A stretch of 64,000 bases of DNA from Salpingoeca rosetta (GCA_033442325.1 JAWQFM010000012.1:62001-126000), one strand, 5' to 3'. Positions 1 through 64,000 are shown, counted from the stretch's first letter. Notes: generated by a model from the letters alone, not told the origin. A program made the numbers and translations.

Positions 1-114
1 CTGTGTGTCTGTGTCTGTGTGTGTTCTTCCATGGCTTGAGTCCCCTATTCACACTCCTGGCTCTCTCTTCGTTGATCTCCACGTGTGTGCGCGCACGCGT
101 TCTGTGCGCGAGCA

Positions 115-270
115 GATCCAGACAGAGGACATGGATGAGCCTGACGACCGCTACCAGCCCATCGCCGACGGCGACGATGATGCAGCGGCACCGATCGCCT
201 CGTTCCTGGAGCGCATCGAGGCCGCCGTGTCGCGGCAGCTCGACCTCAACGCACGCAGCACCGCCTTTGA

Positions 271-307
<37 letters not shown>

Positions 308-807
308 TGTGACATGCGTGCGTGTGTGTGTGTGTGTGTGTTTGTGTGACATGCGTGTGGGTCCTGGAATCAGCGCTTTCTGTGCATACGCCTACCTGCC
401 CCTGCCTCCGCCTGTTTGCGCATGAACCCCAAGGTCTGCTTTGCCCACTCTTGTTTCGCTGCCGCCCTCCCTTACCTCCCTTACATCTCCCCGCCATCCC
501 ACGATAGGCTTTGAGTTTGCATCCCACGGGTTGCGCGAGAGCAAGATCACGCACACCCTGAAGAACCTCGCGCTTTCCGCTGAGATGCAGGCTGTGTCCG
601 CCGCCTTCAACAGAACAGGCAGCGTCGTTGCTGTCGCATATGGCCTCGCCGACAAGCAGGAGTGGTGGACAGCCACCTCCCATATCTGCACCGTGAGTGC
701 CGTGTGTGCATGTGAGTGATGTTTGTGTCTGTGTGTCTGTATGTGTGTGCACTTGTATGTGTGTGCACTTGTATGTGTGTGCATGAGTATCCCGTGTCGT
801 TTTGCGC

Positions 808-864
<57 letters not shown>

Positions 865-2772
865 GGGGTGTGTGTATCTGTGTGCGCCTGTATTTACATT
901 TGTGTGTGTGCCCCCCCCCCCCCAAATGACCTCACCTCCACCTCGTCCAACGGCTGCAGTGGAACCTGGACGGCATCCGATGTAATCCAAACAAACCAGA
1001 CAAAGCAATGGAGCTCGAGGTGTGTATAAGTAAATGTGTGTGTTTGAATAAATGTGTTGTATACATGTGTGTGTGTTGTGTAAACCTGTGTGTACATGTG
1101 TGTGTATCTCCCACTTTGCGTCACGACCTGGCTCACTTCGTTCATTGCCCACTATCCACCACGCCCGCAGTCGTGCGCAACGTGCCTATCCTACCACACA
1201 TCCGACATTTCACTCCTGGCAGCTGGCATGCTGAACGGTGAGCCGTGCTACCTGTGTACCCTGGTGTGTGTCTTGTGTGTGTGTGTGTGTGTGTGTGTGT
1301 GTCTGTCTGTCTGTGTCTGTGTGTGTGTGTGGGTGTGGGTGTGTGCGTCTGTGTGGGTGTGTGTCTGTGTGTTGCTCGTTCAATTCTCATCAGGGCCGCA
1401 TTGCGCGTGATGCACTTCAAAGGCGAGGTGGTCGTGCTGGACACGAGCCAAGATGAAGGCCAGGAGCTCGTGTGCGTCTCCCCCTTTGTTGCCGATTCAC
1501 ACAGCGAACCCGTCGCAGACATTGCGTGGCTCAGACACCACGGTGACAAGTCAGAGGTGTGTGTGTGTGTGTGTCTGTCTGTCTGTCTGCCTGTGAGTGT
1601 CTGTCTGTCTGTCTGTTTGTTTGTATGTATGCATGCCCGTGTCTCTCCTTCTCTGTGCAGGGTTCGGCCTGTCGAGCTGTACTTCTCGTCGTCCAACTCT
1701 TCCCCCATTTCACCCCTCCCCCATTCACCTCACCTCCCTTTACCCGACACCGCAACCCCTGTGTGCACAGCTGGTGACCGTGTCTGGTGACGGCAGCATC
1801 ATTCTCTGGCTCTACAACCACATGGGATCCCTCTCCCTCGCAAAACGGTCTGCATACACACGCACGCACGCGCGCGCGCACGCGCTTGTTTGTTGTGTCG
1901 CATCGTATTACTGTTGCTGTTGTTGCTGTTGCCGTTGCTGTTGTAGATGTGTTGGAGAGACCGCACTTCGTGGCATGACGCGTGCATTTTGTCCTGGCTC
2001 CCCTCCCCCTCCCCATTCTTGCCCAACTACCCATCGCGGTTGCAGGGTGTGCGTGAATGTGCTTGACATCCCCGCGTATCTTCGCCCATCAGATGCCGGC
2101 GCACAGCAAGTCGAGCTTGGAGGTGCGGTGGCCATGTGACGGAAATCGTGGTCGAGATATGTGTGTCCTCCTGCATTGCATATCCATCGTACACGGCACG
2201 GGCATGTGTTCACGATGGCATGTTTGCTGATGCGATGTGCCCACACGCAACCACACAGAACAAGAGTATTGCGCGTCCATTCACACACACACACACACAC
2301 CATGCATCTGCAATCGATTTGTCGGCGCTTGCATGTTGCAGTGACCTGTGTTGCGGGGAAGAGTGCAGTGCAAGGGCGCCAGTTGTACTTGGGCACGGAA
2401 ACAGGATGTGTCTGCCGCGTGCCAGTGACCTCAGCGCGAGCACCAGGTGAATGACTGCGATTGTGGTCAGCGTTCATGCGCGAATGTTCATCGACAAGCT
2501 TCCGTGTTAGCATTTCAAGTAATGCTCAAAGCGCGCGCACGCTCACTCACACACACGCACATATTCAACCACTCACTCTCACTCTCACTCTCACTCTGGT
2601 GTACACCTGGCGTGCAGTTGTTGGCAACGCGACGGATTTTGCGTACCGCCCACACCTCGGCCCCGTGCACGCAATTGCACACTCGCCGCACCTGGACAAC
2701 GTCTTTGCAACGTGCGGCACAGACGGCAAGATACACATCTACCACCAGCTGCAGGTAGGCCAGACATCATGC

Positions 2773-2823
<51 letters not shown>

Positions 2824-3363
2824 CGTGTTTTGAAATCTATTTTCTCTCCACACTCATCCATCCCCATCCATCACCCCTCATGCCCTCATCAACTATCCCC
2901 CATCCGTCCCAAGTCGCATCCGCTTGTGACGCTTGATCCACAGCGGGCTGCGCTGCTGTCGGTCGTGTTCCACCCGTCGCGCCCCGCCGTCATCATGGCT
3001 GCTGCTGCAGACGGCGCTCTCGTCGCATATGACCTCCTCGTGCGTCAACCTCGCACTGTCTACTGTGTACTCTGCGTCTGCTCTGTGTGTGTGTGTGTGT
3101 GTGTGTATGTGTGTGTGTGTGTGTTTTGCCTTCGTTCCCCCCTACCATCGGCTCCCCTCACCACCATCACCACCATCAGCCATCACCACTATCAGCCATC
3201 ACCACCTTTACCGACACTCACCACTGTGCCACTGTCTCTCTCTGTCATTCTCTTTGCCCAGAAATCAACAACACAGCCGACAGACGTTCTTGATGGCGGC
3301 AAGGACGACGACAACACATCCCCCCCTGCCATTCGCAAACTCGCCATTAACGCAAGGAGGTGC

Positions 3364-3400
<37 letters not shown>

Positions 3401-3635
3401 TGTGCGTGTGTGTCGCTTGCAACATGCTGGCGTCGTGTCGATGTGCATATGTGCCAGTCTGCTGTTACTCACCCACCCAAACGATATCTGTTGCGGCAGG
3501 CCCGGCACGCTGGCTGCTGCGTGCGATGATGGGAGTGTAAAAGTGTGGGCGCTTGGCGCACACTTGCGAGAAACCGTGCCGGGGGAGCAGCATCGCATGG
3601 TACAGTGGGTGGCCGACCTCTTCTCCAACGCGTGA
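115..3635 (+). CDS. WDR34: WD40 dynein-2 intermediate chain WDR34/DYNC2I2-like; 5'-partial, about 12 visible exons (approx. 115-272, 508-692, 960-1019, 1171-1237, 1423-1556, 1771-1847, 2046-2122, 2342-2447, 2618-2754, 2914-3039, 3262-3359, 3500-3635)
   Basis: Spliced peptide has [107 protein letters not shown] and [10 protein letters not shown], matching WDR34 motifs; GT-AG junctions keep frame. Confidence 0.85.
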
Positions 3636-3764
3636 TGACGGGATGACACATGAAATGAACACTTGTATTGATTGCAGTGAAACTGTGCAACATAATTTGT
3701 GTGTGCGTGAAAAGGAAGAACCGCGGAGACAAGCGTGGAGAGAGTACACACACACACACACACA

Positions 3765-3849
<85 letters not shown>

Positions 3850-4075
3850 TCTCTCCCTCTCTCTCTCTCCTCTCTCTCTCTCCTCTCTCTCGTGATGATT
3901 TGTTAAAGATATCAACAAAAGAGCCTATTTCCGCCTTGAAGGTCTTCCTGCGTCCTGCCCCACCCCCCGTCCTCGACCAAACAAAACAACATCTCTTAGC
4001 CACTCTTCTTGCCTGTTGCCACAGCAGTGCTTGTTTGCGTTTGTTGTGTGTTGGGAGTGTGTGGACCCCTTCTTG

Positions 4076-5377
4076 ATGTCTCTCTTTTCGGACCGGCAGC
4101 CCTTTGCAAACAACGCCGCCGCGTCCCTGTCGAGCTTCTCATCGGGGCAGACCCCATCTGCGTACAGCCACCACGACGGCGAAAACGATCACGACATGTC
4201 GCGCGTCGAACCAATGATGATGATGGAGGGTGAGCCTGTCTCATCCTCCAAGGGGCGCGGCCAGCGCGGCGGGTTCACGGATCGCTTCAGCCTCGGCCTT
4301 TTCCTTGCCGAGGCCGCAATCATCGTTCTCTACGGTGTCTTTGTGGAGTATGGCGACACCGCGGATCCCCGCCAGCCAGACAGCACCGCCGTCACAGACT
4401 ACTACGGGTGCGTTGTGTTGGGGCTGTTGTGGGCGTGGCTGGTTGGGTTGGGGCAGCTGTTGGCTTGCAGTATGTGTGCATGTGTGTGTGTGTGTGTGTG
4501 TGTGCATGTGTGTGTGTGTGTACGTGTGTGTGTACATGTGTGTGTGTGTGTGTGTGTGTGTACATGTGCACATGTGCGTGCGTGTGTACGTGTGTGTGCA
4601 CTCCTTGCACTGCCAATACCCGCCACTGCCACCATTTGTTTGCACTGCCATCACTCAAATCCGACGTATGCCTACTCCCCATCCTGCGATTCACGCTGTT
4701 TCTTCTTGCTTCTCGTCGATGGGTTACCACACTGCAGCATGTTCCGGGATGTGCACGTGATGGTGTTTATTGGTTTCGGCTTCCTCATGTCGTTCCTCAA
4801 CCAGTACACGCTCAGCTCTGTCGGCCTGACCTTCCTCGTCGGCGCGTTTGCGCTGCAAGTGTCCATGCTCGTGGTTCCCTTCTGGCACCGCGTGTTTGCG
4901 GGTGGGTGGGTGAAGATCCCACTGACGCTTGAGACGCTGGTGACGGGCGACTTTGGCGCGGCAACGGTGCTCATCAGCATGGGTGCTGTGCTTGGCCGCA
5001 CCTCTCCGCTGCAGCTGCTGGTCATGGTGGTGATTGAGCTGTTTGCGTACGGCTTCAACGAGGCGCTGCTCGTGAACGAGATCAAGGTTGCAGACGTCGG
5101 TGGCTCGATGATCATCCACGCGTTTGGCGCGTACTTTGGCGTGGCCTGCGCGTGGGTGCTTGGCCCACGCAACGCCGACCAGACCAACAACGCCTCTTCC
5201 CGCTACTCGGACACCTTTGCCATGATCGGTGCGGCCTGGTGTGGCAGGGCAGCCGTCATGGGGTTTTGGGATGCCATGCGTGTATGTGGATGAATTCTGT
5301 GTGTGTGTGTGTGTGTCTGCATGGGTATGAACTCTGTGTGTGTGTGTGTGTGTGCGTGTGAATTCTGTGCGTGTGAA

Positions 5378-5428
<51 letters not shown>

Positions 5429-6085
5429 AATTCTGTGTGTGTGTGTGTGAATACCGACGAATGAATACAGTGGTAGCTTGAGTTCATCGCATGTGTGCGT
5501 TTGTCGATACACAAACTCGCGACTTACCCCTCCCCCTTCCTCTTCCCTGACCCCCCCCCCCTCTCTCTCTCTCTCTCCACGAACCCCACACTCAATTCTG
5601 ACTCTGGCTTCAGGCACTGTGTTCCTGTGGATGTACTGGCCAAGCTTCAACGGCGTGCTCGCTGGTGACACGGGCAACAGCCGCCACCGCACCATTCTCA
5701 ACACGCTCCTCTCCCTCTCCGCCAGCTGCATCGTCACGTTTGTCGTGTCCCGCATGTTGCGCGGCGGCAAGTTCAGCATGGTTGATATTCAGAACGCCAC
5801 GTTGGCTGGCGGTGTTGCCATTGGCGCATCTGCGAACCTGTTCACCACCCCCTGGGGCGCCATGACCGTGGGCAGCATCGCAGGCATCATCAGCACCGTC
5901 GGCTTTGCGCGCCTGCAGGACCTGCTGCAGAGGAAGTTTGGCCTGTACGACACGTGCGGTGTGCACAACTTGCATGGCATGCCCGGCATCCTTGGCGGTC
6001 TCGCCGGCGCCCTCTTTGCCGGCATCTCAACTGTCGACGACTGTGCGTTTGTTTTTTCTGTATTTGTGGGAGGGGGAGGGGTCTG

Positions 6086-6154
<69 letters not shown>

Positions 6155-6459
6155 TGTGTGCGTGCGGTGTTTGTGGAACTAGTTTGTACTGCCTGTGAAT
6201 GCACGTTGCACTTCGACGTGATAACCCTTGCTCATCCACACACCTTACCTCCCCTCCTTCTCCCCTCCTTCTCCCCTGTGCACTCCCCGACACCATAATT
6301 TCCACCAACTGCTGCACCGCGTCAAGATTCCGCGACGACGCTGACCCATGTGATTCCCTCACGCGCGGACCGCACGGCGGGCCAGCAGGCCGGATACCAG
6401 CTCCTCGGCCTCGCCGTCTCCATCGGTCAGACGATGATGATGATGATGAAGATGACGAC

Positions 6460-6492
<33 letters not shown>

Positions 6493-6814
6493 GGTGGTGG
6501 TGGTGGTGGTGGTGGTGGTGGTGGTGGTGGTGGTGGCGGCGGGTTGCTGTCGCTACATGCTGCTGTACGTGTGTCTACCTGTGTTCCTCTGCATGCTCAC
6601 AACTAACACCCATGCCCACAACTAACACACACACACACACACACACAAACACACAAACACACACAAACGCAAACACAAACACACACACGCACGTGTTGCA
6701 GGCATGTCGCTTGTGTCTGGAGCGCTGACCGGGGTTGTGTTGCGCATGCCTGGCCTGCAGCAGCCATCCTCCCTCTACGACGACGAAGAGGACTGGGCAA
6801 AGGAAGAGGAGTAA
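4076..6814 (+). CDS. Rhesus (Rh)-type ammonium/CO2 transporter (Amt/Mep/Rh family), 5 exons; start codon uncertain
   Basis: MFRDVHVMVFIGFGFLMSFL, DVGGSMIIHAFGAYFG, FAMIGTVFLWMYWPSFN, DIQNATLAGGVAIG, DTCGVHNLHGMPG (twin-His retained); last exon ends YDDEEDWAKEEE-TAA at 6812-6814. Confidence 0.92.
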
Positions 6815-7368
6815 ATCACGCCCCGCACGTGCTCGCACACGCATACGCACACGCACACGCACGCGCGACAACCAAGCTTCTTCATTGCTGATGACCTTGG
6901 AGCTCACGCACAAATACACACACCCCCCTGTCTCTCCACGCGTGTTTTTGCGTTGTTTGCACTGTTTGTCCTGCGTTTCCTGTATGCCTGGGTGTTGTTG
7001 TTTTGCTATTCCCTCGATGCTCTCTCTTTGCAGTGCTGCTGGTTTGTTGCGTTTGTGGAAGACGAAAGTACAGAGTGATACGCTGGCAAGTTATCAGACG
7101 GTAAGATCAAGGAGGTGGGTGCAACAGACACACGTTGTTTGGGTAATGAGTATGACTTGGAAAGAGGTGGCAGAGTAGAGTGAAGTCAAACGACACAACT
7201 TGGACGAAAGCAATCAACAACTTTGAAAATGCCACCGCACTTATGGCGTGTGAGCAAACAGAGAGACGAGACTTTTGAAAAATGTTGCAGCGCAAATAGG
7301 TGTCGTTAGGGAAGACTCGCAAACAGTTGCGAGGAAGCGTGTTAAGAAAGGATGCATGTTGCTCATGC

Positions 7369-9066
7369 TCAAGGACAGTTGCCCTCAATGAGCTTGGCGA
7401 GGTCACCTTCGCGAAAGTGACCATTCTTGGATTTGTTGCGGATGTAGTTGATCTCTGAGAGGACTTGCGTCTCATAGGCTTCGAGTTGGCGAAGAAGCTC
7501 AGTGTCAACAGCAGGAGCTGCCACGTCTTCGAGCAGAGCGAAGCGGCAGAGGATACCACAACCCTTGTTCGTCAGATGGTGAATCACTTCTTTCAGGTGG
7601 GACCCATTGCCTGCATATTCGCCTACGAATGAAAGGAACAATTTCAGGGGAAGAAGTACCAACATGAGGGAGGGGGGAGGTCAGTGTCAGGTTCTGTTGC
7701 TAGCTTCGTCAGCATGCCAACAACATCGCGGCTTACATGTACAGGGTGCAGCGAAATTGTTCAACATACCTTGGAGCCGAGTGCGAATGTGCTTGGTGCA
7801 CCCAAAGTAAAAACCCTTGATGACGCCGTTTGGGAACAGCACTAACAGCTCGTAGAAGCCGGGTGCGTCGGGCAAGTCAGCCCGGCAGAACTGGTGGGAG
7901 GTCCGCAGTCCTTTTGCAGGCAACAGAAGTGACATGGCAGAGAAGCGGAGCTCTTTACCATCCATCTTCAGGGCTGCGTCATGCTCCAAGTCCTCACGAT
8001 ACAATGAGGGCCCCTCTGTCGTGATCGTGGAGGGTGGTGTGAGTTGCTGGAAGAGACGCACCAGCAGGGGGTAGACGACGAAAATGCAGCACAATCGCGT
8101 GGGTACATCTCATCCACACACGCACACACGCACACACACGCACACATACACACGCACACACACAGACACATACACACAGACACACACACACAGACACACA
8201 CACACAGACACACACACACAGACACACACACACACACACACAGCGGGTGTTGGGTCCTCACGTCGGTGGGTGTTGTTCTTGCGAGGGACCGCATTGGTGA
8301 TCGCACGCACAGCAAGCGTGGTACCGTCCGGAAGCCGAACATCACGGGGATTGCTACCATTGCCCGCGTATGAGCAAGTGGAGTGGAGGAGATTAGCCCA
8401 CCGCCTCACGTCCTTGTTCGTACCCATCGTCGTGGCGCGGAACACGAGCTCATACCCGTGCTCTTTCCATCCTTGCTGAGCGAACTTTTTCAGCAACCGT
8501 GACGGCACTAGTTCGTGTGTTGGTGTCAGGAATAACGAGAACAGGCAAGTGCAAGGCATGAGTTACGGATGAGACACCGGCTGAAACATGACATGACAAC
8601 TACTGCTATCAAGTTCATCAGCAGGCTGTCTGTTACCTGCGTAGACAGCAAACGAGCAAGAAAAGCCAGCGTAGACGGCAATCACTTGCGACCCTTTCTT
8701 GTATCCAATCTCAAAGCAGCAACAGGGGTGGCACTTGCGATAACGCTTGGTGGGAGGCTTCCATGATGAGAAAATCGGGAAGGACGTGTCCTTGAGGAGT
8801 CGCCGAAGTTCCTCGTCGTCGAGGTCCTCGCGACGCGGCTTCTGGGTTGTCTTGGATCTTGCTGGTTGCTGCTGTTGTTATTGGCGTGGTGCTGCACCTG
8901 CCGCGCTCGCCCCGCTGTCGTCATCCAGGGCCGCAGCAAGACGCTTCCCCTTGTGGTCAGGGGCGAAAGCTTTGGGCCTCACCTTAACCTTGACCTTGGA
9001 TCTTGCTGGTTGCTGTTGCTGTTGGCGTGGTTCAGCGTCAGCCGCGCTGGCTGAGCTCGTGGTCAT
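7369..9066 (-). CDS. GIY-YIG nuclease-fold protein with two EFFECTOR OF TRANSCRIPTION-like domains; exons 9066-8637, 8507-8242, 8046-7770, 7622-7369; in-frame TAA at 8878-8880 (possible pseudogene or extra intron)
   Basis: C-terminal domain [12 protein letters not shown]...[25 protein letters not shown]...GCGILCRFA...[27 protein letters not shown]; three phase-compatible GT-AG introns; exon total 1227 nt. Confidence 0.7.
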
Positions 9067-9109
9067 CTTCGAGGAATCGTAACTGGCATCTGCAATGCAC
9101 ACAATCTGT

Positions 9110-9129
9110 TCGACTGAATTCAGTCACAC
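9110..9129. promoter_or_regulatory. Palindromic motif TCGACTGAATTCAGTCACAC in the GIY-YIG/MRPL40 bidirectional promoter
   Basis: Perfect 14-bp palindrome GACTGAATTCAGTC (9112-9125); 19/20 match recurs at 31107-31126. Confidence 0.5.
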
Positions 9130-9184
9130 CCATTATCACACGAGACCACCAACCTAACTCGCAACACGACCACACAACACAACC

Positions 9185-9329
9185 ATGCGGCGTGCGCTCA
9201 CGTTGATGAAGAAGGCGGCGGAGAATGAGGGAGGCGTGTTGGACATGCTGAAGATCATTGCACGCCCGCCCGTCGCCAGAAAACGCCCAGAGCTCACACG
9301 AGAGGTGCGTGGTGTTTCTGTGTTTCTGT

Positions 9330-9366
<37 letters not shown>

Positions 9367-10056
9367 TGTGACTGTGTGAAAGTGCAAAAGTGTGTGTGTG
9401 TGTGTGTGTGTCTGTGTGTGTCTGTGTGTGTCTGTGTGTGTGAAAGCGTGAAAGTGTGAAAGTGCGAAAGTGTGTATGTCTACACTGTGGCGTGTATTGT
9501 TTGTACGTGTATCAATTGCATGTTCTTTGGGTTTGCGTGTGGTTTTGCACGCACTGTGTACCGTTCTTCTTGTTCCACCCGTCTCCCTTCTTCCTCCTTC
9601 TTCCTCCCTCTCCCTCCTCTGCCCTCTCAACAACTCGTTGGTTGCGACTCCGCCATATCGCGGACTCTCAATCAACCTTCTTACCCCGCTCCCCCGTCCC
9701 CGCTTCTCCATGCCCACCACATCCACTACACATCCAACAACCCTCCACCCCTTTCCCCCCCCCCCACACACACACACACACACACTTGCGCGTTGCAGGA
9801 GCTGGACAGGAGGGCAAAGCTGGTGAAGGAGTGGTCGAAGCACTGCCAGCGGCATGAGAACCGGGTGATGAAGCGGATGTCACAAGCTGTGAAGGCGAGA
9901 GATAGGGCGCTGTTTGCGCTTGCTGATATTGATGAGGAGCTGCTGTACAAGGCGTGCATGCCGGATTCCTCCCGCTGGCCGCTGAAGGCCTCCAAGCCCC
10001 TCGCAACCCCTCCCATCCCAGGCTACAACCCCCAGGCATCGGCCAAGCAAGAATGA
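9185..10056 (+). CDS. MRPL40: Mitochondrial ribosomal protein mL40; exons 9185-9304, 9799-10056
   Basis: RPELTREELDRRAKLVKEWS...ALFALADIDEELLYKA...WPL...TPPIPGYNP matches the mL40 C-terminal signature. Confidence 0.78.
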
Positions 10057-10177
10057 TGCGTGTTTGATGTAGCTTGTGTGTGCGTGTAACTTGTGTGTTT
10101 GTCTGTGATGTAGTGTATGCGTGTAGCTTGTGTGTTTATCTGTGACGTCGTGTGTGTCTGTGTGTCTGTGACGTAGC

Positions 10178-10222
<45 letters not shown>

Positions 10223-10648
10223 TTTGAGGTAGCTTGTTTGTGGTAACACTGCAACGTTTGTTGCACATGCTGCTAATGTTCTCCTTCGCAATGCCCACAT
10301 CCACCTCCATCACACACCACCTCTCCCATCTCTCCGTGGTTTCCTTGCTGTGCCTCGTCCCGAATGTCAATACAACCAATCCAACATGAATACTGCCTTC
10401 GTTTATCGTTCATCTACTACACCCAAACAAAAAGAAGATGGCCCGCACCGCATGGAAGCCGTCACATTCACACACACATACACACACACACACGTTTCTC
10501 ACTCACACACACACACACACATACACAACACAACGCACTCTGTCGCGAACACCTCCACTCCTCTCCACTCTTCCATCCCTTTGCACAACAGAGCATATGT
10601 ACAATGGTTGTCACAGCATCCAGGAAAAAAAAAAGCCAGCAACGCCTC

Positions 10649-11676
10649 TCATCTCCGGTTTTCCGCCTCTGCCCTCGCAAGTGTCAGCTGCAAGCGCGCA
10701 TGTGAATGCGTACATGTGTGCGCATGTGTGTGGTGCCGTGCGGTGCAATGTTATGTTGTGTGAGAAGCGTGAAGATATGTGAAGAGAGGAGGAAACGCTT
10801 GGGTTCAGGCAACACAGCGACGACGCTTGCGTTCTCACGAGTAATCAGAGCAGAAACGGACACACACACGCACGCACGCACGCACACGCACACACACGCA
10901 CGCACGCGCGCACAACGTACCATGTCAACGAGGACCTCGACCTTGAACTTGAGTAACCTGTTCTCCTCCTCGAGCTTACGGATGTGTTCCTTTGTGGCGG
11001 GATCGGACGCGTCATGTGCATCCTTGTCTTCTTTGTCCCGTGTTTTTCCTTCTTTCAGCTCCCCTGTCCAACAAAGCAGAGCAGGGCGGTGTAAGGTGGG
11101 GCGGTGCCATCGTGCAAACATCACTTAATCACCAACATCAACACGGGCACAGCAGCTGCCGCGACCGCGCATAGTACACACGCACACACACACATACACA
11201 CACATTCACACACACAAACACATACACAAACACACACACAAACACACACACACAAACACATCCACAGTACACACACAAACACATACACAAACACACACAC
11301 ACAAACACATACACAGTACACACACAAACATACACAGTACGCACACACAAACACATCCACAGTACGCACACACAAACACAAACACAAACACACAAACACA
11401 TCCACAAACACACACAAACGTGTCCACACAGAGATCACACACACACACCCTGCACACAAACGCCGCACCTTGCCATTTGCCGTTGTCGTAGGTGAGGGAG
11501 CAGTTGCCAAGGTTGAGTGTGATGGGCGCAGACGCCCAGTCGCTGTCCTCATCGTCGCTGACACGACCTCCTTTCCCCGACTTGGACGGCTTCCGCCCTT
11601 TGCTTGTGCCCCGCCGCTTTGTCGTCGGTGTGCCCTTGTTCGATGAGGACCGGAAGCTGCCCACACGCCGCCACAT
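10649..11676 (-). CDS. CBY1: Chibby-family basal-body coiled-coil protein; exons 11676-11469, 11063-10921, 10687-10649
   Basis: PITLNLGNCSLTYDNGKWQ and KLEEENRLLKFKVEVLVDMLT are the two Chibby signature blocks; splice phases consistent. Confidence 0.82.
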
Positions 11677-11949
11677 GCTTCGCTTGTCGTCTCAAATGGA
11701 GGTGTTCGCTGCACTCGCTGCAGTTGGTGTTGATGTGGGGTTGGTGCACGTTGGTGTTGTTTGTGTGGTGTTTGTGTGTGTTGTCGTTGTCGTTTTGGCT
11801 TTTGGATGATGGATGAAATTTTGCCAATTGTGCGGCTCGATTGCGCTTTGCAAATTGCACAGACTGTGGTGGATAGCGACCTTCAAGGTTTCTGCTGCTA
11901 CAAAATTGTGTGCGCATCATAGACTAAGTGCGCACCGGCTGGTGCGCTT

Positions 11950-11971
11950 GTGCCTTTTTCTTTCGTCTCTC
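11950..11971 (+). promoter_or_regulatory. TCT/5'TOP-like pyrimidine initiator of RPL37
   Basis: GTGCCTTTTTCTTTCGTCTCTC about 30-50 nt upstream of the ATG; the same GTGCCTTTTTC lies upstream of RPL5. Confidence 0.6.
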
Positions 11972-11998
11972 GCGTGCCAAGACGACAACACCGCCAAG

Positions 11999-12008
11999 AT
12001 GGTGCGTC

Positions 12009-12101
<93 letters not shown>

Positions 12102-13168
12102 TGTGTGTATGTGTGTGTGTGTATGTGTGTGTGTGGTGCCGCGTATGGGTTGTCGTGTGCGCGCAAGCACCGTTCCTTATCGTATGCCTTCGTATGTGTA
12201 CACAAGTTTGTGTATGTTCATCTCAGTGCGCACATTCATAGCGGTGGCACCATCCTTAATGTCGTGTGCACGCAACTCTTCTCCTCAACTGCCACCCAAC
12301 TGCTCTCACTCAATCCCTCAACACAACACACATACACACACTAACCCACACCCTCACACACACACACACCAACCCACTCACACTCACACTCACACTCACA
12401 CACTCACACTCATTCCCTCCCTCGATTTCACCATTCCACCAACAACAGACCAAGGGTACAACCAGCTTCGGACCCCGCAAGAACAAGTCGCACACCCTGT
12501 GCATCCGGTGCGGCCGCCGTTCTTACCACATCCAGAAGAAGAAGTGCGCCGCATGCGCCTTCCCCATGAAGCGCAAGCGCAGCCGTAAGTTTCCCCCCTC
12601 CCTTTGAGCAGAGCAGTTTCCCTGATTACTACACCTCGAGCTAATGCTGGGTGGCTCGTTCCAGTTTGGGGGTTGATCTCCATTGTCGTCTGTGCTCCCC
12701 GTCCTCGTTCGTGTCGAAACGTTGCTGTGATCGAGTGTGGGTGCGTGTGTGCTTTCCCGTCGCGTTGTTGACGGTGGTCGTGCGCCCGCACCTTGACCGC
12801 ACTGTGGTTCATTTGGACACCAACCCACCAACCCAATCACCCTTCTTCAACATCACCAATATCAACTTTCGTGTTTCCCCCCCCCTTATGACCTTTCTCA
12901 CGATCCACGGCTCCCCTCCCCCCAACTGTCGTGCGTGCATTCGAATCCCTACACATCTTGTCCACTCATCATCTCCTCACTCACCGTTCACTTGACACTT
13001 GATTTTCGTCTGTGCTCTCTCACAGCTGGCTCATACAAGGCCATCCGCCGCAAGACCACCGGCACTGGCCGCATGAAGCACCTCCGCCGCGTGCAGCAGA
13101 AGTTCAAGAACAACTTCCGCGAGCGCCCCCTCCGCCTGAAGAAGCCCCCTTCGGAGTCCACCGCATAA
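11999..13168 (+). CDS. RPL37: 60S ribosomal protein L37 (eL37); exons 11999-12001 (ATG only), 12449-12584, 13026-13168
   Basis: [39 protein letters not shown] zinc finger; [16 protein letters not shown]. Confidence 0.96.
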
Positions 13169-13848
13169 GCTTGCTGACTGACTCTGTGGTGTGAATGTGA
13201 TTGGTTCTGTCAATACCCTTCACCGTGTGCTTCGCTTCTCTTCCATTCTACTCCCTTGGCGCATTGTGGTTGTGGGCGTCTTGGGGTCCCCTGTTGTGTT
13301 TGCGTGTGCGTCGTGCCCACTTGCTGTTGAGTGTGGTCTGTTCTGTTTGTCCGCCTTGACATCCTTTGATGAGTACACGCGCATGCATGCGACGCTCTCA
13401 AGCAAGCAAGTTGACCATGATGTCAGACATGGGGGCCACGGTCGTGCACTTGAAGTCAAGTCAACAAAGCAAGAGGAGGAACGAGTGCGGTGTGTGTGTG
13501 TGTGTGTGACGTGAACACGTGCGTGTAGATGAGGTGTTACAATGGTACAGGGACGAATCGAATCGACTGAGCACGCGTGTGGTTGTGTGGCTCTGTGTGT
13601 GTGTGTGTGTGTGTGTGAAGGAAAGGGAGGAGGGGATGCGTGAGAACATGTGCGTGTTGTTGCGTCTTCTGCGTCTGTCAAATCCCCCAATCAGCATGCA
13701 TACACGCACACACACACTCAAGCGTCACGTGCGTTGTCAATGGCAGCGTTTATGTTTTCTGCTCACAGACGAGAGGAAAAAGGAAGAGGGGGAAAGAAGA
13801 AGAGAACCACAGGCAAGGGAACAGAGACAGGCAAAGGCGAGCAAAGGT

Positions 13849-14234
13849 TTACTCGTCCTCCTCCATGGCCTCCGCGGCTGCGAGACGGCGCAGGAAGGAC
13901 TCCTTCTTCTGCTTGATGCGGTCCTTGCGCTGGGCAAGCGACATGCGGGTGCGCCCGTAGTTCTTGCGCTCGCCGGCCTTGTCGCTGGGCTTCTTCTTCC
14001 GGTTGGGGTCCTCACGGATCGCCTTATGCGCATCAGCATACATCTGCTCCAGATCATCCGCGCTCACGCCCTGCTTCACATACTCGGAGAAGAGGCGGTT
14101 GTACTTGTCAGCATCCTCCTCCTGCAGCTCGCGCATGTAGTTGGCAACGTGCTCGCCAAAGATGTAGTCGCGCAGAACCTACGAACCGTTTGGTGGGGTG
14201 GGGGAATGAGCAAAGTAGGAAAGCAGCATGTGTG

Positions 14235-14270
<36 letters not shown>

Positions 14271-15854
14271 CGTGTGTGTGTATGTGTACATGAGACGAAA
14301 AGGTGTTTGGTGGATGCAGCAGCAGGTGGGGCTGTGTGTATGTAGTTTGGTGAGGAGCTTGCTTGCATGCAGCACTGCGGCCACCGCTCGCCCAGAAAGG
14401 CAACCCCGCCACCACCCACAAGGAAGCAACCAAACAACCAATCTTCTCTGTCACCCCCCCCCCCCGGTTCACACACACACACGCTCAAAACACACCTCGG
14501 CATCGAAAGCCTTGGCCTCCTCGTCGTAACCAGGGAAGCGCTTGTGGTTGTGGGGCACAGCGAGACCACCGTCAACAGCACCCTTCATGACAGCGAAGAC
14601 ACGGGCACCAGTGGTGGTGGGGGCAAGACCGACATCCAGGAAGGCGCGGAAGGGGCGGGGGCCAGATTGCTGCCAGAAACACAAAAAAGAGAAACGGGAG
14701 AAAGCACAACAACGTGAGGTCGTACACCCGAGGGACGACAATCAACACAGCCAGTACAAGTAAAACCAAACAAGAGCAAGCAAGAGCGCGCTCACAAGAA
14801 CGCGCTCACAAGAACACACACACACGCGCGCACTGGAATCAACACAACCCAATGTCAATCACAAGCGAATCAGAACCACACGCTCGTCGCGCCCCCTTCA
14901 GCACAATCACACTGTTCGCAAACGTACCACGCCCTTCTCGACGTTGTAGTCGTCACCAGTGGCCTCCTCGACACCGGTGTAGCGGTCGGCGAGGTTGTAC
15001 TTGGTGAGGAGACGGCGGGCCAGGAGAAGACCCGTGGCGTAGCAGGCGGCGTAGTTGGTGAGGCCAACCTTGATGCCAAACTGCTTCAGCTCGTGGCTGT
15101 ATGCCGCGGCGACGACGTAGTCACCCTCGAGGCGGGAGTAGGCAACCTGTGCGATGACATCGCGGTTGGTGCGGCGCACAACAAGACGGAACTTGGGTGT
15201 GTTGTACTTGTTCTTGTCCTGCTGGATGAGCTTGCGGCGGGCAAAGTAGTCGGTCTGACCTGCACGCGTACAACAACGGACACGTTGACATGGGGAATGG
15301 GAAAACACAGGACGGGGGTTGGGGAGGCAAAACCACGCATATAGCACACGGCATGATGGTGAGGTAGGAATTAAGTGCGTGAAGACCAGGCAAGTGGTGC
15401 CTTGCGAGTGTGGGTGTGTGTGTGGGGGGGGGGTGGATGATGGTGGTTCCTGAGCGTGCATCGATCCGCACGTGTGCTGTGGTTCACTCGCTGGTGTGGT
15501 TCAGGTGACTGCAGCACAGGTGCATCTCATCCATGGCTTGCCGCACACACGACACACGCCACACACACACGCCACACGCCACACACCACAAGCCAGCATC
15601 AGCATCAACAGTGCTCAGTGACAGTGCTGCGGCTGCTGATCATGGCGCTGCGGTTGCTGTCATGATATGGTGGTTATGTTTTGCTGTGGTGGTTGTGTTG
15701 TGCTGATGCTTTGTAACACAAACACACAGAAGTATGAACGTACAGACACAGACACACACACATGCGCACACGACGTACCGGTGCGGCGACGGCGGTACTT
15801 GACCTGGTAGCGCTTGTAGTACGCCTTGTTCTTCACGACCTTGAGGAAGGGCAT
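13849..15854 (-). CDS. RPL5: 60S ribosomal protein L5 (uL18), 4 exons
   Basis: [83 protein letters not shown]. Confidence 0.97.
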
Positions 15855-15901
15855 GGCTGGTGGTTGGTCGTCGTTGGTGGAGGTGGCAGCAGAGCACGCG
15901 T

Positions 15902-15915
15902 GAGGAAAAAGGCAC
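15902..15915 (-). promoter_or_regulatory. TCT/5'TOP-like pyrimidine initiator of RPL5
   Basis: Minus strand GTGCCTTTTTCCTC about 50-60 nt upstream of the RPL5 ATG; 11-mer identical to the RPL37 element. Confidence 0.6.
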
Positions 15916-15994
15916 TTTGCTCTGCGTGCCATCAGAAAACACACCGGAGTGTCGGAAAACAGTCGGAAAACAATCAGAAACCAAACCCCACAAA

Positions 15995-16075
15995 ATGCTG
16001 AGTCAGCGATATGTGCAGAGCGCGGCGGCGCAAACCAGTGCCGCCATCGTCCTTCAAGTGAGGATGATGGTGCTG

Positions 16076-16147
<72 letters not shown>

Positions 16148-16750
16148 NNNNNNNNNNNNNNNNNNNNNNNNNNNNNNNNNNNNNNNNNNNNNNNNNNNNN
16201 NNNNNNNNNNNNNNNNNNNNNNNNNNNNNNNNNNNNNNNNNNNNNNNTGCTTCCATCCGAACCTCTCTGGGAAGTCTTGTATCACTCTCTGAATATCCTT
16301 CACACCCCCACCCCCATAATTTCTGACTCATCCTAGGTGTAGACCGCGCGACGCACACCCTGTCCCTATATTAATAAAATTGAGAAGGAATGTGTTGAGC
16401 ATGGTATGTGTGTGTTGATCGTGTGTATGTCAAATCTCTTGAATTTATGTGTGTGAGAGTGTATGTGTCTATGCGTGCGTGTGTGTATGTGTGTGTGTGT
16501 GTGTGTGTGGGTGTGGGTGTGTGGTGTGTGTGGTGTGTGGTGTGTGTGTGTGTGTGTGGGTGTGTGGGTGTGTGTGGGTGTGTGTGGGTGGGTTGATCTC
16601 TCACTGGCTCCCTCGCCCTCACACACGCGCATGCCACTGCCAGGTCTTGTTGCGCATCGTCAGCTTCGTCAGTAATGCCGTCATCGTGCGTGTGGCATCC
16701 AAGGAGATGCTTGGCATCGTCAACGTTCGGTGAGTGCGCTGCATCTCGCT

Positions 16751-16801
<51 letters not shown>

Positions 16802-18170
16802 TGTGTGTGTGTGTCTGTGTGGATGTGCGTCAGTGCAGCGCACACGCTTTTGCATCCATACACCTCAAATGACTCAATGCACGCACATACACGTACTCTC
16901 CCCTCTCCCCCACCCCACACACACACATACACACACATACTCCCTCATCCACTGTGCTTGCGCAAGTGCAGGCTGATGTTGCTGTATTCGACGATTGTGT
17001 TCTTGTCGCGAGAACCAATGAGGCGGGCGTGCCTCAGCGTCTCCCTCAACCAGCTGTCCCGACCATACTGGCGACAGCTCGTCAACCTCATCTGGATCGG
17101 GTGAGCAGCAGTGCAGCAGTGCAGCAGAGCAACCCTGCCCGTCGCACGCCGTGCTTGAGCTTCTCGGCACAAGGTGCCTCATCGCACACCCCCCCCCCCT
17201 CTGGCCACCAACGGCCCATCACTCACTAAAAGGCTGCGTATGCTGCTGGTTCGTTGTCCCAATGCTTGCTGCACAGGATCTTGTCGTCCCTGGGCATTGC
17301 AGGCCTGCTCTCGCTCGTCTGGACCCGTCTTCTCACACAGGTGCACACGCATCGCACAGGGCTGATTCAGCCTTGCGCCATGTGCTGCTTCTGTGCAGCA
17401 CGCAAACATGCAGACACTCACTCACTCATTCACTCACTCGCTCACTCACACTCACTCACTCACTCGCTCGCTCACTCACACACACACACACACACCTGCC
17501 CCAGCCTGAGATGGCGTGGTACCCTGCAGGGGTGGCTGCGTTTGCTGCGTCTGCGGTGATTGAGGTGATGGCGGAACCGTTCTGGATCTTCTATCAGATC
17601 CAGCTCAACGTGCGCCTGAAGATCATTGCAGAGGGCGTGTCGCTCGGCTTTGGCACCGTCCTCACCATGGTCGGTCTCTACCTGCGGCCAGACCTTGGCC
17701 TGCTTGTCCCTTCAGCAGCACACGTGCTCACGAAGACACTCCTCCTCGCCATCTTCGTCACACGCGCGCGCACAGACGCACAGCACCGCGTGTACAAGGA
17801 GGTGACTTCGCTCCGTGACATGCTCCCGGGACCATCGCAGGCAGGGGCGTGGTGGTTCAAGCACTACCCGCCATCCATGGCAAGCCTTGCCCTGTCGTTC
17901 TTCCGCCACGGGATTGTGAAGCAGCTGCTCACAGAGGGCGAGAAGTACATGATGACCTTTGGCAACATGCTCTCGTTTGCGCAGCAGGGCGTTTATGATG
18001 TCGTGTACTCGCTCGGCAGCCTCGTCCCGCGCTTCCTCTTTCACGTCAGTGTAGATGCGTGTTTGTTTGTTTGTTTGTTTGTTTGTTTGTTTGTTTGTTT
18101 GTTTGTTTGTTTGTTTGTTTGTTTGTTTGTTTGTTTGTTTGTTTGCTTGTTTGCTTGCTTGCTTGCTTGT

Positions 18171-18206
<36 letters not shown>

Positions 18207-18652
18207 TTGCTTGTGTGTGTCTGTCTGTCTGTCTGTCTGTGCGTACGTGTTCGTGCTTCATGCACAGGATGAAGCACACGTGCACCCGCTCATTCCCACC
18301 GCTGACACCGCGTCAACTACCGCGCACCACCATCGCCAGCGTGCGCTTGCTCCTCTCACAGCTGCCTCTTGCTTTGTTTGCGTTCGTTCTTGACACACTT
18401 TGACAGCCGATTGAGGAGAACTACTACACGTTCTTTGCCGCCCTCCTCACCCGCGAGACATCAAAAGCGGACAGTGAGTCCTGTCTGTGCCACGCCTTGC
18501 ATCTGCCACACATGTCACTCCAACACCACTGTCTTGAGTGCCATGCAGGCTGACCAGCAATTCACCAGCACATCTCACCCCATGCGTTTCCACCAACAGA
18601 GGATCCATACGCGAAGAAGACAACAGCAGACGATGAGGTGATTACACCACAC

Positions 18653-18683
<31 letters not shown>

Positions 18684-19219
18684 GCACACACACACACACA
18701 TGCACGCACACACACACACACATGCACGCACACACACACACACATGCACGCACACACACACACAATCACTTTGTCCTCTCATACCTGTTTTGGCTGTAAC
18801 ACCCACCTCCCTCCCTCTTCACCCCTTCCCCCGCCCCTTCAGGCGCTGGCCGGGACAGTGCTGCAGACACTGCTGAAGACGGCTGTGATGGTTGGCCTGG
18901 TGCTGGCGTGCTTCGGCCAGGGCTACTCGCGGCTGCTGCTCGGCATCTACGGCGGGGAGAACCTGGCACAGGACGACGGGGTGCTGCTGCTGCAGGCATA
19001 CAGCGTCTATGTCCTCTGCATGGCCCTCAATGGCATCTCGGAATGCTTCGTGGCGGCGGTGAGGACAGCACGCACAATTGTGCACATGTTTGCAAATGCT
19101 TCAAAGGCCGCACCTGTTGTTGTTTGCGAAATTTTGTTGGTATGCGACGTTGATCAAACGCTGTTCACAGTGCGTACTTGCTGGTATGCAACGTTCATCA
19201 AACCATCTATGCACGGCGC

Positions 19220-19252
<33 letters not shown>

Positions 19253-19684
19253 TGCAGTCGTCGTCGCGTGAGGAGATTGACGAGCACAACCGCTGGATGG
19301 TCGCATTCTCCGCCCTCTACATCATCGCATGCTTCTTCCTCACCCCAAAGCTCGGTCAGCCCACCACCGACACACACACACATACATGAACACTCTTGCA
19401 CGTTTGCTTATGTCTGCTCATCTCACTCCCCCCTCCCCAACACCCACACACACACACTTCACCACTGCAGGTGCTGTTGGGTTCATCTTTGCCAACTGCA
19501 TCAACATGCTGATGCGTGCAAGCAAGTCCTTCTACGACATCTGGCTGTACATTGGCCACCACCCGGGTGTTGCTGCCAAGGGCAACCCTCTCACCGCCTG
19601 CATCCCTTCGCGCGCCGTTTTGTTCGCGTTTGCGCTCGCATACGTCGTCACAACCTACTCTGAGGTTGGTGGATCATCGTGTCA

Positions 19685-19724
<40 letters not shown>

Positions 19725-19821
19725 CGTCAGTGTGCTCTGCTCGCCAGCGCGTGGTGTGTCTCTGTGCCTCTCAGCACAACGCAGATGTGCGCACACTCGC
19801 ACACGCAATTGCCTTCACTCA

Positions 19822-19854
<33 letters not shown>

Positions 19855-20355
19855 CACACACACACACACCACGACCGCACATCAGCGGCTGTTCTTGCCC
19901 GAGCTGCAGTGGGACCTGAAGGCGATTGCAGTCCACGTCGCTGTTGGTGCCGCCTCCCTCTTTCTCGTGGCCGTCACTGTCTACTTTGAGGTGAAAGTGA
20001 AAACACACAACACACATGTACACACACATGCGCACACACACACATATGCACACACACACACACAAACACACATGCACACATACATACACGCACACAAACA
20101 CACACGCCACAACATCGCTCACATGTCCACACACATGCACACACACACATGTACACACACCGCGCGCGCACACACACACATGCACACACATGCACACACA
20201 TGCATCGCTCACATGATCCAATGTCTTGACAGGAGGGCGCGTTTGTGCAAGACGTGCGTCTGATGTGGAGCGGGAAACCAAGCAAGCAGGCAGCAGGTGG
20301 TGCTGCAACAGCAACGAAGACCAACAAGACAACAGCGAACAAGAAGACGGACTAA
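15995..20355 (+). CDS. RFT1: RFT1 (Man5GlcNAc2-PP-dolichol translocation protein), about 12 exons; first exon 15995-16057
   Basis: LQVLLRIVSFVSNA...GIVNVRLMLLYSTIVFLSREPMRRACL, EVMAEP, KQLLTEGEKYMM, QGVYDVVYSLGSLVPRFLFHPIEE, MALNGISECF, GFIFANCINM; C-terminal KKTD ER-retrieval motif. Confidence 0.95.
16148..16247. other. Assembly gap (100 N) in RFT1 intron 1
   Basis: Run of N. Confidence 0.99.
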
Positions 20356-20901
20356 AACCCCCATGACAACATTTGCGCATGCACATTTCTACACCAGCGC
20401 GGTGTTTGTGTTGTGGTCCTGCTTTGCTTTGCTCGTTTGTGTCTGCCGTTTGTTGATTATGACTTGTTGCACTGACTGATAAACGATGCTGTTGAACGTG
20501 TGTATTGTTGACAACAACGACCAACACACTGCGCAACGGGTGGATTGTGATGCAACACAAACAAACACGCAAGTACCGCAACCACCTCAAGCTGTAGCAC
20601 CATCAGCACACGCCTGCTGCATGCAAAGCGGAGGGGGGAAGGGGCATTTGCAGCAAAGCCATAACAAGACATCCAACACACAACAACATGACATATTACG
20701 TGAAGGAGGCGTGATGCATGCAGGCAAGCGTGATCCAGTGAAAGAACCAAAGAGTCACGAAACGCATAGCCTGTGTGGCAGGGCGGGGGTGAACAATCGC
20801 CCGCGCCACAAGCATCACCAACAGCCCCACACAACCACAAGACCAACGCTGGCAATGGTGGTGATGGTGATGGTGGCTGTGGTGCAGCCTTCAACCAGTC
20901 A

Positions 20902-25778
<4,877 letters not shown>

Positions 25779-26640
25779 GATTGGCGTTGGATGGAAAGGG
25801 AAGGGAAGCGGGGTTCGAAGAGCTTGGCTTATCCGGTCACTGAAGGGAGGTAGACGAGCGAAGTGATGGCGGTGGCGGTGGCAGGGAAATGAATATGTCA
25901 CACTGAACTCGCGATGAAGAAGAAGCAGATGGTGGTGATGGTGGTGATGGTGGTGATGATAGTGGTCGTGTACGAAGCACACTGGACACAAGGATGTGGT
26001 GGTGTTGAAGAGGTGGAGGGGAAGGCGCGGAAATGCGGAACTGCGTGTTCGTTCTTGTGTGTGCTGATGATGTGATGGTGATCAGGTGGATGGTGATGGT
26101 GATCAGGTGGATGGTGGTGTGGTGGTGCAATGACGCAACCCGAACACAACGTTCGGCCGCTGTTGTGCTCGTTGTGTTCGTTGAGAACAGCAGCCAGCAA
26201 CAACGCCGAATCAACAACACGCTTGCTTGAGTAAGGTTGGTTCGTTGGTTGGCTCGGTTTGTTGGTTCGTTCGCCGGCTTGGTTCCCCATTCCCCACCCA
26301 CCTCAGCCACTCACTACACACTGCTGGCGCTTGAGGTTCCGAACCGACCAACCCACCTCGCCAACCCACCCCACGACCACAACCGTCATCATCATCATCA
26401 TCATCATCATGCCTCACCTGTTGCTTCGGTTTGTGCGCCTTTGTTTCTTTTGTTTTTTTTTTCTTCTGCTTGCTTGACTTGTTTGATTGCTTGATTGCTT
26501 GATGTGTGAGTGCAGTGGATTTGATTGCGTCAGATTCTTTGCATTCCACACAAACAACACACTCGCACGGCCGCGAAGACAATGCATGCACACAATGTAC
26601 ACACACAATGCACACACGTGTGCAGCGTCACGTGTACGCA

Positions 26641-27300
26641 TCATTGCTTCTTCCTCTCCTCCTTCTTTCCCTCCACTCCCTTCTCCTTCTTCTCATCCTC
26701 CTCACCATCACCATCATCACCATCACCATCACCATCCCCCTCCTCAGCTTCCTGCTCCTCCTCTCGCCTCTGCCGCAGCACTGCGCCGGCGCCCGGCACA
26801 TTCAGCGCGCGCACCAGCTGCCGCTCAAGCACGTGCGCCGCCTCGTACTCCCCGTCCTCCTCAGCTGTCGGCTTCTGCAGCGGTTGCAATTGGGTGGTGG
26901 TGGTGGGGTGAATGGATGGTGAATGGGTGGTGGATGGGTGGTTGCGGTGAGGAAGGCAAGAACAACAAAGGCTAACTATGTGCGTAGCACAAGGCATACA
27001 TCCACACATACACACATCCACACACACATACACACATACACACACACCACAATACACACATCCACACACACACACACACAAATCCACAACCACGCACACA
27101 CAATATGCACCTTGTTGTAAACTGCGGCAAGTTCCTGGAGGGCGAGCTCGTATCTGTCCATGTGTTCGGCAAAGTCGTCGGGGCGCACATCCATGCGATC
27201 CACCGTCTTTGCGTCAATCATTCGACGCAGCCGCCGGAACCGCCCAAGCTGAAGAGGTGGTGGTGGTGGTGGTGGTGGTGGTGGTGGTGGTGGTGGTGGT

Positions 27301-27376
<76 letters not shown>

Positions 27377-28959
27377 TGTGTGTGCGTGTGTATGCACGTG
27401 CACGCAGATTCAGCTCGCAGCGCGCAACTGAACACAAGACATGCTACAAACACACTGGCAAGCACTCACTGACGAACCGCACAACCATACCCAAGCAAAC
27501 ACACGCACGCACACACACACGCACACACACACACACACAACGCACCTGTGGATGTATGTCTTTGGCTTTGAGGGGCAGTCGTAACAGATGACGTTTTCGA
27601 CGTTTGCGAGATCAATACCGCGGGCCATCGTGTCTGAACACACAAGCACAGATATCTCCCCACGCTCAAACTGCACCCACGTGCACACATGCAAATGGAG
27701 CATGAGATGGCGGTTGCGGTGAGTGAGTGAGTGAGTGATACATACACACACACAAATAAACATACGCATGTGCATCCAAGCCGCTCACGGCATCATCCAC
27801 ACACGAACGCACACACACACACAGCATCATCCACACACAACCACATCCACACGCAACCACATCCACACACAACCACATCCACCCCCCCCCCTCTCTCTCT
27901 CTCTGTGTTGCGCACCTTCTTGAGGATGCCTGAGCTCTTGCGCGCGTCCTGCTTTGACGAGATTTGCTGCACGCGAACAGCACCAAACAGCTTCAGCAGC
28001 GTGTACAGCCTGTAGCCGTCGTGGTGAGCGGTGAGAGCGGTGTCAAGATGATGACAGCAGTGTGTTGGCGATGATGATGTACCGCTTGTGTTACTGACGG
28101 CAAACACATGTACGCACGCACACACACACACACACATTGACGCAAACGCATGCACCAACACACACCCCACAGCGCCAGAGCACTGTGATTGCGAGACCTT
28201 GTTGTCGTTTCGACAGACGATGCAAAGACGAGAGTTCGGTCCATTTGTAAACTCGACAGCAGATACAGAAGCACCAGCGGCTGCACAGACATGGCACCAC
28301 GAGTAACGGGGTGAGCAGTGGAATGGGTTCAATTCTTCCGCTGTTTGTTCCTTCATTGTCAAAGGCAGGGGTTTCCAACAGTGCAAGCGTGTGCACACGT
28401 GTACGCACACGAGTGTGTTTGTGCAGGTGCACGTGCATTCATGCGTGCACATATGGGTGTAGGCAACTGTCACCTTTTCTGATGCTGAGCAGACGATGGA
28501 GTGCTCGTGGAGTTGTGGCGGAATAACCGTGTTCACGCCCTTCTTCCCGCCAACTGCACACACACAAGGAGGGAGAGGACGATGGTGTGAGCAATGAACA
28601 CTAACACATACACACGCACAAAACACGCACATACGCGCGCACATCACGTGCACACATCACACACCACCACACGCACACACCACACACCACCACATGCACA
28701 CACCACACACGCAACACCACACACACACACACCACACACACACACCACCGCCTGACCTGTCTGTGTTGCGAGGTACATGCGCGGGAAGCAAAGACGAAGA
28801 TTTGCGATAATCTGCGGATCGCGAGACAGCGTTGCTGAGAAAAACATCTTCTGCACGTGCACGCCAGGGAAGTTGTGGCTGCGCGCAGTGGTGTGGGGGA
28901 TATGTGGGATGTGTGTGTGTGTGTGTGAGAGTGTGTGTGTGTGAGTGTGTGTGTGTGTG

Positions 28960-29009
<50 letters not shown>

Positions 29010-30882
29010 CCAGTTTACACGCGGCTGTCGCAAGCAGGCTATGGTACCACGACACCCTTCAAATTCATTGCAAACAAATACCACACACACGCACACACGC
29101 GCAAACGCACACGCAGCGCGCATCAAAGCGTACATTTGCGGGGTGAGGTTTGTTGGGTCTGGGCGCCCACCGGCAAAGAGGCAGTTGTGCAACTTGGAGA
29201 GCCACGACTGGTACGATTGCATCAGAAGACGATCAGCCTCGTCCACAACGAGAAACTCCACGTGTTGCAGCGTAAACCCATCTGCTCGCGTCATTGGATG
29301 GCAGCGTGCACGTGGATGCCGATGGGTGGTGGTGATGGTGGTGGTGGTGATGATGGTGGTGGTGGTGAGAGGAGGAAACGGAAAAAGCGAGACACGTCAA
29401 CTGGACAGGGCTTGGTCGTGTTCGACAACGCTGCAGAGCAATGGCTGCTCAGGGTTGAGGCGCTGCTTCTTGGGCACTGACACAGTGGATGACAGTGCAG
29501 CAAAGCACACGCTGCAAAGGTGTACATCTACACACATTCACAACACAACACACCACAATCACACAAACACCACAACACAACACAATCCTACACACACACC
29601 ACTGCACAACACAACACAACACACCACAATCACACAAACACCACAACACAACACAATCATACACGCAACACAACACAACACAACTCGCCGAGCTCGCTGC
29701 ACCTGTGCGATCGATGTGGTCGACGAGACGGCCCGGCGTGGTGATGACAATGTCCACGGCACTCGATCCGTCCAGCCGCGGCTGCAGCAGCTGCTGCTCC
29801 TTCCACAGCGCCGTCTGCCCCGCGCACATGGCCACGCGGATGGGCACGGTCGAGTCCGCGTGGATGTTGCGCGAGCACGCCTCGAAGACCGCGTGCACCT
29901 GCTGCACAAGCTGCCGCGTCGGCAGCACGACCACCGCCCGAAGCTGCGGCACGACACGCGTGCACAGCCGCTGCAGAATTGGGATCACATACGCAAGCGT
30001 CTTGCCGCTGCCAGTCGGTGCGCTTACGCAGATGTCGCCTGCTGGATATGCGCTGTGGCGGGAGCGAAGCATGTCTGGCACAATCACCGCCTGCACGGGG
30101 AACAGGCGCGAGAACCCGGCCACTTTCAGCTGCGCCAAAAGTCGCGGGTGCAGCCCCAGCGTCTCCATCGGCAGCAGCTCGTCTGGCTTGATCAACGCAT
30201 CCACCCGCACAGGGTGGTCCAGCCAGTGCACCAGGCCACCCGTGTTTCGCTGCATCATCGTTTTCTGCTTGCGTGGCTGCCACTCCTGCTCATGACTGCC
30301 GCTCTTGCCCTGCTTCTCCTTCTTCTTCTTCTTCTTGTTGTTGTTTTGGTGGTGGTGCTGCTGCTGCTCTTCTTCCGTCTTCTGCTCTGTAGCGTCCTCG
30401 GCAGTGGCGGTTGCTGAAGCTGATTTCATTGCCAGCGCTGTCTCATTTGTTGACGTATCCTCTGCCGCCTTGCTCCCCTCCTTCAGCTTATGCTTCTTCT
30501 CCTTCTTCTCCTTCTTCTTTTTCTTCTTCTTCATCATCTTCTTGCTGTCGGCCGCCTCGCTCGCCTGCGCAGCACTGCTACCGCCAAGGTCGCTTGCATC
30601 CTGCACCTTTGCTTGCTTTGTTGGCTGTTCGCCATCACCAGCGGCCTCGGCCTCTCCATCCACATCTCCATCTGCTGCTCCCTGCCCTGTGTTACTGCCG
30701 CTCTTCTTGCTTCTCCTCCTTGCTTTGTCCTTCTCCTTGTCCTCCTTCTTCCGCTTTCCCTCCTTCCTGTTTGCTGCTCGATCCTTTGCGTTCTGCTGCT
30801 TCTTCTTCTTTGCTGATTCCCGCACCTCTGCCAGCACTGCGCCTGCAGCAGCCAGCAGCTGCGTGTCATCCTCATCCCCCAT
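26641..30882 (-). CDS. DDX51: DEAD-box RNA helicase DDX51/Dbp6 with a Lys-rich N-terminus; the exon carrying most of motif VI appears absent
   Basis: Q motif FSRLFPVQ, DICVSAPTGSGKTLAY, LPTRQLVQQV, TPGRLVDHI, DEADRLL, FSATL, SDTMARGIDL, KTYIHR. Confidence 0.88.
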
Positions 30883-30886
30883 CGCG

Positions 30887-30995
<109 letters not shown>

Positions 30996-31089
30996 TGTGT
31001 GTGTGTCTGTGTGTGTGTGTCTGTGTGTGTGTGTGTGGCAAGAAGGAGGAAGGAAACACACGTGTGTTGGGGCAAGGTGTGGTGGTAAA

Positions 31090-31126
31090 GACTGAAATCA
31101 GTTCTATCGACTGAAATCAGTCACAC
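31090..31126. promoter_or_regulatory. Tandem quasi-palindromic GACTGAAATCAGT motif in the DDX51/ANKRD27 bidirectional promoter
   Basis: Copies at 31090-31102 and 31109-31121; the second, with flanks, matches 9110-9129 at 19/20. Confidence 0.5.
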
Positions 31127-31220
31127 AACACCTCAGTGCATTCCCAACACAACAACAACCCAAGAACCAGCCCACACAAGACACATCGTCGCGCCCTCGC
31201 TCCGCTTGCTTGCTGCTGGG

Positions 31221-34200
31221 ATGTCGTATGATGAGGACCTGCACACCAACGCGGTGTTTGCCGCCCTCAAGGCATCACATGCACGCCAGTTTGTAGACCC
31301 CAAAACTCACGTGAGTGATTTAGTTGTGGGGTGTGGTTTGTGTGTTCATGTGGTTGTTTGTGTCTGCCTGTCGGGCTGTCTGCCTGTCTGTATGTTTGCA
31401 TCATTATTCCTTTGCGAATGTGTGCTGGTTGTGTCTGTGCTTGATGCCAAGTGTGCGGAACACCATCCGCTTAGAGCATGCTCCCACTCCCTCACTTGCA
31501 TTGGTTCTTACTTTTGCATCGCCTTGGTTTCCTTGTCTCCTCCTCGCTTTTTTTTTTTTCTTGTGCTACACGAAGGTGTTTGTGCCACGAACAGGGAGCT
31601 TTCACATGGACAAGCTGTCAGGGAGAGATTTGGCAGCCCACATACTCCGAGACACGCCCACGCAGACATCTGAAGCAAGCGCCACAACAGCAGAAGGAGC
31701 CGCGCGAACACATACCATGCTCTCAAATGACCTCATCTCAGTCCGCGTGGAGGGCAAGCAGCTTCACGTCCTGGACGCCAGTGGCAGAACGAAGCGCACT
31801 TGCACCATCCTCTTCGATGAAACCTTCTACACAGATGACGACAAGGCGTTTGTTGTCAACTGCATCGATCAACCCCTCTCTGGATGTGAGTGGATGTCTT
31901 GGTCGCTTGAGGTCTTGTTGATAACGTCCAATGCAGCTCCTTCCTCTCTTTCTTGCTTCCTCTCTTTCTTGCTTCCTCTCTTTCTTGCTTGTTTGCTTTC
32001 TTGCTTGCTTGCTTGCTTGTTTGTTTGCTTGTTTGCTTGCTTGCTCGCTTGCGCCTTTTGCCCTGCACGTGGTCTGATCTGCTGTATTCATCATGCTCAC
32101 TCACTCACTCACTCACTCACTCATTCACTCACTCACTCACTCACTCACTCACTCACTCACTCACTCACTCGCTCGCTCACACACACACACAATTGCGCAA
32201 TGGCATGCGTGTGTTGACAGCGATTGCCACGGTCAAGGCAGCAGCACCACTCAAGTCATACGACGAATGCATCAGCTTACTCGTCGATGTGCCAGGTAAT
32301 CACAGTGGCCACCACGGACACAGCTGGGGCTAGAAGTTGTTGAAGGCACTGCCCCTGCCACCGCTCCTCCACCCATGTTGGTTGCCTGCTCTTCTTGCTT
32401 GCTGACGTGTACTTTGCTGGCGTACGTTGCTCGTGTGCGCTGTATCCGTGCATCAAGGCCGCAAGTTTGGCCCGCGGGCAGAGGCTCGGATGAACGCTGT
32501 CTGCACCGCCATCAAGCAAGCCTCCTCCGCCGCAGAGGCCACGGTTGGTTGGATGTGCTGTGTATGTGCGTTTGTACGCGTGCGTGCGTGTGTCTGTGTG
32601 TGTTTGTGTGTGTGCCTGTGTGTCTGTGTGTCTGTGTGTCTGTGTGTCTGTGTGTCTGTGTTTGTGTGCGTGTGTGTATATGCCCGTGCCCGTATGCTAT
32701 TGCACAGCACGTCATTGCGTGCGTTTGTATGTGTGTGTGTGCTCCGCCTTCACCGTGCATTATTGTCCATCGCCAAGCTTCCACATGCATACCGCTCATC
32801 CCACGACACAATACCCGCACCCTCCACCTCCAAACTGTACACGTACAACTCATCTCCCTGCTTAGGAGCGCGTGCACGCTGCGTTCTCGGATCTCGTGCG
32901 CCTGGCACAGCGCGACTCCGCCCTCCGCAAGCGCTGGCGCCGCAGTCAGCAGGATGCAGCCAACATCAAACTTGCCCTCGAAACGTCCGTCGCCCCGGTG
33001 GTGGTGGTGGTGGTGGTGGTGTATTGTGCATGCGTGTGTGTGTGTGTGTGTGTGTGTGCGTTTGTTTGCTTGCTTACTTGCTTGCTTGCTTGCTTGCTTG
33101 CTTGATTGATTGATTGATTGATTGATTGCTTGCCTGCTTGCTTGCTTGTTTGCTTGATTGATTGTTTGCTTGCTTGTTTGCTGCTTGCTTGCTTACTTGG
33201 CATGACTGCATCAGCTCAACTCACATATGCAAAACACACGCACACACAACGCGTTCATGGCAGCATCTTACTGGCCCGCGTGTATGACCTGATGCTGCCG
33301 TTCTTTGCAGAGGAGTGCGCACAACAGGTATGTGTGAGCGTGTATGTGGGCATATCTGTGAGCGTGTATGTGCGCCACACCCACATTTCTCCATCGTCAT
33401 ACACGCGTACGTGCTGCGCTTGCCTCCGCATGTCATATTTTCACTGGCTCACCTTCCCCGAATTGACGCAATACTCTGGTTTGGTCGCGTGTTAGGATAT
33501 TGTGCTGAACAAGGCCTGCCGCAATTTGGCCACCGCCGAGGTCCGATGGAACAGCAATGCGATACACACACGCACACGCACGCACACACGCACACACGCA
33601 CGCACATAAAATTTGAAGTAGCTCCTCACTCACCGTCGCCTCTTTCTCTTGCGCGTACATACACGCACACACACCCACACTCACACTCACTCATACATAT
33701 ACATGCAATTCATGTCCACAGCCGTCCCTGCTTGGACTGGCGCCCGAATTCACACGCGCCGCAAACGATGCCGTCAAGGTGCCGAATCAACCAACACCGC
33801 TGACACCGCCCCTGCCATGCTATTTAGTGTGTGAGCACCTACCTCGCAACCCATGCGCTCTCTGTCATCAACGGTCACCCAAACACGATCATTCACTACC
33901 ATCACCCTTTCTTACCCCATGACCTCATCGCCCCCCCCCTTCCCCTCGATCCAACACCATCGATATCACCCTACCCCACCCTCCTCCCCGCCCTTCCATC
34001 TCGTCCTGTGCAAGACGCTGCGTGGGGTTGCGGCTGCGCGGACGCCGCTGCAGAAGCTCCAGTCACTGCAGCACGCGGTGCATGTGCTGGTCACCTCGGC
34101 CTCACCCTCCACCCCGCTCGCCGCCGACGACCTCGTTACAGCACTCTGTACGCTGATGCTGCTTAGCTCAGCGGCTGCTGGCGTTGGAGGGAGACAGAGA

Positions 34201-34248
34201 GAGACAGAGAGAGACAGAGAGAGACAGAGAGAGAGTGTGTGTGTGTGT

Positions 34249-34279
<31 letters not shown>

Positions 34280-34797
34280 GGTGTGTGGGTGTGTGGGTGT
34301 GTGGGTGATTTGGAGTGGTTGGGAAACATATTGGAGCCGTTCGCACGTGAGCTGATACCGCGCCGTTGTTGCCTGCAGGCATTGTCGTGATTCGATCGGA
34401 GGTTTCCCACTGGCACGCGTACCTCGCATTCCTCGCAGAGGTGACTCCCGTGTATGTGCGTGTGTGTGCGTGTGCGTGTGCGTGTGTGTTTGTGCTCCTG
34501 CTCACGCGTGCGACATTTCGTGCTCTGTTTGTGGCCCACATGTCCTCATCCGAACCACCGCCTGCTGCTGTGCAGATGACGGGGCTGAGCAACACGCTCA
34601 CGGAAGAGGAGTCCTACTACCTGGTTCGTGGCTGCTGCTGCTGCTGCTGCTGTGGCTGCTGTGGCTGCTGCTTTATGGTCATTGTGACCGCATCAACGGC
34701 AGCGCAACTGTGACGTGCAGCTCAGACCCATCCTCACACACACACACACTTTTGCATTGGCGCATGCGCCCACGTACTCCAAACACACACACGCACG

Positions 34798-34883
<86 letters not shown>

Positions 34884-35618
34884 TGCAGACGAGTCTGGAG
34901 GCGGCGGTGTCGCACGTGTCGCAAATCGACATTGCCGACGACAAATACTTCACGTGGATCCCAGGCGAAGGTGCACATGAACCGGGGCACGCGTGCCGTT
35001 TTGTTGGCGCTGGTGCTGGTGTTGGCGTGCACACATACACGCGCAGGCACACACGTACAATTTCACGCACACACGTACAATTTCACGCACAAACCCATAT
35101 TCACACCTGCACACACACGCACACACGCACGCACGCACTTACACCTACCACTCACACCACTCATGTGCGCATGTGTCACGCTTGTCCGCTTCCCAGGGGA
35201 CGCAGCGATTGCGCCGCTGTTCCGGGCGGTGGTGGACGACGACCTCGACGCCGTCAAGCAGCACCTCGCATCCGCAACACCAGCAGCAACAGCAACGGCA
35301 ACAACAGCAAACGGAACAGCAGCAGCAACAGAAACAGCAGCAACAGAAACAGCAGCAAGCATCAAGGATGCAACACAGGGCCGTGACCATGACGCAACGC
35401 CGCGTGACCATGACGCAACAGCACGGCCATCATCATCGTCGTCATCATCATCGCCGTCGTCGTCGTCGTCTGTCAAACGGAGCGAGCGGCTTGGGTCGAC
35501 CGGGTGCCACCCGCTGTGCACGTGCTACAGGTGCAAACCCGTCAGCGACGTCGCCCTATTGCGCGACGCAGCAGACAGAACGGTGTGTGTCGGTGTGTCG
35601 GTGTGTGTGTTTGTAAGC

Positions 35619-35687
<69 letters not shown>

Positions 35688-36538
35688 GCATGTTAGTGTT
35701 TGTCTGTGTTTGTAAGCATGTTTGTCTGTGTTTGTCTGTGTGCGTGTGTGTATCTGCCTGTCTGTTTCTTTGCTTGTTTGTGTGTCTGTGTGCGTGTGTG
35801 TGTATCTGTCTGTCTGTTTCTTTGCTTGTTTGTTTGTGTGCATTTTTCTTGTTTGTGCGTACATCTGTACGCTGGGCCAATTTATTTTGTGATAATACCT
35901 CACCATGACGGATGTGTGCATGTGTGTGTTTGATGCAGCCGTTGCATATCGCTGCTCTCCTTGGACGTGTGGGCATTCTGGAATTCCTTCTCAAGCGAAG
36001 TAAACCAACACACGCACGACACAGGACACACGACGCGCAACACACGCAACACACACATCACACAACACTCACGCGCCTGCAACATGAAGATGGATCTCAT
36101 TTCTTACCTTGGTTTCACCATCTCATGTCCTTTGTTGTGTCCGCTCACGTCCCCTGCTCGTGTGCACATGTGCTCGTGCGCGGTGTGACAGGTGCAACGG
36201 CAGAGGTGTTTGACAACAAGAACGCAACCCCCCTCCACTTTGTGAGTTTTGATCGCAACGCCCTCTCTGTGATGTGGTGGATTACCCTGAATGCGTTGCA
36301 CACGCAAGTGACATGATCACAACCGCTGCCGCTGCCATCATAACGTAACCACCATCGCCGTTGCGACCTCGCATATCTGCTGCAACGACAGGCGTGTGCG
36401 CGCAACAAGACAACGGCTGCTCTCCTCCTCCTGGAAACAGCGAGCGTCAACCTCACAGGTCCGTCCTGCCCGTGACCGTCTGTTTGCCTTGTTTGTTTTG
36501 TGTTTGTTGATTAGTTTGTGTTTGTGTTTGTGTTTGTG

Positions 36539-36586
<48 letters not shown>

Positions 36587-36886
36587 TGTGTGTGTGTGCG
36601 TTGTTTGCGATCGTGTGTTAATTTTTGTTTGTGTACGTGAGTGTGTGTGTGTGTATGTATGTGTGCGTATACTTCCTCGCCCCCATATGCGTGTGCACGC
36701 CTTCATCTTTGCATCCTCCGCCCCATCTCACCTGCGCCGTACGTTCTGTGTGCATGATGTTCACCGCCAGACCGCCAGGGCAACACTCCGCTCCACATCT
36801 GCGCAGACAGAGGCCACGTCCAGACAGCAAAGGTTGGTTTGGCATCACGTCAAGAATGTGAACAAATGTGCCAGAAAGAGCGAGAG

Positions 36887-36941
<55 letters not shown>

Positions 36942-36991
36942 ACAGGCAGTGTCATGCACCTCGCTCGTATCCTTCCTACCTTTCCTTTACC

Positions 36992-37055
<64 letters not shown>

Positions 37056-38294
37056 TCACCGTTGTGCAGGCGCTTGTGATGAGCAGCAACCCGCGGTTGA
37101 ATGCGCGCAACAGCGTCGGGGACACACCGCTGCACATGGCTGCACACTGGGGATATGAGGAGCTCGCTGCGCTGCTGCTGCAATTCTCTGCGGATGTAAA
37201 CACGCTCGACCGCCAGGGCAGGGCTCCCATCAACATGGCCCACTCAAAGGTGCGCCAGAATCTGGTCTGCAGCCTCCTTCATGGTCGTATGCTGCTCCCA
37301 TGCACTCGTGGTTCTGTATGCGCAGGACTCCCCCCCCCCCCCTCTCTCACCGCTGGTGCTGCAACCACCCGTCACGCCCACCGCATCACTCGATCGCGGC
37401 TGTTGACGCCCTTGCTAACCCCCCCCCCCTCTTCTTCCCCATGTCCACACCGTCCCTTCACCACCCCTCACCACACCCCATGTCAACCCTTTCTTGTACA
37501 ACAACAACAACCCCACCCTCCCAACCGCCCATCTCAGGGTGTTCGACGGCTGCTTGATCGGCACCGCGGTGCATCGACGCCGACCGTGGCCACGGGCCCA
37601 CCCCTCGCCAGCCCTGCTGCAGCACCACGCACGCGCACGCGCACACGCCACCAGCACCAGCAGGGGCAGCAGGGACGAGTGAGGACTCGTGGTAGTGGCA
37701 GCGACAGCGGTGGCCGGGGAGTGCCCACAGCAACGACGACAACGACGACGACGACGACGACGGCGTCGATATCAACAGCGTCAACCATATCTGGTGGGAG
37801 CGCGCGTGTGTCCGTGCACCGCGATGAGGAAGACGAGGAAGGGGCTGATGCTGGCGCGCAGTCTGACACGTTTGAGGACGATGCGAGCGACGTGAGGTGG
37901 ATGAGGAGCAGCAACACTGGCACCACCACCAGCAGCGGCGGCGGTGGCGGTACAGATGGTGGCGGTGGTGGATTGCTGTCTCGAGCGAGGCCTGGTCGAG
38001 GCTCCGGCTCACGGCGGCACAGCGGCAGCAGCGAACACGGCAGCACTGGCAGCGGTGGCAACGGTGGTGGAGGAGGTGGAGGTGGTGGTGTGTTTGTGAG
38101 TGGACAGCCACTTAGTCGCACCAACTCCATGCACGCGTCCATGGAGCACTTGTTAGCGGACGACAAAGAGCGGTGGCTGGATCTTGTCTTTGAGGCGATT
38201 GAGGAGGGCGAGGTTGAACTGGTCAAATACCGCCTTCGTCTCGGCCCAGACGAGCACAACCCTTATGCCCAGGACAAGTGCCACCCGCTCTGTC

Positions 38295-38358
<64 letters not shown>

Positions 38359-39133
38359 ATGAGTGCTTTCAACCTCACCCTCAGCGCCGTTGTTGCCACC
38401 ATCTCCAGTGTGAGCGTTGTTCGCGCATGATCCGCGCACCGCCCGGCTCCCACATCACCATCAACAGCCAGAACACAGACGTGCGTCGCAGCATTTTCTG
38501 TATCTTGTGTGTGTGTGTGTGTTTCATGTGCAATTAATTGCCTGCTCGCGTTTGTGGAATAATGTGCCTGACACGGGCTCATTCACGCCGCGGATACGCT
38601 CAATTCTCGTGCTCACTGACACCAACCCACCATGCTTTTCGTTCATGCACACACGCCCATCTTGCAAACCACTACTGCAGGGCTTCACGCCGCTTCTGGT
38701 GGCTGCGCGCTACGGGCAGACGGCGGTGGTGCGAGCGCTGCTCGACTATGGCGCCGCCGTGGACGCCCGCGTCAACAACGGCCTCAGTGCACTGCACTTT
38801 GCCTGCCAGTACGACCACCGCGAGATTGCGGGCCTGCTGTTGCATGCAGGCATGAATGCCAACGTGCACCGAGGCGAAGCAGGCGCAACACCGCTGCACC
38901 TCGCAGCGACAAACGGGCACACGGCGTGTGTGCGCATCCTGCTTGATGCCGGCGCGGACGTGAATGCGCTTGATGAGAAGGGCAACACCCCTCTGCACGC
39001 TGCGTGTCGCTGGGGCCACCGCAATGCGGTTGAAATGCTTCTTCGCGCAGGCGCCGACCCAGCCGTCAACAACACAGCTGGCAAAGCCCCAGCACAGGTC
39101 TGTGTATATGTGTGTCTGTCTATCTGTCGGTCG

Positions 39134-39191
<58 letters not shown>

Positions 39192-39632
39192 CTGCGTGTG
39201 CGTGTGTCTGTGTGTGTGTGTGTGTGTGAATGTATCGTCATGATATGTACGATTGCAGCATCAGCATCCGTATCAGACCTCGCTGCCTTCTTCCCTACTG
39301 ATCACCAACCCTCCTCCCCCTCATCTGCGCACAGGAATCTCGAAGCGAGGCGTTGCAAGCGTTGCTGCAGAGAACAGAAGACTTTCAAAACTCAGACGGA
39401 CAGTGCGTTCGCGCTTGTGTGTGCGTGTGCAAGAGAGTCTAACGTTAGCATCTAAACCAGACATCTTGATGAGTATGTTCAGCATCCGTATCAGACCTCG
39501 CTGCCTTCTTCCCTACTGATCACCAACCCTCCTCCCCCTCATCTGCGCACAGGAATCTCGAAGCGAGGCGTTGCAAGCGTTGCTGCAGAGAGCAGAGGAC
39601 TTTCAAAACCCAGACGGTCAGTGCGTTCGCGC

Positions 39633-39679
<47 letters not shown>

Positions 39680-39705
39680 GTGTGTGTGTGTGCGTGCGTG
39701 TGTGT

Positions 39706-39748
<43 letters not shown>

Positions 39749-40756
39749 CGTGTTGTGTATCTCTCACGGTTGCATGCCACGCTGTGCACTTGGCACAACA
39801 GCAATACAAATCTCCGGGCTCCCACCACACCTCTCGGATCTTGAAGGGACATACGACAGGGTGTGTTTGCAAGTGTGTGCGAATGTGCGTATGCAAATGT
39901 GTGTGTGTGTGTGAATGTGTGCGTGTGCACGCGCGTGTACGGGTTCTGTGTCATTCATTTGCCTGGCACCAAGTTTCACTCCGTTGTACACCCTGCGCAC
40001 GTGTGCTGGTGTGGCTTTCCAACGGCACAGAAGGGCCAGTTGATGGGCGAGATGGTGACAGTGGTGGGGGACCCGGTGTCGTTCCCCGTATTCAAACTTC
40101 GCCGCGCCGACCGCACAGCAACTGCCACGGACACCACCACGGACACCACCACGGACACCACCACCACCACCACGGACAGCAGCAGTAAAGAGGGTGCCGG
40201 TGATGGGTTCGTGGTGCCAACTGGAGCCCTCGGTGGTGACAACAGCGCCAGGGCTGATGGTAATGGTGATGGTGATGGTGGTGGTGGTGGTGGTGGCGGC
40301 GGCGAAGACCACGCCGATGCCGACACGACCATCACGGAGGACGAACAAGCAGCAGAGGAGGAAACAGCGAGGAGCGATGAAGCCAAGAATGATGAGCGTG
40401 CAGAAACCGCTGATGCTGATGGTGGTGAAGGAGCCACACAGGCACACGAGGACGGGGATGAAGAAGGGGGAGAGGATGAGGGAGAGGATGGGGATGACGT
40501 GTTTTTGTATTATCATGCACCGACGCAGTCGTGGTGCCTTGGGCGACGGCTTGGGTCACCGACACCGCTGCTGTTCAACCGAGACCCTGTCCCTCACCCG
40601 ATTCGCCTCTCATCAAAGGCATGGACCCTCTGCAAACACGAGAGCAACGACGACGACGCTACTGCAAGTGACACAAGCATGCCACCAACAACAAGCCCCG
40701 TCCATGTCACACTTGAACCCGCCACACCTCCACAAACTGCCACTGCCAGCGACTGA
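31221..40756 (+). CDS. ANKRD27: ANKRD27/VARP: VPS9 domain, two ankyrin-repeat sets, two CHPLCxCxxC zinc fingernails and an extra C-terminal domain
   Basis: [22 protein letters not shown]...CIDQPL; VPS9 ADDLV; [10 protein letters not shown] and CHPLCQCERC; GDTPLH, GFTPLL, GATPLH and GNTPLH ankyrin repeats. Confidence 0.92.
39261..39641 (+). repeat. 163-bp direct duplication (39261-39423 / 39479-39641) covering an acceptor region and one exon of ANKRD27
   Basis: Offset 218 nt; 4 mismatches by eye. Confidence 0.92.
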
Positions 40757-41133
40757 TGTGAGTCGATGTGTTGCGTTCTGGACATGCGGTGCTTGAAGGT
40801 CTTCAATGCAATACACATGATTGCGTGTGCCTTTTCTTTCTTCGTTTCTGCGTTTGATGAGACATGACGCAATTCAGTTGTTTGTGTGGTTTTTGCTGAC
40901 ATTTGCAAGCAAGAGTGCAGCGGACGTTGTGGGATTTGAGTGAGCAATGCCTGTATGCATTGTTGCTTCTGGTCTCGTCATTCAACCGTCGCACCTCTCC
41001 GTCGTTGCCACTGTGAACGAGGAGAGATCAAGAAACCAAACCAAACCAGGCCAAGCGATCAAGAGCGTAGGAGAAGAGAGCGGAGTGACAGCCACACAGT
41101 ACCCAGCATCCAGTGCGCACAGCGATCGTCACC

Positions 41134-50436
<9,303 letters not shown>

Positions 50437-50944
50437 ACCCCAACGCGCGGTCCTCACCGCCGCTGCTGCTGCTGACACGATCCACCCTTTGGTTCTTGTG
50501 GGTCGTCTGCTGATGTGATTTTGTTGTCGCTGCCGTTGTGTGTGTGTGTGTATGTGTGTGTGTGTGTTGCTGTTTGTGTCGATGCGATGCCATGTGGGTG
50601 GAAGGGCGCTTCGTCGTGTACGGAAGCGAAATGCCCTGCTCTTGTTGTTGTCTTGGCAAAGATGCGGTTGCGTCTGCATAAACACATGCACAGCAGTTTT
50701 GGTACAGGTTTCCCGCCAATCGCACGCTTCATGCATGTGTGTATGTCTGTCTGTCTGTGTGAAGGAATTGATGGTCGATTCGCTAGCACATTTGGCTGCA
50801 CTGGCTGCCGTGCACCCACCACTGCCTTGAGACAACCGCAGGTTGAAAGTCTCGACAGAGTTTCCCGCTTCATTGTGTGTGGTACGATTGATTGGGGTGG
50901 TGGTTGTGTGCGATGGGTTGGGGGGGGGGTGTTGCAGTGCATTC

Positions 50945-51069
50945 GGGTGTCATGTTGATATTGTTGTTGGAACTCAAGGAAGCGTGAATGGTGTCAGGGT
51001 GTTGGGGTGTCATGTTGATATTGTTGTTGGAACTCAAGGAAGCGTGAATGGTGTCAGGGTGTCGGGGTG
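50945..51069. repeat. 60-bp tandem duplication (about 2.1 copies) between the convergent PC and beta-propeller genes
   Basis: GGGTGTCATGTTGATATTGTTGTTGGAACTCAAGGAAGCGTGAATGGTGTCAGGGTGT repeated at period 60. Confidence 0.92.
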
Positions 51070-51241
51070 AATGACGGCAGCATTGACAAAACGGAGATGA
51101 AGAATCAACAGGGATTGGTTGAATGGAGAGCGGAAGAACGGAAGGGTTGCAGAAAGTATGACAAGGAAGAACACACGCGCGCGCACATGCGCACACACAC
51201 GCACTGCACACACCCGCACACACACACACACCACACAAAGA

Positions 51242-52547
51242 TCAGCATCCCGGATCGATGAGGAGGACCGACTCAGAGTCAAATGGAATGCTGTAGATGA
51301 GACCATTTGGAGCGAGTACACCACTTATCCATTCGAAAGACCCAGAAAGATCGCTTATGGTTGTGGTGTCGCTGGTGTTGGTGGTTGGATCGAAGATGAA
51401 AACAGATGAAGAGTTGTATGGGACGCCGACGATGTTGCCGTTGGGTGCGAGCACGCCGTTAATCCACTGGAAAACCCCCGGTCCACTTGCAACAACGAGC
51501 TCGTTGGTGGCGTTTGTGGCGGGGTCGATGACGAGCGTCGTTCCGGAGGGAGATGGCAAAGTGTAAATGAGACCATTGCTCGCAAGTACGCCGTCATACC
51601 ACTTGAAATCTCCGCCAAGACGCCGAATCGTCGTGACGTTCATCGCGAAGGACTCGGGATTGATGATGAGCACGGAGGAAGACAAGAAGGGGATGCAGTA
51701 GATGAGGCCGTTGTCCGCCTGCACGCCGCTGGACCACTTGTGCACTTGGCTCGACAGCCCGGACAGCGTCGTGATGTCTGCTGTGTTGGTCTCAGGATCA
51801 ATGATCAGCACAGACGTGGCAGAGAATGGGATGCCGAAGATAAGGCCGTTGCTGGCCGCCACGGCGCCCCACCACTTGAAGCTACCAGTACCAAGAGAGT
51901 CAATGCTTGTAGTGTCAGTGATGTTGGTGTCTGGGTCGACGATGAGCATCGTCTCCCGGTCTGAAGGGACCATGAAAATGCGACCGTCGCGTGCCGACAC
52001 AGCATCGGACCACTTGCGGTCGTCCGTTTCCCAGTCCGGCAATTGTGGTCGCATCAACGGTGTTGGTGCCCGGGTCGATGATGAGCACGGAAGGCGAGAC
52101 GTATGGTGTGGCGTAGATCAGGCCAGTGTTCGCCAGCACACCCCCAAGCCACTTTCCAGCCATTGAGCCGAGTTGCCCAAACGTGCTGGCGTTTGGGGCG
52201 CACGCTTTGCCGTCCACACTATCGATGGTGCTCTGCTGCGCCGAGATGGCGCTCTGCTGCGCGGCATTGATGCTCTGCTGCACCGACACGGTACTGAGCA
52301 GCGTGTCCACTGTTTGGAACAGCTTGTTTACGTTCATGCCGTTCACGAACACGGGCTGGTTCGATGGATCACTCGTGTTGATGTGAAACGCGCCCTCACG
52401 ATCCTCCACCATTGTCACCTTTCCGACGCTGATGAACGGCATCACCAGCAGCAACGAGCAGAGCGTGATAAAAGCAGGGAGCAGCGCATTTGCCTGCCTT
52501 GCCTGCAGGCACTCTGGTCTCATCAGGGGTCGCGTCATCTTCATCAT
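51242..52547 (-). pseudogene. Intronless secreted protein: signal peptide, coiled coil and 7-bladed beta-propeller (KWxGGVLAxNGLIYxIP...VLIIDP repeats); +1 frameshift at about 52027-52029
   Basis: ORFs 52547-51915 and 52057-51242 join into seven ~45-aa repeats if one A of GGAAACG is removed (TIAGLG-TDDRKW). Confidence 0.7.
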
Positions 52548-52740
52548 GAGCCCTTGTCCTGAGCAGAGAAGGTTTGTCCTAAGCAGCGGAAGAGCTGAAG
52601 AGAGGAGGTCAGTTTGTCCTGAGGAGAGGAGAGGAGAAAGAGAAGAAAAAGCACAAGGAAGTGTGTTCGTTTGTGCTTTTCACGTCACATTACAAGTTGT
52701 CGTTTGTGACACGTAGTGGCCGTTGTCGATGATGATCGGA

Positions 52741-52805
52741 AATTGTACATGGATTTCGAGCAGTGGTTGCGGAAGATTGTTGCGAATCGTACATGGATAT
52801 CGAGC
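52741..52805. repeat. Imperfect 21-bp direct repeat upstream of the beta-propeller gene
   Basis: AATTGTACATGGATTTCGAGC (52741-52761) vs AATCGTACATGGATATCGAGC (52785-52805). Confidence 0.7.
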
Positions 52806-52869
52806 CAATCAAGGCAGTCGCATCACATCGCATCCACCACACCCCCACACACCCCCACACACACACTCA

Positions 52870-52932
<63 letters not shown>

Positions 52933-53367
52933 NNNNNNNNNNNNNNNNNNNNNNNNNNNNNNNNNNNNNNNNNNNNNNNNNNNNNNNNNNNNNNNNNNNN
53001 NNNNNNNNNNNNNNNNNNNNNNNNNNNNNNNNNNNNNNNNNNNNNNNNNNNNNNNNNNNNNNNNNNNNNNNNNNNNNNNNNNNNNNNNNNNNNNNNNNNN
53101 NNNNNNNNNNNNNNNNNNNNNNNNNNNNNNNNNNNNNNNNNNNNNNNNNNNNNNNNNNNNNNNNNNNNNNNNNNNNNNNNNNNNNNNNNNNNNNNNNNNN
53201 NNNNNNNNNNNNNNNNNNNNNNNNNNNNNNNNNNNNNNNNNNNNNNNNNNNNNNNNNNNNNNNNNNNNNNNNNNNNNNNNNNNNNNNNNNNNNNNNNNNN
53301 NNNNNNNNNNNNNNNNNNNNNNNNNNNNNNNNNNNNNNNNNNNNNNNNNNNNNNNNNNNNNNNNNNN
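52933..53367. other. Assembly gap (probably hides the 3' end of CWC2)
   Basis: Run of N. Confidence 0.95.
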
Positions 53368-53645
53368 TCGTGAAGGGGCTCCACTAAGGTCAAATGAAGC
53401 TTGTGTCAGTTACATGTGGTCTTTTCCTCTTCTATCCTCACCGCAGTCACTTCAGGAGAATGTCGCTCCTAACTGACTGTTTTATCTAGTGATCTTGCCG
53501 TAGCTATGGCCAATACATGTGGGTACTCCTTTACCCCTTATTCTAAGTGAGTGGGCCAGTGCGCAGTGACAGTAACAGTGTGAGTGTGTGTGTATGTCGT
53601 GAAAACCGTTCCTGTGCCGAGTGAGAGCGTTAGAAAGTCTTGTGT

Positions 53646-53722
<77 letters not shown>

Positions 53723-53730
53723 GATCGCAC

Positions 53731-55897
53731 CATCGCACGTTGATGGCGTCTGCGCCAATCAAGGACTGGTCCGCCATCGCAACCTAAGGGGGGAGCATCA
53801 ATCAGGACACATGCCGTGAGCCGCGCAACACACACGATCAGGTATCTTGTTCATGTCCCCACACACTCACAATGTATACACACACACACTCACAATACAC
53901 ACACACACACACACATACACAAATGCGCACAAAATGCACACTTTGGCGAATTCTGCTTGCGAGCGGAGCTTGTAGCGAACAAACGCATATGCGCGCTCGG
54001 GGTAGCAGCCGACTGTTGCAAACAGAGCACACGTACACCAGACATAAGATAGCGGCGTGAACCAACGCCAATATCAACGACCTGTGGCCCGTATCAAGGA
54101 AAAGCGCGTGATCATGTCCACCAGCACACACACACACACACGCACACACGCACGCACCGTGCTCGAGTTCTCCCCACTCGCCAAACTGGCGCCTGATCTC
54201 CTTCTACACACGCACACAGTTGTTGTGTGTGAGCAACATTCACTGTCACAATGGAAGGGCAGCAGCACGTGCCCGTGGGTGGTGTTCGAGATGCAGTCCC
54301 CACATGCTCACCTCGATGTTCTTGGCGGAGGGAACGCCGCCGACGAAGAGCGTGCGCTGCGTCTCATCGTCACTGCAGCACGTAGGCACACACAAGTGGC
54401 AATGGGCACGTGGCATCATGTGAGCGGAAGGCGCCAAACACGGCGCACGTGCCATGGGGCGATGCAAAGTACCCAGGGGGAGGTGACCCTTGGCTTCTCC
54501 GGCGTTTGTCACGTGTGTGTCAGCCGATATCAGTGCACCTTGTGAAGCAGCCGACGCCGCCCTGATCCTCACGCTGGTCGGCAAACCGCTCTCGCCCAAA
54601 GCAGTCGCGCACACGGTCCAGCTCCTGCGCCACACGAGAGGCCGCCGGGTTGAACGCGTGAGGCGTGGGGCGTTGAAGGTGAAGAAAGCCCACGACGAAA
54701 GCAAGCAACCCATGACGGTGGTTGTGTGTGTGTGTGGGGGGGGGGGAGATGACCCACAGCAGTGGCTACACCGACATGATCCAACTGAAAATGAACGGTC
54801 AAGACTCAAAGCACTCCAAGTAGTATGCGACTCACCCGGTCAAACTGCGCATCAGGAAGATCGTGCAAGTATGTACAGCTGCAAGCATGTCACAAAGACC
54901 AACGCAAGGCGGGTGAGAGCAGGCACAGAGTGACAAGGAACGGAAGACAGATGGAGTACAACCGCTGCCAATCATGACTGTTTCGCGTGCAGTCGCATCA
55001 AGCGTACTTTGCGCCGAGGGGACAGCATCCTTTGGCAAACTTGTAGCAGATGAAAGCGCCAGAAGCCTGGCGCGCCTTTGTGTACCCAGCGTCCTTGACC
55101 AGAGAGCTGTGCAACAGCGTGCAGGTGTGGTGAGGGAGTGAGTGAGTGAGTGAGTGAATGAGTGAGTGTGTGAGTGAGTGTGTGAGTGAGTGAGTGAGTG
55201 AGTGAGTGAGTGAGTGAGTGAGTGAGTGAGTGAGTGAGTGAGTGAGTGAGTGAGCGAGTGAGTGAGTGAGTGAGTGAGTGAGTGAGTGTGTGTGTGTGAG
55301 AGTGTGTGAGTGAGTGAGTGAGTGAGTGAGTGAGTGAGTGAGTGAGGAATGGAGGGAGGGAGGGAGTGAGTGAGTGAGTAAGTGTGTGTGTAAGTGTGTG
55401 TGTAAGTGCGTGTGTTTGTGTAAGTGCGTGTGTGTGTAAGTGCGTGTGTGTGTAAGTGCGTGCAGCGGTCACTGTACATGCACAGCAACGACGTCGATTG
55501 CAAAACGACGCGCAAGTGCAGCCAGCGTAGCTCATCAACGCTTACCATCTGGTGGTTGCTGGTCCTGGTTTGCTGAATACCCCATGCAGATGCGTCCAAC
55601 CAAGAGCAAACCGTGAGCACACGTCCACGGCACACCACAACGCACCAAAGCACACACACACAACAACCCCACCACCCCTCCCCTGACCAACCCCACCACA
55701 ACACCATACCTCTGCCGTTCGCCGACGCGCTTGTGGTACCAGATGTTGTATGTGGAGCCGTCCACTGGCGTGGATGACGATCCCCCACCCCTCACTGGAC
55801 CTCGCTTTGCACCACCACCAACCTGCTTCCGTGCAGGTCGCTGCCTCCACGCAGCCTGCGCTTTCGCAGCCAGTGCGCCGCCGTGGTCGTCCGCCAT
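53731..55897 (-). CDS. CWC2: Pre-mRNA splicing factor Cwc2/Cwf2 (Torus/CCCH zinc finger plus RRM); 3'-partial, about 9 visible exons
   Basis: RPARKQV...YNIWYHK, KDAGYTKA...ICYKFAKGCCPLGANCTYLH, DCFGRERFADQREDQGGVG, RTLFVGG, FGEWGELE, AFVRYKLRSQAEFAKVAMADQSL...INVRW. Confidence 0.9.
55137..55345. repeat. (TGAG)n/(CTCA)n tetranucleotide microsatellite in a CWC2 intron
   Basis: Long tandem TGAG run. Confidence 0.9.
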
Positions 55898-56085
55898 GAT
55901 CCCACTACAGTTTATGCTGTCGCTTTGTTTTCCGGCTGACGTGGCTGCTTCGTTCGTTCGTTTGTTTGGATTTTGTTGTTGTCGCACCATTCACATCAAC
56001 CAACCATTGCGACAAGAAGCAACCGCCATCCAACCATCCAACCAACAACCAACCAACCATCCTTCCATCCATCCATCCATCATCG

Positions 56086-56119
<34 letters not shown>

Positions 56120-56200
56120 ATCCGACCTCGCCTTGTCTCCTGCTTTCTGGCTCCCTGAACAACAACGCCTTCTTTTGCTTCTTCTTTTTACATGCAGACC

Positions 56201-58606
56201 ATGGTGGTGGTGATCAAGACGGCCAATGCGCCCCAGGACGTGCGGGATGTCCGCGTCCAATGTGACACCAATGACACGGTTGCCGCGCTCAAGACCAAAA
56301 TCACCTCATGCCATCCGCTCAAGCCCGTGAGTCTGCATGCATGCATGACAGGCCCTGCCAGGCTGGTGCCTCGCTTCCCTTTGCTCTGTTGCTTTGCTTT
56401 CTGACTTTGATCTGTATCCACATGCATTCGCATGTGTCATGTCATGCAACTCACCCACGCTCCATGTGACACACCCCACCACACACGTCCCTCCTTCTCC
56501 TCTTCCCTCCCCCTTCTCGTCCCCTCCTCACACACAGGCCACCACGGATCAGCGATTGATTTTCAAGGGCGTGTGCTTGCAGGACGCACAAGTGCTGCGC
56601 GACGTGCTCGGCGGCAGCGTACGTTCGCCAGTTGTGGTGCATTGCACCTGATGATCGCATGCAACGCACACACGCCACACATCATGTCGACGCAGTTCAC
56701 ACACACGCACACGCGCTACACATCATGTCGACGCAGTTCACACACGCACGCACATGCACGCACACGCACACACACGCACGCACACACACGCACACACACG
56801 CACACACACGCACACGCCCACGCACGCACATGCACACGCACACACACACATGCACACACACATACACATGCACACGCACACGCACACGCACACACACCCT
56901 TTGCCAATCTCCGACTCAAACACACATTCACACAAAACCCTCCTCAAACTCAGCGTCCCTCCCTTACGCTCACCCTTACGCTCACCCCTCTCTCCCTTGT
57001 CTCTGCTCTGCCCAACAGGAGGATGCCGTGGTGCACCTGGCGCTCCGTGGCCGCAGCTGTGCATCGCCGGGCGCAACCGCAAACGCCACTTCAGCGTCTA
57101 CAAGCGTGTCTGCACACTCACTTCGCCAGCGGCGTCATCGCCCAACCACACACAACCAACATCACAACCAACACCAGCATCAACACCAGCACCAGCAGTA
57201 CCCGTCGTATGCGTGGTGGTCTGCGTCGCCCGCAACTGTGCCTGCTCCGCAAGGTGTCACTAACGCACACGACGTAGCGGCGTGGCAGCACTACATGGCG
57301 TGGTACCAACAGTACTATGCAGCCTACGCACAGAGCTTCATGCACGCCCACCACGTCCACCCCAGCAACAGCCACAGTCACCTGGGCGCATTTCTGCCAC
57401 CGTACAGACAGCAACTGCAGCAGGACCACGCAGCTGCGCACGCTGCCGTTGGCACCACAGCGCCGAACAACGAGCATAATCCCACACGTGCAGGTGATAC
57501 ACGCACAGACAACGCACGTGCCAATGGCGACGGTGGCGGCGATGGCGCCCGTGTTGGCCGCTTTGCACAGGCCGGTGTTGGCGCAGTGCGCATTCCTGAT
57601 GACGACGCTGCGGTGAACAACGACAACCAGCAGCCCCAAGCCCCCGCCCCAGCCGCTGCTGCTGGTCTTGGTAATGACAACAACAACAACAACGACAATG
57701 CTGCTGGTGCTGGTGCTGGTGCTGGTGTCGCCAACGGCATCAACAACGGCGTAAACGCAGCACAGGCGCCCCCAGGTGGCGGGCTTGGCGGCGTGCTGTG
57801 GTGGGTGATCAAGGCTGTTGTTCTTCTTGTGCTCATCGGTGGACACGACAACATGCGCCGCCTCTACATCCTCGCCACCATGATTGGCATCGCCATCCTG
57901 TAAGCGGTTTGACCCGATTGCGTTGCTTTGAGTGGTGTGTGCGTGTGTACGTGTGCATGTGTCATGTCGCTGTGTGCATGTGTGCATGTGTCATGTCGCT
58001 GTGTGTGCAGGTGTGTGTGTGTGCTTTGCCACACGTCCACACTCTCTCCTCGCTCCCTGACGCCCCCCCTTTCTTTTCACTCATCCGCCCCCTCCTCCAC
58101 TTTACAGGCAACAACTCGGCGCGTTCCAGGCGTTGGCCAACTGGCTGGTGCGGCTGCAGGCCCAGCAGAACGACGGCGCGCACATCGGCAACGACGCCAT
58201 CGAAGGCGAAGACGACGAACAACAAGACAACGAACAACAAGACGACGAACGAGAAGACGAACACGATGCGAATGGTGGCGATGACAACACCACGCCCCAG
58301 CGGCGCCGCCGCCGCCTCCCACGCAACGCAGCTGTCAACGCGAACCGGCGGTCGCTGATGGGAGACATTGGTGCCATTGTGCTCACGTTCTTCACGTCCA
58401 TGCTTCCCCTGGAGATGGCACAGCAGAACCTGCGCATCCAGCAGCAGCAGCAACGACAACAACAACAACAGCAACAGCAGCAGCAGAGGAGGAGGAGGCG
58501 AAGGAGGAACGCCGACAACGAAGGCGGTGATGGTGGCAATGACGATAACAATGCTCCACAACAACAACAACAACAGCAGCAGCAGCAGCAGGCTGTTGTG
58601 ATGTGA
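56201..58606 (+). CDS. HERPUD/Herp-like ER membrane protein with an N-terminal ubiquitin-like domain; 4 exons
   Basis: [42 protein letters not shown]...VVHLA; Tyr/Gln-rich middle; TM hairpin [32 protein letters not shown]; C-terminal [11 protein letters not shown]. Confidence 0.75.
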
Positions 58607-58999
58607 GCGTTCATTGTGCAAAGGACAGGATACAAGCAAGTACGGCCATGTGATTACATTACAAAACCGCTGGGATTTGTGTTGTTCAGACTGACCTCCC
58701 CCCCCCCCGCCCTCATCTCCCCCCTGTAGACACAACGCGTGATTGATACTTCCCTGCGCTGCGCTTTCCACTTCCTTTTTCATCTCATTTAATGTCCCTT
58801 TGTGGCGAGTCAATTAAAGCGTCTAGCAAGCAAGTAACAACGACAAGAACACGGCAGTTGGGCAGGTAACTGGGCCAAGTGATATCATGAACTGACAGAG
58901 GGAGAAGAGAAGAGAAGAGAAGAGGGAGACACGGAAGGAGGGGGGGAGGAGAGAGGAGAGACAAGTGAGAGAAGTGGAGGAGATTGAAAGAGACAAAGG

Positions 59000-59030
<31 letters not shown>

Positions 59031-59035
59031 CACAT

Positions 59036-59366
59036 CTATTCGGGAATAAACTTGTGTGCGAGCCCCCTGACAATGGCGTGGGCGTGTTGGGGTTTGCAGC
59101 CAACACGAGCGACAATCTCTCGTGCGTCCATGGCCAAGATGTCATCCCATGACGGCGCCAGCACAGCCAGCATGCTGGCAGTCAGCCACCCGCACCCAGA
59201 CACAAGCTCAAGCACCTGTGATAACTACACACCAGATCCAACACACACACACACACACACATACACACATTCATCAGCGGACGTGAGTCAATACACGCTG
59301 ACGATGCTCAACGACACAGGTGTTAACACACAAGTACACACACACACACACACAAGAACACACAAG

Positions 59367-59437
<71 letters not shown>

Positions 59438-62400
59438 ACACACAAGTAAACCCCCCCCCCAACACACAAAGAGCACATGCCAACCTGCTGGGTGTGGGAG
59501 TGTGCGCAGGCGTCTGCAAACGTGCGCGTGAGGGCGAGACCTTTACCGAGTTCGCCCTGCATGAGCTGCGTCACAAACGCGGCCGTGTCTGAAGGCGACA
59601 GCGACGTGATGACAATTGCCCGCACGTGTGTCAGCTGGGCCAGGTGGTGGTGGTACGCCTTGTGCGCTTCATAGCGGTGGCGGACGGGCAGCTGTGCGCA
59701 TGGTGGCATGTGTGAGCAAAGGCGAAGAAACGCAAACTTGGACGCAGAAGCACCAAACCACACAAAGAAAGCTGCTGTGTACCAATACACACACACCCAC
59801 ACACCCACCCACACACAATGCACGCAACCCCTTCCCTCCCCCTCCCAAATACCACCGTCGCCTCACCTCTTCGTGTGCACCCTTCTGGCGATGCCGGCCC
59901 TTGGCGGCGTTCTTGTCGCGTTGGTACTCGACAATCACGTAGAAGCGGTCGTACGCAGCCACGCTGGCAAGTACCAAATCACGCAGGGCAGGCCTGCTGC
60001 TCCAGCCGATTACGTCAGCCTGGGCCAGGCGGAGCACAGCCATGCGCGTGCTCAGCACAAACGACGGCGACCTCGCATCCATCGCAACAACGCACGTGTC
60101 GAGGTGGTGGTGGTCGCGCAGGTGCGAAATCACCTCGCCATTTGACTGTAGTTGCCGCGTGTTGATGAAGACACACGCCCCCTCCTGCACCGCCGTCACC
60201 AGCCCGCGCTGCTCGAGGTCTCGGCGCAACGCAGGAGCCATGCCAGGCCGCTTCGTATCCTTCTTCTGTTGCTGTACGTGTTGCTGTACGTGTTGCTGTA
60301 CGTGTTGCTGGTGCTGTACGTGGTCATCTGCCTCCTGCTTGACACGTGCGGCACCACCATCACCTCCATCACCTTCCTCTCCATCACCTGCACCACCACC
60401 TCCACCTGCACCTCCATCACCACCACCACCACCACCGCTGCCACCGCTGCCACCTTCACCACCTCCACCACCTCGCTGGGATCGGGCCCGCGTGCGCAAG
60501 TTGAGGGCACGGCGCGGTCGTTTCGACGGCGACGATAATGACGATAATGACGATGATGACGATAATGACGATGATGACGATGATGGCACCACGCAGGATG
60601 TTGAAGCAGCCGTAGTCAATACGACCGTCGTTGCTCCACGCTTCGCGGTCGCTGTCCCACGCTTCGCGGTTGCCGAAGACGGCACCGCTGGTGCATCCGT
60701 GTGCATTCCTCTTCCAGTAAACTTGAGGGACTGCAGCATGGCGTCCACGTTCACATCACCACCATCACCCCCATCACCACCATCGCCACCACCATCACCT
60801 CCGTGCTCATTGTTACCCTCGGCAACTGTTTCCAGACCGATACGCATGCCTTTCCTTTCATCCCGCTTTGCCCGCTTTCTCACCTGCCCATCCCCATCAC
60901 CGCGCGCGCTGGTGTGGTCTGCCTTCTTCCCCGCCCTCGCCACTGTTGCCACTGTTGCCGTTGTTACTGCCGTTCCCAATCTGCCCACGCCATCATCATC
61001 AGCATCATCAGCATCCTTGCAAGCCTCCTTCAGCCGCGTCTGTACTGCTGCTGCTCCTGCATGCCTATTTCCCCGATCACTCACACCATCCCCACCATCC
61101 ACCGCCTCCTCACCACCCCCACCACCACCCCCACCACCACCCCCACCACCACGTCTATCATCATCATCAGCGTCAGCTTCGCCGGTTGCCCGGGCCACAC
61201 CCTCCACTTCCTCCGCCGCGCCCCACAGCAGCGCGTCCTCCTCCTCTTCGTCGGCGTGCACGATAAACCCGTCTCCTTCGTCGTAGCTGTCGAGGTCGGC
61301 ATCGCCGTCACCTGCAGTGCACACCACCTCGTCTTCATCTCCAAAGAAGGTGCCCACAAACGCGCTCCCATCCTCCCCTTCACCATCACCATCGTCGCCA
61401 TCACCATCATCGCCACCACCAGCACTGCGATTGCGCAGGCCACGAGCAGTGCCACGACCACCGCCTTCAAGGGCATCTGCCAGTGCCATGTATCGCTGCA
61501 GGTTTGGCATTGGCCCCACCCGGCTCAGCCGCATGTTCCCGCACACCTGGGACAACAGCCCGCGCCTCGACCCGCCACGCACTGCTCCTCGCTGACCACG
61601 CGGCACGTGCCTGCTGGGTCCCCCCACCGATGGCGACACGAGCGACTGGCGATAGATGGCAGCCATGCCCTGGGTTGTTGGTGGCGTGGCAGGGTTGCTG
61701 CTGCGACGGCGCCGGCGGTGGCGCGTGCTTGTTTCGCCGGGGGTGAGCTGCTGTGATGAGGACGCATCATCAATGAAACTGTCCTGTGAATCGTACTTGT
61801 TCACGTCAATCATGCCTTCCTCCTCATCGTCATCATCATAATCTTCGTCATCATATTCTTCACCATGTTGTTCTTCATCGTCGCCATCATCTTTGCTGCC
61901 CTTACGACTGTTTCTCTTCACCTTCCATCCTGGACTCTCAAAGTCATCATCATCCTCGTCATCCTCGTCATCGTCAGCACCACCGCCTTTCGATTCCCTC
62001 GTCTGTTTGTTCTTCTTCTTCTTCATCTTCATCATCTGCTTCTTCTGCTTCTTGTCCCTCGTCCGCCTGCGCCGTTGCCTCTCCTGCTCCATCAGCGCCG
62101 CCACCTCATCATCATCGTCGTCGTCCCCCTCCTCCGCTTCGTCGTCCAGCCAGTACCGCGCAGCGCCGCGACTGTTGCTGCTGCTGCGGGTTGATACACG
62201 CATCCGTCGCCTGCTCTTCCCACTGTTACCTGTGCTACCACCACCATCACCATCACCACCACCAACATGACGCCGGCGTCGTGCCTTGTGGTCGTTTGTC
62301 GAAGCCAACACTGCGGTCTTCTTCTTCTTGTCCGCGTTTCCATTGCTCGTGCGAGATGCCCGAATCACGACATTTGCCAATTTCTCGGGTGAGCTGTCCT

Positions 62401-64000
62401 CATCCGTGTCATGTGCTGCTGCCACCACCACCCTCCGACGGCCTTGCTGCTGCCGGTGCTGTGACTGTGGAGACTGGCTCAACCCGTTCTGCTGTCGCTG
62501 CTGTCGCTGCTGTCGCTGCTGTCGCTGCGTTCCACGACCGTTGTTCGCAGCCGGGGACTGCGATGGTGATTGCGAGTCGTGCAGGAACATGGCGCGCTGG
62601 CGCTGCGCTGGGCGAAGCACGACAGGGGACGGCGTCGTGGCTGCAGAGGCCGTGGCGACAGGCGTGGAGGGCGTGTTGTGATTGTTGTGACTGTTGTCGT
62701 TCATCTCAGCGTTTGTGAGTGGTACGCCCGTTGTTATCGCTGCTGCTGTGCCGGGTTCAAGCCCAACACCAACCTCGTTGCCGTTGTTGCAGAGCTGCTC
62801 CACATTGTCAACCTCAGCAGCAAGTAAAGCGTCATCATCCCCAGCACCAGCAGCAGCTGCATCATCATCATCATCATTGTCATCGTCATCATCATCCAGG
62901 AGCGCGTGTGCCCGGAATGTGGAGCTCGGCTCTGGCGTTCCTTCAAAACCAGCGTTGCCGTCACCATCTTCATCACCTCCGCCACCATCACCACCACTGC
63001 CCTCCTCCTCATCGCTGGTGTCTGTGCCGGCTGCAAGGGCAGCGGCAATAGCAGCCTGTGCCTCTGCTTCATCATCGTCAACAGCAACCGCCACATCTTC
63101 CTTCACATCATCATCATCATCATCATCATCATTCATGCCCACAGCCGCACTGGGGTGATGAAGGATGGTGGTCATCGTGGTCGTGCCTTGATCAAGCACA
63201 GCCACGCTGGTGGTGGTTTCACTCATGTTGCCAGCACGAGGGCTGTCTGCAAACTGCTGGCTCGTCTCCAACCCACGTTGTTTCTTCTCATCATCACCAT
63301 CACCACTACCACCACCATGATCACCATCATCATAATCATCATCATCATCATCATCATGGTCATCGTCGGTGTCGTCCAGGAGATCCCGAATGCCCATTGC
63401 AATCTCTTGCTGCTCAATTTGATTCAAAATCGCCGCATCTGCGAAGAACGAGTCATCATCGTCATCGTCATCGTCATCATCATGAGCGGTGGTGTGAGGC
63501 AATGGCTGCCCAGTTCCTGTTGCTGTTGTTGCTGCATGAATAGCTGCTGTTGATGGTGGCGATGGATGGACGGCTGCTGTTGGTGCTGTTTGATCATCGA
63601 CATGTGCAGAGATGCCATCGTGTACACTCACGCATTCACTCGCCCCTTCCCCACCATCACCACCATCACCACCTGCACTGTTGTAGCTGTCATCGTCGTC
63701 ACTGTCGGACGCCATCAGCAGCGCCTCCAAGTGGGGCTTCATGGACACAACAGTCTGTGACCTGTTGTCACCATCATCCTCCTCCTCCCCCTCATGCTGA
63801 CCACCATCATCATCAAGTGGGATGCCACCAGTCACCTCTGCAGTTGCCGCGTCTGCACCACCCTTGCTTGCGGCGTCCAACTCTTGTTCTCGCTCGCTGT
63901 CATTCTCCTCATCAGTGTCGAGAAGCGACAACAACTGCAAATCAGATGCGCCTTCCAGCCCAAGCGCACTCAGCGCTTGTTGTTGTTGTTGTTGTTGTTG
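59036..64000 (-). CDS. FANCM: FANCM-like protein, 3' part (acidic disordered region with MM3-like motifs, degenerate ERCC4 domain, HhH); exons >64000-~59866, ~59680-59485, 59215-59036
   Basis: ARYWLDDEAEEG, YDSQDSFIDD, MAAIYRQSLVSP; ERCC4-like CVFINTRQLQSNGEVISHLR...FVLSTRMAVLR...YDRFYVIVEYQRDK; HhH-like last exon ending KFIPE-TAG. Confidence 0.85.

Follow-up and report, generated by a model that had tools for sequence, protein, structure and literature searches.

A two-domain GIY-YIG nuclease gene of the choanoflagellate Salpingoeca rosetta, most likely recently broken by an in-frame stop or reduced to a short isoform

Plant EFFECTOR OF TRANSCRIPTION proteins (ET1/ET2, HRT) carry a GIY-YIG domain of the Pfam family PF19239, and we know of no description of these proteins with a tandem dead copy of the domain. 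According to PMC6585611, citing Ivanov 2008, the domain of ET2 has DNA-nicking activity and is able to stand in for the GIY-YIG domain of UvrC; what defines the ET proteins are their C-terminal Cys-rich repeats, which bind zinc and DNA (PMC6585611). The domain is not restricted to plant-type proteins: besides a cluster of 622-aa streptophyte proteins, presumably the plant ETs, PF19239 has members in bacteria and archaea. These are stand-alone proteins of about 114 aa from soil organisms (Acidobacteriota, including the protein P0005; Bryobacteraceae; Nitrososphaerales). We collected 53 relatives and aligned 48 of these bacterial and archaeal sequences into a profile, A1, seeded with a 114-aa protein from one of the 401 Acidobacteriota genomes sampled; the family of ~114-aa proteins is rare, occurring in that one genome and in none of 14 control genomes. 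Within A1, a Ser-His pair and a Glu at family position 51 show little or no variation, and the column of the UvrC catalytic Glu holds Gln in 34 of the 48 members (P0005 and relatives; L124:1501-1845). When compared with the PDB, A1 matched T4 endonuclease II (2wsh) and the N-terminal GIY-YIG domain of UvrC (1yd6) alone; these matches are weak (E about 0.2; 0.24 for UvrC), and the alignment lines up the YVG, Arg, Tyr, Glu and Asn columns.

The window analyzed here is a 64,000-nucleotide stretch of the genome of Salpingoeca rosetta (GCA_033442325.1, JAWQFM010000012.1:62001-126000), with positions counted from its first letter. An earlier note on this DNA had proposed that the minus strand between 9066 and 7369 encodes, in an uninterrupted spliced frame of about 408 codons, a tandem GIY-YIG protein with two related blocks, which we call block 1 and block 2. 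The coordinates, the strand, and all of the peptide strings quoted in support are indeed present in the sequence, in one frame, but that frame is broken. From the ATG at 9066, it runs for 62 sense codons to a TAA at 8880-8878, an internal stop that had been missed, and then for another 328 sense codons (390 in total) to the terminal stop at 7371-7369. Exact-sequence look-up of the product of the last 221 codons identifies the gene as PTSG_07257. In the public annotation these 221 codons, starting at the ATG at 8427, are the whole product, listed as a "hypothetical protein"; UniRef names it a GIY-YIG domain-containing protein and a PF19239 match is precomputed in the public record, so the domain itself had already been described here.

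PTSG_07257 is a transcribed, spliced gene of four exons on the minus strand. Our RNA evidence over 7100-9400 comes from two raw stranded RNA-seq runs and from Logan contigs of two additional runs, produced in other studies; transcripts of the gene are found in several RNA data sets. Throughout, the first mates map to the plus strand, as expected for RNA from the minus strand, and the orientation of the reads switches from about 9102 upward, where a divergent neighbor begins. The contigs and raw reads place the exons at ~9101-8637, 8507-8262, 8015-7770, and 7622 to ~6834, the last including a 3' UTR that extends to ~6834. All three introns are of the GT..AG type. Intron 1 (8508-8636, 129 nt) is supported by the joint 8507/8637 in both contigs. 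Intron 2 (8016-8261, 246 nt), most of which is a CA/GT microsatellite, is supported by the adjacent contig pieces 7769-8015 and 8262-8507 and by an RNA depth of zero inside it. The joint of intron 3 (7623-7769, 147 nt) is seen in the raw reads of one run and in both contigs.

The two blocks are distributed over these exons, all on the minus strand, as follows. After the TAA, the remainder of exon 1 (8637-8877) opens a frame lacking Met and encodes the leader of block 1, REDL...FSSW, together with degenerate versions of the GIY and YIG strands, CCFEI and VYAG, placed there by RNA and profile alignment. Exon 2 (8262-8507) holds the C-terminal half of block 1 (GYELVFRA ... SYAGN), as well as the annotated start ATG at 8427, according to RNA, the ORF listing, and the profile. 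Exon 3 (7770-8015) encodes the leader of block 2, YREDLEHD...FSAM, and its GIY, YIG, and Arg motifs (GFYEL, FYFG, and RTRLQ), assigned from RNA and hhalign. The coding part of exon 4 (7369-7622) carries block 2 from YAGNGSHL to the Glu helix and the Asn motif, ending in the stop at 7371-7369, as supported by RNA, Pfam, and hhalign.

Block 2 (7411-7998, minus strand, spanning intron 3) reads as an intact PF19239 GIY-YIG domain by Pfam, hhalign, a local HMM, and residue mapping. The 221-aa product scores 26.7 bits against Pfam PF19239 (E 5.3e-6, residues 123-212 on profile positions 66-162), above the curated gathering cut-off of 21.4 bits, so that PTSG_07257 is, by its profile score, a member of PF19239 through block 2. 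Single exons fall below threshold against the same profile (E 0.04-0.08). A bona fide bacterial member of the family likewise matches the Pfam profile only from position 66 on; positions 1-65 are left unmatched by the S. rosetta and bacterial proteins alike. With A1, hhalign gives a probability of 94.4% for the 221-aa product (E 9.4e-8, residues 104-207), and a local HMM of A1 scores block 2 at 27.4 bits (E 1.3e-10).

The residues of block 2 that correspond to functional positions are Y110, Y125, R135, Y140, S145, H146, E188, and N200, in the numbering of the 221-aa product. R135, Y140, E188, and N200 fall on the Arg, Tyr, Glu, and Asn of UvrC, among which the Arg is catalytic and the Glu and Asn belong to the metal site, when the alignments are chained from block 2 through A1 to UvrC 1yd6, the last step of which is weak; the Glu helix is mapped according to hhalign, and the hmmalign table mis-places it. 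The earlier note had held that block 2 keeps the catalytic set, and the hhalign and chained UvrC alignments agree with it: the catalytic Tyr, Tyr, Arg, Glu, and Asn appear to be present in canonical order. All of the residues invariant in the family, which in the numbering of the first A1 sequence are Y28, Y44/G46, R54, Y58, S63-H64, L100, Y105, and N108, are kept in block 2 as Y110, Y125/G127, R135, Y140, S145-H146, L192, Y197, and N200; the nearly invariant Glu 51 is replaced by Ile. As far as can be judged from its sequence, block 2 carries every residue expected of an active single-strand nuclease.

Block 2 is the same domain as that of the stand-alone bacterial and archaeal proteins, with which it shares the motif order CYEL / VYVG / R / Y-x-x-NGSHL / G-x-x-L-x-x-R / Y-x-W-N at an identity of 23-33%. 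Each of those proteins consists of one domain encoded without introns and lacks the REDL leader; the S. rosetta frame, in contrast, contains the domain twice, along with a basic tail. The comparison with the ET proteins ends at the domain family. A pattern search of the whole read-through frame found no ET-type Cys/His repeats, bearing out the note's remark that plant-type zinc repeats are absent, and the protein ends 13 residues past the block 2 domain; because the defining Cys-rich repeats are missing, PTSG_07257 is not an ET protein. Unlike UvrC, it has no UvrB-binding, EndoV, or HhH module and no repair-operon context.

The assignment of the fold as GIY-YIG rests on the profiles and on an ESM Atlas model, and should be read as a prediction. 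The Atlas model matched GIY-YIG and PF19239 clusters, bacterial GIY-YIG clusters among them, at TM 0.38-0.51. Its best structural neighbor is the 622-aa streptophyte cluster, which is 100% PF19239 (TM 0.51, residues 61-221, in a low-confidence model); the alignment, with the same low confidence, begins at residue 61, which corresponds to the leader. Two AlphaFold models made from the single sequence were poor (pLDDT 38 and 39), with an order of secondary structure that fits beta-beta-alpha-(alpha)-beta-alpha; Foldseek found no meaningful match in the PDB for the second of these poor models.

Searches for relatives returned little beyond the gene itself. With HMMER, the last exon matched only the PTSG_07257 product and three spurious tandem-repeat proteins among 1.84 billion representatives, and a word-indexed protein search with the 221-aa product found that product alone. 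No relatives were detected in other eukaryotes, holozoans included, among proteins inside the length range of the search, nor did the 221-aa product find any in bacterial genomes, viral contigs, or metagenomes. PTSG_07257 may descend from a bacterial transfer or may be an old eukaryotic gene. There was no match in phages by tblastn, nor any in the PHROGs, NCBIfam, and PADLOC libraries, and a sequence search of the PDB with the 221-aa product gave only noise. Six-frame searches of the S. rosetta genome with the PF19239 or A1 profile gave no match either; these are uninformative because the exons split the domain, and the known locus itself also went unscored. The note's expectation that the architecture is not common across holozoans fits these protein searches, in which no other holozoan relative appeared. 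Within S. rosetta, the locus is single copy in the 55.4-Mb assembly: peptide searches with exons 3 and 4 returned the locus alone, and no paralogs were found at the sensitivity of those searches.

Block 1 (8359-8832, minus strand, spanning intron 1) is more diverged, and its relationship to PF19239 was assessed by profile alignment, shuffles, and a Pfam search with exon 2. Because intron 1 splits the domain, we scored it locally as the spliced piece. The A1 HMM gives 9.7 bits (E 3.9e-5), aligning HMM positions 26-106 with block 1 residues 53-128 in colinear order; none of 2000 shuffles reaches this score and none exceeds 7.2 bits. When all six frames of the mRNA are compared with the A1 HMM, the coding frame alone scores. 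Exon 2 searched against 24,736 Pfam models yields only two matches, one of which is PF19239 (E 0.08), at profile positions 116-153 as expected. The resemblance of block 1 exceeds chance at the profile level only: the direct comparison of the two blocks is marginal, with a phmmer E of 0.006, a Smith-Waterman shuffle p of ~0.02, and 10 of 70 profile-guided columns identical. The REDL...FS leader precedes both cores, although support for this repeat is weak (BLAST E 1e-4, shuffle p 0.018).

One could argue from these data that block 1 is not homologous at all, and that PTSG_07257 has one GIY-YIG domain preceded by an unrelated, possibly non-coding region with a chance likeness. Such an argument can point to the marginal pairwise similarity, to the lack of a Pfam match for exon 1 alone, and to the Atlas feature searches, in which the two halves of block 1 gave no GIY-YIG match. 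(These feature searches did give a Tyr-DNA phosphodiesterase at 0.84; we dropped this candidate for low recognition.) We consider it very improbable: the A1 alignment is in the right order and scores above every shuffle, exon 2 matches PF19239 at the expected place, block 1 lies in an open frame in phase with block 2, and the leader recurs at an equal relative position in both blocks. The profile tests thus uphold the note's claim that both blocks belong to the GIY-YIG family.

At the catalytic positions block 1 has F, Y, a gap or S, Y, R-L at the Ser-His site, W at the Glu site, and N. It retains Y44/G46, the Tyr of the SH helix (Y58), and the C-terminal Y-x-x-N motif (Y105 and N108), but not the complete set of residues invariant in PF19239. 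The loss of Arg and Glu, which the earlier note had recognized, is confirmed by the column alignment, and it goes further, as the first Tyr (now Phe) and the Ser-His pair (now Arg-Leu) are gone too. Block 1 is best described as a degenerate relative of PF19239, and because all of these residues are lost, it is predicted to be a strongly diverged and catalytically dead duplicate.

The hexapeptide YAGNGS occurs in both blocks, at 8359-8376 and 7603-7620 on the minus strand, at positions that are not equivalent. In block 1, it forms the C-terminal Y-x-x-N motif; in block 2, it belongs to the Y-x-x-NGSHL that follows the Arg helix. It drives the best pairwise BLAST match between the blocks and could mislead an alignment.

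What separates block 1 from a start codon is the TAA at 8878-8880. The upstream ORF (8881-9066, minus strand), consisting of the ATG at 9066 and 61 more codons rich in Ala, Gln, and Lys, shares its frame with both blocks, as seen in the ORF listing and stranded reads. The ATG at 9066 is the only in-frame ATG upstream, and the TAA, which lies in a CAA/CAG (poly-Gln) run, breaks the long frame between this ATG and block 1, as the ORF listing, the RNA reads, and two contigs agree. The stop is retained in the mRNA. No alternative letters were found at the TAA in the RNA reads of two runs or in the two contigs covering it; no joint that would remove it is reported, and both contigs run through exon 1 without a break (8637-9305). 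The public assembly GCA_000188695.1 matches the 1901 bases surrounding the TAA (7300-9200) exactly; all sequence and RNA data come from one cultured S. rosetta isolate. A tandem protein encoded as an intact ORF, as the note proposed, is not what the mRNA contains, and since the in-frame TAA stays in the mRNA, the two-domain protein is probably not made as such.

The frame beyond the stop nevertheless looks like recent coding sequence. The first 107 codons after the TAA, which hold nearly all of block 1, contain no Met. A frame of this length stays open in 284 of 20,000 shuffles (p = 0.014), and its GC3 of 0.67 is close to that of the CDS (0.64) and unlike that of introns and UTR (0.47-0.55); because the frame is open and its GC3 is coding-like, we suggest that the region was translated until recently. 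Past the TAA, the 328 codons are free of other lesions, and splicing of all three introns is exact; both features are as compatible with a gene that still works as with one broken very recently.

The 5' region also contains a duplication. Local DNA alignment reveals two imperfect direct copies of ~75 nt on the minus strand (9067-8995 and 8925-8851, within 8851-9067), each running from GATGAC to a Gln run and PARSK. The TAA lies in the second copy, whose own ATG, at 8924, has been thrown out of frame by a 1-nt deletion. From this ATG, an 80-codon out-of-frame ORF (8682-8924, minus strand) extends into the beginning of block 1; it probably just reflects the duplication and frameshift of the start.

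If the stop were bypassed, the full tandem protein could still be made, either by readthrough of the TAA (391 aa) or by minor splicing of a 111-nt GT..AG candidate intron (8872-8982, minus strand; recognized in the sequence and not seen spliced), whose removal deletes the TAA and gives a 354-codon ORF, for a product of 354 aa. Such a protein would combine a dead and a live GIY-YIG domain in a pseudo-dimeric nuclease, as the earlier note had put forward. A TAA between CAA codons is reported to be a leaky context in yeast and plant viruses, and the TAA of PTSG_07257 sits between CAA codons. On either side of this single stop, the frame is open and resembles coding sequence, and the candidate intron begins with GTGAGG, ends with ...AACAG like the real acceptors of the gene, and has a length that is a multiple of three. 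Against this, no joint for 8982-8872 is reported in the RNA, given a listing threshold of ~10% of reads and a depth of ~5-17x; raw-read depth over 8871-9024 is at least as high as in the flanks; the TAA shows neither editing nor a variant base; and the frameshifted ATG of the second repeat copy resembles decay rather than design. We regard continued production of the tandem protein as quite unlikely. A fuller version, in which the TAA is bypassed by readthrough at CAA-TAA-CAA or by regulated removal of 8982-8872, and the dead-plus-live nuclease is of possibly bacterial origin, later internally duplicated and provided with introns, has in our estimation a slim chance. Were bypass to occur, the product would stand as the sole PF19239-type protein yet found among holozoans, lacking any detectable ortholog elsewhere.

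A different possibility is that the annotated 221-aa protein, from the ATG at 8427 to the stop at 7369, is a real and functional stand-alone nickase, and that everything upstream is a fossil serving as a regulatory 5' leader laden with uORFs. Of the ORFs that begin with an ATG, the 221-aa frame is the longest, and it runs unbroken across two introns; the transcript encoding it is present in several RNA data sets, and the stand-alone 114-aa PF19239 domains of bacteria and archaea indicate that one domain can suffice. The position of the start argues otherwise. The ATG at 8427 is the first in-frame ATG after the TAA and the seventh AUG of the transcript; the six ahead of it include the starts of the 62-codon and 80-codon ORFs, and a transcript starting at exon 2 would still leave two out-of-frame AUGs upstream of it. 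Moreover, this ATG lies inside the last helix of block 1 and not at a domain boundary, and the 107 codons upstream would not have stayed open with coding-like GC3 had they long been untranslated. We therefore find this account unlikely.

PTSG_07257 is most likely a two-domain nuclease gene that has recently been broken or is now reduced to a short isoform. Specifically, we favor, with a probability of roughly 0.55, a recent break of the gene, with the internal AUG used inefficiently at most. The ancestral product would have been a protein of ~390 aa that combined a basic tail with a dead and a live domain. DNA would be nicked by the live domain through the one-metal mechanism usual for GIY-YIG enzymes, and the dead domain would at most aid DNA binding. 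A nonsense change in the CAA/CAG run would then have disabled ordinary translation of the ~390-aa protein in the only isolate sequenced. The best remaining product would be the annotated 221-aa single-domain protein, badly placed for translation behind the six upstream AUGs.

On present evidence, PTSG_07257 is not a new repair, epigenetic, or defense module. The locus offers a clear-cut case of very recent gene death, or else of stop bypass, in a choanoflagellate used as a model organism, and the public model is a truncated longest-ORF call that hides a decayed second domain and a premature stop. A domain type that plant biologists have treated as part of plant-specific regulators belongs to a wider family, PF19239, that also comprises a single choanoflagellate gene and many small proteins of bacteria and archaea.

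The surroundings of PTSG_07257 are those of an ordinary nuclear gene. In the public assembly its neighbors are housekeeping genes (Rft-1, RPL5, RPL37, Chibby, MRP-L28, an ammonium transporter, and a WD40 protein), with MRP-L28 as its divergent partner. That the gene has spliceosomal introns, is single copy, and has housekeeping neighbors shows it to be an ordinary nuclear gene; bacterial contamination or a mobile element is ruled out by the three spliceosomal introns, the single copy, and the location between MRP-L28 and the ammonium transporter. The gap between the 5' ends of PTSG_07257 (~9101, minus strand) and MRP-L28 (~9102, plus strand) is very short, and a perfect 14-nt palindrome, GACTGAATTCAGTC, lies at 9112-9125. 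MRP-L28, a mitochondrial ribosomal protein gene (PF09812 according to the public annotation), occupies the plus strand from 9185 onward, and in the two raw RNA runs it is covered ~2-7x more deeply by reads than PTSG_07257. Both genes contain long CA/GT microsatellites, at 8109-8252 in intron 2 of PTSG_07257 and at 9313-9450 in the first intron of MRP-L28.
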